From: Candidatus Poribacteria bacterium
GTDB lineage: Bacteria; Poribacteria; WGA-4E; WGA-3G
NCBI GenBank assembly: GCA_965215265.1
Contig: OZ244048.1
Coordinates: forward strand, 2,784,001-2,848,000
DNA length: 64,000 bases
Direction: 5' to 3'
How positions within the stretch are numbered: the first letter of the stretch is position 1; every line of letters begins with the position of its first letter. Of the stretch, positions 1 to 64,000 are shown piece after piece. Under the pieces are notes generated by a model. That model did no database searches. It had not been told where the DNA came from and worked only from the letters and a program-made list of their open reading frames with translations. The position numbers and the translations under genes are program-made.

Positions 1-1083
1 CGTGTCAATTCTAATCGAGAGTTTTTTAAATATCCGGTAGATCAGGCAATCAGGCAGATGGCACTCGCCTATTTTGAGTTGAACGAATTTGAAGTTGAAC
101 TGAACGAATTTGAAAAGGCTGCAAACGCAGCGAAGAAGGCTGTCAGGCTTGATAGTAACTATCAGCCCGTGTTCAGATTCCTTGAGAATCTAAAACAGGA
201 GCATTACGACCGGGGACTTGCCTCGCTTGCGGGCGAGGAGTACGCACAGGCAATTCTGGAGCTTACACCCACAATAAAAATAGACCCTAAGTTTATAGAA
301 GCAATCCATGCACTTGGACTCGCTTACTTGGGAACACAGAATTTTGACGAAGCGAAAAACGCTGCTCAAGAAGCATTAAAGATCGATTCTAATTATCAAC
401 CAGCAAAAGCACTTTTGGATGCTATAAACCCAGCGAAAAAAAGCAAGGTAGCCAGACAAACTCCACACGAGGCTGTTACTCAGAGCAATCTGAAGCGACC
501 TCCCCGGCCTCCAGCAACTTCCCTAAATCCAGAGGTAACACTCACATCATCGGAACCCGCTCATCAACTCTTAGATGATATCTCTGCACAAGATGCAAAA
601 GTCGGAAAGCGGACATTGTGGCTAAAAATTGGATTAGTTACCGTCGTATTGGCAGGAGTTATCGCGAGTTTCGGAATATATAGGATCCTAAATTTTTTAA
701 TGCCTACACCGCCTGAATTATCCATAACTCAAATCGTTTTTCACGAGCCATCTGGTAACAAATTCCTCGATGGGGGTGAAAAAGGGTCTATTAAAGCTAA
801 AATTGAAAACATGGGAGGGCGTGCAACGGACTTTCGTCTGGAACTTACGCCCTCTTCACACCGTAATTTACGCTATAACCCCATCACCACAATGCAAGAA
901 TTAGATGCAAATAGCGAAAGAATTATCACAATTCCTATTTCAGCCAATCGGAACGTTCAGGCACAGGCCGTTCGTCTGAAAATCCAATTGGTTGACAAAA
1001 ACGGGAATCAACTTACTGTAAAAAAAACACTCTCTTTTAAGGCGCTCCCTAATAATGTACCGGGTCCTTTTCTGTCACCGTGA
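1..1083 (+). CDS. 5'-truncated T5orf172/GIY-YIG-domain + TPR + single TM + Ig/CARDB-like protein
   Basis: Frame 1 is open from base 1 and reads RVNSNREFFKYPVDQAIRQM into the ORF called at 58; this matches the end of the T5orf172 domain of 3344..5530. It is followed by TPR repeats (ALGLAYLG...AQEALKIDSNY), a TM helix (IGLVTVVLAGVIASFGIY) and a beta-rich C-terminal domain. Confidence 0.75.
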   Translation, partial: RVNSNREFFKYPVDQAIRQMALAYFELNEFEVELNEFEKAANAAKKAVRLDSNYQPVFRFLENLKQEHYDRGLASLAGEEYAQAILELTPTIKIDPKFIEAIHALGLAYLGTQNFDEAKNAAQEALKIDSNYQPAKALLDAINPAKKSKVARQTPHEAVTQSNLKRPPRPPATSLNPEVTLTSSEPAHQLLDDISAQDAKVGKRTLWLKIGLVTVVLAGVIASFGIYRILNFLMPTPPELSITQIVFHEPSGNKFLDGGEKGSIKAKIENMGGRATDFRLELTPSSHRNLRYNPITTMQELDANSERIITIPISANRNVQAQAVRLKIQLVDKNGNQLTVKKTLSFKALPNNVPGPFLSP

Positions 1084-1187
1084 TAGCACAACACCTCGCG
1101 CGCTACATAATCTGATTCCGTGACAAAGTGGTTCCATGCCAAAAAAAAGTCGGGGTGCAGCAGGAACCGCACCCCGATACACGCCTC

Positions 1188-1883
1188 TTAATGTTTTTCC
1201 GGCTGTTCTGACGTTTTTCTCTGTGTCGCCTCGACTGCCCGAAGTTCTTCGACGATCTTGTCATTGGCGGGATCTGGGAACAGAGTCGCAACGGCCTCGA
1301 CATACTCAAGTGCCGTCTCCAAAGAGACTGAGCTTCTCTGCATGCGTCTGCCTGTGTCCATAAAGATATGGACTTCTCGAATATCACCAAAACGCTTTAT
1401 CAGGTCTTGGCGTCTGTACTCATGGAGCTCATCCGCTGAAAGCGAACGCCAATCTTGACGGGAGGCGGAACAATTCTCACAAAGTTTTTCAAACGCTGGG
1501 GACGGTTCCGCATCCCCATCGCTCGCCGATGCTTTGATCTCGACTTCATCGTCACGAGGAATCTCATCAATGCCTGTCGATTCGGCGGCTGTCTGTGGTA
1601 AAACAAGCGAATCCTCAGTGAGCATCTCCTGGAGATCCTCGGTCGCAGCAGGTGTTTGCAAGGCACCTGGCGAAACGGATGGAACAACGTCCGCATCGGT
1701 ATCTGTCGGTGCCGGTGTCGGTTCTTCAGCGGTGTTAGTGGCATCGGCGATCTCAACCGATTCCTGCTGAGGTGGAACCTCCGGGAGGCTCATCAGAAAA
1801 CGTTGTGTATCATACTTGAGGGCGGACATCCACGCCAAGACCAGCAACGTCACAGCGAGGATTGGAAAAAAAATTCTCTTCAT
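1188..1883 (-). CDS. hypothetical N-terminally membrane-anchored protein with acidic Pro/Thr linker
   Basis: AAGGAG RBS before ATG at 1883 (MKRIFFPILAVTLLVLAWMSAL); acidic low-complexity linker; helical C-terminus. Confidence 0.7.
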   Translation of the reverse strand: MKRIFFPILAVTLLVLAWMSALKYDTQRFLMSLPEVPPQQESVEIADATNTAEEPTPAPTDTDADVVPSVSPGALQTPAATEDLQEMLTEDSLVLPQTAAESTGIDEIPRDDEVEIKASASDGDAEPSPAFEKLCENCSASRQDWRSLSADELHEYRRQDLIKRFGDIREVHIFMDTGRRMQRSSVSLETALEYVEAVATLFPDPANDKIVEELRAVEATQRKTSEQPEKH

Positions 1884-2689
1884 TTGTCTTCTCCTTATTT
1901 CCGGTACATACAAACGATATTGATATCCGACGCAGCGACCTGCGTCAACATCAATCCTGACTCGTTAAAAGTGAAGTGCATTCACAAGCTATAAATTGGC
2001 ACGTCACGTTCACTCTTTAACTTTCAAAGAACACTTTCTACCTTTTTTGCAAAAGGTTATTTTAATTACACCCGCTGAAAAGGGTAAAGTTGCAGAAAAA
2101 AAATCGAAATTTTTAAGAAAAAAGTGCTTTTTCTGGCAAATGTTTCACTTTTTTTGAAAAAAAATGTGTATATGAGGCGGCCTTTTGGGATGTGCGTGCA
2201 TTTTGCACGCGTTTTGCACGACAAATTCGCGCGTTTTCAGATGCATGCGTCACCATCTGCATCGCGGATTGAGTGTCTTTTTATTAAATTCTGAGAAGAA
2301 GTGGGGCTGCGTCTTTTACGCTTTCTATTTTAGGCGGGTGTTGTGCTGTGGTTCTTGAATAAAAAAGCGACTTGCATAATTTTCACCCCTCTGATACACT
2401 CTTTAAACCAGTATTGGGTGGCATTGCTACAAGACTGCCCCCAACGCCGTTCTCTGCCACTCTACCACTTTAGCAATCGGATAAAACTGACTGGTGATTG
2501 GAAAATCCAAACAGGTACCTTAACCAGTCCTGATGCACGCAACGAAAAATTCAAAATGGAACTAAAAGCAGAAGATAATTCTGTTATGAAAAAGGTACTC
2601 GAAAAAATGAGTCCACGTATATTTAAATATATATATCGTTTATTTATTTCAAATTAGGAATCGCCTTAAAATAGGCTGATAAATACCGA

Positions 2690-2718
2690 TTGACACACAA
2701 GCATAAATATGATTTAAT
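2690..2718 (+). promoter_or_regulatory. sigma70-type promoter
   Basis: TTGACA-17 nt-TTTAAT just upstream of the AAAGGAGA RBS and ATG at 2741. Confidence 0.55.
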
Positions 2719-2740
2719 ATCTCCAAAAGGAGACACACCT

Positions 2741-3199
2741 ATGAAAACCATACTCGCCCTCTCAATACTCTTTTCTGCAATCGCTCTACCGGCTCTTGGT
2801 GAGTTGACAGACGCGGATCTCAACCAGATACGCTTGATTGTTCAAGAAGAGATCACGCCTATAAAAGCCGACATCGTCACGCTAAAAGTCGACATCGTCA
2901 CGTTAAAAGCCGACATCGTCACGCTAAAAACAGATATGGCAGTCGTAAAAACAGAAGTTGCAAATCTAAAAGGAACAGTCAATAATGACTTTAACACCAT
3001 TCAAAAGAATTTTGACAGACAAAATAACATCATCATTGCCTGCATTGGTATCCCTTTGGCAATTCTCGCCATCGGCGCAACGGTATTGAGCATATTAGCA
3101 AACAAGCGCATCAGAAAAGCCCAGGCACTCGAAAAGCAGATTGAAACCCTCACGCAGGAAATTGAGACGCTGAAGCAACAGCGGATCGTAAACCCCTAA
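2741..3199 (+). CDS. signal peptide + heptad coiled-coil + TM protein
   Basis: RBS-supported start MKTILALSILFSAIALPALG; K(A/V)DIVTL heptads; TM IIIACIGIPLAILAIGATVLSIL; C-terminal coiled coil. Confidence 0.75.
   Translation: MKTILALSILFSAIALPALGELTDADLNQIRLIVQEEITPIKADIVTLKVDIVTLKADIVTLKTDMAVVKTEVANLKGTVNNDFNTIQKNFDRQNNIIIACIGIPLAILAIGATVLSILANKRIRKAQALEKQIETLTQEIETLKQQRIVNP
2863..2925 (+). repeat. 3 x 21-bp in-frame tandem repeat
   Basis: AAAAG(C/T)CGACATCGTCACG(C/T)T three times, followed by two degenerate copies to about 2967. Confidence 0.9.
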
Positions 3200-3343
3200 C
3201 GAACCTCAGACGGTGACAATTTTTTTTCTGAAATGGTATCAGATGCAGTGGGCACAAAGGGGCCTTGTGCACTTTGATAGCAAAGGCTATCTCCTTACCC
3301 TTGACGCTTGCAAGTAGAATATTGAGATGTTTGAGGACTTGTT

Positions 3344-5530
3344 ATGGGTTATGTCTACATTTTGGAAAATGATTTAATGCCGGGGCTGATAAAAATTGGC
3401 CACACATCCAAAACGCCAGAGGAACGAGTTAAGGAACTTTCAGCCCCAACAGGCGTGCCAACTCCATTTAAGGTTGCTTTTAAGTTACCGTCCGAGAAAT
3501 ATAAAGAGCTTGAAAAGGAGATGCACCGCAAACTTTCTGACTACCGTGTGAATTCTAATCGAGAATTTTTTGAGTATCCGGTGGATGAGGCAATCAGATT
3601 GCTAAAAAAACTTGGCACTGCAAAACAAAACCAAATTGAACAGGAAATTGTTAAGGGAAAAAAGAAGTTTATCGTTAATATTCTAGATTCATTCAAGAGC
3701 TTTTTCCGCCAGCCGACTAGTAATTCGCAAGAACCTGATTCTGAGGGCGAAAACGAATCTGAATCTGATACGGAAACTGAGTATAGTGAGAGGTCTATTA
3801 TGCCTCCTCCATCTACTCTCTATACAAGAGGATACCAACCTTTGCAAAACGATAAGAAAATAGATTTCGATCCAAGTTTGAATGGTAAGCCTTACTATAG
3901 CGAACAAAACGGTTTTTATTGGGCAGCGAACCACCATGGAATCGCTGAGTGTATCCCGCCACATATTAAGCGCATCATCCATAACGAGGAGTTAGAGATT
4001 GCCTCTACCCGTGAACAACTTGAAGAAGAAATCAACCAAGTGCTTGAACGGCAAGAAGAACTCGAAGTGCAGAAGCACGAATGCGAACAAGAAATTCGGC
4101 ATCGGGCCCAGCAACTTGCCGAAAAGAGAGAAGAATTAGCTGGACTAAAAATCCGAGTACAAGCCCTAATAGAAACTAAACCAACTCCCTCTCCTGTTGA
4201 AGAAATACCTGGCGATTCCGCTAAACAGCCGGTTGAAACAGAAATTGACAAGTTACGACATGGTAAAGATAAATTAGAGGCGGAAATTAGTCGGAAGAAC
4301 CAAGAATTAACGAGCAAGAAAGAAGAATTGGCCGGGCTTGAAGTCCAATTGGAAGCACCTACGGAGATTGAATTAAATTCATCTTCTGCTGAAGTTACGT
4401 CTCAGGATGCTACATCTGCCAAATATAGGTTCTCACGGATTAACTTTATAGCCGCGATAATCGCTACTATTCTCTTCGTTTTTCTTGCGTGTTATCTCTT
4501 CGTATTCTACGCCTCCGCTGTCGATAAAGCCTTCTTTCTAAACAAGGAGCAAATCGGAGCACAATTATTTCAAGGGCAAGGTATTGATGCTTCAGTCAAT
4601 AATATTGTTAACCCAAGTGCATTAACCAAAGCTTTCCAAGGTGAATGGAATCTAATCGTTTTGATGTTTCCATTTGTCTTCTTAGCTTTTGCAATTGCTC
4701 TTGAGTATTTCTTGGAAGACAGAAAATGGGGCTGGGTAATTTGCTTGGCGTCCTTTACATTCATCTTTGATGCTATACTTGCAATTCAGATTTCACGAAA
4801 GATACATGAAGCTAACAGTATCAGGATTTTCATGGAGAATCTCATCAACCCGGAGACCCAGCAGCAGCAGACCGAGCAGCAGACCTTTAGAATAGTCGAT
4901 CTTGACATGTGGACAGTTATTTTTTGTGGATTTGTGGTTTCAATGTTAGTAAGCATTATATATTACGTGATGAAAAAACGCTGGGAAAAGGTGTCACTTA
5001 TTCCGGAAAAGTCTAAAGCATCGGAAATACGTGAGTCACAGATAAAAAATGAAAGAACGCAACGCGAGGCACGAATCGCTATATTGAAAACTCAAATCAA
5101 TAACTTGCAAAATGAAGTAGATCAGCTCAATGAAAAAATTAAAAGTGCTCAACAAGAAATTAACGAGCGTTCAAGAAAACAACTGGAGGCTCCGATTCAA
5201 ACGCGAATCGCTGTATTGAAAACCGAAATGAAAAATTTACAAAACGAACTGAACTCATTCAATGAGAGTGCCGCAATTATTCAACAAAGAATTGATGCCA
5301 ATCAAGCAAAAATTGAGGAACTTTCGAAGCAACTAAGTAGGCGGGTGGTTAATCGCAATAAAATGGAGTCGCAGGTTAACTCATTCTTAAATGGATGGTG
5401 CCGCTTTATTGTTCATAACTCGGACGGAACACCTGACGTGTCTGTCCAAATCGAAAGAATTAAGGAAACCGCAGCAGATACAATTAACGAATACTATTCA
5501 GGTGCCCCCGATTATTCCTCTCAATCTTAA
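3344..5530 (+). CDS. T5orf172 (GIY-YIG-like) domain + coiled coil + 4 TM + coiled-coil protein
   Basis: N-terminal GYVYIL...LIKIGHT...EERVKELS..TGVPTPF...LEKEMH...RVNSNREFF; four hydrophobic helices; long coiled coils with internal repeats (KREELAGL/KKEELAGL; RIAILKT/RIAVLKT). Confidence 0.8.
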   Translation: MGYVYILENDLMPGLIKIGHTSKTPEERVKELSAPTGVPTPFKVAFKLPSEKYKELEKEMHRKLSDYRVNSNREFFEYPVDEAIRLLKKLGTAKQNQIEQEIVKGKKKFIVNILDSFKSFFRQPTSNSQEPDSEGENESESDTETEYSERSIMPPPSTLYTRGYQPLQNDKKIDFDPSLNGKPYYSEQNGFYWAANHHGIAECIPPHIKRIIHNEELEIASTREQLEEEINQVLERQEELEVQKHECEQEIRHRAQQLAEKREELAGLKIRVQALIETKPTPSPVEEIPGDSAKQPVETEIDKLRHGKDKLEAEISRKNQELTSKKEELAGLEVQLEAPTEIELNSSSAEVTSQDATSAKYRFSRINFIAAIIATILFVFLACYLFVFYASAVDKAFFLNKEQIGAQLFQGQGIDASVNNIVNPSALTKAFQGEWNLIVLMFPFVFLAFAIALEYFLEDRKWGWVICLASFTFIFDAILAIQISRKIHEANSIRIFMENLINPETQQQQTEQQTFRIVDLDMWTVIFCGFVVSMLVSIIYYVMKKRWEKVSLIPEKSKASEIRESQIKNERTQREARIAILKTQINNLQNEVDQLNEKIKSAQQEINERSRKQLEAPIQTRIAVLKTEMKNLQNELNSFNESAAIIQQRIDANQAKIEELSKQLSRRVVNRNKMESQVNSFLNGWCRFIVHNSDGTPDVSVQIERIKETAADTINEYYSGAPDYSSQS

Positions 5531-5581
5531 TACGTTGTCACGATTCAGATATGCCTTGTGTTCTCTATAAAGGAGCCGTAT

Positions 5582-6517
5582 ATGGATAAAAAAATTGAGG
5601 TTTTAACCTTATTCACTGTTTTGCTTTTGGGGCTAATTGCTGGATGCAGTGGGTGCAGAAGTGAAAAATCAGATGCCAAGAATTTTTCATCAAAACCAGC
5701 CCACCCTAAGCCAGTAAATATTATTGTTATCATTGACACCTCCGACCGGATTTCTAAGGAAAAACAACCCGGCCAAGCTGAAAAGGACATTGAAATTACG
5801 AAGGAGATCGTTAAGATTTTCGAGGAAAAATTTGTACGCCCAAATTTCTATATTTCTAAAGACACGCTCGCTTTCGTTGTCCCCGATCAACCCGGTGCTC
5901 CTCCAATTCCACAAAGTACTGTGAATGACCTAAAAATCTGGCTTTCGCCTACAGATCAAGCAAGACTGGGTGGCGCACCAAAAGTTCAGGAAATGAAAAG
6001 AGCGCTGCTTCGAGCACAGAAAATGAAAAGAACGCTGCTTCAAGCAATTGATCAATTGTACGAATTTATCAACAAGCAAAATCAATTCCCCGGATCGGAT
6101 ATTTGGAGTTGGTTTAAGCATAGCGCCGAAGTTTATTTAAAGCGAGATACTCTTAACTACATTATCTGTCTTTCCGATGGCTATCTTGATTTTAACAACG
6201 ATATTCAAATGAACCGTCCCAAGCGGACTTATATGTCCGACCAACAACTCAAAAAATTTCGCGAGACCGAGAACTGGAAACAGGAATTTCACACTGGTGG
6301 GCACGGTCTGTTGGAAATTGGAAAAGATTTCAGTAAGTACAATGTGAAATTCTTAATGGTTGAAATGAAAAAGCGGGAGATGCTTGAGTTGGAAATTATT
6401 GAAGAATATTGGCGAGTCTGGTTGGAATCCATGGGGATTGTAGAGACTGAATTTTTGTCTTCACAAGGTGCAGCGAAAACTGTTATAAATCATATTAAGG
6501 CGTTTATGTCGCCTTGA
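5582..6517 (+). CDS. vWA-like lipoprotein
   Basis: AAGGAG RBS; lipobox LIAGC; beta-strand plus MIDAS-like IIVIIDTSDR, and a later ICLSDG. Confidence 0.65.
   Translation: MDKKIEVLTLFTVLLLGLIAGCSGCRSEKSDAKNFSSKPAHPKPVNIIVIIDTSDRISKEKQPGQAEKDIEITKEIVKIFEEKFVRPNFYISKDTLAFVVPDQPGAPPIPQSTVNDLKIWLSPTDQARLGGAPKVQEMKRALLRAQKMKRTLLQAIDQLYEFINKQNQFPGSDIWSWFKHSAEVYLKRDTLNYIICLSDGYLDFNNDIQMNRPKRTYMSDQQLKKFRETENWKQEFHTGGHGLLEIGKDFSKYNVKFLMVEMKKREMLELEIIEEYWRVWLESMGIVETEFLSSQGAAKTVINHIKAFMSP
5987..6046 (+). repeat. 30-bp in-frame tandem duplication
   Basis: CAGGAAATGAAAAGAGCGCTGCTTCGAGCA / CAGAAAATGAAAAGAACGCTGCTTCAAGCA (QEMKRALLRA/QKMKRTLLQA). Confidence 0.85.
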
Positions 6518-6562
6518 TACTCATTAAGGGTTCCAAATGCTCTATACACCAGCGACATACTT

Positions 6563-7960
6563 ATGGAAACGCCTCTAAAAATCAATTTTGACAAAGGCAC
6601 ACTCATCCTACAGAACGTCCCAGAGAAGTTTCATGCGCAATTGATAGATGTCCGTTGGGATGAACGCACGCTAACGTTCCGCGCGCCTGCCTATCGATAT
6701 AGACAGATTATATCGCAACTGCTGGCACACGATACTCCTTATCAGGACGCAGCACGGCAATTCACAGTAGAACCGTTCAAACTTCAAAAGAGCCTACCGC
6801 CATATCCGTATCAGACGGAGGCGATTGACGCATGGCATGCTAACGGTAAGCGCGGGGTTATCAGTCTACCGACAGGTGCAGGCAAAACGTTCATCGCTAT
6901 TCTACTCATCGTAGATACACAACGCCCGACGCTCGTACATGTGCCGACGCTCGATTTAATGCACCAATGGTACACTGTTCTTACGGAATACTTCGGGCAG
7001 GAGGTGGGGCTCTATGGCGGCGGGTATCACGAATTGAAACCCCTCACTGTGACAACATATCAATCCGCTGTCATGCATGCCCCCTATTACGGGGACCGAT
7101 TCGGCTTTACCATTTTTGACGAGTGCCATCATCTGCCCGGGGAGCAATATCAATATGCCGCAATCAGCAGCATCGCTCCATTTCGTTTAGGTTTGACTGC
7201 CACCCCTGAACGCGTCGATGGAAAAGAGCAGCGACTCTATGCTCTGCTCGGAGAATGTTGCTACGAAGCAAAAATCCAGGAACTTTCTGGAAAGACACTC
7301 TCTCCATATCGCGTGCACACGATTCCGGTTGAGATGGAAGACACCGAACGCGTCCGTTACGAAGAAGCACGCCGTACCTATTTAGGCTTCCTTAAAAAAG
7401 CAGGCATTAATATGGGAACACCACGCGGCTGGAAGCACTTCCTCTGGAAATCGTCTCAAACTCCCGACGGACGCGCAGCCTTCAAGGCGTACCTGACACA
7501 AAAGCAGCTCAGCTTCGCATCTACCACCAAGCAGGAGTGGGTGTGGAAATTGATTCAGCGACACCGCAGTGACAGAATCCTTATCTTTACGCAGGATAAC
7601 AACACAGCGTACGAATTGGGGATGCGTTTCTTTTTGCCCGTACTCACGCACCAGACGAAACTCAAAGAACGCGAATCCTTTTTGAACCACTTTCGCGACG
7701 GTACTTATTCTATCCTTGTTACCTCTAAGGTCTTAAATGAGGGCGTAGATGTGCCCGAGGCGAATGTCGCTATCATCGTTTCAGGGAGTGGAAGTGTCCG
7801 CGAGCACGTTCAACGACTCGGGCGCATCTTGCGGAAGCGCGAAGGGAAACAGGCTGTGCTTTACGAACTCATCTCCAAGCAGACGGGCGAACACTTTGTC
7901 AACAAACGCCGAAGGCAACACCATGCTTACCAAAAACCTGCTCCGATATCGCATCCGTAA
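6563..7960 (+). CDS. XPB/Rad25-like SF2 DNA helicase
   Basis: Motifs LPTGAGKT, DECHH, GLTAT, LNEGVDVP and QRLGRILR; N-terminal WDER..FRAPA damage-recognition-like segment. Confidence 0.9.
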   Translation: METPLKINFDKGTLILQNVPEKFHAQLIDVRWDERTLTFRAPAYRYRQIISQLLAHDTPYQDAARQFTVEPFKLQKSLPPYPYQTEAIDAWHANGKRGVISLPTGAGKTFIAILLIVDTQRPTLVHVPTLDLMHQWYTVLTEYFGQEVGLYGGGYHELKPLTVTTYQSAVMHAPYYGDRFGFTIFDECHHLPGEQYQYAAISSIAPFRLGLTATPERVDGKEQRLYALLGECCYEAKIQELSGKTLSPYRVHTIPVEMEDTERVRYEEARRTYLGFLKKAGINMGTPRGWKHFLWKSSQTPDGRAAFKAYLTQKQLSFASTTKQEWVWKLIQRHRSDRILIFTQDNNTAYELGMRFFLPVLTHQTKLKERESFLNHFRDGTYSILVTSKVLNEGVDVPEANVAIIVSGSGSVREHVQRLGRILRKREGKQAVLYELISKQTGEHFVNKRRRQHHAYQKPAPISHP

Positions 7961-9350
7961 TGGACACATCCATCCGGAATTTGTAGAACCAGAGGATGCC
8001 ACCTTATTAACAGTCGCAGAGCAGCTCATTGAAGTATTTGAAGCTGCACCTGGGCAGCCCCGCAACGCCCTGCTAGAATCCAGTAAGCACGTCCTCGATA
8101 GCACACCCGGGCAAATTATTGTTAAACGTGGACTTGAAAAACTCCTATTAGATCGAACAGAATTTGATACCGCCCCGAACGAAGAGCTCATAGCGTTTCG
8201 CCAAAAACTTTTTAGGCGAGCGAGTCAAATCCTCACGACCCAACCCTTTCCTAATCTGGAAGACTATCAGAGACAACTTACCGCAGCGTTTGACGAACAA
8301 GAACCTCATCCAGGAAACGGCAACACTGTTTCTCGTGAGATGAACGTCCGCGATTCCCTCCAAAACAACGATGTCGTGTACCAGCAGCAAAAAAGACTCT
8401 ACGCGGATCTGCCGAGTTGCCAACCTGCGCTGTCATTCAACACACTCTCTGCCGAACGGCTGCTTCACCGTTACAACTGCGCCCAAGTGCAGGGTCTGCT
8501 TCTCCATTGCAACACACTCACGCTCACGCTTGCCGATTCCATGACAGCCGAGTTACGGCAATTGTTCAAATACCTCAGATTCAACCAGCTCCTCTGCACC
8601 ATTCAAAAAGAGAAAAGGGAAAATGAGGGAAAAGGGACTGAACTATGTGATAAAGAAAAAAACGGGTCGACAAAAACGTCTCTGAGCAGTCATGCTAAGC
8701 AACATTCATGCAAAACAAGTCCAGAAGAACTATATCGGATTCGGGTGGACGGACCGCTGAACCTATTTTACCAAACGAAACGGTACGGCATGAATCTGGC
8801 GAATTTCTTCGTTGCCGTATTGCATCAACCCAAATGGACGCTCATCGCCGATATCCAGTTCCGGAATCAACCAACTTACCGGTTATGCTTAGAGGAATCA
8901 TGCGGCATCAAACCGATTTCACAGCAATTCCTCGCTTACATTCCGGAAGATATCCAACTCTTTCAGGAGATGCTGCGCCATAAAACGGATGCATGGCACA
9001 TCAGCCCCGGAAGCCACTTCCTCGCTTTAGCAGGTGATTTCTACTGCTTCCCAGATTATGAACTGGTTCACAACAGCGGTGTGAAAACCGCAATTGAACT
9101 GTTCCATCCGTGGCATCAAGGGCACCTCATCGCACGCCTCAACACGCTTGATGAAACCGACAACGCCGCATCCGCCGCTCTATCCCGAACAGATGTGCCT
9201 CTCATTCTGGGTGTCTCAAACGAGTTGGCAAAAAGAACGGGCATCGCGGAGGTATTGGAGGCATCTGCGTATTTCTCACAATTCGGTTTTACTTTCAGGA
9301 CGGTGCCGACAATGAGTACGTTGCTTCCGATTCTGAATTCGCTCGTGTAA
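7923..9350 (+). CDS. DUF790 family (Bax1-like) endonuclease
   Basis: Probable start MLTKNLLRY at 7923, overlapping the helicase end. Motifs LYADL, RYN..QVQGLL, DGPLNLF..TKRYG and PD..L...IELF. Confidence 0.85.
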   Translation: MLTKNLLRYRIRNGHIHPEFVEPEDATLLTVAEQLIEVFEAAPGQPRNALLESSKHVLDSTPGQIIVKRGLEKLLLDRTEFDTAPNEELIAFRQKLFRRASQILTTQPFPNLEDYQRQLTAAFDEQEPHPGNGNTVSREMNVRDSLQNNDVVYQQQKRLYADLPSCQPALSFNTLSAERLLHRYNCAQVQGLLLHCNTLTLTLADSMTAELRQLFKYLRFNQLLCTIQKEKRENEGKGTELCDKEKNGSTKTSLSSHAKQHSCKTSPEELYRIRVDGPLNLFYQTKRYGMNLANFFVAVLHQPKWTLIADIQFRNQPTYRLCLEESCGIKPISQQFLAYIPEDIQLFQEMLRHKTDAWHISPGSHFLALAGDFYCFPDYELVHNSGVKTAIELFHPWHQGHLIARLNTLDETDNAASAALSRTDVPLILGVSNELAKRTGIAEVLEASAYFSQFGFTFRTVPTMSTLLPILNSLV

Positions 9351-9493
9351 AGTGGTGCGAAAAACTTGAAGATTCATAATTTTTGTGATATTCTTAAAAA
9401 AAAGAGGTATACCGTTTACGTGAAAAAAGCAGCGGAACCTTGATTTCAATCCTATCTTCTGCTACAATATAGCGGAGCAACGGAGGGAACCTT

Positions 9494-10045
9494 ATGACTT
9501 TTCTATACGGCCTGGACCAGCTGTGCCTCGGCGCGTTACTGTTAATCGTCGGGTTGACGCTTTGCTTTACCGGATGCGGCACAAAAAGTATTCCGTATTC
9601 ACAAAGCATGGATGCGCCAGAGCCCAGCGATGTCGCAAAATCGCATTACAATTGGGCTCTCGTTTCTGCAGAGAGAGGCAACTTTGAACAAGCTATCATT
9701 GAACTCAATTTAGCAATCCAGAATGAGCCAGGGTGGACAATGCCGTATTTCACGCTCGGTGTGGTATATGGGAATCAGGGCGAGCTGAACCTGGCTATCC
9801 CGGCCTGGGAGCGGGCTACCCAGCTCGACGCTAACTTTGCGAAGGCACATTACAACCTCGCTATTGCCTATTCACTGACAGCAGAAAAAAACAAATCTAT
9901 TGCCTCACTGCGCGAAGCGACACGGTTAGATAAGGCGGCACTCGCTTCAGCAAAGACAGAACCCGGTTTTGATAACATTCGAAGCACACCCGAATATCAG
10001 AGATTGGTGAAAGAGAATCCTGAACTGAAGCAGAACGGCGAATAG
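9494..10045 (+). CDS. TPR-repeat lipoprotein
   Basis: Lipobox FTGC; three TPR motifs (AHYNLAIAY); terminal FDNIRSTPEY motif. Confidence 0.8.
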   Translation: MTFLYGLDQLCLGALLLIVGLTLCFTGCGTKSIPYSQSMDAPEPSDVAKSHYNWALVSAERGNFEQAIIELNLAIQNEPGWTMPYFTLGVVYGNQGELNLAIPAWERATQLDANFAKAHYNLAIAYSLTAEKNKSIASLREATRLDKAALASAKTEPGFDNIRSTPEYQRLVKENPELKQNGE

Positions 10046-10148
10046 TTCAAATGTCGCCCGAAGGAAAATGGCCATAAAGGCACTGCCGAGCTGGGCACAC
10101 GAACCTTCACGCCAAAGAAACCTTATAGATTGATTCTGTATAGAAAAA

Positions 10149-11177
10149 ATGGCTAACTACACAACCGTTTCACCGACGGAGCTTGATGAAATCGTCTCAC
10201 ATTACGCTATCGGCAAGCCGCAACGGCTTGAAGAAATTCCCGGTGGGCTTGGAAACAGTAACTTTAAGCTAACGACGACGGATGGCGTATTCCTGCTGAA
10301 AATTTGCAATGAAAAAAACCGGGCGGAACTCCAGATGCAAATTGAACTCCTTGAGCATCTCCGCCAACATAATTATCCAACACCGTATCCAATTGATAAG
10401 ACAAACGGCGAGTCTGTTCACCTTACCACAATTCAAACAAGCGGCACGGCTTCTACCTGCTACGTTATGCTCTATCCGTTTCTGCCTGGTGGTCCTCTTA
10501 CCCCGTCACCAGAGACATTGGCACAGATTGGGGCGGTCTTGGGTAAGCTGCATTGCATCCCACCACCTGACATCCACAACGGCCGATGCGTGAGAAGCCC
10601 GATGCGAAAAGGACTCCCGCGCTTTCCGATGGGGGTTTCACAAATGGTGCCGTTTTTGCAGGAAGTAGAAGGGACACAATTCGCTGCACATCCATTTGTC
10701 AAATACTTGAATTCGCAACTTAAACGTCTGGAACCGCGACTCAGCGAATCGCTGCCTACCGGGCTCCTACACGGAGATCTTTTTGGTGATAATACGCTTT
10801 TCCAAGATGACAAACTCATTGCAATTCTTGACTTCGAGGAAGGTGCACATGATACCTTACTGATTGATGTTGGAATGGCCGTGGTAGGTTGCTGTTACAC
10901 TGCACAACATCAACTAAATATAGCGGCGGTGCATCGTTTTTTAGAAGTTTACGACACCGTTCGTCCTTTAACCCGGCGCGAATGGGAGTGCTTAGATGAC
11001 TTCGTCCATTACGCAGCGCTCTCCATCGCGTTCTGGCGGTTCCGGCAGTTTAACATCCGCCGTCCAAACAAACAGCGTGCAAATACGTATCAGGAGATGA
11101 TAACCCGTATTACCCACTGGTCGCGTTTCGTGCCGCTCGTCAAGAAGTCTAGGGCACGCTCGACAGAACAACTTTGA
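10149..11177 (+). CDS. thrB: homoserine kinase type II (APH family)
   Basis: MANYT.VS, G..NSNF.L.T, LHGDLFGDN and ILDFE motifs. Confidence 0.75.
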   Translation: MANYTTVSPTELDEIVSHYAIGKPQRLEEIPGGLGNSNFKLTTTDGVFLLKICNEKNRAELQMQIELLEHLRQHNYPTPYPIDKTNGESVHLTTIQTSGTASTCYVMLYPFLPGGPLTPSPETLAQIGAVLGKLHCIPPPDIHNGRCVRSPMRKGLPRFPMGVSQMVPFLQEVEGTQFAAHPFVKYLNSQLKRLEPRLSESLPTGLLHGDLFGDNTLFQDDKLIAILDFEEGAHDTLLIDVGMAVVGCCYTAQHQLNIAAVHRFLEVYDTVRPLTRREWECLDDFVHYAALSIAFWRFRQFNIRRPNKQRANTYQEMITRITHWSRFVPLVKKSRARSTEQL

Positions 11178-11193
11178 GAGCAAATAGAAAAAA

Positions 11194-13008
11194 ATGTCTT
11201 TAATCCGTTTAGCAAACGTCACAAAACTATACGACCCGGACCTAATTCTGGATGATATTTCGCTCTCAATTGAGCATGGTGACAGAATCGGGTTAATTGG
11301 CCGTAACGGAACCGGAAAAACAACGTTAATTAAAATTATAGCGGGGCTGCTGACCAATTTTAAGGGGAGTGTTACCTCCGCAAAAGGATTACGTATCGGC
11401 TATTTGAGTCAAGAGCCTGAGTTTATGCCTGACTGTACGTTGCGTCAGGAAATGCTCAAAGTTTTTGAGGAGCGCCGTGCTCTTGAGGATAGGATGCTCC
11501 TTCTGGCGGAACGCATGGAGGCACAAGCGGACTCGCAGCTGCTAACACAATATGCCCGGATTCAGGAACAGCATGAGCAGCTTGGCGGGTATGAATATGA
11601 ACATCAGATAAACCGTTATCTCGGCGGCTTGGGATTCAGCGAATTAGACTTCAATCTTCCTATGCGTGTGCTCAGCGGCGGTCAGAAGAGCCGGGCGATG
11701 CTCGCGAAGTTGCTTCTTGAAAAACCTGATTTGTTGCTTTTTGACGAACCCACCAATCATCTTGACATTAACGGCATTGAGTGGCTGGAGAATTACCTCA
11801 ATTCCGAATATAACGGGGCAGTACTCGTTGTTTCCCACGACCGGTATTTTTTAGATAAGGTTATCCGAAAGGTTTGGGAGCTAGAGGCACAACGCGTGAA
11901 AACATATCGCGGGAATTACTCTAAGTACATTGAAACACGAGGCGTTGAACGCTTGGTAACAGAACGTGAATTCAAAAAGCAGCAAGCGTTTATCGCGCAC
12001 GAGGAGGACTTTATCCAGCGAAATATCGCAGGGCAGCGAACGCGCGAAGCACAAGGGAGACGCAAAAAACTTGCACGGTTAGAGAAAATTGAAAAGCCAA
12101 AACGTGACGCACCCACACTCAAACTCCGTTTTAGTTCAGAAACCCGTGGTGGAAACGACATTCTCCGGTGCAAAAATCTCGGCAAACGATTCGGAGACAA
12201 GACGGTTTTCACCGGGATGAGTTGTGAGGTTTACCGTGGGGATGTCATCGGAATCATTGGTGCGAACGGGACCGGAAAAACTACGCTTTTCCGAATGATT
12301 TTAGGACAAGAACAACCCACGCAGGGCGAAATCTGGGTAGGGCCAACTCTGAAGCTAGCGTATTATACCCAGGAATTAGAAGGACTCAACCCGAATAATA
12401 AAATTATTGACGAAATCTCAAGCAGCGTACAGCCCGCTCATATCGACAAAAAGACGATTTCTAACCAAGCAGGTACTGACGAATTGGATAGACAATCTCT
12501 CGCTCCAAGTAAAGCAACTGTAAATGCCATGCTACCCGGGGAAATCCGCAGTTTTTTAGCACGGTTTCTCTTTACCGGGGATGAAGTGTTCAAACGCATC
12601 GGTAACCTCAGTGGTGGGGAGCAGAGCCGTGTGGCGCTCGCCAAGCTGCTATTAGAGAAAGCAAACGTTCTGCTGCTTGATGAGCCGACGAACCACCTGG
12701 ATATTCCGGCGCGTGAAGCGCTTGAAGCAGCACTCGCGGAGTATCCTGCGACCGTTTTTATTATTTCTCACGATAGGTACTTGCTGAACAGTTTAGCAAC
12801 AAAACTCCTTATTTTTAAGAATGGAACCGCCAGTTTGTTTAAAGGACGTTATAATGAATATGAAGCCCAACAATCGCAACAAGTTAGGACGGTTAAACAA
12901 AACCCGGAGCCACCTGAGCTGGATACAAACACTCCTGCTGTCAAACGGAAGTCAAAATCAAAGCGAAAACGTCAAATAAAAGCACAACGGTTGATAGGTA
13001 GCAATTGA
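11194..13008 (+). CDS. ABC-F family ATPase
   Basis: Two ABC cassettes (GRNGTGKT/LSGGQ/DEPTNHLD and GANGTGKT/LSGGE/DEPTNHLD); no TM domain. Confidence 0.92.
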   Translation: MSLIRLANVTKLYDPDLILDDISLSIEHGDRIGLIGRNGTGKTTLIKIIAGLLTNFKGSVTSAKGLRIGYLSQEPEFMPDCTLRQEMLKVFEERRALEDRMLLLAERMEAQADSQLLTQYARIQEQHEQLGGYEYEHQINRYLGGLGFSELDFNLPMRVLSGGQKSRAMLAKLLLEKPDLLLFDEPTNHLDINGIEWLENYLNSEYNGAVLVVSHDRYFLDKVIRKVWELEAQRVKTYRGNYSKYIETRGVERLVTEREFKKQQAFIAHEEDFIQRNIAGQRTREAQGRRKKLARLEKIEKPKRDAPTLKLRFSSETRGGNDILRCKNLGKRFGDKTVFTGMSCEVYRGDVIGIIGANGTGKTTLFRMILGQEQPTQGEIWVGPTLKLAYYTQELEGLNPNNKIIDEISSSVQPAHIDKKTISNQAGTDELDRQSLAPSKATVNAMLPGEIRSFLARFLFTGDEVFKRIGNLSGGEQSRVALAKLLLEKANVLLLDEPTNHLDIPAREALEAALAEYPATVFIISHDRYLLNSLATKLLIFKNGTASLFKGRYNEYEAQQSQQVRTVKQNPEPPELDTNTPAVKRKSKSKRKRQIKAQRLIGSN

Positions 13009-13061
13009 AAAATCACTACACTTAAAAAAACACGTTTTTTTACTGTTTTTTGCATTTTAAT

Positions 13062-13104
13062 TTGACATTCGCAAAAAATTAGTGTATAATTATATCGTAT
13101 ACGA
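13062..13104 (+). promoter_or_regulatory. consensus sigma70 promoter with adjacent palindrome (probable MarR operator)
   Basis: TTGACA-17-TATAAT at 13062-13090; palindrome TCGTATACGA at 13095-13104. Confidence 0.7.
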
Positions 13105-13138
13105 CGGAATTTACCTCTGATATAGGACGTATGTAGAA

Positions 13139-14023
13139 ATGTCTAAGAAGCATAAGGAATTTAACCGTGGGATTGATGTTGTGATGCGTGTGATGCGTCA
13201 GGCGCAGGCAGCTGTCAAGTCGCGTTTCATTCAGGAAGTCGTCCCCAATCGGCTGACGATTGTGCAGTTTAACGCTTTGCAGCACCTTCATTGGTATGGA
13301 CGTGAAGCCGGCATGTCTATCAGTGAATTAGGTGAGCATTTAGGGCTTGCACATAATACAGTATCTGGGTTAGTAAAACGATTGGAACAGCACGGCTGGG
13401 TTGTCCGTCGTAAATGCACGGTTGACCGGCGGCGTAGCAACATTGAGTTGACCTCGCAGGCCACGGAACTTTTCCGAGAACGCGTAGCCCATGCTACAAA
13501 CTTTTGGCAATGCACCTTTGGACAGTTATCTGCTGAGGAGCAGGAGAACCTCATTCAAAGCCTAAAGCGGTTGCAACAAGTTATGGCAAAGCCCGTGTGG
13601 CCAAGCTATGCGCAGCTACATCCGCGCGATAACGACCATTTACATCAGCGGTTTCAAGACGAGCTTGGCGAACTCGCCCAAGCAAAACTCAAACTCATCG
13701 GGATGCGGTTTATTTTAGCGCAAATTGCCGAAAAGCGCAATGAATATGAGCTCGCGGCGTACCTCAATCAGGCAGCCACGGAGGAAATTCGCCATATAAA
13801 CCAGTTGTTCGCGAAGCTTGGACATGGCGAAAATTTTGAATTGCTCCTGTCTGAACTCGCTCAGGAAGACCGGGGAGTTTATGAGGAATTGCTCTCACTA
13901 CTTGATACCGCGCCAGATGCTCAAAACGGTGAAGAGTTAACGCTTCTACAACGGATGGCGCAAGATAGCCGAAGATATAGCCGTTGGTTTCGCCCGAGTC
14001 GTATTGTAGAGTTGAAGAAATAA
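13139..14023 (+). CDS. MarR family regulator with C-terminal ferritin-like helical domain
   Basis: wHTH LTIVQFNAL...SELGEHLGLAHNTVSGLVKRLE..GWV.R..DRR; C-terminal helices with an EEIRH (ExxH) motif. Confidence 0.8.
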   Translation: MSKKHKEFNRGIDVVMRVMRQAQAAVKSRFIQEVVPNRLTIVQFNALQHLHWYGREAGMSISELGEHLGLAHNTVSGLVKRLEQHGWVVRRKCTVDRRRSNIELTSQATELFRERVAHATNFWQCTFGQLSAEEQENLIQSLKRLQQVMAKPVWPSYAQLHPRDNDHLHQRFQDELGELAQAKLKLIGMRFILAQIAEKRNEYELAAYLNQAATEEIRHINQLFAKLGHGENFELLLSELAQEDRGVYEELLSLLDTAPDAQNGEELTLLQRMAQDSRRYSRWFRPSRIVELKK

Positions 14024-14106
14024 CGGGCGTTCACGGTTGTACACAACACGCTTTCTAGCAACGACTAGAAAAAATAATTCCGGCAGAAACAAACAAAGAG
14101 GAAAAC

Positions 14107-14724
14107 ATGCACTCCCAAGACCCAGAAAGTCTCCCCCCAGAGTGTCCAGACGATATAGAACTGATTGAGCGTTTCCGGCACGGTGAGACTGACGTGTTTG
14201 ATACGCTTTTTATCCGTTACCAGAAACGCGTCTATCAACTCGTGCAGCGGTTCGTCTCAAACCATGAAGATGCGCGCGATATTACCCAAGACGCATTCAT
14301 CCGCGCCTACCAAGGCTTAGCGAAGTTCAAAAACCAGTGCCAATTTTATAGCTGGCTTTACCGCATTACGGTAAATCTCTGCATCGATTTCTTGAGGAAG
14401 CAGGCGCGCTCGGAAGTCCTGATATATGAATCCGACGATGAGGACACATTGCCTATGGCAAGCATACCTGATTTACGCTCAGAATCACCTTCAAAAGTTG
14501 TTGAGAATAAGGAATTAAGGGAACACATCCGCAAAGCTATTAGGAAGCTGCCGCCGAAGCAAAGGCAAATTTTCATCTTACGACATTGGGATGGATTGTC
14601 ACTCAAAGATATTGCCGCCACGGTAGGCAGGTCAGATGGAACGGTAAAAGCACACTTGTTCCACGCGCACCGCAACCTCCGGAAACATCTGCGTCCTTAC
14701 GCGCAAGAAGCAGGGATTCTTTGA
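14107..14724 (+). CDS. ECF RNA polymerase sigma factor
   Basis: DITQDAFIRAY, FYSWLYRITVNLCID and LPPKQRQIFILR...IA...GTVKAHL motifs. Confidence 0.93.
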   Translation: MHSQDPESLPPECPDDIELIERFRHGETDVFDTLFIRYQKRVYQLVQRFVSNHEDARDITQDAFIRAYQGLAKFKNQCQFYSWLYRITVNLCIDFLRKQARSEVLIYESDDEDTLPMASIPDLRSESPSKVVENKELREHIRKAIRKLPPKQRQIFILRHWDGLSLKDIAATVGRSDGTVKAHLFHAHRNLRKHLRPYAQEAGIL

Positions 14725-14856
14725 TTCTCGCTAAAGCTAAAAAGACACTGACAACTGACAGCTGTCACACATATTCCACAATAAGGCTAAAGTTTTATCA
14801 TCTCTATTGCCTGCCGCACCTAAGGGGCATTTTGGTAAGTTTGCCGCAAGCATTTT

Positions 14857-14897
14857 GGGCGAGGTAAACAGACAAGTGTTAAGGCACCTCGCCCTGC
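14857..14897. terminator. possible hairpin between convergent sigma factor and ftsY
   Basis: GGGCGAGGT...ACCTCGCCC inverted repeat with a long loop. Confidence 0.35.
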
Positions 14898-14911
14898 CCT
14901 ATTAACGAAAA

Positions 14912-15958
14912 TTAGGCTTTTGCTTCTTCAGAGATGAACAGTGCATCAACGAAATCTGCTGCTGCGAAATCCTGTAAATCATCTAGCCGTTCGCCAACGC
15001 CGATGAGTTTGACAGGTGCCCCAATTTCTGACTTGACTGCCAAGACGATACCGCCTTTGGCTGTCCCATCTAATTTTGTCACAACGACACCTGTAATCGG
15101 GACAGCATCGTTGAAAACCTTTGCCTGCATCAACGCGTTTTGTCCAACCGTACCGTCAATGACAAGTAGTACTTCGTGGGGTGCCTCGGCGTGCAGGCGT
15201 GTCATGACGCGTCCAATTTTCGCCAATTCATCCATCAACGGTTTTTTGGTGTGGAGCCTACCTGCAGTGTCTACAATCAGCACGTCTGCCTCACGATTTT
15301 TCGCAGCATGAACCGCATCAAACACGACAGATGCGGGCTCTGCATCTGCTCCACCGCGGATCAGTTCTGCATTTGCACGTTCGCACCAAATCGCCAACTG
15401 TTCTTCTGCAGCGGCGCGGAACGTATCGCCTGCAGCGACGACAACACGTAGGCCTTCGGACCGGAAACGGCTCGCCAATTTACCTATCGTTGTGGTTTTT
15501 CCTGCACCATTTACACCCAGTACCAAAATTGTGTAAGGTTTTTCGGCTACTCGGGACGGAATTTGTGCTGCATCAGTTCCAACGCCTTCGCGCGAAATCT
15601 CCCCTATCTTCAACGGGATGTTATCGCCTAACAGTTTGAGAATCTCTTCTTTGAGGACTGACTCCAATTCCGAAGAATCATGCAAGCCTTTTGCTTTGAC
15701 AGCAGCTCTGACATTATCCATCAACGTCAGCGTTGTATCAACGCCGACATCCGCTCGAATTAAAATTTCTTCAATCTCTTCCATCAACTCTTCGTCAATT
15801 TGCCTGCCGACGCGGAGTAACCCAGAGAGTTGACTCAGGAACTCCTTTCGAGTTTTCGCTAAACCGGACTTAAGACGATCCAACCAATTCTGTTTTTTAT
15901 CACTTACCTCTGAATCAGCGCGGTTTTTATTGGGACTTCTCAATAATTTTTTAAGCAT
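14912..15958 (-). CDS. ftsY: signal recognition particle receptor FtsY
   Basis: GVNGAGKTTTIGKLA, DTFRAAA, DTAGRL and TKLDGTAKGG motifs; AAGGAG RBS before MLKKLL. Confidence 0.96.
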   Translation of the reverse strand: MLKKLLRSPNKNRADSEVSDKKQNWLDRLKSGLAKTRKEFLSQLSGLLRVGRQIDEELMEEIEEILIRADVGVDTTLTLMDNVRAAVKAKGLHDSSELESVLKEEILKLLGDNIPLKIGEISREGVGTDAAQIPSRVAEKPYTILVLGVNGAGKTTTIGKLASRFRSEGLRVVVAAGDTFRAAAEEQLAIWCERANAELIRGGADAEPASVVFDAVHAAKNREADVLIVDTAGRLHTKKPLMDELAKIGRVMTRLHAEAPHEVLLVIDGTVGQNALMQAKVFNDAVPITGVVVTKLDGTAKGGIVLAVKSEIGAPVKLIGVGERLDDLQDFAAADFVDALFISEEAKA

Positions 15959-16259
15959 CCATTCTCCTTTATACATTGCTGAATTGACATATTAATTGTT
16001 GCTGTAGAACCTCTAACGAGATAATACGAAACGTGTCGGGTTCTTGCCTCTCTTCTACTTTGACGGGTGCCCAGAAATATTTCCTCCTTTCAAAACAGTT
16101 TATCACAGAACACGAAATTAGCGAAGTTAATTCTTAATTTTGATACAAACGCGTATCTGCAGCCCGTGGCAAGAGATAGCGCGATGAATGACCTGACTAC
16201 GAATAGCACAGTCTGACATTGCACCATCCACCACGGCAGGCTTTTCTGAAAAAAAAGCA

Positions 16260-17963
16260 TTAATACAAAATATGCACCCGATTCTTACCGCGAACCGTCT
16301 CATCCGGCATGACAAGCGGCATCTCAACCACGGCGATGAAACTACCATCTGGACTGATAGCCAACGTATCGTAAGGGAGCTGCCCCGCCACGCGGTAAGT
16401 ATCAATGTATTTGGACAAACCGCTTCCCTCTGCCATCAGATCGAATACTGAAACACCGTGAAGACTTTCATTTGGGCCCTGGCTCCGCTTTGAGACAGCT
16501 AGTGCAGCATAACGCCCGGGCGCATCAATCCGTAAACCTTGCGGCATATTTTCAAGCTGCCACTGCCACCGTTTTTCACCTGTCCACGAGTAAGCAAACA
16601 ACGTCAAGCCATTCGGATGCGCAGCCGCCGGACGTTGCGCACCCTTCTGTAAATGATACGGAATATAGGTATCTCCAGTGACAAAGAGTGCTGCAGCATC
16701 CGTTGCACCGATAGTCCCCGCGGTAGCGATAATCGGAACACCGCTTACCTCCAGCGGTGCTGCCAAATGGTGCTGCCAGATTGGATGCGATGTGTTCACA
16801 TCAAAGATGAAGGCGCGCCCATCGTCCGTTGTAACGTTGATAAAGCTACCATCAGGCGATATACCGACACCACGCCAAAATGTTACACCTGCAAAGTAGG
16901 GCTTGAGCGGTTCAATACTCGATTGCCACCGTTGCTTCCCTGTTTGCAGGTCAATGACACTCAGCCTGCCTTTACCCTTGCCGCTTTCATCGCTTAACAG
17001 TGCGAACGTTTTTCCGTCCGCACTAACATCAAACCAACGTAGTATCTGTGGTAGAGCACCATCAGCAGGCCACTTCCATGTGACAGTGCCTGTCTTTCCA
17101 TCAAAACGGTAAAGCTGCGATTTCAGCATCCGCACACCGTTTTCTTGCCACGAATGCATACTGGAAACGAGCAAGCCATCATCCGGCAGCGTGAACATCC
17201 GAGAAGGCCCAGGGTATTGTATCCATGCATAGACACTCCCTGGGTCCGACGGGATAGAAGTTTCAATGTCGTCAGCTGTACGATATTTCCATAGTAATTG
17301 TTTCGAATTTATATCATACGCATAGATAAATCCATCCGCTGCTTGTTCACCAATATAGAGTCGATTTCCATTATCACCAAACGCGACATGCCTGACATAG
17401 CCCTCCGAAATCCGCGTCTTCCAAACTGTGCGCCCCGTGAGCAGCTCAATTACTCCGATGTATCCAGCATCCGTTGCAATCGCTAATAAACGGTTTTGTA
17501 AACTACCGCCTAACGCCACCGTAGTAGGTTTCGCCGGCCGTCGCAAATTTTCTATTAACGCCAACAAACCATCCAATTCAATCGTCTGAATTGGGTAGAG
17601 GGCAGGTTTTAGCGGTGCCCGGGCATCCGCAATATGCACTCCTGCATCAGACGTGACTTTCAAACGATAGCTCTGATTCGGAACCCATGCAAACTGAATC
17701 AGCGCGCGCTCGGACGTGAGCTGCAGCATGGATACAGGAACATCCGCAGCCTCCTTTTCTGTTATTGACGCAACATCGATTTTGAGTGCGTGCGGTGTTT
17801 CAATCACCGCTCCAACGCGTGTCCACACGACATTGATGCCAGCATTCTTTGTTAGTTGTTCATCTCCATAAGCAGTCCGTACAGCACTGATAAGGACGAT
17901 AACCAATAAACAAAGCCAGGTAACAGTACAATTTTCTCCTAAACAGATTTGATTTTTCTTCAT
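16260..17963 (-). CDS. exported PQQ-like beta-propeller protein (third gene of the B12-riboswitch operon)
   Basis: Signal-like N-terminus; repeated D..TG...W motifs. Confidence 0.75.
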   Translation of the reverse strand: MKKNQICLGENCTVTWLCLLVIVLISAVRTAYGDEQLTKNAGINVVWTRVGAVIETPHALKIDVASITEKEAADVPVSMLQLTSERALIQFAWVPNQSYRLKVTSDAGVHIADARAPLKPALYPIQTIELDGLLALIENLRRPAKPTTVALGGSLQNRLLAIATDAGYIGVIELLTGRTVWKTRISEGYVRHVAFGDNGNRLYIGEQAADGFIYAYDINSKQLLWKYRTADDIETSIPSDPGSVYAWIQYPGPSRMFTLPDDGLLVSSMHSWQENGVRMLKSQLYRFDGKTGTVTWKWPADGALPQILRWFDVSADGKTFALLSDESGKGKGRLSVIDLQTGKQRWQSSIEPLKPYFAGVTFWRGVGISPDGSFINVTTDDGRAFIFDVNTSHPIWQHHLAAPLEVSGVPIIATAGTIGATDAAALFVTGDTYIPYHLQKGAQRPAAAHPNGLTLFAYSWTGEKRWQWQLENMPQGLRIDAPGRYAALAVSKRSQGPNESLHGVSVFDLMAEGSGLSKYIDTYRVAGQLPYDTLAISPDGSFIAVVEMPLVMPDETVRGKNRVHILY

Positions 17964-17989
17964 TTTTATAATCCTCTATTTATCACGTT

Positions 17990-19861
17990 TTAATCCGAAA
18001 CCCGCCAAAGTCCCCTACCCAAACGGGCCCCTAAAAGTACGCCGATAAAGGTATAGGCGAAACCTTCAACAAAAATACGTAGAAACATATACCATTCCGC
18101 ATAGAACAATCGATAGAAGACGATTGAGAGTTGGAAATCAACATAAACAGCGAGCGCATCGCAAATTCCCAACGCGACTGCCCACGCCAATAAACCACGG
18201 TGCTGCACAAACCAGAATCCTGTTTCAAGCAACAGCACGCTTGTACTCGTATAGATAATCATCATCGGGGTAAAAAGCCCAAACGTGATACCCCCGAGTA
18301 GCAACCCAACAGCAGAAACCAGGAGGATTACCCCCGGTTTACCGCCGCCGGTGCCCCTCTTCCCTCTCGGTTCCCCACCGATATAGAATAACAGCGCAGT
18401 CAATAGGGCATAGTAGAACGTCTCGTTAACCAGACCCGTCAGCAGCACAGAGACAGGACCCAGTACAGAACGGATCAGATTCATGAAGAGCGTTGACGGA
18501 ATAATAACGCATACAAACACAGTCGCACCGAAAAGCGCGATGACAATCAGCTGTTTTGTTGAGAACAGCGAAAAAAAACGGGTGTGAAATCGGAGCACCA
18601 CTCCTAATCCGATAATGCTCACCATCACTGCTGCCCCAGTCACAAACAATGCATGGCGATTGGGTATAATAATCTGAAGCGGACGTTCTGCGCGCAGCAC
18701 CGTAGTCCGACTGCCCCAGATCTTCACCTCAATCTCACGTTTGTAGTCGCCTGCCTGCGCGGCCACCATATCCAAATAAATCGGTAAGGGAATAGAGCTT
18801 AGCATTTGCGGTGGTAGGCTCGCAAAAGCGACGCTCCTGTCCGTCCCTGCGTTAACCGCATCGGGGGGCGTGAGAAACGGCACCGTCTCTCCGCTGTTTG
18901 CATCACGGTTAATAGCAGAAATAACAACATGGATAGTCTCCTGCCCATGATTGTGGAGTTTCACCGTTTGGTATGCCACCGGCTCATAAGCATCAATTGA
19001 GAGATGCCGCCATCGGCCGAGAACCGGCTGGGCATGATAGAGGGTATCCGTGCGCTGCCGTGCATCCACAACGCCCACTGCATCCGTAGGCATCTGAACC
19101 GATTCAATTGAAAGCAATCCGCCAATCTCCTCCACCGTTGCTGAACGCACACGCAATTGCACCTGCTGCTCCCACGTCTCATCCCCTTCAAACCTAACCC
19201 TACCACGAATTGTGGTGTTGTTAGAATTATCCGAAACTTCATGGATTTTCAGCACCAATTCACTATACCAGACCTCGCCGGCGACAGTAAATGTCCCGGA
19301 AGTTGATAAGCAGATTTGCTCATCAAGCGTCTCTTCTATCCAACCTTTTGGAAGTGAAACCACTGTAATTGCTTGCGGTAGACAGAGCTGAACACGAAAG
19401 TCAGCATTCACGTCTGCGTTCCCATTTTTCAAAAGCACCGTCGCCGTCACGTCACTGTTGTGGAGTACAAGAGATGCAGGGGGCGTAGACTGTGAGTGTG
19501 TCACCGCCGCCCCGTACGGAATTGAGATTTCCAGACTGCCGCGCGTCTGCACCTGGGGCGCGGTAACTGTTCGAACGCTGATATCGGAATTCGCGAGCAC
19601 TATCTCAAACCGATAGCGCTCGCCTTCGCGCCACTCAAAATAAAGCGATTCCACCTGACGAGGCGGCACAGGAAAATCAAGCCGCGCCACCTTCATACCC
19701 TCACGATTAAAAGCTGCAACGCTTTTGACTGAGGATGGAATGTGAAGCTTTGCCCCCAGTGGAAAAAACTCTATTTTCCATACAAGAGGTGTCTCTTTTC
19801 CTTTTTCACCACAACCCAATAGGAGTAGAGGGAAAAAGAGACACAATACCGATTTTCCCAT
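17990..19861 (-). CDS. lipoprotein with large extracytoplasmic domain fused to a C-terminal ECF S-component-like membrane domain
   Basis: Lipobox LLLGC; beta-rich domain; about 6-7 C-terminal TM helices starting FSTKQLIVIALFG and containing KPG, typical of S components. Confidence 0.65.
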   Translation of the reverse strand: MGKSVLCLFFPLLLLGCGEKGKETPLVWKIEFFPLGAKLHIPSSVKSVAAFNREGMKVARLDFPVPPRQVESLYFEWREGERYRFEIVLANSDISVRTVTAPQVQTRGSLEISIPYGAAVTHSQSTPPASLVLHNSDVTATVLLKNGNADVNADFRVQLCLPQAITVVSLPKGWIEETLDEQICLSTSGTFTVAGEVWYSELVLKIHEVSDNSNNTTIRGRVRFEGDETWEQQVQLRVRSATVEEIGGLLSIESVQMPTDAVGVVDARQRTDTLYHAQPVLGRWRHLSIDAYEPVAYQTVKLHNHGQETIHVVISAINRDANSGETVPFLTPPDAVNAGTDRSVAFASLPPQMLSSIPLPIYLDMVAAQAGDYKREIEVKIWGSRTTVLRAERPLQIIIPNRHALFVTGAAVMVSIIGLGVVLRFHTRFFSLFSTKQLIVIALFGATVFVCVIIPSTLFMNLIRSVLGPVSVLLTGLVNETFYYALLTALLFYIGGEPRGKRGTGGGKPGVILLVSAVGLLLGGITFGLFTPMMIIYTSTSVLLLETGFWFVQHRGLLAWAVALGICDALAVYVDFQLSIVFYRLFYAEWYMFLRIFVEGFAYTFIGVLLGARLGRGLWRVSD

Positions 19862-19871
19862 ATCGTTATAC

Positions 19872-21119
19872 CTACTTCGGGCTATCGAAGGAATTTGCCA
19901 CTAACACAAGATCGCGAATATCAACCACTTCATCCATGTTGATATCAGCGAGTATCGCCTGTCCCTGTTCGCCCAGATATCGGCTCACAATGAAAAGATC
20001 TGCAGTGTCAATAAAGCCATCGTCATTGACATCTTCAGCCCTCGGCACAATCTGTGCAATTCCTATAATAGAGGCCCCCGGACCGACTTGATACGTTTGA
20101 CGGAGCGTCTCATCGGCTCCCATAATGCGCACCATATCCTGGCCGCCGCCAGTCCAATCTGGATAGGTGATATAGAGGCTCCCATCTGCCGTGAAAGCCA
20201 TACCGGAGCCGCCACCGAAATCAACAAGCGCATCCGCTTTATCGCGAACCCATCTTTCTGTGACTAAATCATAGATGAGAAGCCCCGGTGCCGGCCAGCC
20301 ACCTTGGATAAACAGCTTCTCTTCCGAATTGAGAGCAAAACTACCCGGTGCCATCTTAAGCGGTACTGTTTTGCGAACCTCAGCCGTGGCTGCATCAATC
20401 AGCACCAGATTTCCTGGGATGAGATTGTAATCGCCTATTGTTTTGACAATCACGGTATTCTCTCCATCGTTGAGAATACCACCTGCATTTGTCGGCATGG
20501 CGATGGACTTGAGAACAGTGTCTGTCTCGGTATCAATTACCGTCAGACTGCTATCGTGATAGTTAACTTTACGTGCCTCTGCATCGTACTCCCACGCAGG
20601 ATTGGTAATGTACGCCTTACCGTCCAGAACAGTTATCCCTGTCGGTTTGTTGAAAGGTCCCGTAATGGTTTTGGTCACATTCCGATTAGCAATGTCTATG
20701 ACATGTACTTCATGCACAGCGTCACACGTCACGTACATCCTGTTAACATCTACAAAAGCGAGACTCTGCGGTTGTGCACCTGCACGAATCGGAATTTCGC
20801 CCACAATCTCTCGCCGCTGAAGATTGATAATTAAGATGTTATTGCTATAAACGTTAGGAATATATGCGAGATGTCCCCGAATGAGCAAATCGCTCGGGAC
20901 ATTGCCCAGGGGAATAATCTGATTGTCAACAGCACGTTTCTCATTCGGTTCCATTAAATCTATAATTGAGAGAGATGTGGTAATACCCAACTCAGGGTGA
21001 GTCAGTGCGTTTACAACAACACCAAGATGCTGAACCTCTGCCTGTCCCAAAGCAGCACCAGCAAGCAGAATGAACAGGATACTACACGCTATGCATGTTT
21101 TAAAAAAACTTGTTTTCAT
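19872..21119 (-). CDS. YncE-type beta-propeller with C-terminal dockerin-like domain (BtuG-like candidate B12 binder)
   Basis: GGAGG RBS before MKTSFF at 21119; signal peptide; YVTN-like blades (KAYITN, LTVIDTETDTV); C-terminal EDVNDDGFIDTADL...ADINMDEVVDIRDLVLVA. Confidence 0.75.
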   Translation of the reverse strand: MKTSFFKTCIACSILFILLAGAALGQAEVQHLGVVVNALTHPELGITTSLSIIDLMEPNEKRAVDNQIIPLGNVPSDLLIRGHLAYIPNVYSNNILIINLQRREIVGEIPIRAGAQPQSLAFVDVNRMYVTCDAVHEVHVIDIANRNVTKTITGPFNKPTGITVLDGKAYITNPAWEYDAEARKVNYHDSSLTVIDTETDTVLKSIAMPTNAGGILNDGENTVIVKTIGDYNLIPGNLVLIDAATAEVRKTVPLKMAPGSFALNSEEKLFIQGGWPAPGLLIYDLVTERWVRDKADALVDFGGGSGMAFTADGSLYITYPDWTGGGQDMVRIMGADETLRQTYQVGPGASIIGIAQIVPRAEDVNDDGFIDTADLFIVSRYLGEQGQAILADINMDEVVDIRDLVLVANSFDSPK

Positions 21120-21135
21120 TAAAACCTCCGTAATG

Positions 21136-21171
21136 AAACAAAAATCCCTGCTTTCGTCAGGGAAAACAGGG
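21136..21171 (-). terminator. intrinsic terminator in the riboswitch expression platform
   Basis: Minus strand CCCTGTTTTC-CCTGAC-GAAAGCAGGG followed by ATTTTTGTTT, between the aptamer and the first RBS. Confidence 0.65.
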
Positions 21172-21269
21172 GCAACTTGGAGGCACGAACGCTTTTGCAA
21201 AGCGAAATTGCACATATCAATAGCACGTGCTGTTCCACTGCTCTCCCGCGAAAGCAATAGTGTGAACAC

Positions 21270-21445
21270 GACTCAGGCAGGTCTCCTGACTTCCGATCTT
21301 TCCGCTCCACCTTCCCATCAAACTGATAGTGGTTTTGAAGCGGATACTTTGCCCTTTTGGCAAAAAATCGTTCACAGTGGCGGGGCCGTGGCGGTTTCTC
21401 ACCGCGCTTCCCTATTCTCCGTAAAACGGCACCTGAACCGTAATG
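21270..21445 (-). ncRNA. cobalamin (B12) riboswitch
   Basis: Minus strand reads AGGTGC...AATAGGGAAGCGCGGTGAGAAACCGCCACGGCCCCGCCACTGTGA...CCACT...TGGGAAGG...AGTCAGGAGACCTGCC (B12 box). Confidence 0.95.
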
Positions 21446-21466
21446 TATTCAATTGTTATCAGGTAT

Positions 21467-21495
21467 ATTATATCACATTATAGTCCTTTTTGCAA
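21467..21495 (-). promoter_or_regulatory. promoter of the B12-riboswitch operon
   Basis: TTGCAA-17-TATAAT with extended TG, about 25 nt upstream of the aptamer. Confidence 0.7.
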
Positions 21496-21541
21496 TTCTT
21501 TTTTTCATATTCCCAAATTCAGGCACCGATAGTTAATCAAC

Positions 21542-22306
21542 TTAATCCTGTGGTACTACGTCGGCGTAGGTGATATAAGTGGGGTGCGTGTTTTTGGAGT
21601 GAATGCCGTCGTCAGCGGCAGGCGGAATTTCTCTTTGGACGATTTGTCCCGGGCGAGCGTGAATCGGCGAAGTGAACATGGGGCCATCTATAACGCATGT
21701 GTGAAACTCGCCGTTTTCACCAAGTGCATCCACGCCATCCGGTAGGTCCGCGAGGAATTGCCGGTCGAACCATCTCCCCACAAATTCACTTGCTAACTTG
21801 ACAGGATTCGCGCACGTTATCATGGCACGCATGCCAGCGGCAATCATCCTCTCTGCCAATTGGGTGGTGTCTGTGCCCCATATCGGGAAAAGCGGGGTAA
21901 AACCGGTCCCGCTGAGATTGTCTTCGCGGTAACGCCGGATGTCTTCTAAGAAAAGATCGCCGAACGCGAAATGCGATACGCCCAAATCTTCTGGCAATGC
22001 CTGAATTTGTGTCAGGAAATGGCGCATAGCGGCTTCATATTGAGCGTTGGAACACGGAAACGGAATCCGTATCTCATAGAGCGGAACACCCAATTTTTCG
22101 GATTGCTGTTTCAGTACCCAGCGCGGTGTAGCGTGGATGGAAACGCGTTCAAACGTCTCAGTCACGGTGGTAAAAATACCACGTACATCGTAGCGCTCAG
22201 ACTGTTGACGAAGGGTATGGAGTGCCCAGGCCGAGTCTTTGCCTGAAGACCAAGAAACTAAAACCGGGATAGGCTGTATAGCATTAGTGATAGTAGTTGT
22301 GCTCAT
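21542..22306 (-). CDS. adenine nucleotide alpha-hydrolase, diphthamide-synthase-like (PP-loop) family
   Basis: SWSSGKDS, FGDLFLEDIRRYRE and GENGEFHT motifs. Confidence 0.88.
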   Translation of the reverse strand: MSTTTITNAIQPIPVLVSWSSGKDSAWALHTLRQQSERYDVRGIFTTVTETFERVSIHATPRWVLKQQSEKLGVPLYEIRIPFPCSNAQYEAAMRHFLTQIQALPEDLGVSHFAFGDLFLEDIRRYREDNLSGTGFTPLFPIWGTDTTQLAERMIAAGMRAMITCANPVKLASEFVGRWFDRQFLADLPDGVDALGENGEFHTCVIDGPMFTSPIHARPGQIVQREIPPAADDGIHSKNTHPTYITYADVVPQD

Positions 22307-22448
22307 GACTGCATCTTTTTCTTTGTTGTTTTCGTCATCTTCAATTCCTATCCTTTTAGAAGCTCATATCCGATATGAACCTCACTTGTATGATACCGAA
22401 CTTCAGATTTGGATGTCAACTTTAAAATCTGTACATTGAGGAAAAAAT

Positions 22449-22477
22449 TTGACAACACGCACGAAATGTGGTATTAT
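22449..22477 (+). promoter_or_regulatory. promoter of the hisI-trpEG operon
   Basis: TTGACA-17-TATTAT with extended TG. Confidence 0.7.
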
Positions 22478-22512
22478 AATTAAGAGTCATAAAAAGTAAA
22501 TAAGCAACAAAC

Positions 22513-22590
22513 ATGCTATTTTCAGATTTACACCTCAGTTTGCATAGCACCACTCACAATTGGCATTGGTGGCGTTTCCAATTCCGATAA
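22513..22590 (+). CDS. trpL: attenuator leader peptide MLFSDLHLSLHSTTHNWHWWRFQFR (His/Trp-rich)
   Basis: 25-codon ORF between the promoter and a terminator; W-H-W-W-R cluster plus three more His; absent from the ORF track because it is short. Confidence 0.8.
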   Translation: MLFSDLHLSLHSTTHNWHWWRFQFR

Positions 22591-22644
22591 GGGGAGTGTG
22601 CGCGCAAACGAAACTGATACTGATTCTGGACTGCTTTTTTTTAC

Positions 22645-22688
22645 ACCTTATGCACACGAACCCTCGTGGTATAAGGTTTTTGTTTTTT
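22645..22688 (+). terminator. attenuator terminator
   Basis: ACCTTATGCACACGA-ACCC-TCGTGGTATAAGGT followed by TTTTGTTTTTT, just before the hisI RBS. Confidence 0.8.
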
Positions 22689-22705
22689 AACATAGGAGGA
22701 TCCGC

Positions 22706-23086
22706 ATGAGAATTTTATCAGAACTCAAATTTGACCGTGATGGGTTAGTTGCCGCTATCATTCAGGATCACACCAATAATCAAGTCCTGATGCTCGGTTA
22801 TATGAACACAGACGCAATAAAAGAGACGTTAAGCACCGGGCGTGTCTGCTTCTGGAGCCGCTCACGCCAGAAACTCTGGATAAAGGGGGAGACCTCAGGG
22901 CACACCCAAACCGTAAAATCCATCGCTGTTGACTGTGATGGCGATGCCTTACTTATAAAGGTCGAGCAGAAGGTAGCAGCATGTCATGCCGGCTATCGTT
23001 CTTGCTTCTTTCGGGAAGTCTCCCCCAACGGTCAATCGACACAGATTATAGGAGAAAAGATTTTTGAAGCAGATAGCGTGTATTAA
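22706..23086 (+). CDS. hisI: phosphoribosyl-AMP cyclohydrolase
   Basis: [34 protein letters not shown] and [10 protein letters not shown] motifs. Confidence 0.96.
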
Positions 23087-23141
23087 CCAACGCACTCCGG
23101 GCTGACGCAGAGAGCCCGGAGGCTACGTCAAAGGAACCACC

Positions 23142-24635
23142 ATGTATTATCCAACGCTTGAAGAATTTAGAGAAAAAGCCACAGCAGGAAACACCGTCCC
23201 AGTCTACCGGCCGATTCTGGCAGACATGGAGACCCCGGTTTCCGCGTTCTATAAATTGATGCCTAATGACTTTGCGTTCCTCCTTGAGAGCGTTGAGGGG
23301 GGCGAAAACGTCGCACGCTACTCTTTTTTGGGGAGCCAGCCGTCAGTGCTTTTCCACAGTAAGGGGCAACACGTCACGATCGAGCATCTCTCAAAAGGCG
23401 AGACCGTCTCACAAGAACATACAGACCCGTTAAAGGCGCTTGAAGATTTGATGCATCACTACCAACCCGTCAAAGTGGATGGGTTACCACAATTCCACGG
23501 TGGCGCTGTCGGCTATATCAGTTATGACATGGTACGTTTTGTTGAGGAACTCCCTGATGAGACAACTGATGAGTTAGAACTTCCAGATTGCTTCTTCATG
23601 ATCGCGGAGACGCTTCTCGTGTTTGACCATGTGAATCATCAAATTAAGGTTGTCGCGAATGCTCAGATTGACGGCGAAGTCGACGCAGCTTACACGGAGG
23701 CGATCGCTACGATTGAGGGAATAGTTGAGAGACTAAAATCGACACCCAATAGGAACGAGCCACAGCGCATCCTACCTGCTTCAGCAGAAACCCCACAAAG
23801 CACCGTCAAATCTAATTTTAGCAAGTCTGATTACAAAAGAGCAGTAGAACGCGCGAAGGAATACATAACCGCAGGCGACATCATACAGGTGGTGCCATCT
23901 CAGCGCCTCAGCCGTCAATTATCCGTTGAGCCCTTTGATGTCTATCGAGCGTTGCGAGTTGTGAACCCTTCGCCCTATATGTACTACCTCAAGTTTGACA
24001 GTTTTGACATCGTCGGTGCATCGCCAGAGATGATGGTGCGCGTAGAAGATCGCCTTGTCCAAACGCGCCCGATTGCAGGCACGCTTCCACGTGGCAAAAC
24101 CGCCGAAGAAGACAAAGAATTGGAGCGCCAACTCATCAACGACCCGAAGGAACGAGCAGAACACGTTATGCTCGTCGATCTTGGCAGAAACGACCTCGGC
24201 AGAGTGTGCGAATACCACACCGTCGAAGTCACAGATTTGATGATAGTCGAACGGTTCTCACATGTGATGCACATCGTCTCACACGTTATCGGACAACTCC
24301 GCGCAGAGCTCTCTGCTTTTGATGTCATCAGGGCGTGTCTCCCTGCGGGAACGCTGTCCGGTGCGCCTAAGATACGTGCAATGGAAATCATCGATGAACT
24401 TGAGCCAACGCGCCGGGGACCCTATGGCGGCGCTGTCGGATACTTCAGTTTCTCTGGGAGTGCAGATACCGCCATTACGATTCGAACCGCTGTGATAAAA
24501 GAACGTGTCGCTTACGTCCAGGCCGGCGGGGGAATCGTCGCCGATTCTGTCCCAGAAACGGAGTATTATGAGACTATGAACAAGGCACACGCCTTGCTCA
24601 GGGCCATTGATATTGCCGAAAAAGGGTTGCTATAA
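23142..24635 (+). CDS. trpE: anthranilate synthase component I
   Basis: FLLESVEGGE, NPSPYMY, RPIAGT, KERAEHVMLVDLGRND and GTLSGAPKIRAM motifs. Confidence 0.95.
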   Translation: MYYPTLEEFREKATAGNTVPVYRPILADMETPVSAFYKLMPNDFAFLLESVEGGENVARYSFLGSQPSVLFHSKGQHVTIEHLSKGETVSQEHTDPLKALEDLMHHYQPVKVDGLPQFHGGAVGYISYDMVRFVEELPDETTDELELPDCFFMIAETLLVFDHVNHQIKVVANAQIDGEVDAAYTEAIATIEGIVERLKSTPNRNEPQRILPASAETPQSTVKSNFSKSDYKRAVERAKEYITAGDIIQVVPSQRLSRQLSVEPFDVYRALRVVNPSPYMYYLKFDSFDIVGASPEMMVRVEDRLVQTRPIAGTLPRGKTAEEDKELERQLINDPKERAEHVMLVDLGRNDLGRVCEYHTVEVTDLMIVERFSHVMHIVSHVIGQLRAELSAFDVIRACLPAGTLSGAPKIRAMEIIDELEPTRRGPYGGAVGYFSFSGSADTAITIRTAVIKERVAYVQAGGGIVADSVPETEYYETMNKAHALLRAIDIAEKGLL

Positions 24636-24716
24636 ATGCCCATTCTCCTCGACAACAGCAAGCACCCTGGTCCGAGCAGTGAGTAGAAATTGATTCCACG
24701 GAGGACATAACATAAA

Positions 24717-25280
24717 ATGGTCTTAATGATTGACAACTACGATTCATTCACCTATAACCTCGTGCAGTATCTTGGCGAGCTAGGCGCAGAACTACACGTC
24801 CACCGCAGTAAAAAAGTCACGCTGGACAAATTGGACGCACTCGCACCAGAACGAATTGTCATCTCACCAGGACCCTGCACACCCAAAGAAGCCGGCATCT
24901 CCAACGATGTCATACGACACTTCGCCGGACAAGTCCCGATTTTGGGCGTTTGCCTCGGGCACCAGTGCATCGGAGACGTTTTCGGCGGCGAGGTAGTACG
25001 GGCTGAGCGGTTAATGCACGGAAAAACTTCTATGATAGAACACGACGGGAACGAGTTATTCAAAAACTTGGATAACCCGTTTGAGGCAACACGTTATCAT
25101 TCACTAATTGTCAAAAAGGAGACGCTACCAGAATCCCTAAAGATTACTGCATGGACAGCCCTGGATGAAATTATGGGGTTACGACATAAGACGCTGCCGA
25201 TCTGGGGGGTGCAGTTTCATCCAGAGTCGATTTTAACAACTGCCGGGAAAGACCTCTTGCAGAATTTTTTGAGATTGTAA
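24717..25280 (+). CDS. trpG: anthranilate synthase component II (glutamine amidotransferase)
   Basis: [22 protein letters not shown] and QFHPES motifs; follows trpE. Confidence 0.92.
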
Positions 25281-25509
25281 ACACTATCCACGATAAGGAG
25301 ACAGACACAAAGCACAGGAGGAACGTTCACGTTGAGGCAATAGCGATACAGCGATACATTGAACTCACGCTCTTAAGCTTGGTGATGCTATGCCAGCAGC
25401 GATATAATCTGTGAGATAACGAACAAGAAAAATATTGCTCTGTTTTCTATAAGCTGCTATAATTGCCACAGATGTCAAATCCCCTCAAAAAAAACAAGGA
25501 GCATGAACA

Positions 25510-27146
25510 TTGCCAAAAAACACGACTTCACTCGCTGCAACCCAAACTACACTGCTATTTCCGCCTGCAGACGAGCAACATTTGAACATAGCCACGCTTG
25601 AGACGTGGCTGTGGGATGCCGCTTGTGTGATTCGCGGCGCGACTGATGCCCCGAAATTCAAGGATTTTATCCTGCCCCTGATCTTCTACAAGCGGCTTTC
25701 GATGTGTTCGACGATGAATTTGCCAAACAGGTTGAGGAGTTCGGTGATGAAGAATCCGCACGCGACATCATCGCAACCGACCATGGGGATGCACTCAGGA
25801 ACGATCGGGCACCGATTGTCCGTTTTTACATCCCGCAAAGTTATCATTGGGATGCGCTTCGCAGCCACCCTGCAGATGGGCACTTAGGCGAATTTCTCAC
25901 CGAAGCGATGCGGGAGGTGGCACGGCTGAATCCGCTGTTGCAAGGTGTGCTTGATGTGAAAGACTTCAACGAAACACAGAGCGGCCAGCGTACCCTTGGC
26001 GACGACCGGCTGGCGCAACTCATTGAAGTGATGAGCCGGTATCGACTTGGGCTGCAAGATACAGAGCCGGATATCCTCGGGCGTGCGTATGAATACTTGT
26101 TGCGGAAGTTTGCCGAAGGACAGGGGCAGAGCGCGGGCGAGTTCTATACCCCAAAAGAGGTCGGATGGCTGATGGCAAAACTGATTAACCCGGCCCCTTA
26201 TACGACGATTTACGACCCGGCGTGCGGTTCTGGCGGGCTGCTTATCAAACCGCGTTTGTTATTTGAGCAGGCACACCCGGATAAAAAGAGCCAAGCTCCT
26301 CAAATCTATGGGCAAGAGTCGAATGCTACTACCTACGCCATGGCGAAGATGAACGCCTTTCTGCACGATTTTATCGGCGCGGATTTTCGCATCGGCGATA
26401 CCTTCCGCAATCCGCGCTTTGTTACCGACGGCACCGCACTACAACGCTTCGATTATGTCCTCGCCAATCCGATGTGGAATCAAGATAGTATGACGAAAAC
26501 CTTTTACGCGAATGATAGCTGGCGGCGGTTTCAGGACGGAATACCGCCCAATTCCTCAGCAGATTGGGCATGGGTGCAGCACATGCTCAACTCACTGAAA
26601 GGGAACGGACGCGCCGCGATTGTGTTGGATACCGGGGCAGTCTCCCGAGGGTCCGGCGCTAAACAGAAGAATAAAGAGCGCGACATCCGCAAAGCGTTTG
26701 TGGAGAACGACCTGATCGAAGGCGTGCTCCTTTTACCCGACGACCTGTTTTACAATACGGGCTCGCCGGGTATCATCTTGCTGCTGAACCGCAACAAACC
26801 GCCAGAACGCAACGCGCAAATCCTGCTGATCAACCTTTCCAAATATTTCGTCAAGCAGGATCCTAAAAACGTGCTAACCGATGAAGGGATTGATGCGGCA
26901 ACGGAAGTCTATCGGGCGTGGGAGTCCCGTAACAAGTTGAGCCGTGTCATCACGTTAGAAGATGCGCGAAAAACTGATTACAACCTGAATCCTTCGCAGT
27001 TTGTAGACTTGAGCGATAGAGTCGAACACCGTCCTATCTCTGATATTCTGGCAGACTTCACGGAGACGCGTATGGCTCGCGAAAAGGCGGATAAGGCGTT
27101 GGAAGAGGTGTTGACACGCCTCGGACTCAATACGCGGAGGGGGTAA
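25510..27146 (+). pseudogene. hsdM: type I R-M methyltransferase, frameshifted at about 25700
   Basis: [14 protein letters not shown]...FYKRLS continues as DVFDDE in another frame (CTT TC GAT GTG, 1 nt missing). Motifs GEFYTP, YDPACGSGG and NPMWN are present. Confidence 0.85.
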
Positions 27147-28381
27147 TGCGTAAGATGAATTTGCCAGAATACTTAGAAATTGGGGAAATTCCTGAGAGTT
27201 GGAAGGCTGTTCGATTAGAAGAAATCGCTGACGTGCGGGCAGGTGCAGCTTTTCCTAAAAAATATCAAGGGAATACACAAGGAAAATACCCTTTTTACAA
27301 AGTTTCAGACATGAATCTTATAGGAAATGAAACTTTAATGAGCGGATCAAATAATTGGGTAGAGGAAAATACAGTTCAAACTCTCAGAGCAAAATTATTT
27401 CCAAAAAATACAGTCATTTTTCCAAAAGTGGGGCAGACTATTCATACGAATAAAAAGCGGATGCTATCTCGCGATAGTTTAGTGGATAACAACGTGATGG
27501 GGGTAACGATTCGAGATTACGATCAATGTTTTCCTTATTATATGTTGTATTGGTTTGAATTTATTGACTTAGTTGATCTTTCTAATCCTGGTCCTCTTCC
27601 GGCAATTACGGCTACGACAGTAAAAAATACGAAAATTCCCCTCCCCCCACTGCCCGAACAACGCGCCATTGCCCACGTCTTACAGACAATCCAAGACGCT
27701 AAAGCGACGCGGCAACGCGAGATTGCATTAGCACGGGAGCATAAAGCAGCGTTGATGGATTACCTCTTTTCACACGGCACGACGGGGGAACCCCGCAAAC
27801 AGACAGAGATTGGGGAAATTCCGAAGAGTTGGAAAATTTTGCCCTTTGAAGCGTGTTTGAAAAAGCTTAAACCTAAGAAAGTGTCATCTATTCCGAAAAA
27901 AGACTATCAGACAGCCGGCGATTTTCCAGTCATTGACCAAGGGGCATCATTTATTTCAGGTTGGACAAACTCCGTTGAGTGTATCATTTTTGAGAACTTG
28001 CCTGTGATTATCTTTGGAGACCATACTCGCATTTTCAAATATGTTGATTTTCCATTTGCGATTGGGGCTGATGGAACGAAACGCCTCTATGCAAACGATG
28101 ATTTTTTGGATGCCCGCTTTTTCTATTACGCACTTGTGAATCTAAAAGTGCCGAATAAGGGATATAATCGACACTATAGGTATTTGCGAGAGTTTTCAGT
28201 TCCGTGTCCACCATTGCCTGAACAACGTGCCATTGCACAGGTTTTTCAGGCAATTGATGAAAAAATCGCAGCCCTTGAACAAGAAGTGATATATTTAGAT
28301 GAGTTGTTCTACGCTATGCTTGACGAACTGATGACAGGGCAGAGGACTGCTGTACCGCTGATCGATGCGCAGATTGTCTGA
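27146..28381 (+). CDS. hsdS: type I R-M specificity subunit
   Basis: Two TRDs flanked by repeated EIGEIP.SWK and PPLPEQRAIA segments. Confidence 0.93.
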   Translation: MRKMNLPEYLEIGEIPESWKAVRLEEIADVRAGAAFPKKYQGNTQGKYPFYKVSDMNLIGNETLMSGSNNWVEENTVQTLRAKLFPKNTVIFPKVGQTIHTNKKRMLSRDSLVDNNVMGVTIRDYDQCFPYYMLYWFEFIDLVDLSNPGPLPAITATTVKNTKIPLPPLPEQRAIAHVLQTIQDAKATRQREIALAREHKAALMDYLFSHGTTGEPRKQTEIGEIPKSWKILPFEACLKKLKPKKVSSIPKKDYQTAGDFPVIDQGASFISGWTNSVECIIFENLPVIIFGDHTRIFKYVDFPFAIGADGTKRLYANDDFLDARFFYYALVNLKVPNKGYNRHYRYLREFSVPCPPLPEQRAIAQVFQAIDEKIAALEQEVIYLDELFYAMLDELMTGQRTAVPLIDAQIV

Positions 28382-28474
28382 ACTGAACCTACATGCAAAA
28401 TTGATACCTATTTTTGCAATTTTGCATCTGATTAACGGCCGACAACGTGCCGCTAGTAAAATTCGAGGACAGTT

Positions 28475-31353
28475 ATGTCTGAACGTTCTGTAGTCCAGGA
28501 GCCGATGCTCAAATACGCTAATGAAATTGGGTGGGAGTCTATTTCTCTATCAGAAGCGATGTGCATGCGTGGCGGTGATAGCGCCGCGTTTTATTTTACT
28601 GATGTGCTGAAAGCACAACTGTTGAAACTCAACAGGGGCGTGGTAGACGACTCCAATTGCGCGGATGTTATGCGGCGGCTCGGTTTGCTTGATGCGACAC
28701 TTGAGGGAAATCAGCAGGCACTTTCCTGGCTGCGCGGGGAACAGTCAATTTTTGTTCAGAACGAAAACCGCGAGTGCAATGTCAGACTAATCGATTTTGA
28801 AAACCCGGACAATAACCTGTTTCATGTAACCGATGAATGGTTGCAGCAAGGCACCGTGCATCGTAACCGTGCCGATGTTGTGTTTCTGATTAACGGGATT
28901 CCGATGGTCGTTGTGGAAACCAAAAATGCTACGAAGGTAGATGGCTTGGCGACTGGTGTCGAACAAATTCGTCGTTACCACCGCGAAACGCCGGAGTTGT
29001 TTACCACAGCACAACTCTTCGGTGTCACGCAGCTGCTGGACTTTTTCTATAGCGTGACGTGGAACACGAGTCGTAAAAACCTGTTCAACTGGAAAACAGA
29101 CGAACCTACCAACTACGAGCAGAAGGTGAAGACGTTCTTTGAGCGAGAGCGCTTCCTGAAGGTATTGAAGGAGTCGATTATTTTCCAGAGCAAAGATGAT
29201 GCGTTGACAAAAGTAGTGTTGCGGCAGCACCAGACGCGTGCTGTAGAGAGGGTGATTGCGCGGGTTGCGGATGCGAACAAACGGCGTGGGCTTGTCTGGC
29301 ACACGCAGGGCAGCGGGAAAACCTTGACGATGATAACCATCGCGTCACAATTATTGCGCGGTGGACACCAAACCGAAAAACCGACTGTGCTCATGCTAAT
29401 TGACCGGAATGAATTGGAAAGCCAGCTCTTTAGAAACCTCACCGGTTACGGGATTACCACGTTTGAAGTCGCAGAAAGCAAGCGCGACCTGCGGGAGATT
29501 TTAGCGTCTGATTACCGGGGATTGGTTGTGTCCATGATTCATAAGTTTGATGGTATCCCGGCGAACATCAACCCGCGCGACGGTGTGACTGTGCTTGTTG
29601 ACGAAGCACACCGAACCACTAGCGGCGATTTGGGAAATTACCTGATGGCAGCCCTCCCGAATGCGACCTATATCGGTTTTACCGGCACCCCGATTGACAA
29701 CCTGTCACATGGCGACGGGACATTTAAGGTGTTCGGTGTGGATGACGAGCAGGGCTATCTGGATAAGTATGCGATCGCTGAATCGATTGAAGATGGGACA
29801 ACTGTTTCCTTGAATTACGCGCTCGCACCGTCTGATTTACAAGTGGATCGCGAAACATTGGAACAGGAATTTTTAAGTCTTGTGGTAAACGAAGGCATGA
29901 GTGATCTGGAAGAGCTCAACGCAATTCTTGACAGTGCTGTCCAGTTAAAAGCGATGATGAAGGCACCGGAGCGGGTAGATAGCATTGCTAAGTATGTTGC
30001 ACAACACTTCCAAAACACTGTAGAACCGATGGGCTTCAAGGCATTTCTGGTGGCTGTTGACCGGGAGGCGTGCGCGTTATATAAGCAGGCACTGGACAAA
30101 CATTTACCATCAGCGTATTCGGAGGTGGTCTATTCTCCATACCATCAAGATTCTGAGACGCTCAAGGCATATCACCACACCGCAGACGAAGAAAAGGAGA
30201 TGCGAAAACGATTCACAGACAAGAACGAGCATCCAAAAATTCTGATTGTAACCCAAAAGTTGTTGACCGGCTTCGACGCACCGATTCTTTACTGCATTTA
30301 TCTGGATAAACCGATGCGCGACCACGTACTGTTGCAGGCGATTGCCCGTGTCAACCGACCGTATGAGGACAAAGACGGCCTGGTTAAACCTGCCGGATTT
30401 GTCTTAGATTTTGTCGGCATCTTTGAAAACCTCGAAAGAGCACTTGCTTTTGATTCAGACATAGTGGAGAGCGTGATTCAGAATATTGAGGTCCTCAAAG
30501 AGGCTTTCGCCAAGCAGATGTGTGGAGATGCTGCGATATATTTACCGCTAGCCGCGGGTTGGGACGATAAAGCAAAAGAGCGAGCCATTACGCATTTTGA
30601 GGACAAGGACAGCCGAGAAACTTTTTTCAAATTCTTCAGGGGATTGCAAAACCTTTACAACATTCTTTCACCGGATGCTTTTTTACGTCCGTTTATAGAG
30701 GATTATCAGGCACTTGCATCCGTCTATGGCCTGATTCGTAACGCTTATGCCGACCGCATCTACACGTTGATAAGGAGTTAACCGCCAAAACACGTGAACT
30801 TTTACAAACGCATACAGAGAGCAATCTGTTTGAGTTACCAGATGCAGTTTATGAATTGAGCCCTGACACCTTGAGGGAAATTGATCAGAGCGATGCATCT
30901 GAGACGGTCAAGGTTTTGAATTTGCGGAAGGCCCTGCGGCAGACGGTAACGGACGAAAGTCAATCGAAGCCGTTTCTGACTTCGATTGGCGAACGTGCGG
31001 AGACAATTACGGCGGCTTATGAAAACCGTCAACTTTCGACACAAGATGTTTTGGCTAGGTTTATAGAGCTAGCCGAGAAGTATGCCCGTGCTGCAAGAGA
31101 ACGCGACCGGCTGGGCTTGGACGAGAACGCCTTTGCGGTTTATACGGTCCTCAAGGACGTTATGAAAGACGTTACCCCGGAACAAGCACGTGCCGTTAAT
31201 CAGGTGTTTACGCGATTTCCTGACTATCAGTGGAACAGCCACCAAGAAAGCGCGCTGCGGATGAGGCTCTATAGTACATTGAAACCTACAGTTGGAACAG
31301 AAAATCTGATCGAAACAACAAACAAATTGTTGAAGTTGGAACGAGTAAAGTAG
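28475..31353 (+). pseudogene. hsdR: type I R-M restriction subunit, frameshifted at about 30764
   Basis: Motifs RADVVFLINGIP..VVETK, HTQGSGKT, DEAHR and QAIARVNR. ATC TAC AC GTT GAT AAG joins the frame of ORF 30856..31353 once 2 nt are removed. Confidence 0.85.
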
Positions 31354-31368
31354 CAAGTACACGCAGTT

Positions 31369-31701
31369 ATGAACACCGGAAATGGCAACTTTAGGTGCGA
31401 GGTTATCGCGCCCGTCGATTTGAAAGGTGCAGCACGGGAGTGGGCAGAACGCCTCGGTGTGCCTGTACGGGAGATCCATTTCCGGGGTATGCAGCGGAAG
31501 TGGGCATCAATCTCTACGAATGGACGATTGACGCTCAACACGGACTTGCTCAATTTGCCGGCAACCTTATCAGAATTTGTGATTGTCCATGAATTGGTGC
31601 ATCTCCTTGTCCCGAACCACGGCAGGCTATTCAAGAGTTTCATGTGCGCTTACCTGCCCGATTGGGAAGAACGGCAGCGCTGTTTGGAATCTTTTGGTTG
31701 A
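31369..31701 (+). CDS. short YgjP/M48-like metallopeptidase domain protein
   Basis: MQRKWAS, VHELVHL and NHGRLF motifs; usual companion downstream of hsdR. Confidence 0.8.
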   Translation: MNTGNGNFRCEVIAPVDLKGAAREWAERLGVPVREIHFRGMQRKWASISTNGRLTLNTDLLNLPATLSEFVIVHELVHLLVPNHGRLFKSFMCAYLPDWEERQRCLESFG

Positions 31702-31755
31702 AAAGTTGCTTGAACGCACGGCTCGTTAATCGTTTCCTTTCGGTGATTCTCGGAT

Positions 31756-32436
31756 TCAACTCAGGTGTTGAACCCACTCCTTGATAATCCTCGCCATCTC
31801 TACGAAAACGTCCTCCGTCGATTTACGCGAGCGTTTAAGTACTTTGAAACCGTGGTCGGCAGTATCTAAGAGATGTAAAGTCGCGTTGCTGCCGAGTCTG
31901 TCACAGACAGGCACCAACAAGTCTCGTTCCGCCAACTTATCACGTGTCCCGGATAAAAAGAGCATCGGAACTGTCAGGGCATCTAGGTGCTCCGCGCGTT
32001 CTATGCCCGGTTTTCCGGAGGGGTGCAGCGGAAATGCGAAGAATACGAGCCCGCGTACGTGTTCAATTGGCGCTTCTGCTGCGGTGTGGGAGGACATGCG
32101 TCCACTATAGGAGTGCCCGCCGACAAGGAGCGATAATTCCGGTGCGGCCGCATGCGCTGCTGCTGCTGCTGCCCGGACGGTTGCTAACGCCACAGCTTGC
32201 GATTCCCGTCCGCCACCACCTCGTTCCATATACGGAAATTGGTAACGAAACGTGGCGATGCCGCTATCTGCTAAGCGTTCAGCAATCGTATGAAGGGTGC
32301 TATGGCGCATGTTTGTGCTCGCACCGTGTCCGAGAACAAGCAACCATGTTGCACTTTCCGGACGAATCAACAACGAAGAGACCTCGCCTTTTTCTTCGGT
32401 TGCAACGAACTTTGATTCAATTGCTTCATAACTCAT
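31756..32436 (-). CDS. alpha/beta hydrolase
   Basis: LGHGA, GGHSYSGR nucleophile elbow, GTRD and ADHGF motifs. Confidence 0.88.
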   Translation of the reverse strand: MSYEAIESKFVATEEKGEVSSLLIRPESATWLLVLGHGASTNMRHSTLHTIAERLADSGIATFRYQFPYMERGGGGRESQAVALATVRAAAAAAHAAAPELSLLVGGHSYSGRMSSHTAAEAPIEHVRGLVFFAFPLHPSGKPGIERAEHLDALTVPMLFLSGTRDKLAERDLLVPVCDRLGSNATLHLLDTADHGFKVLKRSRKSTEDVFVEMARIIKEWVQHLS

Positions 32437-32584
32437 TTTTTAAGCCTCTCAATTCTCTCCGCGTTCGAGGAGTGTGGAATTGCTCTGGCAGCCTATTAGG
32501 AACAGGCCTGCCGATGGTTGGGTTCTGGATAATCTCTCGGATAGCGAGTCTCCCGGCGCTGTGGAAACACGTGGCCCGGGGTGT

Positions 32585-33220
32585 TCATAACCTATTGGCT
32601 ACCCACCGGGTGCCGCGTCGGATAACCTCCTGAAAACTTGGGTTCTCCAGCACCGCCATATCGTGCCCGAGTGCAAAATAGAAGACTCGCCCTCGCCCAT
32701 ATTGATGGTGAAATGCCATGACGTGTGTCTCATCTTTTGTCGCATCGTAAGCGTGCATGAGGTGGTGCGAAGCCGCTGGATCATGGTTGAGGTAGTAGAG
32801 CTCATCCGTGACCTCAAAATCAGATAAGCCGTCCGTAATGGGATGCGTAGGATGACTGACGTTAACGGTAAAATCCATATAGGGGCTGTGTCCGTCGAAA
32901 AATCCGTTAAGCATCTCGTGATAGCCGGTACATTCCCGGAAAGAGGCAGCCGCGGTGTGTAATCCGAAAAACCCGCCGCCTGCTCGGATATAGTATAACA
33001 ACGCTGATTCTTGCACTGCGGTGAGCTCACCCACATCGGTATAGAATAGCACGCCGTGATACGCACTGAGCCCGGCCGCAAGTACATCGTAGCCTCGCGA
33101 AAACGTGGCATCAATATCGTCGGTATCGTTGAGTAGTGCGGTTAGGAACTGCCCGTTCCCGGCATGATCGTGATAGATACCCTCTGTTCCAACAAAAACG
33201 AGTAATTTAAGAGTTTCCAT
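32585..33220 (-). CDS. ThuA-like domain protein
   Basis: GGGFFGLH, HPITDGL..F...DELY and GRGRVFYFALGH motifs. Confidence 0.85.
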   Translation of the reverse strand: METLKLLVFVGTEGIYHDHAGNGQFLTALLNDTDDIDATFSRGYDVLAAGLSAYHGVLFYTDVGELTAVQESALLYYIRAGGGFFGLHTAAASFRECTGYHEMLNGFFDGHSPYMDFTVNVSHPTHPITDGLSDFEVTDELYYLNHDPAASHHLMHAYDATKDETHVMAFHHQYGRGRVFYFALGHDMAVLENPSFQEVIRRGTRWVANRL

Positions 33221-33343
33221 GTTCACCTCATATATGGATTGGTTGGCAAAACATCTCATGCGTTCTTCTGACGGGTTAGCTCCGTTTCACTTTTCTTAAC
33301 ACATGCGGTGCCAGGAGCCTGCGAGAAAAACGTAGAGATTCTG

Positions 33344-34369
33344 CTATGGCAGGACAAGTACCTTAACGGAGCCGTGCTCGTCGCGTCCGGCTGCAACAGC
33401 GAACGCTTGGTTAATCTCGTCCAAAGGAAAGCGGTGTGTTACTAAAGGGGAGGGATCCAATTTGCCGGTGGCGAGTAAATCGATGGCGACTTGGAATTCG
33501 GTTTGTCCGCCTCGCCGTCCATAGCAAAAGGACCAAATGACGGTGAGTTCTCGGCTGCGTGCGAACCGTTCAGAAAAAGTCAAGGGTGTGCGATGCCCGC
33601 CTACCATGCAAACGCGTCCGCGTTTTGCTGCGATTTCTGTAGCGCGTTCCAAGGTATTCGCTGTCCCGCCGACTGCTTCAAAGACGACATCGGCCCCCCT
33701 GCCATCGCTCCATTCCAGCACTGCTTCGACGGCATCCATTGTGTCGACGTTAATAGGCAGTGCTCCGACGGCTTGCTGCGCGATGTGTAAGGGAGCGTCC
33801 GGCTTGCCTAAAATGGCGATAGATGTTGCGCCGGCGATGTCCGCGACCTGCGCGATTGTCAATCCGACGGGCCCGCTGCCAATGATAGCGACACGCTCAC
33901 CGGGGGAGACCATCGCTCTATTCACAGCGTGGACTGCCACGGCGTAAACTTCAACCAATGCCCCGCCTTCAGTGGAGACATCCTCGGGTAAGAGGTAAGC
34001 GTTTGATTCCCGGGCTACCATGAATTCTGCAAATCCGCCGCCGCCGTGTCGCAATTGACTGCAGATATTGTAGTAGCCATTCATGCATTCTGGGCAGGTA
34101 TTGCATGGCGTAATCGGCTCGACGGCAACCCGTTGGCCTATTTTGGCACCACTAATCCCTTTCCCGATATCAATAATTTGCCCTACCAACTCATGCCCGC
34201 CAATGCGTGGAGCCGTTGGCTTAGGGGGTTGATGATGGTATCCATGCAAGTCGCTGCCACAGATACCAGCCGCTTCAACTTGCACGAGTACCTGTCCAAC
34301 GTCAGGTGTGGGCTCGGGAACCGTTTCGACCCTGATGTCTTTGCCGCCGTAAAACTGTGCTGCTTTCAC
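33344..34369 (-). CDS. zinc-dependent alcohol/sugar dehydrogenase (MDR family)
   Basis: GICGSDLH, GHE, C..C..C...C and GSGPVG motifs. Confidence 0.92.
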   Translation of the reverse strand: MKAAQFYGGKDIRVETVPEPTPDVGQVLVQVEAAGICGSDLHGYHHQPPKPTAPRIGGHELVGQIIDIGKGISGAKIGQRVAVEPITPCNTCPECMNGYYNICSQLRHGGGGFAEFMVARESNAYLLPEDVSTEGGALVEVYAVAVHAVNRAMVSPGERVAIIGSGPVGLTIAQVADIAGATSIAILGKPDAPLHIAQQAVGALPINVDTMDAVEAVLEWSDGRGADVVFEAVGGTANTLERATEIAAKRGRVCMVGGHRTPLTFSERFARSRELTVIWSFCYGRRGGQTEFQVAIDLLATGKLDPSPLVTHRFPLDEINQAFAVAAGRDEHGSVKVLVLP

Positions 34370-34406
34370 AATCGTTCTCCTCTGCCAAGGTTAGTCATCT
34401 AATTGC

Positions 34407-34484
34407 AATATAGCACACTGATAAAATGCTGTCAAGAGATTTTATAGAATTTTGCTTGACTTCGAAAGTAGAATTCCGTAAAAT
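34407..34484. promoter_or_regulatory. back-to-back divergent sigma70 promoters
   Basis: Minus: TTGACA-17-TATATT (34435-34407). Plus: TTGACT-17-TAAAAT (34456-34484). Confidence 0.6.
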
Positions 34485-34518
34485 TTAATAGAACGCGAAT
34501 CCAAAAAGAGGAGATGAA

Positions 34519-35577
34519 ATGCGAACAGTAAAATTAGGTTTAATAGGTGCGGGTGGTATCGCGCAAGCGCATTGCGGAACGCTTGCGAACATTGAAGGTG
34601 CGGAGCTTATCGCAGCGGCGGACCTGGTGCCAGCGAACTTGGCGCGTGCCAAGGAACGGTGGGGCATAAAACAGACATTTACCGATTACAATGAGATGCT
34701 CAAAATGGACGAAATTGAGGCGGTCTACGTCTGTACTCCGACCGGTGTGCATGCAGCGCCGACTGTTGCGGCGTTGAACGCAGGAAAACACGTTTTTTGC
34801 GAAAAGCCGATGGAGGCGACGTTGGACGCAGCGGCAGCAATGTGGCGTGCGTCACAAGAAAGCGGTAAGATTTTAATGGTCGGGCTCAAACTCCGTTATT
34901 CGGCCGAGGTCATCAAGGCGAAGGAGATTGTTGACGCTGGTACACTCGGCGATATCTACTACGTTGAAACCGTAGCAGATAGGCGGCGTGGCAACCCCGG
35001 TGGCAGTTTTATCCGTAAAGCGACAGCCGGTTTAGGCGCATCGGCAGACATCGGTGTTTACGCCTTGGATACCGCGCTCTATCTGATGGGACATCCAGCA
35101 CCGGTTGCTGTTTCCGGCATCACCTCAAATTATCTCAGTCTGCATAATACGTGGAATCCGGCCCTCCGGGAAACCGAAGTAGAAGATTTCGGAGTCGGCT
35201 GGGTCGTGTTTGAAAACGGTGCGCGCATGGTGTTCAAAACGTGCTGGTGCATGAATATGGACTCCCTCGGTGGCACGATTTTCCTCGGTAAAAAAGCAGG
35301 ACTCCGTCTCGGTATTGGTGAAGTGCGGGGTCCACAAGACGGCGTGCGGGTTTACGGCGACAAAGATGGCGACATCTACGATCAGGAATTTACGGAGTTT
35401 GACTCCGTTGACGTGTTTCGTGCGGAAGATACTGCGTTCGTTGACGCAGTGCGTGAGGGTAAACCTTCCCCTATAGATGCGTACGGCGTGATGCTCACCA
35501 ATGTTATCATTCAAGGTGTCATCGATTCTTCTGAGGCCGGCGGACGTGAAGTTGCAGTGGCGGTGCCGACATTGTAG
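34519..35577 (+). CDS. Gfo/Idh/MocA oxidoreductase
   Basis: GLIGAGGIA and AGKHVFCEKP motifs. Confidence 0.92.
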   Translation: MRTVKLGLIGAGGIAQAHCGTLANIEGAELIAAADLVPANLARAKERWGIKQTFTDYNEMLKMDEIEAVYVCTPTGVHAAPTVAALNAGKHVFCEKPMEATLDAAAAMWRASQESGKILMVGLKLRYSAEVIKAKEIVDAGTLGDIYYVETVADRRRGNPGGSFIRKATAGLGASADIGVYALDTALYLMGHPAPVAVSGITSNYLSLHNTWNPALRETEVEDFGVGWVVFENGARMVFKTCWCMNMDSLGGTIFLGKKAGLRLGIGEVRGPQDGVRVYGDKDGDIYDQEFTEFDSVDVFRAEDTAFVDAVREGKPSPIDAYGVMLTNVIIQGVIDSSEAGGREVAVAVPTL

Positions 35578-35611
35578 CCATTAACATTTCAGGGTTCTAA
35601 ACAGACCCAAA

Positions 35612-36792
35612 ATGGACACTCCGATGAGATGCCGCAGCGCCGGTTAAAAACAGCATCTATCAAAGGCTTCTAGCAATTTTAGTCATGGCGGTTTATACAG
35701 TAAAGATTCTCGTCAGTTTTTTACGTTCTTCTACAAGTAGGCGGCTGGATTGCTTTTGCGGGCTTAACTTTCGCTTTGTGGAAATTAGGTCCCCGCAACG
35801 GGTTTCAACGCGGAACATTGATTATCGCTCAACTGCTGCTGCTGCTGCTAACCTTTCTTACAATAGAGGTAGACGGACAGTCTTACTCCGACATTCTTCC
35901 CGGACTAGCGTTCATGTCATGGTGCCTCGGCTTACTTTTCATGGATGGTTTCCGAAATGGACAAGGCATTGGCAAAAAGTTACTCTCCTTACAAGTTATC
36001 CGGTTGAAAGATGGAAAACCGGGAACTCTCAAGGACTCTTTCATCCGCCGACTTACAGGTTTTTTCCAACCGTTAGACCTGATCTGGGGTTTTGGAAGAA
36101 AACGGCAGCGGATAGGGGATAAGTTCGCAGAAACGGTTGTTGTTAAATTAGAAGAAGAGTGGGAAGAGGCATCAGACGCAGAAGAAACCGAGGATGCCGA
36201 AAAGGTCTTAGAGGATGTCCTCCTTGGTATGAAAAACCAACTCGCTCAAGCAAAGCTGAAAGTTGATGCTTCAATAGCTATTGAAACACAGTTTCGAAAT
36301 GCGTACGAAGGTTCCCTCGCGCAAGTGAAGCAGTGTGAGGAGCGCGCAACGATTGCCATTCAGGCAGGACGCGAAGAATTCGCCCGGGAAGATTTGGCAC
36401 AGCGGAATGAACACCGACGATTGGCACATGAATATAAAACCCAATGGGAGGAACAGAAACAGGTTGTGCAGCATCTCCGAACACTCCTTGAAACCCTCGA
36501 GCAGAAGACCGCGGAAACCCAGAGAAAGCAGGATGTTATCATCGCACAACACAGAAACATAGATGCGCAAGAGCATCTCCGCCAAATGTTAACGGAACTG
36601 CAAGACAATCCCGCTTTGGAGAATCTAGAACAACTAGAGCAAGATGCTGCGGAGGCCACGCTCTTAGCAAAAGCGGCAACGGCAGCGGACCTCGATTTTC
36701 AGACAGAAAGACGCAACCAGGAGTTTGTAGACGCTGCTGATGAAGCGTCCATTGATAAGGAAATTGCTGATATAAAGGCGACATTGCAGTAG
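35612..36792 (+). CDS. RDD-domain/PspA-IM30 fusion; 5' end interrupted by indels
   Basis: RDD motifs GQGIGKKLLSLQVI and RQRIGDKFAETVVV; PspA-like coil (AIQAGREEFAREDL). The RDD start ASIK(R)LLAILV(D) is recoverable across frames at 35653-35690. The intact ORF runs from 35776. Confidence 0.7.
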
Positions 36793-36823
36793 GCATGGCT
36801 GAAGTGGCAGGATAGGTATCATC

Positions 36824-38326
36824 ATGGAAAAACAGAAATTGCCAAACATTGTCTTTATTATGGCAGACGATATGGGATACGGGGATGTCGGATGTTACAA
36901 TCCGGACTCGAAAATCCCTACCCCTAATATGGACAGGCTGGCTGAGGAGGGCATCCGTTTTACCGATGCACACTCCCCCTCCGCCGTCTGTACGCCAACG
37001 CGATACGGAGTCTTAACGGGGAGGTACTGCTGGCGGAGCCGCCTCAAACATGGCGTGCTTTACGGTTATGAACCGCCCTTAATAGAATCCGGGCGTTTGA
37101 CAGTGGCAGGTATGCTGAAAGATGCAGGGTACAACACTGCATGCATCGGCAAGTGGCACCTGGGGCTCGGTTTTTCGACGGTAGCTGGCTACGATTTCGA
37201 TTTCGAGGCACCGCTGCCGTGGCAGAATGCGGGCCGTGAGTTGGAGGAACATATCGACTTCACTGAACCGGTGACAGGCGGCCCCGTTGAGCTCGGGTTT
37301 GACTATTTCTACGGCAACTCTGGGTGCCCGACGTGTCAGCCACCTTACGGCTTCATTGAAAATGATAGGTTTGTGGAAATCCCAAACGAGTATCGCGACG
37401 TTGCAGAATTTACGAGTCGCCCCGGCATGACAGCACCGAATTGGGAACACAAAAACGCAGATCCGATTATTGCGCGAAAGGCAGTGGAATATATCGAGGG
37501 GCAAGCCGATGCAGAAGCCCCCTTTTTTCTTTATCTGATGCCATCTGCTCCGCATGAGCCTTGCACTGAGGCTGTAGTGCCAGAATTTGCACATGGCCAG
37601 AGCAGCGCGGGGCCCCGCGGGGATCTTGTCTGGCTTGTCGACTGGATGGTAGGACAGGTGATGGCGGCCTTGGAACGTACTGCAAAAACGGATGAGACGC
37701 TCATCTTTGTCACAAGCGATAACGGTGCCCTCCCCGGCGACCGGATCCAAGGCGATACAGGTCCGATGCCGTATCATCTCTATGAACATAAGTCGTGTGG
37801 GGATTGGCGGGGTTACAAGGCACATATCTGGGAAGGTGGGCATCGCGAACCCTTAATTGCACGCTGGCCGGGTGTTATCGCGCCGAATACGCAGACCGAT
37901 GCCTTAACCTGCCTGACGGATTTAATGGCGACGTGTGCTGCTGTTGTCGGAAAAGAGATACCTGAGGATGCAGGACAGGATAGTTGCAACATTTTACCGG
38001 CACTGCTAGGCAAGGAGACAGCACATCCGTTGCGAGAGACTATTGTACATCATTCCAGTACCGGCGTTTTTTCTATCCGACACAACGAATGGAAATTGAT
38101 TCTGGAGACGCAAGGGTCCGGGGGCTGGCCGCCACCCCGTGATGGGCATCCGACACCGGGAACGCCAGGGCAATTGTATCATATTTATGATGACCCCGGA
38201 GAAAGGAATAACCTATGGGAGGAGTCGCCGGAAATTGTGAGACAGTTGGAGGCGTTGCTGGAAAGATATAAAGAGCAAGGACATAGCAGATTTCACACGG
38301 TAAACAGTAATAGAATTATAGACTGA
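36824..38326 (+). CDS. arylsulfatase (Cys-type)
   Basis: PNIVFIMADDMG, CTPTR..LTGR and GKWHLG motifs. Confidence 0.93.
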   Translation: MEKQKLPNIVFIMADDMGYGDVGCYNPDSKIPTPNMDRLAEEGIRFTDAHSPSAVCTPTRYGVLTGRYCWRSRLKHGVLYGYEPPLIESGRLTVAGMLKDAGYNTACIGKWHLGLGFSTVAGYDFDFEAPLPWQNAGRELEEHIDFTEPVTGGPVELGFDYFYGNSGCPTCQPPYGFIENDRFVEIPNEYRDVAEFTSRPGMTAPNWEHKNADPIIARKAVEYIEGQADAEAPFFLYLMPSAPHEPCTEAVVPEFAHGQSSAGPRGDLVWLVDWMVGQVMAALERTAKTDETLIFVTSDNGALPGDRIQGDTGPMPYHLYEHKSCGDWRGYKAHIWEGGHREPLIARWPGVIAPNTQTDALTCLTDLMATCAAVVGKEIPEDAGQDSCNILPALLGKETAHPLRETIVHHSSTGVFSIRHNEWKLILETQGSGGWPPPRDGHPTPGTPGQLYHIYDDPGERNNLWEESPEIVRQLEALLERYKEQGHSRFHTVNSNRIID

Positions 38327-38390
38327 AGTTAACCAAAAGTCCACCAAAAGTCAGGGAACACAACTGCGAATTATACAAGGAGCCACACCG

Positions 38391-39221
38391 ATGGCAAATT
38401 CACTCTTCCGTTTATCTGCGCCTTCATCAACAGATATTGATTCCTTTCATAAGGACGGCTACATCGCGTATCGTGACGTTCTCACCGATGAGGCTAGGGA
38501 AGGTCTGATTGATGAAATTCTGCACCGTTTTGAACCGACGCGCCGATACATCAAAACGTTGGAACAAGTACCTGACCCGCCGCGCGCCTATTTCATTCGG
38601 CCGTGGAACGAACGGCGTGAGTACAGCGATGGACTGATCGACGATGTGTTCATCACATCCCTGCTATGTGCTACTATCGGTGCCGATTACCACTTCTGTC
38701 ACTCCGCGCTCAACATCGCGCCGCGCGGCATCGGTCCAATTCCGTATCATCAAGATCATCATCATTGGAAGCACGAAAACCCGGTTAACCTTGCCGAACG
38801 CGACAAGTACTATGTGCAGATTCTCTACTACCCTAACGGCTTTACGCTCGGAGACCGGAATCTCAAAGTGATACCGGGCAGCCATAAAGTTGCGCCCACG
38901 AAAGAAGCGACCCCGGAACGGATGCTTGCCGGTGAATTCGACGAAGAGGTGGGTCGTAAATTAGAAGAGAAACGGCTCGAATTACCACCGGGGAGTATGG
39001 TTTACATAGACGCACGCATCTTTCATGCCGTCGAGCCGAAGCCGGTTGATTCTCCACAACCTTACCGCCTTTTCACCATCGACATCTTCAAAGAGGTAGG
39101 CCCTCCGCACCGTTATACACAGGAGATCCCCGCAGAATGGATGGAGCGTGCTACACCGGAACGGTTGAAGCTGTTTCAACGTGAGGCGTATACGGAAGGG
39201 TGTTGGAATCCAATATCATAG
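38391..39221 (+). CDS. phytanoyl-CoA dioxygenase (PhyH) family
   Basis: FHKDGY, YHQD, VIPGSH and IFHA motifs. Confidence 0.88.
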   Translation: MANSLFRLSAPSSTDIDSFHKDGYIAYRDVLTDEAREGLIDEILHRFEPTRRYIKTLEQVPDPPRAYFIRPWNERREYSDGLIDDVFITSLLCATIGADYHFCHSALNIAPRGIGPIPYHQDHHHWKHENPVNLAERDKYYVQILYYPNGFTLGDRNLKVIPGSHKVAPTKEATPERMLAGEFDEEVGRKLEEKRLELPPGSMVYIDARIFHAVEPKPVDSPQPYRLFTIDIFKEVGPPHRYTQEIPAEWMERATPERLKLFQREAYTEGCWNPIS

Positions 39222-39596
39222 GTGTCACTTTAGGACACATTTGTGTCTATCATTTGAATTTCTCATAAGAGCAGCAGTCTAACACATCTCAAAGAAAATG
39301 TCCATATATTTTTAGGGTTTACTATAAGCCTCTTGTAAAGGAATATCCAATGCTGGATATAATAATCTGGGTCTAGAACGGGTTTGACACCGGCGAGGAC
39401 GTTGAGTTGGGTTCCGTTATTCCTATTTTTAGGAATTGTTTGGGCAACTCTCTTCCACTTGTCCGCTGTGACAGCTCTGTATCCGCTAGCACAATGAGCT
39501 GCCGACGATACACCCCGCCCTAGGGGGTTATCCCGGAGCATCTCTCCGGGGCGTTCATGAATTCACCGTGTTTTTCGGTGTTTTCGTATCAAGATA

Positions 39597-40280
39597 TTAT
39601 TGTTCGGCTTTCCAAGCGTTGTAGGTATCCCCATGGATGTGATGAAACTCTCGCCAAGACGAAATGCCGTATTTTGCCAAGAGGGCCGAAAGTTCATTAG
39701 AAAGGCGCTGGCGTTCGTCTTGAAGTTCGAAAGTTTGCTCTTTTACACTCTCTTTCCACGCGTGTATTTCATCAATTTCAGCATGCAACGCTTGTCGCTC
39801 CGGACCATCGGCAGAAACAGGCAATTCACGTAAAAGAATGTCTCTTATCCGGTCGCTGCCCCAATGGTGTCTGTCAATTAGTGGACCGAGAACCTTAGAA
39901 ACTTCACTTATTGCCTCCTGAAGCGGTGCGTATTCTGAAAAGAGGGCTTCTAGTTCTGGGGAAAGTCCAGCCGCCTCCGGTTCTTGTATCTGTTCAACAA
40001 TCTCATCTTCAAAAACCGAGTCAGTCGTTTCGGTGTCTCTGATTTTTTCCGGTACAGCTGCGGGTGTTTCGTGTATGTCTTCCAACACCTCGACTTCCGG
40101 TTCATCAGGTGCAAGGTTTTCGGGTTTTTCGGCGTGCGTGGGCACTTTATTTACGTGCTGCGTGGGGGCTGGGAGTTTGGGCAGGCTTTCTTCAAACTGC
40201 CTTTTTTCACGTTCTAAGAAGAGCACCCAGCCTACTAACATCAGCACAAAGACAATACCTCCTAAAATGAGTTTTCGCAT
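39597..40280 (-). CDS. hypothetical N-terminally membrane-anchored protein, paralogous in its N-terminus to 1188..1883
   Basis: AGGAG RBS before MRKLILGGIVFVLMLVGWVLFL; acidic linker; coiled C-terminus. Confidence 0.7.
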   Translation of the reverse strand: MRKLILGGIVFVLMLVGWVLFLEREKRQFEESLPKLPAPTQHVNKVPTHAEKPENLAPDEPEVEVLEDIHETPAAVPEKIRDTETTDSVFEDEIVEQIQEPEAAGLSPELEALFSEYAPLQEAISEVSKVLGPLIDRHHWGSDRIRDILLRELPVSADGPERQALHAEIDEIHAWKESVKEQTFELQDERQRLSNELSALLAKYGISSWREFHHIHGDTYNAWKAEQ

Positions 40281-40404
40281 GGAGAATCTCCTGTTTTTTG
40301 TCAACGGTAGCGATAAGGGTGCCTTGGTGTGAAAGGACTTATCCCCATCTCGCCAGAGCCACTTTGGCCAAGGTGCCTCCGATGGGGCTGCACCCCAAAG
40401 AAAC

Positions 40405-41190
40405 CTAATCTTTATCCTTTGCACATCGGAAACCGAGGGTATAGTACCGGTGGATTGGCACGGCACGCTCTCGGAACGTGGATCGGAGTTGCAACCGGGT
40501 AGCATTCCACCCGCCGCCGCGATGTGCCTTCTTTTCGCCGTCGCCATCGGCACACCACTCGGCGACGCTCCCCGCCATATCCAAGGCACCATACGGACTC
40601 GCACCTGTCGGGAAGCTGCCCACGGGCAAAAGCTTCTGATGATGTGGGAAGTAGTTGAGTTTAGAAAAGTCAAACTCATTCCCCCACGGGTAGAGGCGTG
40701 CGTCGGTGCCTCGAGCCGCTTTCTCCCACTCCGCTTCGGTAGGGAGCCGTTTCCCTGCCCATTTGGCGTAAGCCGCTGCCTCATACCAACTCACACCGAT
40801 GACGGGATGGTCTGGGGCGGTAGAGACACTATTTCTCCCAAACGCGAGTGGTTTGTCTACGCGATATGTTTGCTTGCCGGGGTGGACATAGTAAAACCGT
40901 TTTTTCTGTATGAAATCCCACCCGGCCTTCGTCCAATACTTCCGTTTGTTGTAGCCGTCGGCTTGGATGAACGCCTCAAATTGAGCATTGGTGACTTCCT
41001 GCTTGTCAATATAGAAAGCATCCACGTGAACTTTGCGTGCAGGTTGTTGGTTAGGCGGTGCTTGCGACTCATCGGTTCCCATCGTAAACTCGCCTGCAGG
41101 CACCAGCACCATGCCTTTTGGGGGTTCACTCACCGCAAGCCCTGGTGCCATCATTATCAATAGAAAAAGGATTCTCCGTTTCATTATCAA
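40405..41190 (-). CDS. exported FGE/SUMF1-like (CLec-fold) domain protein
   Basis: MVLVPAGEFTMG, EVTNAQF, RLPTEAEWEKAARG and GFRCA motifs; signal peptide. Confidence 0.88.
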   Translation of the reverse strand: MIMKRRILFLLIMMAPGLAVSEPPKGMVLVPAGEFTMGTDESQAPPNQQPARKVHVDAFYIDKQEVTNAQFEAFIQADGYNKRKYWTKAGWDFIQKKRFYYVHPGKQTYRVDKPLAFGRNSVSTAPDHPVIGVSWYEAAAYAKWAGKRLPTEAEWEKAARGTDARLYPWGNEFDFSKLNYFPHHQKLLPVGSFPTGASPYGALDMAGSVAEWCADGDGEKKAHRGGGWNATRLQLRSTFRERAVPIHRYYTLGFRCAKDKD

Positions 41191-41273
41191 ACTCCTTTTG
41201 CATACATTGTGCCACTTTCAGTAAAAACCTTAGAAAAATCTGAAAACGGTTGCTTACCCGACTCCGTTAGTAA

Positions 41274-42680
41274 TTATTTCAACCCGGATTGATAGTAAGT
41301 TCTTTCCCGATTTGCATATATGTCATGAGCGTGTAATCTTTCAAATGGAATACTGCCACCTCCTTCGGCGACGAGGAAATGATTTCCATCCACATAGGCG
41401 ATGGCAGGGAGAGGCACCTTTTTCCACCTTAGTACATTCACATTCGCTTTAACGCCTATTGGGGCGAGGTTCTTGAAAGTCGCCGCCCGTTTCAGCCCAA
41501 GCATCGTTGTGCCGCGGTTCGGGTGAAAACCCGTTAATGAAAGCAATTCGCTGATATCGCTTTGAACGTTTAGGAGTTCGCAAACTTTCAGCAGGCTTTG
41601 CGGTCCGCATAGCAGGAGAAGTGCGTCTGTCTCAGTTGGAGGAGACATCCCAGAATCCGGCAGCGTTTTGGGTAGAGGCCCCCGGCGGCGGGGTTGATAA
41701 TAGAAATCTTGGTCAATATCAAAAAAGTTTTCTGGGAACGCCACGTTAAACTGCGCATTTATGATTTCAATACGGAATTCAGCTCGGAGGCTCCCGTCTC
41801 TATAGCGGGAGATTTCACTGACTTTCGGGAACCAGACATCTCCGAACTGTTCAAACTGTTTATAGACGTGACGAGACATAAGGGGCCCGTCTGGACTCTC
41901 TCGGGTTTCGGTTTTGCGTACCCTGAAATGTTTGTCCGAAATCTAGACCCATAAGCGGTGAATGAACTTGTGCTTGCTTGTACATTCAAGGACATGACAA
42001 GGGGTACCGTCTACGGTTTCGTCTCCTATGTATTTCGTTTCCGGCGGGACAGAGATACCGGAGCGGCCTAAGTAGTAAAAATCCCAGAAAGCGAAGTGCT
42101 CCCTACTGGTGCTGAAAAACTGAACTGATTGGCGTGGTGCCGTGGGGTACACGGCATTCCCAATAGTCTGTTTCACCTGTTTTTTAGAGTCGTGGGAGAA
42201 GATGAAAAACGTGCTATTTTGTGAACGTAGTGCGTGCTGGCTGTCAAGTGAGAGCCCTTCTACTTCCTGCTGGGTGAGTTTGTATTGATACAACCGCGGG
42301 GAATTTCTTGAAAGTAGCCGAAAGAGGGAGGTAGCGTGGTAAATTGTTATGTACTCGCGGGAACTGTTCGCTTGAAACTCAAGCAGCGGTTCAAGGTATT
42401 CTTCTTCAAACTCTTTAGGTCCGATGTCAGGAAAAGAGGGATGAGGTTTAAACCTTTCCAATTCTCTTTTTCGTTCTGCTTTTATCCAGTCCTCAATTTC
42501 TTTCTCTGTTTGTCCGAAATAATGTTTGTCGGTAACGAGGGCACGCACTTCGCCGCTCTGAATAGTACGGTTTGCATGATTCAGTCCGCGAATCAGCACG
42601 GCTATGTTGAGTTCTTCGGCAGCGCATAAGGCGCTGAGGCAAGTGAGTGTAAAAAGAAAAACAAAAGTAGGTTTCGACAT
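41274..42680 (-). pseudogene. exported LolA-like + peptidase C39 protein, interrupted by in-frame TAG and truncated at the 3' end
   Basis: ORFs 41943..42680 and 41274..41879 share a frame and are separated by one TAG. Motifs GDETVDGTPCHVLE and DVWFPK; C39 motifs LCGPQSL, GTTMLGL and NHFLV. Confidence 0.7.
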
Positions 42681-43088
42681 GTGTCTCGTATCTCCTTTGA
42701 AGAAAAATGGTGGTATTCTCCTTATCCCAAATTATACCACTTCAGTGGATTATTATCTATAACCCTCTAAAAATCATCGCGTGTTCCGAATTTTTACGCA
42801 CTTATACTCTTAAGTCTTACAAGTGGGTAAAAACGTATCAAAAAAATGAGGGTTTGCCAAATTAGGTTGATGAAACGGCGATAGTCTGACCCCGGTAGAT
42901 GCGCGAGCGTTTAACCATTGAAAGACTGAGTGGGCATTAAAACACAATTCGGTTGATTGAAATTAGGAACTGTGGTAAATTGATTAGAGAGACATGCAGG
43001 TTTCAATTGCTATTGTAGAATTGAGGCACTGCTTAGAATTTGATTATTATAGTATCAGAAAATACGCTTTCAAAGCAACAACAAAATT

Positions 43089-44693
43089 ATGAACCCTTTA
43101 AATCGTCCGAACATTCTTTGGATCTCTTTAGAAGATACGACACCTCGTTTCGGTTGCTACGGCGATCGGGTCGCGCGCACGCCGAACATTGATCGGCTCG
43201 CTGCAGGGGGGTGCCGGTTTCCGAATGCCTTTTCGACAGCCGGTGTCTGTGCGCCGAGTCGCTCTGCAATTATTACCGGCATGTATCAGACCTCCATCGG
43301 TACGCATCACATGCGAACGACGCATACGAACCAGAATACACCGGAAATGCCAACTCCGTATTCTGCAGTGCCGCCGCCGTATGTCAAAACGTTCACAGAA
43401 TACCTGCGTGGTGTGGGCTACTACTGCACGAATAACAGTAAGACTGATTATCAGTTTACGCCACCGATGACGGCATGGGATGACTGTAGCAATACCGGCC
43501 ATTGGCGGAACCGCGAACCGGGGCAACCGTTCTTTTCCGTCTTTAACCCGACAGTGACGCACGAAAGCGGCATGTGGGAACGAGAAAACAGGGAATTAAC
43601 CACCAATCCTGATGATGTGCAGTTACCGCCCTATCTACCGGACACGCCGAAGGCCCGTGCTGCCTTGGCACGCCACTACGATAACCTCGCCACTGCCGAT
43701 GCCCGTGTCGGAGAACTGTTGGCTCAGCTGGAAGAAGATGGACTCGCCGAAAATACCATCGTTTTCCTATGGAGCGACCATGGTGAAGGACTTCCACGCG
43801 GGAAGCGGTGGCCCTATGATGCCGGCATTCGGATTCCGTTAATTATACGGTGGCCGGGTGAATTGCAAGGCAGCCGTGTGAGTGAACAACTCGTCAGCCT
43901 CATCGATCTTGGGCCCACGGTACTGTCGTTGTGTGGCGTACAAGTACCGCAACATTTACAAGGGCAGCCGTTCCTTGGTCCAGAGGCGAGGGAACGTGAC
44001 TATATCTTCGCGACGCGTGACCGGTACGATGAGTCTTACGATATGGTGCGTGCCGTACGAGACAAACGGTATAAATACATCCGCAATTACTATCCAGAGA
44101 AACCTTATCTCCTCTGGATCCCGTACCGCAACCGGCACCCCGTGATGCAGGAGATGTGGCGGCTGTACGCTGAGGATAAACTGGAGGGGCACCAACGAGT
44201 TATGTTCCAGTCACCACGGCCGGCTGAAGAACTTTATGACATCGAAAAAGACTGGTACGAACTCAATAACTTGGCAGCGGACCCGGGGCATCAAGAAGTA
44301 CTGGAACGGATGCGCCGCACGCTCACACAGTGGCAAACAGAATTCGGCGACATGGGAGATATACCCGAGGCGCAGATGGTGGCACGGTGGTATCCAGATG
44401 GCACACAACCACAAACAGCCGCTCCACTCTTTATTCCGATTCATGCAACTCAGCCAGGCATAGAGGTTGTGGTTAAGGATGGGCGCTGGGAGGGACCGCT
44501 CTTGTTACAACTTCACTGCTCCACACAAGGTGCCTCTATAACCTATACTACAGAGCAGGGCGAAGATGCACATTGGAGATTATACACGGAACCTTTGCAG
44601 CTACCGACAGGGAAAACCCCCGTGCGTGCTAAAGCGATTCGCATCGGCTACCGGGACAGTGAAGAAAAAATGTTGACCTTCGATGTCTTGTAG
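43089..44693 (+). CDS. sulfatase (Cys-type) with C-terminal FN3/chitobiase-like domain
   Basis: RPNILWI, CAPSRSAIITG and SDHG motifs; terminal GASITYTT...YTEP...RAKAIRIGY. Confidence 0.92.
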   Translation: MNPLNRPNILWISLEDTTPRFGCYGDRVARTPNIDRLAAGGCRFPNAFSTAGVCAPSRSAIITGMYQTSIGTHHMRTTHTNQNTPEMPTPYSAVPPPYVKTFTEYLRGVGYYCTNNSKTDYQFTPPMTAWDDCSNTGHWRNREPGQPFFSVFNPTVTHESGMWERENRELTTNPDDVQLPPYLPDTPKARAALARHYDNLATADARVGELLAQLEEDGLAENTIVFLWSDHGEGLPRGKRWPYDAGIRIPLIIRWPGELQGSRVSEQLVSLIDLGPTVLSLCGVQVPQHLQGQPFLGPEARERDYIFATRDRYDESYDMVRAVRDKRYKYIRNYYPEKPYLLWIPYRNRHPVMQEMWRLYAEDKLEGHQRVMFQSPRPAEELYDIEKDWYELNNLAADPGHQEVLERMRRTLTQWQTEFGDMGDIPEAQMVARWYPDGTQPQTAAPLFIPIHATQPGIEVVVKDGRWEGPLLLQLHCSTQGASITYTTEQGEDAHWRLYTEPLQLPTGKTPVRAKAIRIGYRDSEEKMLTFDVL

Positions 44694-44763
44694 CGCCGAA
44701 GTTCACAAGATATTAATAACTACCCGAGAAATCTCGAATTCCCTCAAACAGGAGGACAATTAG

Positions 44764-45849
44764 ATGGCTCAAGATTATTTTGTTTATATTGGCACTTATA
44801 CACATGGTGAAAGCGAAGGGATTTACGTCTACCGTTTAGATGGTGCGAGTGGCGAATTAGAATATTCCAGCAAGATAATAGGTGTGGAAAACCCTTCCTT
44901 CTTAGAAATTCATCCGAGTGGGCGTTACCTCTATACAGTTAACGAGTTAAACGAATTTGAAGGCAAATCGAGCGGTGCTGTGACAGCGTTTTACATTCAT
45001 AAAGAGACAGGTGAGCTCAGTTTCCTCAACCAACGCGCGAGCGGCGGTGGTGCGCCGTGCCATCTCAGTGCCGATGCAACCGGCAAATCTCTGCTCGTGG
45101 CAAATTACGGCGGAGGAAGTGTTTCTGCGTTCCCCATCGGATCAGATGGTAGACTTGGTGAAGCTTCGGACTTTGTTCAGCATCAAGGTTCAAGCGTTAA
45201 CCTACAACGCCAGCGAGAGCCACACGCACACGCGATTATGATTGACGCAGGCAACCGTTATGCGTTTGCTCCCGACCTTGGTTTGGATAGAATCTTAATT
45301 TACGAGTTAGATAGTGAGAATGGGAAACTCGTTCCGAACAGCCAACCGTGGGTTCGCGTTCATCCAGGGGCAGGACCGCGCCACTTCGATTTCCATCCGA
45401 ATGGCAAACATGCGTACGTGATTAACGAGCTGGACTCAACCTTCACCGCCTTTAGGTATGATGCAGATATTGGAACGCTCACTGAAATCCAGACGCTATC
45501 GACGCTTCCAGATGACTTTGAAGGCACTAGCCACTGTGCAGATGTGCACGTTCATCCTTCTGGGAGATTTCTCTACGGCTCAAACCGTGGGCATGATAGC
45601 ATTGCAATCTGCACGATTGATGAAGGAACCGGGATGCTAAACGCGATCGGCTACGAATCGACACAAGGCAAAACCCCCCGTAACTTTGGCCTGAATCCGG
45701 AAGGCAAGTTCCTCTTCGCCGCCAACCAACAGACAGATACGGTTGTCACCTTTGCCATTAACACAGAGAGCGGGGAGCTCACGGCAACGGGGCATATCAC
45801 AGAAGTGCCGACTCCGGTCTGTTTGAAATTCTTAGCGTGTGATTCGTAG
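44764..45849 (+). CDS. pgl: 6-phosphogluconolactonase (beta-propeller lactonase)
   Basis: YIGTYT, NPSFL, ANYGGG, HAH, PDLGLD, GAGPRH and SNRGHDSI motifs. Confidence 0.88.
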   Translation: MAQDYFVYIGTYTHGESEGIYVYRLDGASGELEYSSKIIGVENPSFLEIHPSGRYLYTVNELNEFEGKSSGAVTAFYIHKETGELSFLNQRASGGGAPCHLSADATGKSLLVANYGGGSVSAFPIGSDGRLGEASDFVQHQGSSVNLQRQREPHAHAIMIDAGNRYAFAPDLGLDRILIYELDSENGKLVPNSQPWVRVHPGAGPRHFDFHPNGKHAYVINELDSTFTAFRYDADIGTLTEIQTLSTLPDDFEGTSHCADVHVHPSGRFLYGSNRGHDSIAICTIDEGTGMLNAIGYESTQGKTPRNFGLNPEGKFLFAANQQTDTVVTFAINTESGELTATGHITEVPTPVCLKFLACDS

Positions 45850-45860
45850 TGATTTATCTG

Positions 45861-47459
45861 CTATTGCCGCTGCTGTCTCCGTTTCTCTTGCAGCTCATCC
45901 CAGGGGTAGATGAAACACCGTTCGGCCCAGTCTTGGTAAAGTGCAATAAGTTGTTTTAATTTCTGTGGATGCTGGGCGGCGAGGTTATTAATCTCTGTCC
46001 GCTCTGCCTCTATATCGTAGAGCTCCCAATCCCCAGGGTATCTACAGACGAGTTTCCACTGCGCTTGTCGAACAGCACAGTTGCCCTCGTGCTCCCAATA
46101 AAGTGCCTCTTTACCGTTGTCTTTTGCATCAAAAATTGGGGTTAAACTCGTTCCCTCTAGCGGCAAAATCGGGTTTCCGTTGTGTTCTTCAGGATAAGAT
46201 GCGCCGGAAACGTCAAGGCATGTCGCCATGATATCCGGAAGTTGTCCGGGTTGATGTCGGAGTTCTCCGGTGGCTTTGATGGCTGCTGGCCAGTGTGCGA
46301 TGAGCGGGGTAGCGATGCCGCCTTCGTGGACCCAATGCTTATACTCGCGGAAGGGCGTATTAGACAGATTCGCCCAGGGTACACCGTAACTCTGATAGGT
46401 AGTTTCGGGCCCGGGCATAATGCTTGGGTCGTTGCCACGGTAGACAGGCTTTCCATCAGAGGTTGTTTGTGTGCTGATCAGCGAACCTGCGTCGCGTCGG
46501 GCGGGCGGTCCGCCGAGTTCCTCTGCACAACCCCCGTTATCGGCTAAAAACAGAATGAGCGTGTTGTCAAGCTGCCCAGTTTGTTCAAGAGTGTTGATAA
46601 TACGTCCAATGCCTGCATCCATGCGTGTGATTTGCGCGGAGTAAACTTCCATTCGGCGTTGATTCCACGTTTTGTACTGCGCCTCGGTCCACGGCGGTTG
46701 AGATGTGTCGCGAGGTGTCAATTGCCATGCCTGGTCTAGAATTTTCATTTCGCGCATGCGTGAGAGCCGCTCTTCGCGCAGTTCATCCCACCCGGTGGCA
46801 AACCGTCCGTGGTATCGGGCGATGTCCTCCTCATGAGCGTGCAGTGGCCAATGCGGTGCCGTATAAGCCACATAGGTGAAAAACGGATCTTCCGTTTTTT
46901 TCTCCGTATGTTGCCGAATAAACGTCGAGGCTTCGTCACTGATAGCATCGGTTAGGAAATATCCGTCAGGGAGTTCATCGTTCTGGATACGTATGTTATC
47001 GCGTGTTAAGGTATGCGGCTTCCAAAAATTCGCGGCCCCTGTGATAATGCCGTAGTACCGGTCAAAACCGCGTTGGCATGGCCAACTGTGCTTCGGGCCA
47101 TCTGGGCCGGTATGTCGTGAGATATGCCACTTACCGCTCATGTAGGTGCCGCAGCCTTCTGCACGTAGTACATCTGCAATAGTAATACATCGGTGGTTCA
47201 AGTCGCCGCGGTAGCCTTCCAAACCGTCGTCGCTCATCATGTGGCCGACACCGGTTTGATGTGGATGGAGTCCGGTGAGCAGAGATGCCCGGGATGGGCA
47301 GCACCGAGCGGTATTGTAAAACTGGGTGAACCGCAACCCCCCTGCAGCGAGCCGGTCAAGATGCGGTGTATGAACTTCGCCGCCATAACACCCTAAGTCG
47401 GAGAAACCCATATCGTCATTGAGAATAAGCAGGATGTTAGGTTTTCTATTTTCAGTCAT
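45861..47459 (-). CDS. arylsulfatase (Cys-type)
   Basis: DDMGFSDLGCYGGE, CCPSRASLLTG, GKWH and APHWPLHA motifs. Confidence 0.93.
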   Translation of the reverse strand: MTENRKPNILLILNDDMGFSDLGCYGGEVHTPHLDRLAAGGLRFTQFYNTARCCPSRASLLTGLHPHQTGVGHMMSDDGLEGYRGDLNHRCITIADVLRAEGCGTYMSGKWHISRHTGPDGPKHSWPCQRGFDRYYGIITGAANFWKPHTLTRDNIRIQNDELPDGYFLTDAISDEASTFIRQHTEKKTEDPFFTYVAYTAPHWPLHAHEEDIARYHGRFATGWDELREERLSRMREMKILDQAWQLTPRDTSQPPWTEAQYKTWNQRRMEVYSAQITRMDAGIGRIINTLEQTGQLDNTLILFLADNGGCAEELGGPPARRDAGSLISTQTTSDGKPVYRGNDPSIMPGPETTYQSYGVPWANLSNTPFREYKHWVHEGGIATPLIAHWPAAIKATGELRHQPGQLPDIMATCLDVSGASYPEEHNGNPILPLEGTSLTPIFDAKDNGKEALYWEHEGNCAVRQAQWKLVCRYPGDWELYDIEAERTEINNLAAQHPQKLKQLIALYQDWAERCFIYPWDELQEKRRQQRQ

Positions 47460-47723
47460 AATTAGAAATTTGCTCCTCTGATTGGGGATATAGTGAATTA
47501 GAAAAATACAACTCGCGAGCCCGGTTTAGTGAGCGCACTGCTCACGAAAGATGCATTGCCGGCGGACAGCGCCCACCTCCAAGTTCTGGCGACCAGGCCC
47601 TGTGGTGCGGCAGAGGCATAGGGATGCTTTGCCTGCTCTTACCGGTGCCGCTGCCTCTGAAAGCATGGTACGCGAACGGATAGCATGTATGTATCGATAA
47701 TTCTACAAACCACTATAAAGGAA

Positions 47724-47751
47724 ATTATACACGAAATTCGCCCTATGTCAA
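47724..47751 (-). promoter_or_regulatory. sigma70 promoter about 260 nt upstream of the sulfatase
   Basis: TTGACA-16-TATAAT on the minus strand. Confidence 0.55.
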
Positions 47752-47844
47752 CTGTTTTTTGTTGAAAAAATTCATCTTGCGTTAGGAAAAATTTTATGTT
47801 ATAATCTGAAAATGTAAAGAAATAATTAATTAGAGGTAAAGGTT

Positions 47845-48447
47845 ATGATACCGAATTTGATTACACTTTTTCGCCTCGTTTTAGTGTTCGTTGTGATTGC
47901 GCTCTTTGGCAAACACGTCTATTTAGACATTTGCCTTGTTGCAACAATCGGGTTGATTCTGTTCCTCGATGCGGTTGACGGTTATGTCGCGAGGAAACTC
48001 AATCAGACATCGGATTTCGGTGCCCTCTTCGATATCGTGGGTGATAGGATAGTCGAATGTATTTTCTGGGTTTATTTCGCCGTTGTTGGGCTGATTCCGT
48101 TCTGGATTCCGGTTATTGTGATTGCCCGTGGATTTTTTACAGACGGACTGCGCAGTGTGGCATTTGCCAATGGAAAAACGGCATTCGGTGAAAAGAGTAT
48201 GATGTCCTCCGCGTGGACACGCGCGCTGACGAGTTCCCGTGCGAGCCGGAGCATCTATGGTATCTCGAAAACCGTTGCTTTTATCTATCTAGGCGGGATA
48301 ATTACGTTCAAAAATTTCGGTGCCTATCCGGAATTAGTTGTCGGCTTAGAACTGGCAGGTGTGATTATTTCTGCTATCGCAGTTGCGATGTGTTTAATTC
48401 GCGGGCTCCCTGTTCTGGTTGATGGCTGGAAATACGTCAAGGGGTAA
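47845..48447 (+). CDS. CDP-alcohol phosphatidyltransferase (PgsA-like)
   Basis: PNLITLFR and DAVDGYVAR...SDFGALFDIVGDR motifs. Confidence 0.9.
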   Translation: MIPNLITLFRLVLVFVVIALFGKHVYLDICLVATIGLILFLDAVDGYVARKLNQTSDFGALFDIVGDRIVECIFWVYFAVVGLIPFWIPVIVIARGFFTDGLRSVAFANGKTAFGEKSMMSSAWTRALTSSRASRSIYGISKTVAFIYLGGIITFKNFGAYPELVVGLELAGVIISAIAVAMCLIRGLPVLVDGWKYVKG

Positions 48448-48602
48448 AACAGTATAGAGATTGGGGAATTGTTCTGTTCGGACGGCGCTCGGATAGGGCG
48501 TTGATACTGATGCAGACTCTGCTGGACCAAAAAGGCTGAGGTAGACAATTTTCCGTTTTCCGTAGTGTGCCATCCTAAGCAATTTGGGCTAACTCTTCTT
48601 TT

Positions 48603-51314
48603 CTACATTCGCGGCCGCGGATTTAGGAGTAAACGGCTCCGGTCTTCGCTCGCGAGTTGTGTAAAGAAACGCCGCGCTGCTGCGTACGCCGCTGCTGGAA
48701 TCGTCCGAGTTTTTAACGTAAACGTGAGGCGGTACGTAACAGTTCTTTCAATCTGTCGGTACTCCCGGACGAGTTCGGCGAAATCCGTAACGTGATGAAT
48801 ATCTAAGGGGAGAGCGGCTGTCCAACCTTCCGGCAAGTGTATCCGAATCTCTTTCTCAAGTTGCGTCGGGTAACCAAAGTCAAGCGAATGGGTGCGTTGG
48901 GGTGCAGCAACTGTTTGAGCGTATTCAGCGAATTCATCAATGGGTAACGGGAGAAGCATCTGATTTTCGAAGGCTGTGGCGTAATTCTGAGCCTGAAAAC
49001 CGAGTTCAATCGTCACCGGTAGGTTGAGGTTTCCGAGGTCGGAAATGTCGCACCACTCTATCTGGATCCCGGGAAATTGCTGGCTGAGTTCAGTGGCCAG
49101 AGTTACCTTTAATTGTTCTGACGGTACTTGTTGGTATGTCCAACGTGCATTGAGATTGTATTGCCCGAGTGTCTCAATACGGATTTTCCCTTCAACGTCT
49201 CCGTTTTCCTTTAACCAAAATTCCGTGTGAGTGATGAGGCGATTGGCTGCTGCAGGAAAGATGGGTATCTCCACAAACTCTCCACGTTCATCACCGATGA
49301 GAAACCCTGTTCTGCCTTGGTCGCTATACGGTAAATCCCCATAACTACAAGTTTGAGAAGTTGCATCCAACCATATATAGCGGTTATCGCCGTCCGGAAC
49401 TGCTGCGAGCATGTGGCTAAACTGATTGAGAGATGGGAGTTCTGTATCGATGCGTTCATAAGGCGCGGGGTTAATCAGCACAGGATATGCAGGAATCCCG
49501 ACCAGTTCAAGCATTGAAATGAGGAGTGTGGTTTTATCTTTACAATCGCCGTACTGGTTGCGAAATACCTCTACTGCCGGGGTAGGCTGATAAGCGCTCT
49601 GCCCTAATTCGATTCCGACGTAACGGATGCGCGAGGCGACAAAATCGTAGATTGCCCGAATTTTATCCGTTTTTGTTGTCATAAACTTTGTGAGCTCAAG
49701 GACGGCTGCCTCAATTTTGGCATCAGGGGCATACTGTTTTGCAGCAAGTTGTTTGTACCACAGATAGACATCGTTCCATGAAGGTATAGAGGAATAAGTT
49801 AACCGAGGGGCAATATCGTTGATGGCGGGCATCCCATCTTCAACTACCAATGCCGGTGTTTCCCCATACTGCCATCGGTAGATAAGATTGCCATTTTCGT
49901 CGGAACTGATATCTGGTTCTATTTTAAAATTATCTGTCTTCCATTGGAGCGTCCAATCTGGTGGGATGCGGAGCGCGTACTGCGTCTGTAGCGTCACCTC
50001 TGTAGACTGAAAATTGAATCCTCCTGTTACCCATGTCTCTGCGCCTGGTGCGTGTTCAGTCTTGTCTTCCAATGTTACCTGGTACTCAATGCAGACTCCG
50101 GGCGTGAGCGCGACCATGGAGATGACATGCCACATTGCATCAGAATAGAGATTTTGGGCTAGCAAACCGGGTGGGGTTACATCGTTGAACGCTTCCTCGG
50201 GCGGCTGATGTACCGTGCCTTCCATATCAATTGTCCGTGCGATATTTACTTGTATATTCTGCGTTTTCGGCTGGTAGGGGATAGCAATATCATTGTATTT
50301 TTCAATACCGTGCGCCGTCAAAAGTTTAACGACTTGATGCGTGGTGTAGCGTGACTGTCCAGTTGGCAAAACATCATGGCTGAAGTGGTTGAACAATATC
50401 AGCGCGTCAACCCCCGGATACGTCTCAGCATCCGGTGCATTCGTTATGTGTGCATCAGCATCCACACTTAACAGGTTGACAGGCGGCAGCTTGATTATTG
50501 AAACGGGCTTGAGATCCATCTGCGCCAATGCCTGCAGCCGTGTCCTTGCAAATAGATTATCTGGCGCGACCTTCAAGAGCTCCTGATATTGAAGTTGTGC
50601 TTCATAGTAACGCTGCCGGTCTTCGTAGAGCGATGCGAGCTGCTGTCGTGCCCAAACATCGTTTGGAAATAATCGAATCGATTCTCTCAATTCGGCAACC
50701 GCTTCACCGACTTCTCCTTTTTCCAGATAGATTAATCCCAAGTAGTTGTGCAAATTCTGGCTTTCGGGCCGTTGACACTTCAGGTCAAGGGCTAACGCCT
50801 TCCGGAGAACTACCACCGCTTCATCAAGCCGTTGGAGTTGCTTGTAAGCCAACCCGAGATGATTCAAGGCATAGAGATTGTCCTTGGCAATAGTGAGAAC
50901 ATGCTCGTAGTATTGCGCGGCAGCGTGATAATCGTTGAGCTTTTCAGAGATATATCCAACGTAGTTAAGCACGTTCACACTGTTTGGTTCAAGTGCTAAA
51001 AACGCCAGGAACGCGTCGCGCGCCTTTTCATACTCGGAGAGTTGGAAGTAAATCTCTGCTATTTTCTGCTGTGTGCTGCTTACATCTGGACGTACAGCGA
51101 CCGCGGCTTGGTACGCTAAGAGTGCCTCTGGCAAATTCCCACGTCGGAGCTCCGAATTACCTTGTTCAACATGTTCGCGCCACTGTTGATTCCGTTCAAC
51201 CAACGGATCCACTATCGGTTGAGGCGGAGCCTCTGTTTTCGAAAACCAGGTACATCCACTGAGAACAACAAACAAGCAGAGGGACAAAAATGTATGATTT
51301 TTGTGATAAGCCAT
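48603..51314 (-). CDS. lipoprotein with TPR repeats + DUF3857 + transglutaminase-like domain
   Basis: Lipobox LSGC; about six TPRs; catalytic-triad motifs GDCKDK, FSHM and WLDAT. Confidence 0.85.
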   Translation of the reverse strand: MAYHKNHTFLSLCLFVVLSGCTWFSKTEAPPQPIVDPLVERNQQWREHVEQGNSELRRGNLPEALLAYQAAVAVRPDVSSTQQKIAEIYFQLSEYEKARDAFLAFLALEPNSVNVLNYVGYISEKLNDYHAAAQYYEHVLTIAKDNLYALNHLGLAYKQLQRLDEAVVVLRKALALDLKCQRPESQNLHNYLGLIYLEKGEVGEAVAELRESIRLFPNDVWARQQLASLYEDRQRYYEAQLQYQELLKVAPDNLFARTRLQALAQMDLKPVSIIKLPPVNLLSVDADAHITNAPDAETYPGVDALILFNHFSHDVLPTGQSRYTTHQVVKLLTAHGIEKYNDIAIPYQPKTQNIQVNIARTIDMEGTVHQPPEEAFNDVTPPGLLAQNLYSDAMWHVISMVALTPGVCIEYQVTLEDKTEHAPGAETWVTGGFNFQSTEVTLQTQYALRIPPDWTLQWKTDNFKIEPDISSDENGNLIYRWQYGETPALVVEDGMPAINDIAPRLTYSSIPSWNDVYLWYKQLAAKQYAPDAKIEAAVLELTKFMTTKTDKIRAIYDFVASRIRYVGIELGQSAYQPTPAVEVFRNQYGDCKDKTTLLISMLELVGIPAYPVLINPAPYERIDTELPSLNQFSHMLAAVPDGDNRYIWLDATSQTCSYGDLPYSDQGRTGFLIGDERGEFVEIPIFPAAANRLITHTEFWLKENGDVEGKIRIETLGQYNLNARWTYQQVPSEQLKVTLATELSQQFPGIQIEWCDISDLGNLNLPVTIELGFQAQNYATAFENQMLLPLPIDEFAEYAQTVAAPQRTHSLDFGYPTQLEKEIRIHLPEGWTAALPLDIHHVTDFAELVREYRQIERTVTYRLTFTLKTRTIPAAAYAAARRFFTQLASEDRSRLLLNPRPRM

Positions 51315-51316
51315 GG

Positions 51317-51664
51317 CTACGTTCCGTGATTTTCTGACAACTTTAGGTTTTCTCGATGACGTTCTGTATCGCGCTTCGTTTTTTTCTGGAGTGACTTTCT
51401 GAAAGCGTCTTGCAGGTCAACTCCAGTTTGATTCGCTAAACAGATTAGCACGAAGAGAACGTCTGCGATTTCTTCAGCGAGGTTCAAGTCACGTTCATTT
51501 TCCTTGAAACTCTGTTCACCGTATTGCCGCGCGATTATCCGTGCTAATTCCCCAACTTCTTCCATCAGGATTGCTGTATTCGTTAATTCAGAAAAATAGC
51601 GGATGCCGACGGTATCAATCCAGTCATCAACCAGTTTCTGGCAATTTTCGAGTGTATACTCCAT
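51317..51664 (-). CDS. MazG-like nucleotide pyrophosphohydrolase (YpjD family)
   Basis: LMEEVGELAR and EEIADVLFVLICLANQTG motifs; start MEYTLE. Confidence 0.9.
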   Translation of the reverse strand: MEYTLENCQKLVDDWIDTVGIRYFSELTNTAILMEEVGELARIIARQYGEQSFKENERDLNLAEEIADVLFVLICLANQTGVDLQDAFRKSLQKKTKRDTERHRENLKLSENHGT

Positions 51665-51740
51665 GATATTCTCCACTTCGTACGTATTGAATTTATCGGA
51701 TTTGGCAATATAGGGTGCCGCTTGCAGAGCGATGTAGCAT

Positions 51741-51769
51741 ATTCTAACAATATTTCGTGAGAAAGTCAA
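51741..51769 (-). promoter_or_regulatory. sigma70 promoter for the MazG-like/TPR genes
   Basis: TTGACT-17-TAGAAT. Confidence 0.55.
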
Positions 51770-51897
51770 CCGTTTTCGTTGGAAAATGACAGTTTTCAGG
51801 ATTAAAGCTGATTTTTACGTAACTGTTGTGATATAATATACACGGTGCCGGCACGTCAAAAACAGTGGGCCCGTTCAGAATGAAATTGGAAAATACC

Positions 51898-51926
51898 TTG
51901 ACTTTTAGGCAATGTATGTATATAAT
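51898..51926 (+). promoter_or_regulatory. sigma70 promoter for the PhyH operon
   Basis: TTGACT-17-TATAAT. Confidence 0.65.
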
Positions 51927-51964
51927 TTATATGATTTCTATTTCAAATAAAGGAGCGTCAGCAG

Positions 51965-52705
51965 ATGGAAATTACGGAGAAAGAACTACAGTTTTATCAA
52001 ACAAACGGCTATCTTTTGAAAAAAGGGCTGGTGTCTCAGGAAGACATTTCCCAAATTCAGGTTGAAATTGAAGACATACATAACCGGATGGCAGAAAACC
52101 CGATTGAAGGTATCGGCATCTCCTGGGAAGTCTATGATTCAGAGGACCATCCGCCGCGCATCAAACAGTTAATGCATAGCGAATTGGTTAGCCCGACTCT
52201 CAATAGTCTGCTCCGTTCCGCTGCGCTACTTGATGTGTTAGAGGCGATGATGGGACCTGACATTTCACTGTTTCATAGCAAATTGCTACCGAAGGCAGGG
52301 GGTGACGGGACATCCATCCCATGGCACCAAGATTATGCCTATTGGAAAAATGAAGACAACAAACCTGTTATGATAAACTGCCAATTAGCTATTAGCGAGG
52401 CAAACTTATACAATGGCTGTATCCAATTCGTCCCAGGCAGCCACAACTGGGGGCTGCAGGAGCACGAACGGAAACACCAAACGTTCGGGGTCTTTTTACC
52501 CGGACACTATCAGGAACGGGAAGACGCTGTTGCAGTCGAGATGGAACCTGGCGACGGAGTCTTCTTTAATGCCTTGATTATTCACGGTTCTGCGCCGAAT
52601 AATTCTGATAGCGACCGGTTGATGAATACCTTTGCCTACAACGTCACCGGAAATGGTACCGGGCGCAGTCGGGAAGTTCTGCGAGGGAAATCAGATGCGG
52701 TATGA
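51965..52705 (+). CDS. phytanoyl-CoA dioxygenase (PhyH) family
   Basis: WHQD, NGCIQFVPGSH and HGSAPN motifs. Confidence 0.92.
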   Translation: MEITEKELQFYQTNGYLLKKGLVSQEDISQIQVEIEDIHNRMAENPIEGIGISWEVYDSEDHPPRIKQLMHSELVSPTLNSLLRSAALLDVLEAMMGPDISLFHSKLLPKAGGDGTSIPWHQDYAYWKNEDNKPVMINCQLAISEANLYNGCIQFVPGSHNWGLQEHERKHQTFGVFLPGHYQEREDAVAVEMEPGDGVFFNALIIHGSAPNNSDSDRLMNTFAYNVTGNGTGRSREVLRGKSDAV

Positions 52706-53777
52706 AACGAATCGACCCAGTGGGTGGCAGGTAAAAGGTTTCTTGTCTATCCTCGAGGACAGACAAAGAATACCTATCCTGCCACAGCGTTTACATTTTT
52801 CATTCGTGTTTTTGATGCTTGGAATAGTGCTAGGGTGCGGTGGCGATGAGACGTTTGATACGAACCGCGCGCCCCAAATCCTAGTCTTTGAAGCAGAATC
52901 CGATATCGTGCAGCCGGGCACCCAAGTGCCCATCCGACTGAGGGCCGCGGACCTCGAGAATGACACTTTAAGTTTCACTTGGACAGCGACGGAGGGCGAA
53001 ATTACTGAAACTGCTACCGGCGCAATATGGGCTGCGCCGGAAACCGAGCGAAAATATCAAATTCAACTGACTGTGAGCGATGGCGATAAATCGACAACAA
53101 GTACGCTCGACATTCAGGTTTGGCGGATTCGCCCTGGAAATTACTATCCGTTGGCTGTTGGAAACGTCTGGCATTACCGGGATGCAGAAGGCACCCAAAT
53201 TACTTTTGAAATTGTAGATACGATTCAGATTCAACGTGAAGGTGGCGTAACCGTTGATAGTTTTGTACTGCAAAAAACGAGCGCGGCAGAAGGGTTGGAG
53301 AACGTAGTGAACTACTCTTACCTCGGTAATGTTTCTGATGAAAGCGGCGAGGTGTTTGGGATAGTTCAGCATGCGCAAAATGCGACATCCGGAACAGAGG
53401 ATACAATTCTGTTTGAACCGTATCTCCCGTTGTATCAATTTCCGCTCATTCCAGGTGAGAAATGGCATGTTAATTTTGAAGTAAAGGTGGTTCCAGAACT
53501 TTTTCCGATCGGCGGCGGACTTGACGAATTTGAGGTGATTTCCGAGGAGACAGTCAACGTACCTGCCGGAACGTTTGAGAATGTGTTTCAGGTCCAAGAA
53601 TCATTTCGGTGGGGATTTGACGTTGGCAATCAGGACTTCGCCCTTGATGTCACAGTCGCCAAGAAATGGCTCGCTCCGGATGTGGGCATTGTTAAATTCA
53701 CACAAACACAAACCCGTGCGGAAGAGACCGTCGAAACGATTTTTGAATTGGAATCTTTTGAATTGGCGGAAGAGTAA
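52695..53777 (+). CDS. lipoprotein with Ig/PKD-like domain and beta-rich C-terminal domain
   Basis: Lipobox VLGC; NRAP.I...D.END.L.FTW; YYPLAVGNVWHY, VPAGTF and WLAPDVGIVK motifs. Start codon uncertain. Confidence 0.7.
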   Translation: MRYETNRPSGWQVKGFLSILEDRQRIPILPQRLHFSFVFLMLGIVLGCGGDETFDTNRAPQILVFEAESDIVQPGTQVPIRLRAADLENDTLSFTWTATEGEITETATGAIWAAPETERKYQIQLTVSDGDKSTTSTLDIQVWRIRPGNYYPLAVGNVWHYRDAEGTQITFEIVDTIQIQREGGVTVDSFVLQKTSAAEGLENVVNYSYLGNVSDESGEVFGIVQHAQNATSGTEDTILFEPYLPLYQFPLIPGEKWHVNFEVKVVPELFPIGGGLDEFEVISEETVNVPAGTFENVFQVQESFRWGFDVGNQDFALDVTVAKKWLAPDVGIVKFTQTQTRAEETVETIFELESFELAEE

Positions 53778-53782
53778 CAATA

Positions 53783-54799
53783 GTGAAAACCTCGATAGGG
53801 AAGAGACCAGAAATTTTAACGACAACCGTCGGCTCCTACCCGGCCCCGGCATGGCTTTTGGCAATGCCAAACGAACAGACACTGATTGATGCCACTCGTG
53901 TTGTCATCGATATTCAACGTCAACACGGTATTGATATGCCGACAGATGGCGAATTATACCGGTTTGATGTCAATCATCCGGATACGAACGGCATGATTGA
54001 GTATTTTACGCGGCCGTTAGCTGGCATCAGATCTAAAATCGGACGGCAGGAATGGCAAGAATTCCGGCAGCAGCAGCGCATGGCATTTCGCGCGAAACCG
54101 GCAGGTGTGGTCGAATCTGCGTTAGGGGAAGGCTCGTTAAATCTTGTCACCGATTGCCAACGACTGATGGATGTGGCTGGAAAGGAAATCAAATTCACAG
54201 TAACGAGCCCGTATATGCTGGCACGGACGTTGATTGATAAACATTACGGCAATTTTGAAGCGCTGCTAACCGATTTGGCAATGGTACTTGCTGCACAAGT
54301 GGCGGAACTTGATTGCGCCTGCCTGCAAATTGATGAGGCAAATATACCCGGTAATCCACAAGATGGTCCCCGCGCCGCCGCCGCGATCAATATTGTTCTT
54401 GATGCGTTTAACGGACAGAAAGCAGTTCATTTCTGTTTCGGCAACTATGGCGGGCAAGTCATTCAAAAGAGTGGTTGGGCTGCTTTAACAGATTTCCTGA
54501 ACATGCTCCGGTGCGACCATCTCGTGTTAGAATTGAAGCACCGTCCTGAGGAAGACCTGGAGGCACTCAAAGCGGTTTCATCGGATATTGTGCTCGGCAT
54601 TGGAGTGATTGATATAAAAGTGAATCCAGTTGAAACTGCGGAGGAGGTAGCTGCAAGCATTGATAAAGCGGAAAAGATTTTAGGACCTGGACGGATCGGT
54701 TGGGTGCATCCGGACTGCGGGTTTTGGATGCTGAAACGCTCAGTTGCGGATCGGAAAATCGCGGCACTTGTTCAGGGTAGAGATAGATTCCTCGCTTAA
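53783..54799 (+). CDS. short (catalytic-domain-only) cobalamin-independent methionine synthase-like enzyme
   Basis: TTTVGSYP, TDGE, QIDE and PDCG motifs plus Zn-ligand motif HFCFGN; 338 aa. Confidence 0.85.
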   Translation: MKTSIGKRPEILTTTVGSYPAPAWLLAMPNEQTLIDATRVVIDIQRQHGIDMPTDGELYRFDVNHPDTNGMIEYFTRPLAGIRSKIGRQEWQEFRQQQRMAFRAKPAGVVESALGEGSLNLVTDCQRLMDVAGKEIKFTVTSPYMLARTLIDKHYGNFEALLTDLAMVLAAQVAELDCACLQIDEANIPGNPQDGPRAAAAINIVLDAFNGQKAVHFCFGNYGGQVIQKSGWAALTDFLNMLRCDHLVLELKHRPEEDLEALKAVSSDIVLGIGVIDIKVNPVETAEEVAASIDKAEKILGPGRIGWVHPDCGFWMLKRSVADRKIAALVQGRDRFLA

Positions 54800-54921
54800 T
54801 CCCCCTACCTGTTTTGCCATCTATAAGAACCAATCCTCAACTGACAATATCCGGTTGAGCAGTTCCTCGCAGTAAGATTTTATTGGTTCGTGATTCGGAT
54901 AGAATATAGAAAGGATACAAA

Positions 54922-55218
54922 ATGTTTGAAGTTCGATTACCGGGAATAAAAAAGTATCAGCAGATTGCCGGTACAGCGGCAAGTGTGGGATTCGTGTTCG
55001 GAATGCTGATTCCTGCTCTGGCTATTTTCAGTAGGAAGTGGAGCTGCCCATTTGGCGATGGGATACTTCGCATCATTATTTTTTTACTACTCACAGGATT
55101 CGGCAGTGGCATGGTACTCGGCAACCTTGTTGCCGTATTCTTAATCGGGTTAGCAAAGTATCGTCAAACCTTCGGGATGCGAACTCAAACCAAAGAGAAA
55201 AAACGGCATGATTCATGA
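54922..55218 (+). CDS. small 2-TM membrane protein
   Basis: AAGGA RBS; two hydrophobic helices. Confidence 0.55.
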   Translation: MFEVRLPGIKKYQQIAGTAASVGFVFGMLIPALAIFSRKWSCPFGDGILRIIIFLLLTGFGSGMVLGNLVAVFLIGLAKYRQTFGMRTQTKEKKRHDS

Positions 55219-55236
55219 GAAGAAAAGGAGATTCAG

Positions 55237-56073
55237 ATGTTTGATTTATTCGGTCCAGACTTTAATCTTTGGTATGCCCTCCTGCTTCTCGGGGTTGGAA
55301 TGTTTGCAGGTTTCCTAAACACGCTTGCCTGTGGAGGCTCGCTGCTTACCTTGCCCACCCTCATTTTTCTATTACCGTTTGCGACGGGTATCTCTGACGG
55401 AATCTCCCAAGTAGCAAACGGTACAAATAGGGTGGCCATCCTATTCCAAAATTTCAGTGCAATTTTGGGGTTTCGCCGCAAGGGCGTTTCAAATTTTCGT
55501 TATGCGATTGCGCTGACTATCCCGGCCGTCATAGGCGCGGCGATCGGCGCTGTTCTCGCTACTAAGACAAGCGATAAGGTCTTTGAGCCGATTCTCGCTA
55601 TTGTGATGGTAACGATGCTCTTTTTAACGCTTTTCAACCCGACCGAAAGGCTGCACGATAAAATCAACCCGGGCGATACACACCATAAAATTATTACCGG
55701 CATTGTTCTTTTCTTTGTAGGCATTTATGGCGGTTTCATTCAAGCAGGAGTAGGTTTGTTTATTATTGCAGCACTGCGAATTATTGATGGGGATGATTTA
55801 ATCATCACGAATGCGCTCAAAGTGTTTATCATCTTCTTTTATACGATCATCGCGTTGGGCATTTTTATTACCCAAGGGCAAGTCAATTGGGTTTTAGGAA
55901 TTACTTTAGCGATTGGAAACGCGAGTGGTGCTTGGATTGCGAGTCATTGGGCAGTCGGGATGGGGGACAAATGGCTGAAAGTGATACTTGTCGTAGCCGT
56001 GTTCGCCTTTGCGACGAACCTAGCATTGAAACCCTTTAATTTGGATATAATCTCGCTCCTCGGGCTGGGTTAA
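55237..56073 (+). CDS. TauE/SafE family permease
   Basis: AGFLNTLACGGSLLTLP, ANGTNR and GIYGGFIQAGVG motifs. Confidence 0.9.
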   Translation: MFDLFGPDFNLWYALLLLGVGMFAGFLNTLACGGSLLTLPTLIFLLPFATGISDGISQVANGTNRVAILFQNFSAILGFRRKGVSNFRYAIALTIPAVIGAAIGAVLATKTSDKVFEPILAIVMVTMLFLTLFNPTERLHDKINPGDTHHKIITGIVLFFVGIYGGFIQAGVGLFIIAALRIIDGDDLIITNALKVFIIFFYTIIALGIFITQGQVNWVLGITLAIGNASGAWIASHWAVGMGDKWLKVILVVAVFAFATNLALKPFNLDIISLLGLG

Positions 56074-56714
56074 CGGCCCAATTCCTTGTAAGAGAAAATC
56101 AGACGGTGGATAGCCGTGATGTGCGATGTCAATGTGAGAATTCCGAGTGTGCAGAGTAGGAGCATGCCACTGGCATGGAGTGACGGAAATTTGTGAGACA
56201 ACAGCCCTTGTAACAGGGCACCAGCCCCGAATAAAATGATACGTTCGGGACGTTGCATGAGTCCCACCTTACAAGTAATCTGAAGCCCTTCTGCTCTTGC
56301 TCTTACATAACTGACGAGAATGGAGCCGAACCAAGCACCAAATGCCAAAATTATCCCGAGCAGACTTTCCAAACGACTTTCCAATCCGTAAAAATAGATG
56401 AGTGTCCCGAGGAAGAGAAAGCCTTCTGAATACCGGTCAATGACTGAATCCAGGAGGGCACCGGAAGGTCGGAGAGTATGTTGTGCACGTGCAACTGCCC
56501 CGTCGATCATATCAAAACTGCCGCCAAAGAGAATCAGAATGCCGCCTGCCACAAGTTGCCCGATCGCGAAGCAAACACTGGCGATGAGGTTAACAGCAAA
56601 ACCGAATAGTGTCACCATATTTGCCGTAATCCCGATAGCAACCATTTTGTTTGCCACAACAGAGAGTAAGGTTTCAAGTCGTGTTTTTAATTTCACTTCA
56701 AACATATTGTTCAT
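56070..56714 (-). CDS. CDP-alcohol phosphatidyltransferase (PI/PIP-synthase-like)
   Basis: ITANMVT, DMIDGAVAR...GALLDSVIDR, SYVRARAE and GLMQRPER motifs. Confidence 0.9.
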   Translation of the reverse strand: MNNMFEVKLKTRLETLLSVVANKMVAIGITANMVTLFGFAVNLIASVCFAIGQLVAGGILILFGGSFDMIDGAVARAQHTLRPSGALLDSVIDRYSEGFLFLGTLIYFYGLESRLESLLGIILAFGAWFGSILVSYVRARAEGLQITCKVGLMQRPERIILFGAGALLQGLLSHKFPSLHASGMLLLCTLGILTLTSHITAIHRLIFSYKELGR

Positions 56715-56715
56715 C

Positions 56716-57339
56716 CTAAGCATGCTCGCGGTGAATCTTCGCGAGCATGCACAAAGTCTCTCTCCGCTTTGCAACTAATTCTGTCTTCGGAATTGTAGAT
56801 ACAGAGCGCAATAGTTCGACAAGGAGTGCGGGAATGTCCGCAGGATGCTCAGCGATTCTCAGCAGCTGCGGCTGCAAATTCGGCAAGGCATCCGGTGCTC
56901 TGACAATAAGTGTTGCATCGCCCCAGGTAGGGAGCCCTTCTGGTGAAACTGTTATCACCTCACCCCATGGATAAGTCTCATCGAAAAGGGTAATGAGAGG
57001 CTGTGAGGACTTTAGCAGTTTTATTTGAACGTTCTGAATTACCCGTGCTAAGGCTAAAGAAGTAGGAAGAGGCGTAGTAGCGACATGGACTGCCGGCAGA
57101 TTCCACAAAATTATAGGTTTTTTAAGCCGTTTGGCGAGTTCGATTAATCGCAGAAAACGGTACCAGGTACTCGGCGTGCTGAAACTATCAACATCGCCTT
57201 GTATCAAAACGACTTTTTCTGCTTGGGTCCAAGCGAGTCCGGCGAATCTAAAATTTCCTTTATTCGCCGTTCGATCCCCATAGAGCTCAATCGTTCTGGT
57301 GAACGGTGGGTGCGGGAATCTAGAAATGTTTGATTCCAT
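56716..57339 (-). CDS. degenerate AccA (carboxyltransferase alpha)-like protein
   Basis: IELYGDR...AGLA, P..YRFLRLIELAKRLKKPII and ELVAKR echo AccA; the Gly-rich catalytic motifs are absent. Confidence 0.55.
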   Translation of the reverse strand: MESNISRFPHPPFTRTIELYGDRTANKGNFRFAGLAWTQAEKVVLIQGDVDSFSTPSTWYRFLRLIELAKRLKKPIILWNLPAVHVATTPLPTSLALARVIQNVQIKLLKSSQPLITLFDETYPWGEVITVSPEGLPTWGDATLIVRAPDALPNLQPQLLRIAEHPADIPALLVELLRSVSTIPKTELVAKRRETLCMLAKIHREHA

Positions 57340-57345
57340 AAGAAT

Positions 57346-57382
57346 AAAAAAAACAGGGAGGGTGCTTTAAGCACCTTCCCTG
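57346..57382 (-). terminator. intrinsic terminator after the LysM gene
   Basis: Minus strand CAGGGAAGGTGC-TTAAA-GCACCCTCCCTG followed by T8. Confidence 0.85.
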
Positions 57383-57402
57383 CCTACAAGTGATGGTTTC
57401 AC

Positions 57403-58263
57403 TTATTCACCGCTGCGGCCGCCGATTGCCTTAATGGCAAACCAGCCGATCCCTGCCGCGACCGTTGTAAGGAATACCAATGTCTTTTTGGATGAAGAGA
57501 GCTCCTCGTGTACGCCTTTTGCTTCCTCCATCATCATTTTAAGTTCGTTGATGCCTTGGCGATTCACCTCAATGGCATTCAAAGCGTTCTTTATGTCACT
57601 TTGAATTGACTCAATGACTGCGTGCGTAGCTGCCGCGCTCTCTTTTCGCTCTTTAAGCATCTTTTCTATTCCCTCAAAGCGTTCATCAGCGTGTGCCAAC
57701 TGGTCGAGGACAGCGGCTTTAGCAGCTGCCAACGCCTCTTTGGTGCCAGCGACTTTATTGGCAGTTTTATCGATAGCCGCCATCAGCTCTTCTTGGGATT
57801 TCAAACTGTCTTCAAAGGCTTTAAGGTTCATTTTGAGCTTGTCCATGCTCTCATTAAGGCCCTGAATTTCTGCCATCAACTTATCCCGGGTGGCTTCAGA
57901 CTCAGCCAATTCCGCCCGAAGTCTTTCAAGTTCCTCGTTAAGCTCGGCTTCTTGCTCTTCAGCCTCGTCAACGATTTCTTTTGCCATGTCTAATGGAATC
58001 CGGAGGGTTTCCCCTGGATAGATGAGATGTGGATTGGTAAAGTCGTTGTACTTGCTAAGTTCGCGCCACCGAAGCGGATCTTTGAGGTGTTTCTCGCAAA
58101 GATCCCAGAGGGTATCGCCTTTGACAATGGTAATTAACATGGTACCGTCATCGCCTTGATGCGGCGTAATTCTAGCCGAGGCAGATAAGACGTAAATCCC
58201 ACTGAGTGCAGTGCAAATATAGAGAATTAGCATTAATTTTAAAGTCGCTCTTATCATTTTCAT
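57403..58263 (-). CDS. LysM + long coiled coil + C-terminal TM anchor protein
   Basis: Signal peptide; IVKGDTLWDL...NPHLIYPGETLRIP; coiled coil; LVFLTTVAAGIGWFAI. Confidence 0.88.
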   Translation of the reverse strand: MKMIRATLKLMLILYICTALSGIYVLSASARITPHQGDDGTMLITIVKGDTLWDLCEKHLKDPLRWRELSKYNDFTNPHLIYPGETLRIPLDMAKEIVDEAEEQEAELNEELERLRAELAESEATRDKLMAEIQGLNESMDKLKMNLKAFEDSLKSQEELMAAIDKTANKVAGTKEALAAAKAAVLDQLAHADERFEGIEKMLKERKESAAATHAVIESIQSDIKNALNAIEVNRQGINELKMMMEEAKGVHEELSSSKKTLVFLTTVAAGIGWFAIKAIGGRSGE

Positions 58264-58281
58264 AGTAGTTCTCCTTATCTG

Positions 58282-59280
58282 CTAAAATCCGTAAGAGAGG
58301 GAAGCGAAGTGGCTTATTCCGACTCCATTGATTTCGCTGGACATTCCATCTTGGATAGCATAGTCAATCTGTAAGCCGCCGATGTTTACGCCAAACCCCC
58401 CGAAGAGGTTTTGCGTATCGCGGGATGCTCTGAGCCCGCCGCGAAGTGCAAAGGCAGTCGACTTGTAATTAACAATTGTATACTCAGCACCAAGGCGGAG
58501 GCTAGTCGCACTCTCATCCAGATTCACAAATTCTTGTTCAATATCGGCCGCGAAGGTGACAACGTTGCCCATATAGAGATTGTAAGCGACACCTATATCA
58601 ATAACCATGGGGACAGTATCCTCGCCCAAGGATGCACCGAGGTATTTAGCAACAATACCGTAATGGAACGTAGGCACCTTTTCATCAGCGACATCGATGT
58701 GAAAGGCATGTCCCATGAGGCCGACATCAACCCCGCCAAAGCCGCTTTGGTTTTCAACGTTCTCTGCACCGAAGTTATCCATTAGCATCCGTGCACTGAG
58801 GCCGAGGCTAAAGTTACCGATGTTATGGCCGTAAGAGAGAGAATACGCATTCGCGCTGTAGTTGATGTCGCCGCCGTACTGCTCGTTTGCATTGTACTGA
58901 GCAATATCAGATACCCCGGCGTTTGTCACAGCCAACCCAATAGACCCGTTGGATCCGACAGACTTTGACAGTGCGAGGAAGTTATGGCTTCTATCAAGGG
59001 AAAGCCGCTGAGTAGATAAATTGAGACTTAAATCCTGTGCAGAGCCGAGCCCTGCGGGATTCCAGACAGTAGCGGTAGCATCATTAGCAATCGCAGTGAA
59101 GGCACCGCCCAAGCCAATGGAGCGTGCCCCGGCACCAAGCCGTAAGTGTGGCATAGCATTGACTCCAGCAAAAGAGACCGGTGACACAGCTAGAATGAGA
59201 AACAAAACAGGTATTAAACCGCACAACAATTTAGGGCATTGCTTACAAGCCCATCTCGAAATTCGCTTTGTCTTAAACAT
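58282..59280 (-). CDS. PorV/PorQ-family outer-membrane beta-barrel
   Basis: GAGARSIGLGGAFTAIANDATATVWNPAGL; alternating strands; terminal Phe (SLSYGF); AAGGAGG RBS. Confidence 0.85.
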   Translation of the reverse strand: MFKTKRISRWACKQCPKLLCGLIPVLFLILAVSPVSFAGVNAMPHLRLGAGARSIGLGGAFTAIANDATATVWNPAGLGSAQDLSLNLSTQRLSLDRSHNFLALSKSVGSNGSIGLAVTNAGVSDIAQYNANEQYGGDINYSANAYSLSYGHNIGNFSLGLSARMLMDNFGAENVENQSGFGGVDVGLMGHAFHIDVADEKVPTFHYGIVAKYLGASLGEDTVPMVIDIGVAYNLYMGNVVTFAADIEQEFVNLDESATSLRLGAEYTIVNYKSTAFALRGGLRASRDTQNLFGGFGVNIGGLQIDYAIQDGMSSEINGVGISHFASLSYGF

Positions 59281-59359
59281 TAGATCCTCCTTCAGCGTCC
59301 ACTGCTGGGATTGAATGTAGAAAGAACTATCCAATCCCAGACAGGTGGACACAATTTGC

Positions 59360-62300
59360 TTAGCGCGTCAGAGCGAGCTTGAGAATAGCATACTCCGGCT
59401 CAAAACCATCCGCCACCATGACTTGGCAGAAATAGATGCCCCTAGCTAAGTCTTCGCCGCCAGTTGTTGTTCCATCCCAACCGATTGCATTCTTGCCTAT
59501 ATACTCACCAGCATCCCAGACCTCGTTATCCACGAGGACTCGAACCGGCCGGAGCGTGATGTCGTAAATCACGATACTCACCGTAGATTGCCGGTTCAGC
59601 GTGAAGGAAATCCGAGTATTCTCTTTGAAGGGGTTAGGCGCGTTAATGGGACGCGCTGCGAGCACGGGGCCTTCTTCCTCTTCAAGGAGAAAACTAAACT
59701 CGTGAACTGTCATGTTTGCTTCACGGGCACCGTTATTCTTTTCAGAAACGTTGCCTTCTTGATGCGCCATGTCAGATACTTCAAGTTTAACCGTATGTTT
59801 TCCAACCGCGAGGTCGGCAAGTGGTGTATAGATAACCTGCGATGCCGACTTCTGATTCGGTGCCAGGTTCACCAACTGGTCATCGAGAACAAATCGGATG
59901 GAATCCGGATCAACGCCGGACTCGGCATCAGCAAAACTGATTGCAATCGTCGGTCGGCGTTCAGTTAGGCGTGCATCCTGTTGTGGCGATGATAACGTGA
60001 TAATGGGAGCAGCAGTATCGAAATCGATTGTGAAACTGCCTTTGGCGGTAGCAGAGTTCCCAATTGTATCCGTGGCACGGACTTCAATCGTGTAAGTGCC
60101 CTCGCTAAGGGGTGCTTCAGGAATGAAATCGATTCGTGTAATTCCCTCAACATCGTCCTCACTATCATCTTCATCACTGCCTTTGACCTCTTCGCCGTCA
60201 CTATCAATCACGACAATAGACATTTCATCAACGCCAGATTCGTCGTTGGCACTCGCCGAAATTGTGGGTAGCCCGCCACGGAAAGTTCCGGCAGGTGTGA
60301 TTGAGGTAATCGTCGGTGCGACGTTATCAACAACCAGCGTGAACGTCCAAGAATATTCTGTTGAACCGCCTTCGCTGAGTGCAACGACTTTGAGTCTATG
60401 CGTTCCGGGCGTAAAACTATCGGAAATTTCCAGCCGTCCTTGAGCGATTTGCGCTAGCGGTACAGAACGAAGCGGTTTGTCGTCTATACCGAACCGCACG
60501 CTTGTAACTGCTGATTGTTCGTCTGCCACAACAGCAGAAATGGTTACCCAACTGTCCCCCTTGATAAGTCCGGACGGTCCAGCTTCTGTAATGATAGGGG
60601 GGGTGGTATCTTTCGGCATTGCTACCGTGAAAATCACAGAAGCTTGTACCGTTTTGCCATTACCATCCGTCACTTCAACTGCCACAGTGTGGTCTCCATC
60701 CACTAACTCCTCTTCAGGTGTATAGGAGAATCGGTTGCCGTCTACGGTTGGCGTAGCATCATTTCCATCTAAAGTAAATGTTGTCACTTCAAGTGCACCG
60801 GCCCCAGAAAATTCACCACTGATAAGTGGTTTGCCATGTTCAAATGTCTGACCGGAAGCAGGTGCATGAATCATGACTGTGGGGATTGTGCCACTAATCG
60901 CGAACTCAACAGAAGCCTCCCCGACATTTCCGAGTATATCAGTTACTTGAATGACAACACGGTATGCTCCTCCGGGAAGCTGCTCGTTGCGTGTGTAGAC
61001 CAGCTCAGTTTCATCTTTTTCAAGCATCGCTGGATCTACGGCCACGTCCGCTTCGTTTGGCGGCTGTATACGAACCAAGCCGACCTTCCCTGTTGCTCCA
61101 TCAACACCCCCACCTGCACCGTCATGATATTTGGCGTGAACAGTGGGTAGACTGTCGATTGTATGTCCGGCCAACGGTGCCTCAATTGTAATCGTTGGAG
61201 GCGTATTGTCCAGATGAACAAGTGCCTCACCCGCGGAGAGCGGGAAGGATACGGAACCGTTCCGTTGGGTCACCACAGCGTATGGGGTGTAGAGTCCATC
61301 GGGCAGCCCAGAAAAATCAACCGCTGCTGAGAACGTATTTTCCGGATCTTCGGTAATTTCACTCGGAACCTCACCACCATTGACGGTAGTGCCACTTAGA
61401 TCTTCCAGACTCAAAGAACCGTTCGCAACCGTGAAACTTACAGCAACTGACGATTTGAGTAGAATAGGTTCCGCTGGTGGTTCCTGCACGGGTTCACCAT
61501 CAACAGCTGTCACCACCAGGTCACTGACATCAGTAGTGCGGAAATTGAGCACATTGACATCGCTTGCGGGGGACTCATCTGTTTGCACGTTTCCGGCTGC
61601 ATCAACAGCCAAAGCATGGAAGGTATAGAGTGCATTCTCTAACTGACCGACATCAACCGTGATTTTAAGGATGCCAACTTCACCAACAATTTCGGTTATC
61701 GTACCGTCAGCGGCGGTTTGCACCAATTTTACCGAAGCGTATGTATCCTCGGCGGCTGTAGGTTGGACCGTAAAGGTTGCGATAGGTGAGTTAACCGTTG
61801 CATCAACAATGCCCCCAACCGTGTAGAGCCCGTCGCCATCCGGAGCAATCACACCGGCGACATCTTCAACAATGAGAATGGGGGTTGGTCCGAGCGGTGC
61901 AACATCATCCACGTTATCAACAGAGAGTTTTGCGCTGACACCTGCAGCTGCTATGGTTTCGGTCCCATCGCTTGCGATGGCAATCGCGCGAACGGTATAT
62001 TGATCGTCGTCCTTAGAGGCATCGCGCGCAGCAGGACTATCTGCGGTAATGGTATCTTCCAATTGGGTTGTATCAACAGTGTGCACCCATTTCATATAGT
62101 TGTGAACAATGGGCACAACCGCTTTACCACCTACTGCGGCACCTGCGAGGTCCTCAAGGACACCGACAAATTCCTGGCCTTCAGGTGTTACACCGGTGCT
62201 TTGCTGCGCAGTGCCCACATCTATCCAGTCCGTGCCGCTGCTCTGTTTAACCTCAAATCGAATCGCGACGATATCCGGTGCCGTCCGTTCCGGGGTATAG

Positions 62301-64000
62301 GCGTTAACGGTAACAGAACCTTGTGGTCCACCGCTGTCTGCATTCGTTGTTTCTGCAGCATCTACGATAATAGACGATACTTCAACAGCGACGGGGCAAA
62401 CACCAGGGTCTAACTTTATCTGTGCTGCTACTGGTGCTTGGTCCGTAAGTGAGAATGCATTGGTTGCAACTGCCCGAACCGTCACACTGTTCCCAGCAGC
62501 GACTAAGGCATCAAAATCTTTGATGTTCCAATTGACATCATGCATCGAACCGATTTTGGTTCCAGCCAGATCAAATTCGCCAATATTCTGCCAAGCCCCA
62601 CTCGCGTCCATGTACTGCACCATTACGGTGGCAGGATGGATTGTGCGGTGGGTCACTTCGATGGTTAATACCACATTTTCAGTCGTATTCGAGAAAATGG
62701 TTACATCGCCAACTGCCCCGCTTTCATACGGATCGTCGGTGTCGCCATCGCCAGTACAATCACCAATGACAGCAGAGACAACCTGCGCTGTGTCGTAAGA
62801 GGTAGCAGGAACTGGGAAGGCTCCAGGGTCTAACTTTATCTGTGCTGCTACTGGTGCTTGGTCCGTAAGTGAGAGCGCATTAGCTGCAACTGCCCGAACT
62901 GTCACGCTGTTCCCAGCAGCGACTAAGGCATCAAAATCTTTGATGTTCCAATTGACATCATGCATCGAACCGATTTCGTTCTCAGCCAGATCAAATTCGC
63001 CAATATTTTGCCAAGCCCCACTCGCGTCCATGTACTGCACCATTACGGTGGCAGGATGGATTGTGCGGTGGGTCACTTCAATGGTTAACACCACATTTTC
63101 AGTCGTATTCGAGAAAATGGTTACATCGCCAACTGCCCCACTTTCACCTGGATCATTGGTATCGCCATCGCCATTAGAATAATCACCAATGACAACAGAG
63201 ACAACCTGTGCTGTGTCGTATTCAGGTGCGATAACTCTGAGACGTGTCGGTTCGGTGTGAGAACTAACGTTAAAGAGGGTATCAATTCCTAATGCGCGAA
63301 CCCCATAGTCGCCAATCAGGAGTGGCATCTGTTCGCCTTGGATGGGCATAACCACGTTATTATCCGGGTCTCCGAAGGTTAACGGCACAGCATTCAGCAA
63401 GTTAACTGTAGCGCCCAAGACATCGTGTAAAACTTGGCTACCCTCTAGGGTCAACTGCCTATTTCCGATATTGATAATCGAGTTTAAATCTTTGAGGAAG
63501 GGATTGGCGTACTGTTGTATCAAACTGGGAGTCAGAAGAGAAAGTACAGTCTCCAAGGGTAGCCCCCGCAGCATCTCAAGATCTCCGCGAAGTGCACCTT
63601 GAATTTCTGCTTGTGCTAACGCTTCATCCCATAGTCTTGAGGCAAGCATAGTTGCATCAATAGTGAGGGGCATCCAAGTGCTTTCTGGGAGACCATTAGC
63701 ATCCAATTCAACCTCTTGGAAGACCAAATATCCTTCGCCCGGTGCGACCCCGGCAATTTGTCCAGCGTTGATATTCAACGTAGCGGCTGTCCCGGGCTGT
63801 GGTGCGGTAGCAACATAAACCCCTTCTTCATTCAAATAACCGCCGGTGTTGCTACGCGGGGAAATCTGAAGTGTCGCCTCAGGCGCGTTGGTATCAACCG
63901 TAAATTCCCCTTGCATCTGATCTAGAGAATTTCCTGCGGCATCATACACAACGGCTTGTAAGTAGTAGTTCCCATCAGCAATTGAATCAATGTTAGCAGT
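59360..64000 (-). CDS. giant secreted multi-Ig-domain protein with T9SS type-A/FlgD-like C-terminal sorting domain (5' end outside the window)
   Basis: Frame is open to 64000; many D.T.P.I Big-like repeats; C-terminal NAPNPF...ISFTL....V...IYD...VRVL...WDG.....LARGIYF. Confidence 0.88.
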   Translation of the reverse strand, partial: TANIDSIADGNYYLQAVVYDAAGNSLDQMQGEFTVDTNAPEATLQISPRSNTGGYLNEEGVYVATAPQPGTAATLNINAGQIAGVAPGEGYLVFQEVELDANGLPESTWMPLTIDATMLASRLWDEALAQAEIQGALRGDLEMLRGLPLETVLSLLTPSLIQQYANPFLKDLNSIINIGNRQLTLEGSQVLHDVLGATVNLLNAVPLTFGDPDNNVVMPIQGEQMPLLIGDYGVRALGIDTLFNVSSHTEPTRLRVIAPEYDTAQVVSVVIGDYSNGDGDTNDPGESGAVGDVTIFSNTTENVVLTIEVTHRTIHPATVMVQYMDASGAWQNIGEFDLAENEIGSMHDVNWNIKDFDALVAAGNSVTVRAVAANALSLTDQAPVAAQIKLDPGAFPVPATSYDTAQVVSAVIGDCTGDGDTDDPYESGAVGDVTIFSNTTENVVLTIEVTHRTIHPATVMVQYMDASGAWQNIGEFDLAGTKIGSMHDVNWNIKDFDALVAAGNSVTVRAVATNAFSLTDQAPVAAQIKLDPGVCPVAVEVSSIIVDAAETTNADSGGPQGSVTVNAYTPERTAPDIVAIRFEVKQSSGTDWIDVGTAQQSTGVTPEGQEFVGVLEDLAGAAVGGKAVVPIVHNYMKWVHTVDTTQLEDTITADSPAARDASKDDDQYTVRAIAIASDGTETIAAAGVSAKLSVDNVDDVAPLGPTPILIVEDVAGVIAPDGDGLYTVGGIVDATVNSPIATFTVQPTAAEDTYASVKLVQTAADGTITEIVGEVGILKITVDVGQLENALYTFHALAVDAAGNVQTDESPASDVNVLNFRTTDVSDLVVTAVDGEPVQEPPAEPILLKSSVAVSFTVANGSLSLEDLSGTTVNGGEVPSEITEDPENTFSAAVDFSGLPDGLYTPYAVVTQRNGSVSFPLSAGEALVHLDNTPPTITIEAPLAGHTIDSLPTVHAKYHDGAGGGVDGATGKVGLVRIQPPNEADVAVDPAMLEKDETELVYTRNEQLPGGAYRVVIQVTDILGNVGEASVEFAISGTIPTVMIHAPASGQTFEHGKPLISGEFSGAGALEVTTFTLDGNDATPTVDGNRFSYTPEEELVDGDHTVAVEVTDGNGKTVQASVIFTVAMPKDTTPPIITEAGPSGLIKGDSWVTISAVVADEQSAVTSVRFGIDDKPLRSVPLAQIAQGRLEISDSFTPGTHRLKVVALSEGGSTEYSWTFTLVVDNVAPTITSITPAGTFRGGLPTISASANDESGVDEMSIVVIDSDGEEVKGSDEDDSEDDVEGITRIDFIPEAPLSEGTYTIEVRATDTIGNSATAKGSFTIDFDTAAPIITLSSPQQDARLTERRPTIAISFADAESGVDPDSIRFVLDDQLVNLAPNQKSASQVIYTPLADLAVGKHTVKLEVSDMAHQEGNVSEKNNGAREANMTVHEFSFLLEEEEGPVLAARPINAPNPFKENTRISFTLNRQSTVSIVIYDITLRPVRVLVDNEVWDAGEYIGKNAIGWDGTTTGGEDLARGIYFCQVMVADGFEPEYAILKLALTR
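62403..63220 (-). repeat. about 0.4-kb near-identical tandem domain duplication
   Basis: 62403-62797 and 62823-63220 both encode YDTAQVVS...AQIKLDPG, with few substitutions. Confidence 0.92.

Follow-up and report, generated by a model that had tools for sequence, protein, structure and literature searches.

What does a cobalamin riboswitch control when none of the familiar B12 importers is encoded behind it? The question is raised by an operon in the genome of a sponge-associated Poribacteria bacterium (4.83 Mb, 95% complete); the operon lies in a window of 64,000 nucleotides. The operon comprises three genes, termed A, B and C, and no TonB-dependent receptor (TBDR), BtuFCD or ECF A/T genes were found within it. 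The most likely function of these three genes is the capture of B12 outside the cytoplasm and its transfer to a membrane carrier that has not been described before. The operon is predicted, with a probability of about 0.6, to be a B12-repressed corrinoid uptake module and a variant of the ECF transporters.

Riboswitch leader and operon layout

The operon is encoded on the minus strand in the order promoter-like site, riboswitch, terminator hairpin, gene A, gene B and gene C, with ftsY downstream and a Diphthami_syn_2 gene upstream. Gene A (P0001; 19872..21119, 415 aa), gene B (P0002; 17990..19861, 623 aa) and gene C (P0003; 16260..17963, 567 aa) are separated by gaps of 10 nt (A-B) and 26 nt (B-C). 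The first-pass annotation had described a promoter, a B12 riboswitch and a terminator ahead of three closely packed genes, and every element was recovered; its claim that btuB, btuFCD and ECF A/T genes are missing from the operon was confirmed by gene content.

The aptamer (21259..21451, minus strand) matches RF00174 over the full model (positions 1-189 of 189), scoring 99.5 bits (gathering score 31.5; E 1.2e-23), which bears out the earlier riboswitch call, and is the only RF00174 match in the whole 4.83-Mb genome. Situated 16 nt upstream of the aptamer is a sigma-70-like promoter site (21467..21495, minus strand), in which TTGCAA and TATAAT are separated by a 17-nt spacer with a TG extension (10/12 consensus matches). 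With 7 such sites in the region against 8.0 expected, there is no enrichment, and position is what speaks for the promoter assignment. Downstream of the aptamer, the expression platform (21136..21171, minus strand) contains an intrinsic-terminator-like hairpin at 21171-21146(-) followed by a T-run, ATTTTTGTTT. This hairpin is part of the minimum-free-energy fold of 21110-21290(-) (z -3.19) and is located directly upstream of GGAGG and the ATG at 21119 with which gene A begins. A longer ORF beginning with GTG at 21269 was discarded as the gene A start because it overlaps the aptamer. From this leader anatomy, scarcity of adenosylcobalamin would be expected to permit transcription past the terminator.

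The leader is conserved across the phylum. Rfam identified the riboswitch upstream in 10/10 Poribacteria loci, and nhmmer placed it ahead of these genes in 77 of 80 loci; the three misses are loci without upstream DNA, leaving all 77 assessable loci positive. The riboswitch-A-B-C order is preserved in 76/80 loci, and a gene C match is missing from one full-length locus (L017).

The remainder of the genome is consistent with a need for imported corrinoid. CbiC and CobS were not found in the 95% complete assembly, which leaves no evident need of cobalt for making B12. A complete MetH is encoded, as is a corrinoid protein with RACo. Judging from this gene content, the best reading is a B12-auxotrophic, B12-dependent bacterium. 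The eight TBDRs of the genome were also searched for BtuB, and none reached the cut-off of the BtuB model (best 157 bits against 599.7).

Gene B and the two propeller genes

Gene B carries a lipobox (LLLLGC), marking it as a lipoprotein, and its predicted structure contains three periplasmic β-sandwich domains (about residues 29-100, 105-243 and 250-398), a linker transmembrane helix (402-424) and a six-helix domain (435-622). Predicted models had pLDDT values of 90.1 and 93.2, the latter for the separately folded C-terminal domain. Searches of Pfam and NCBIfam returned no family match at E<=1, and PDB sequences gave no match to any S-component. The whole model retrieved only Ig-like multidomain proteins in Foldseek (integrins, macroglobulins); since the ectodomain drove these matches, the S-domain was folded alone. 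With VIA-align, the best 14 matches of this C-terminal model were all ECF S-components (Z 13.2 to 8.0), followed by an unrelated chain at Z 6.9. The best match was YkoE (5edl; Z 13.2, rmsd 3.0, 170 of 197 residues aligned), which was also the sole chain below E 0.1 in Foldseek (E 4e-3). RibU, NikM, CbiM, ThiT, BioY and BtuM were matched as well, with NikM (Z 10.4) and CbiM (Z 9.3) aligned over 174-176 residues, including an extra N-terminal helix. Because a Z near 13 can reflect a common arrangement of helical bundles, the assignment relies on the unbroken run of S-components and not on Z alone. The first-pass annotation had proposed a lipoprotein fused to an S-component-like membrane domain, and the fold expected on that proposal was found by both methods. 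On the predicted model, the C-terminal domain of gene B thus has an ECF S-component fold.

A conserved motif is consistent with this assignment. AxxxA-type small-residue motifs in the first transmembrane helix (TM1) of S-components serve EcfT docking, and TM1 of gene B contains such a motif (A442-L-F-G-A446). Among 50 aligned family members, 46 have A or S at position 442, and all 50 have S, A, T or G at position 446. E546, R584 and W590 are invariant polar residues of the S-domain. Relatives of gene B form 361 clusters at 50% identity, and no description of the family was found in a search of literature that can be read without a subscription. Protein-cluster look-ups, taken as leads only, gave only unnamed clusters for gene B; among the look-ups, one ABC_cobalt lead scored 0.84.

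Known S-components differ from gene B in several respects. YkoEDC resembles the systems of gene B relatives in its dedicated motor with a fused double ATPase, YkoD. YkoE and gene B have no detectable sequence similarity, and YkoE lacks the lipobox, the three β-sandwich domains, the linker helix and the obligate propeller partner; the gene B operon also differs from YkoEDC in its B12 riboswitch control. ECF-CbrT of Lactobacillus delbrueckii (6FNP) and BtuM (8OVV) share the fold class and the expected substrate class. However, they match gene B less well (Z 6.0 and 8.7, respectively) than vitamin-type S-components do, scoring below YkoE, RibU and NikM, and they are bare six-helix proteins, whereas gene B adds an ectodomain and a propeller partner. 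BtuM, moreover, has been proposed to function without a motor. YkoEDC itself is the Bacillus subtilis group I ECF thiamine/HMP transporter (PMC5037267).

Gene C, which had been annotated as a PQQ-type propeller, matches PQQ_2 with 53.6 bits and consists of a signal peptide, an N-terminal β-sandwich homologous to domain 1 of gene B, and a PQQ/BamB-like β-propeller. It is a conserved partner of gene B and is co-located with gene B relatives. Complex prediction for the gene B ectodomain and gene C gave an ipSAE of 0.83, against 0.00 for the best of three controls, on a scale where the mark is reached by 58/80 solved complexes and 2/110 mismatched pairs. At least 42% of contacts were common between runs, and partner pLDDT was at least 82. 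Gene C is therefore predicted to bind the gene B ectodomain.

Gene A encodes a Sec signal peptide, a YncE/YVTN-type β-propeller and a C-terminal type I dockerin, in agreement with the secreted YncE-type propeller with a dockerin-like tail proposed at first pass. Dockerin_1 (PF00404) is matched at residues 362-410 with 30.2 bits (cut-off 22.9), while matches to YNCE, DUF5074 and YVTN repeats fall below threshold; the signal peptide has no lipobox in either the protein or the family consensus. Against the PDB, the gene A profile reaches dockerins down to E 1.2e-8, BtuG1 (8blw_B) at E 1.7e-8, and BtuG2 and BtuG3 at about 2e-3 to 6e-3 (8bmx, 1.8e-3; 8okv, 4.9e-3); the identifiers of the BtuG structures were checked in PMC10404256. 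By sequence, gene A is probably a distant relative of Bacteroides BtuG, with a similarity no stronger than that to the non-B12 YVTN propeller 1l0q (E 2.2e-9). It resembles the BtuB-BtuG system (PMC10404256) in its propeller type and in belonging to a B12-riboswitch operon, but differs in having a type I dockerin and no lipid anchor, and no BtuB gene is adjacent.

The dockerin is retained in most Poribacteria homologues of gene A, and the genome encodes eight cohesin matches (PF00963) above the cut-off. The middle domain of gene B was considered as a cohesin for this dockerin, given cohesins among its fold matches (Z 9.9-11.8), and was set aside because equal scores are reached by pilins, YcnI and macroglobulin domains and the genome has eight true cohesins. 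Protein-cluster look-ups for gene A returned dockerin-propeller clusters in other phyla, which serve as leads only.

A probable ECF motor and relatives in other phyla

An S-component is expected to work with a motor, and the shared EcfAA'T sought in the genome was found as a single unlinked module: one CbiQ/EcfT and one fused two-domain EcfAA', about 743 kb from the operon and with no S gene adjoining. Five S-component Pfam families (PF12822, PF02632, PF01891, PF09819 and PF07155) were searched for in the genome and not found. Of 61 genomes of the phylum, 55 carry both gene B and this EcfT and the other six carry neither, a pattern amounting to about one evolutionary contrast, between one order that has both and six outlying genomes.

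In other phyla, relatives of gene B adjoin AA', EcfT and a propeller. Of 80 distant metagenome loci, 73, as counted from the tabulated neighbours, have AA' and/or T next to the S gene, and Pfam detected CbiQ in 9/12 and a fused ATPase in 9/12 loci of relatives. Over their full length, the AA' and T of the present genome share 32-41% identity with those adjoining distant relatives. Given the unlinked module, its co-occurrence with gene B in the phylum and this adjacency elsewhere, the system is probably not motor-less, its motor being encoded elsewhere in the genome.

Members of the family occur both in cultured bacteria (Desulfarculus, Desulfatibacillum) and in contigs from human-gut metagenomes; a quick tree of relatives served only to choose query sequences. 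Neighbours often include TonB-dependent receptors, CobN, CbiZ or BtuR/CobA, as well as riboswitches in locus L092 (riboswitch-TBDR-AA'-propeller-S) and locus L106 (riboswitch-TBDR-S). Because the nhmmer profile built from Poribacteria riboswitches was not broad enough for other phyla, the fetched flanks there were scanned with Rfam, which found a riboswitch upstream in 2/24 loci and downstream in one. The proposal that homologous clusters also follow B12 riboswitches thus holds in Poribacteria and is patchy elsewhere, and the substrates of the whole family may be corrinoids or related tetrapyrroles. CobN-type proteins are also known as heme de-chelatases (PMC12583661, PMC6460266), so the family substrate could be another tetrapyrrole.

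Each structural call made at first pass was borne out, and the relay proposed there, from propellers to an S-component with a large ectodomain, is supported as a putative route. Gene A, once secreted, would capture corrinoid and may be tethered to the envelope by its dockerin through one of the cohesin proteins. The lipid-anchored triple β-sandwich of gene B would hold the periplasmic propeller of gene C, and the two would replace a periplasmic binding protein and pass the ligand to the pocket of the S-domain. Gene B would then confer substrate specificity, as the S component, on an ECF-type ABC importer powered, as co-occurrence and adjacency in relatives suggest, by the only EcfAA'-EcfT module of the genome. 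The proposed task resembles that of BtuF-BtuCD, namely periplasmic corrinoid capture for an inner-membrane ABC importer in a diderm. However, the parts are unrelated: the catcher would be fused domains and a propeller, and the importer would be of the ECF type.

Competing explanations and biological meaning

Gene B might instead be a solitary S-component, a mode suggested for BtuM and some BioY proteins, with EcfAA'T serving another purpose. BtuM acting alone is a precedent and is among the fold matches (Z 8.7), the operon has no A or T gene, and in Poribacteria the motor genes are far away. This explanation is unlikely, however, as gene B and EcfT are jointly present or absent in 61/61 genomes, no alternative user of the motor was found among the five S-component families, relatives directly adjoin AA' and T, and the AxxxA-like motif of TM1 is conserved. 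Import of cobalt or another metal ion, in the manner of CbiMNQO/NikMNQO, would suit a B12 riboswitch, which often controls cobalt uptake, and would account for the NikM and CbiM alignments with their extra N-terminal helix and for the CobN chelatase genes beside relatives. Yet CbiM and NikM bind metal with a free N-terminus, which in gene B is replaced by a 400-residue ectodomain; the genome gave no CbiM-family match, CbiC and CobS were not found and leave no evident cobalt demand, and the CbiZ, BtuR and BtuG-like neighbours indicate whole corrinoids. A metal substrate is slightly less probable still.

Handling of heme or another non-corrinoid tetrapyrrole, with the Poribacteria riboswitch merely tying expression to B12 status, is about as improbable as the solitary S-component. 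It draws on the CobN/ChlI/ChlD-type genes and TonB-dependent receptors beside many relatives without a riboswitch, and on the activity of the CobN-like proteins HmuS and BtuS on heme (PMC12583661, PMC6460266). Against it stand the riboswitch linkage in 77/77 assessable Poribacteria loci, the presence of CbiZ and BtuR among neighbours of relatives, and a separate TBDR-HmuY-HmuY-FecCD-ABC cluster in the genome that is suited to heme; in addition, the cobalamin riboswitch of the operon is the only one in the genome, which is B12-dependent and yielded no CbiC or CobS. Least probable is a role as B12-repressed envelope proteins in adhesion or signalling, with the S-like domain merely a membrane anchor. 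The dockerin of gene A and the resemblance of the gene B ectodomain to pilins, cohesins and macroglobulin domains would fit such a role, whereas the repeated, tight linkage of relatives to ECF ATPase and T genes and the invariant E546, R584 and W590 within the S-domain argue against it.

Corrinoid uptake by an ECF variant is thus the preferred reading of the operon. A broader proposal is held tentatively, at somewhat less than even odds: genes B and C may represent an undescribed yet widespread class of ECF importers by which double-membraned bacteria take up corrinoids and perhaps further tetrapyrroles. Instead of a binding protein, this class would combine an S-component that has its own lipid-anchored periplasmic receptor domains with an obligate propeller. 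In Poribacteria, the substrate parts would have been uncoupled from the motor, placed under the sole B12 riboswitch and joined by a BtuG-like, cohesin-docking propeller.

In the usual description, ECF transporters are importers that do without a binding protein and are built around small, bare S-components. A dedicated propeller and periplasmic domains fused to the S-component would offer them a concrete way to work across a periplasm. If the proposal is true, the gene B/C family joins the few known B12 uptake systems as a further, new route. In Poribacteria, the operon is the one putatively B12-controlled locus of a B12-dependent genome and bears on vitamin exchange in the sponge holobiont. 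The dockerin on the BtuG-like gene A suggests cohesin-dockerin pairing for nutrient capture beyond polysaccharide breakdown, and a sponge symbiont would, if this holds, have turned cellulosome-style docking to the scavenging of a vitamin.

An operon with a cobalamin riboswitch and its conservation in Poribacteria

The operon begins on the minus strand with a promoter-like site (21495-21467), followed by a full-length cobalamin riboswitch aptamer (21451-21259; RF00174, 99.5 bits, E 1.2e-23) and a GC-rich hairpin with a T-run (21171-21136). A GGAGG motif then leads into genes A (19872..21119), B (17990..19861) and C (16260..17963), with intergenic gaps of 10 and 26 nt. The first-pass annotation had described a promoter, B12 riboswitch and terminator ahead of three tight genes, and every detail was recovered on this strand. 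The source genome is a single contig of 4.83 Mb (completeness 95%) whose close relatives all carry the label Candidatus Poribacteria. RF00174 has a single match in the whole genome (150 of 156 first-look candidates scored) and, from its position, this sole cobalamin riboswitch would control the A-B-C operon. Downstream, gene C is followed on the same strand by ftsY after a gap of 284 nt (15976-16260), where a scan of the operon strand reports no terminator-like site; partial co-transcription of ftsY with the operon is conceivable. The window also holds a complete type I restriction-modification system (HsdM, HsdS, HsdR; 25704-30781, plus strand) and, at its end, a 1529-aa open reading frame (59360-63949, minus strand).

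Relatives of gene B with 54-73% identity are found in 80 loci of Poribacteria genomes. Homologous clusters in this phylum also follow a B12 riboswitch: Rfam detects RF00174 ahead of the genes, on their strand, in all ten loci tested, and an nhmmer profile built from those ten riboswitches matches at 77 of the 80, the three misses (L034, L050 and L062) having little or no DNA upstream of the gene A position. Genes A, B and C were found in order by tblastn at 76/80 loci. Gene A is absent from two loci because the contig ends, and in L061 the contig ends after gene B. L017 is the sole full-length Poribacteria locus with riboswitch, A and B but no gene C match within 6 kb downstream.

The three encoded proteins

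Gene B (623 aa) had zero matches by sequence in Pfam, NCBIfam and the PDB; its relatives, many of them full-length, form 361 clusters at 50% identity (E ≤ 1e-3), and a gene B profile search found no paralogue in the genome. An AlphaFold2 model built from an alignment of 50 diverse relatives (mean pLDDT 90.1) has a lipobox cysteine, three beta-sandwich domains, a transmembrane helix (402-424) and a six-helix bundle (435-622). When the bundle was modelled by itself (pLDDT 93.2) and aligned to 48,161 PDB representatives, every one of the best 14 structural matches was an ECF S-component. YkoE ranked first (5edl; Z 13.2, rmsd 3.0, 170 aligned residues), and the others included two RibU, an HmpT-type protein, NikM, CbiM, two ThiT, PanT, BioY, the B12 S-component BtuM (Z 8.7) and two FolT. 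The first unrelated chain scored Z 6.9, and CbrT, another B12 S-component, Z 6.0. In Foldseek, 5edl (E 4e-3) was the sole chain below E 0.1, with remaining rows at E 0.34 or weaker. In the model, the linker helix and six helices give the topology of an S-component: the ectodomain is periplasmic, and the S-domain starts and ends in the cytoplasm. A glycine- and lysine-rich loop (496-510) is predicted to face the cytoplasm. TM1 carries a conserved small-xxx-small motif (A442..A446). Invariant residues are found in the last helix pair, at its outer end (R584 and W590), and in helix 4 of the S-domain (E546), and may have a role in binding.

Gene C (567 aa) has a PQQ/BamB-like propeller preceded by a signal peptide and a short beta-sandwich. 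This N-terminal sandwich (window 17601-17921) and gene B domain 1 (19550-19785) are homologous, with E 7.6e-5 and cross-hits of 1e-5 to 1e-11; depending on lineage, this domain occurs in both proteins, in the propeller alone or in neither. The gene B ectodomain (residues 20-400; alignment of 50 rows) and mature gene C (residues 33-567; alignment of 21 rows) were co-folded, with an ipSAE of 0.83 (runs 0.82, 0.85 and 0.83); the best of three controls scored 0.00. Of 80 solved complexes, 58 reach the ipSAE mark, as do 2 of 110 mismatched pairs; these counts hold only roughly because own alignments served as input. The runs had at least 42% of contacts in common and a partner pLDDT of at least 82. 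In the predicted complex, each of the three gene B sandwich domains contacts the propeller blades of gene C around residues 404-527, and both copies of the homologous sandwich are at the interface or close to it. The predicted interface includes residues 56-76 and 192-201 of gene B and residues 463-471 and 514-527 of gene C. This prediction supports binding of gene C to the gene B ectodomain; we are aware of no comparable solved complex.

Gene A (415 aa) encodes a YncE/YVTN-type propeller flanked by a cleavable signal peptide, which lacks a lipobox, and a type I dockerin (PF00404, 30.2 bits, cut-off 22.9). A profile of 20 Poribacteria homologues, run against PDB sequences, matched BtuG1 of the BtuB1G1 complex (8blw_B; E 1.7e-8, positions 85-339), BtuG2 (8bmx; E 1.8e-3) and BtuG3 (8okv; E 4.9e-3), codes that follow the data-availability passage of PMC10404256. 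The archaeal surface-layer propeller 1l0q, which is unrelated to B12, scored as well as BtuG1 (E 2.2e-9), and gene A therefore belongs to the YncE superfamily and is a plausible candidate for a BtuG analogue. The genome encodes eight proteins of 509-1470 aa with cohesin domains above the Pfam cut-off (e.g., at contig positions 3216567, 2569793 and 2485848). These would be natural partners for the dockerin and imply a sizeable cohesin-dockerin network, of which gene A may be one client.

An unlinked ECF motor and relatives in other phyla

The first-pass annotation had noted that ECF A/T genes are missing from the operon. This stands for the operon itself; genome-wide, the search found one unlinked EcfAA'-EcfT module about 743 kb away (source contig about 3548164-3550756), in which the single CbiQ/EcfT gene adjoins a 522-aa ATPase with two ABC domains and no S gene is adjacent. 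Five S-component Pfam families searched (ECF_trnsprt, BioY, CbiM, ABC_cobalt and ECF-ribofla_trS) have no match in the genome. The AA' and T proteins share 32-41% full-length identity with dedicated modules beside distant gene B relatives. Among 61 sampled genomes of the phylum, EcfT and gene B each occur in 55, and both are absent from the same six, all outside the order. This co-occurrence is suggestive only, since it represents essentially one evolutionary contrast. Directly upstream of the orphan module lies a gene for a 660-aa B12-binding radical-SAM protein (B12-binding, Radical_SAM, DUF4070; source contig about 3550972-3552954, or L090:9973-11955; minus strand); several distant loci of the gene B family are also headed by radical-SAM genes.

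A metagenome scan, with an alignment led by a Desulfarculus baarsii protein, gave 80 loci from 303 confirmed relatives; many are near-identical human-gut contigs, so independent lineages are far fewer. In a tblastn panel, read from the table, AA' and/or T directly adjoin the S gene in 73/80 loci, and in the remaining seven the contig ends within about 2.2 kb. No gene A homologue was found by this panel in any of the 80. Pfam annotation of neighbours (77 open reading frames, 12 loci) identified CbiQ/EcfT, a fused double ATPase and a PQQ_2 propeller in nine loci each, a CobN-type chelatase and a TonB-dependent receptor in five each, CbiZ and TonB in two each and BtuR/CobA in one. With AA'/T and propeller genes beside its relatives, gene B therefore belongs to an S-component family of dedicated, propeller-accompanied ECF transporters, and Poribacteria have separated motor genes from substrate-side genes.

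Riboswitch linkage is patchy outside Poribacteria: of 24 loci scanned for RF00174, two have it upstream on the same strand and one about 6 kb downstream, and in 21 the fetched flank contains no match. The gene order is riboswitch-TonB-dependent receptor-AA'-propeller-S in L092, and BtuR, riboswitch-TonB-dependent receptor-S in L106. In the human-gut metagenome contigs L115 (15094-15266) and L117, a cobalamin riboswitch on the same strand follows the gene B relative at a distance of about 6 kb, past an ABC exporter-type gene, and presumably controls the next operon. CobN-like proteins include cobalt chelatases as well as heme de-chelatases (HmuS, PMC12583661; BtuS1/2, PMC6460266). The substrate at family level may be corrinoids or other tetrapyrroles; the CbiZ and BtuR neighbours favour corrinoids.

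Cobamide requirement and proposed uptake route

Neither CbiC nor CobS was found in the 95% complete genome. MetH is complete (1249 aa, all five domains), and a corrinoid protein adjoins a RACo activator; the organism seems to rely on importing complete cobamides. A cluster elsewhere (source contig about 4132786-4139847, or L091:12787-19848) contains a TonB-dependent receptor, two HmuY-like genes, a FecCD permease and an ABC ATPase, with a Peripla_BP_2 match between and no riboswitch. Of the genome's TonB-dependent receptors, the one in this cluster is closest to BtuB, yet it stays far below the BtuB cut-off (157 against 599.7 bits), and the cluster is likely a heme or tetrapyrrole route.

The riboswitch, folds, linkages and co-occurrence are observed here, and the following route is proposed. 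Low AdoCbl would lead to read-through of the terminator, and gene A, docked on a cohesin scaffold, would capture a corrinoid. The gene B ectodomain and gene C may then act as a periplasmic receiver, from which the S-domain pocket would take the ligand, with toppling driven by the unlinked EcfAA'T. No description of the gene B family or of this architecture was found in the literature covered, which mostly excluded subscription journals. The operon can be grouped with ECF transporters and with uptake operons under B12 riboswitches. As a variant of these, the Poribacteria form differs from its relatives in other phyla by its unlinked motor and by the addition of a BtuG-like propeller with a dockerin tail.
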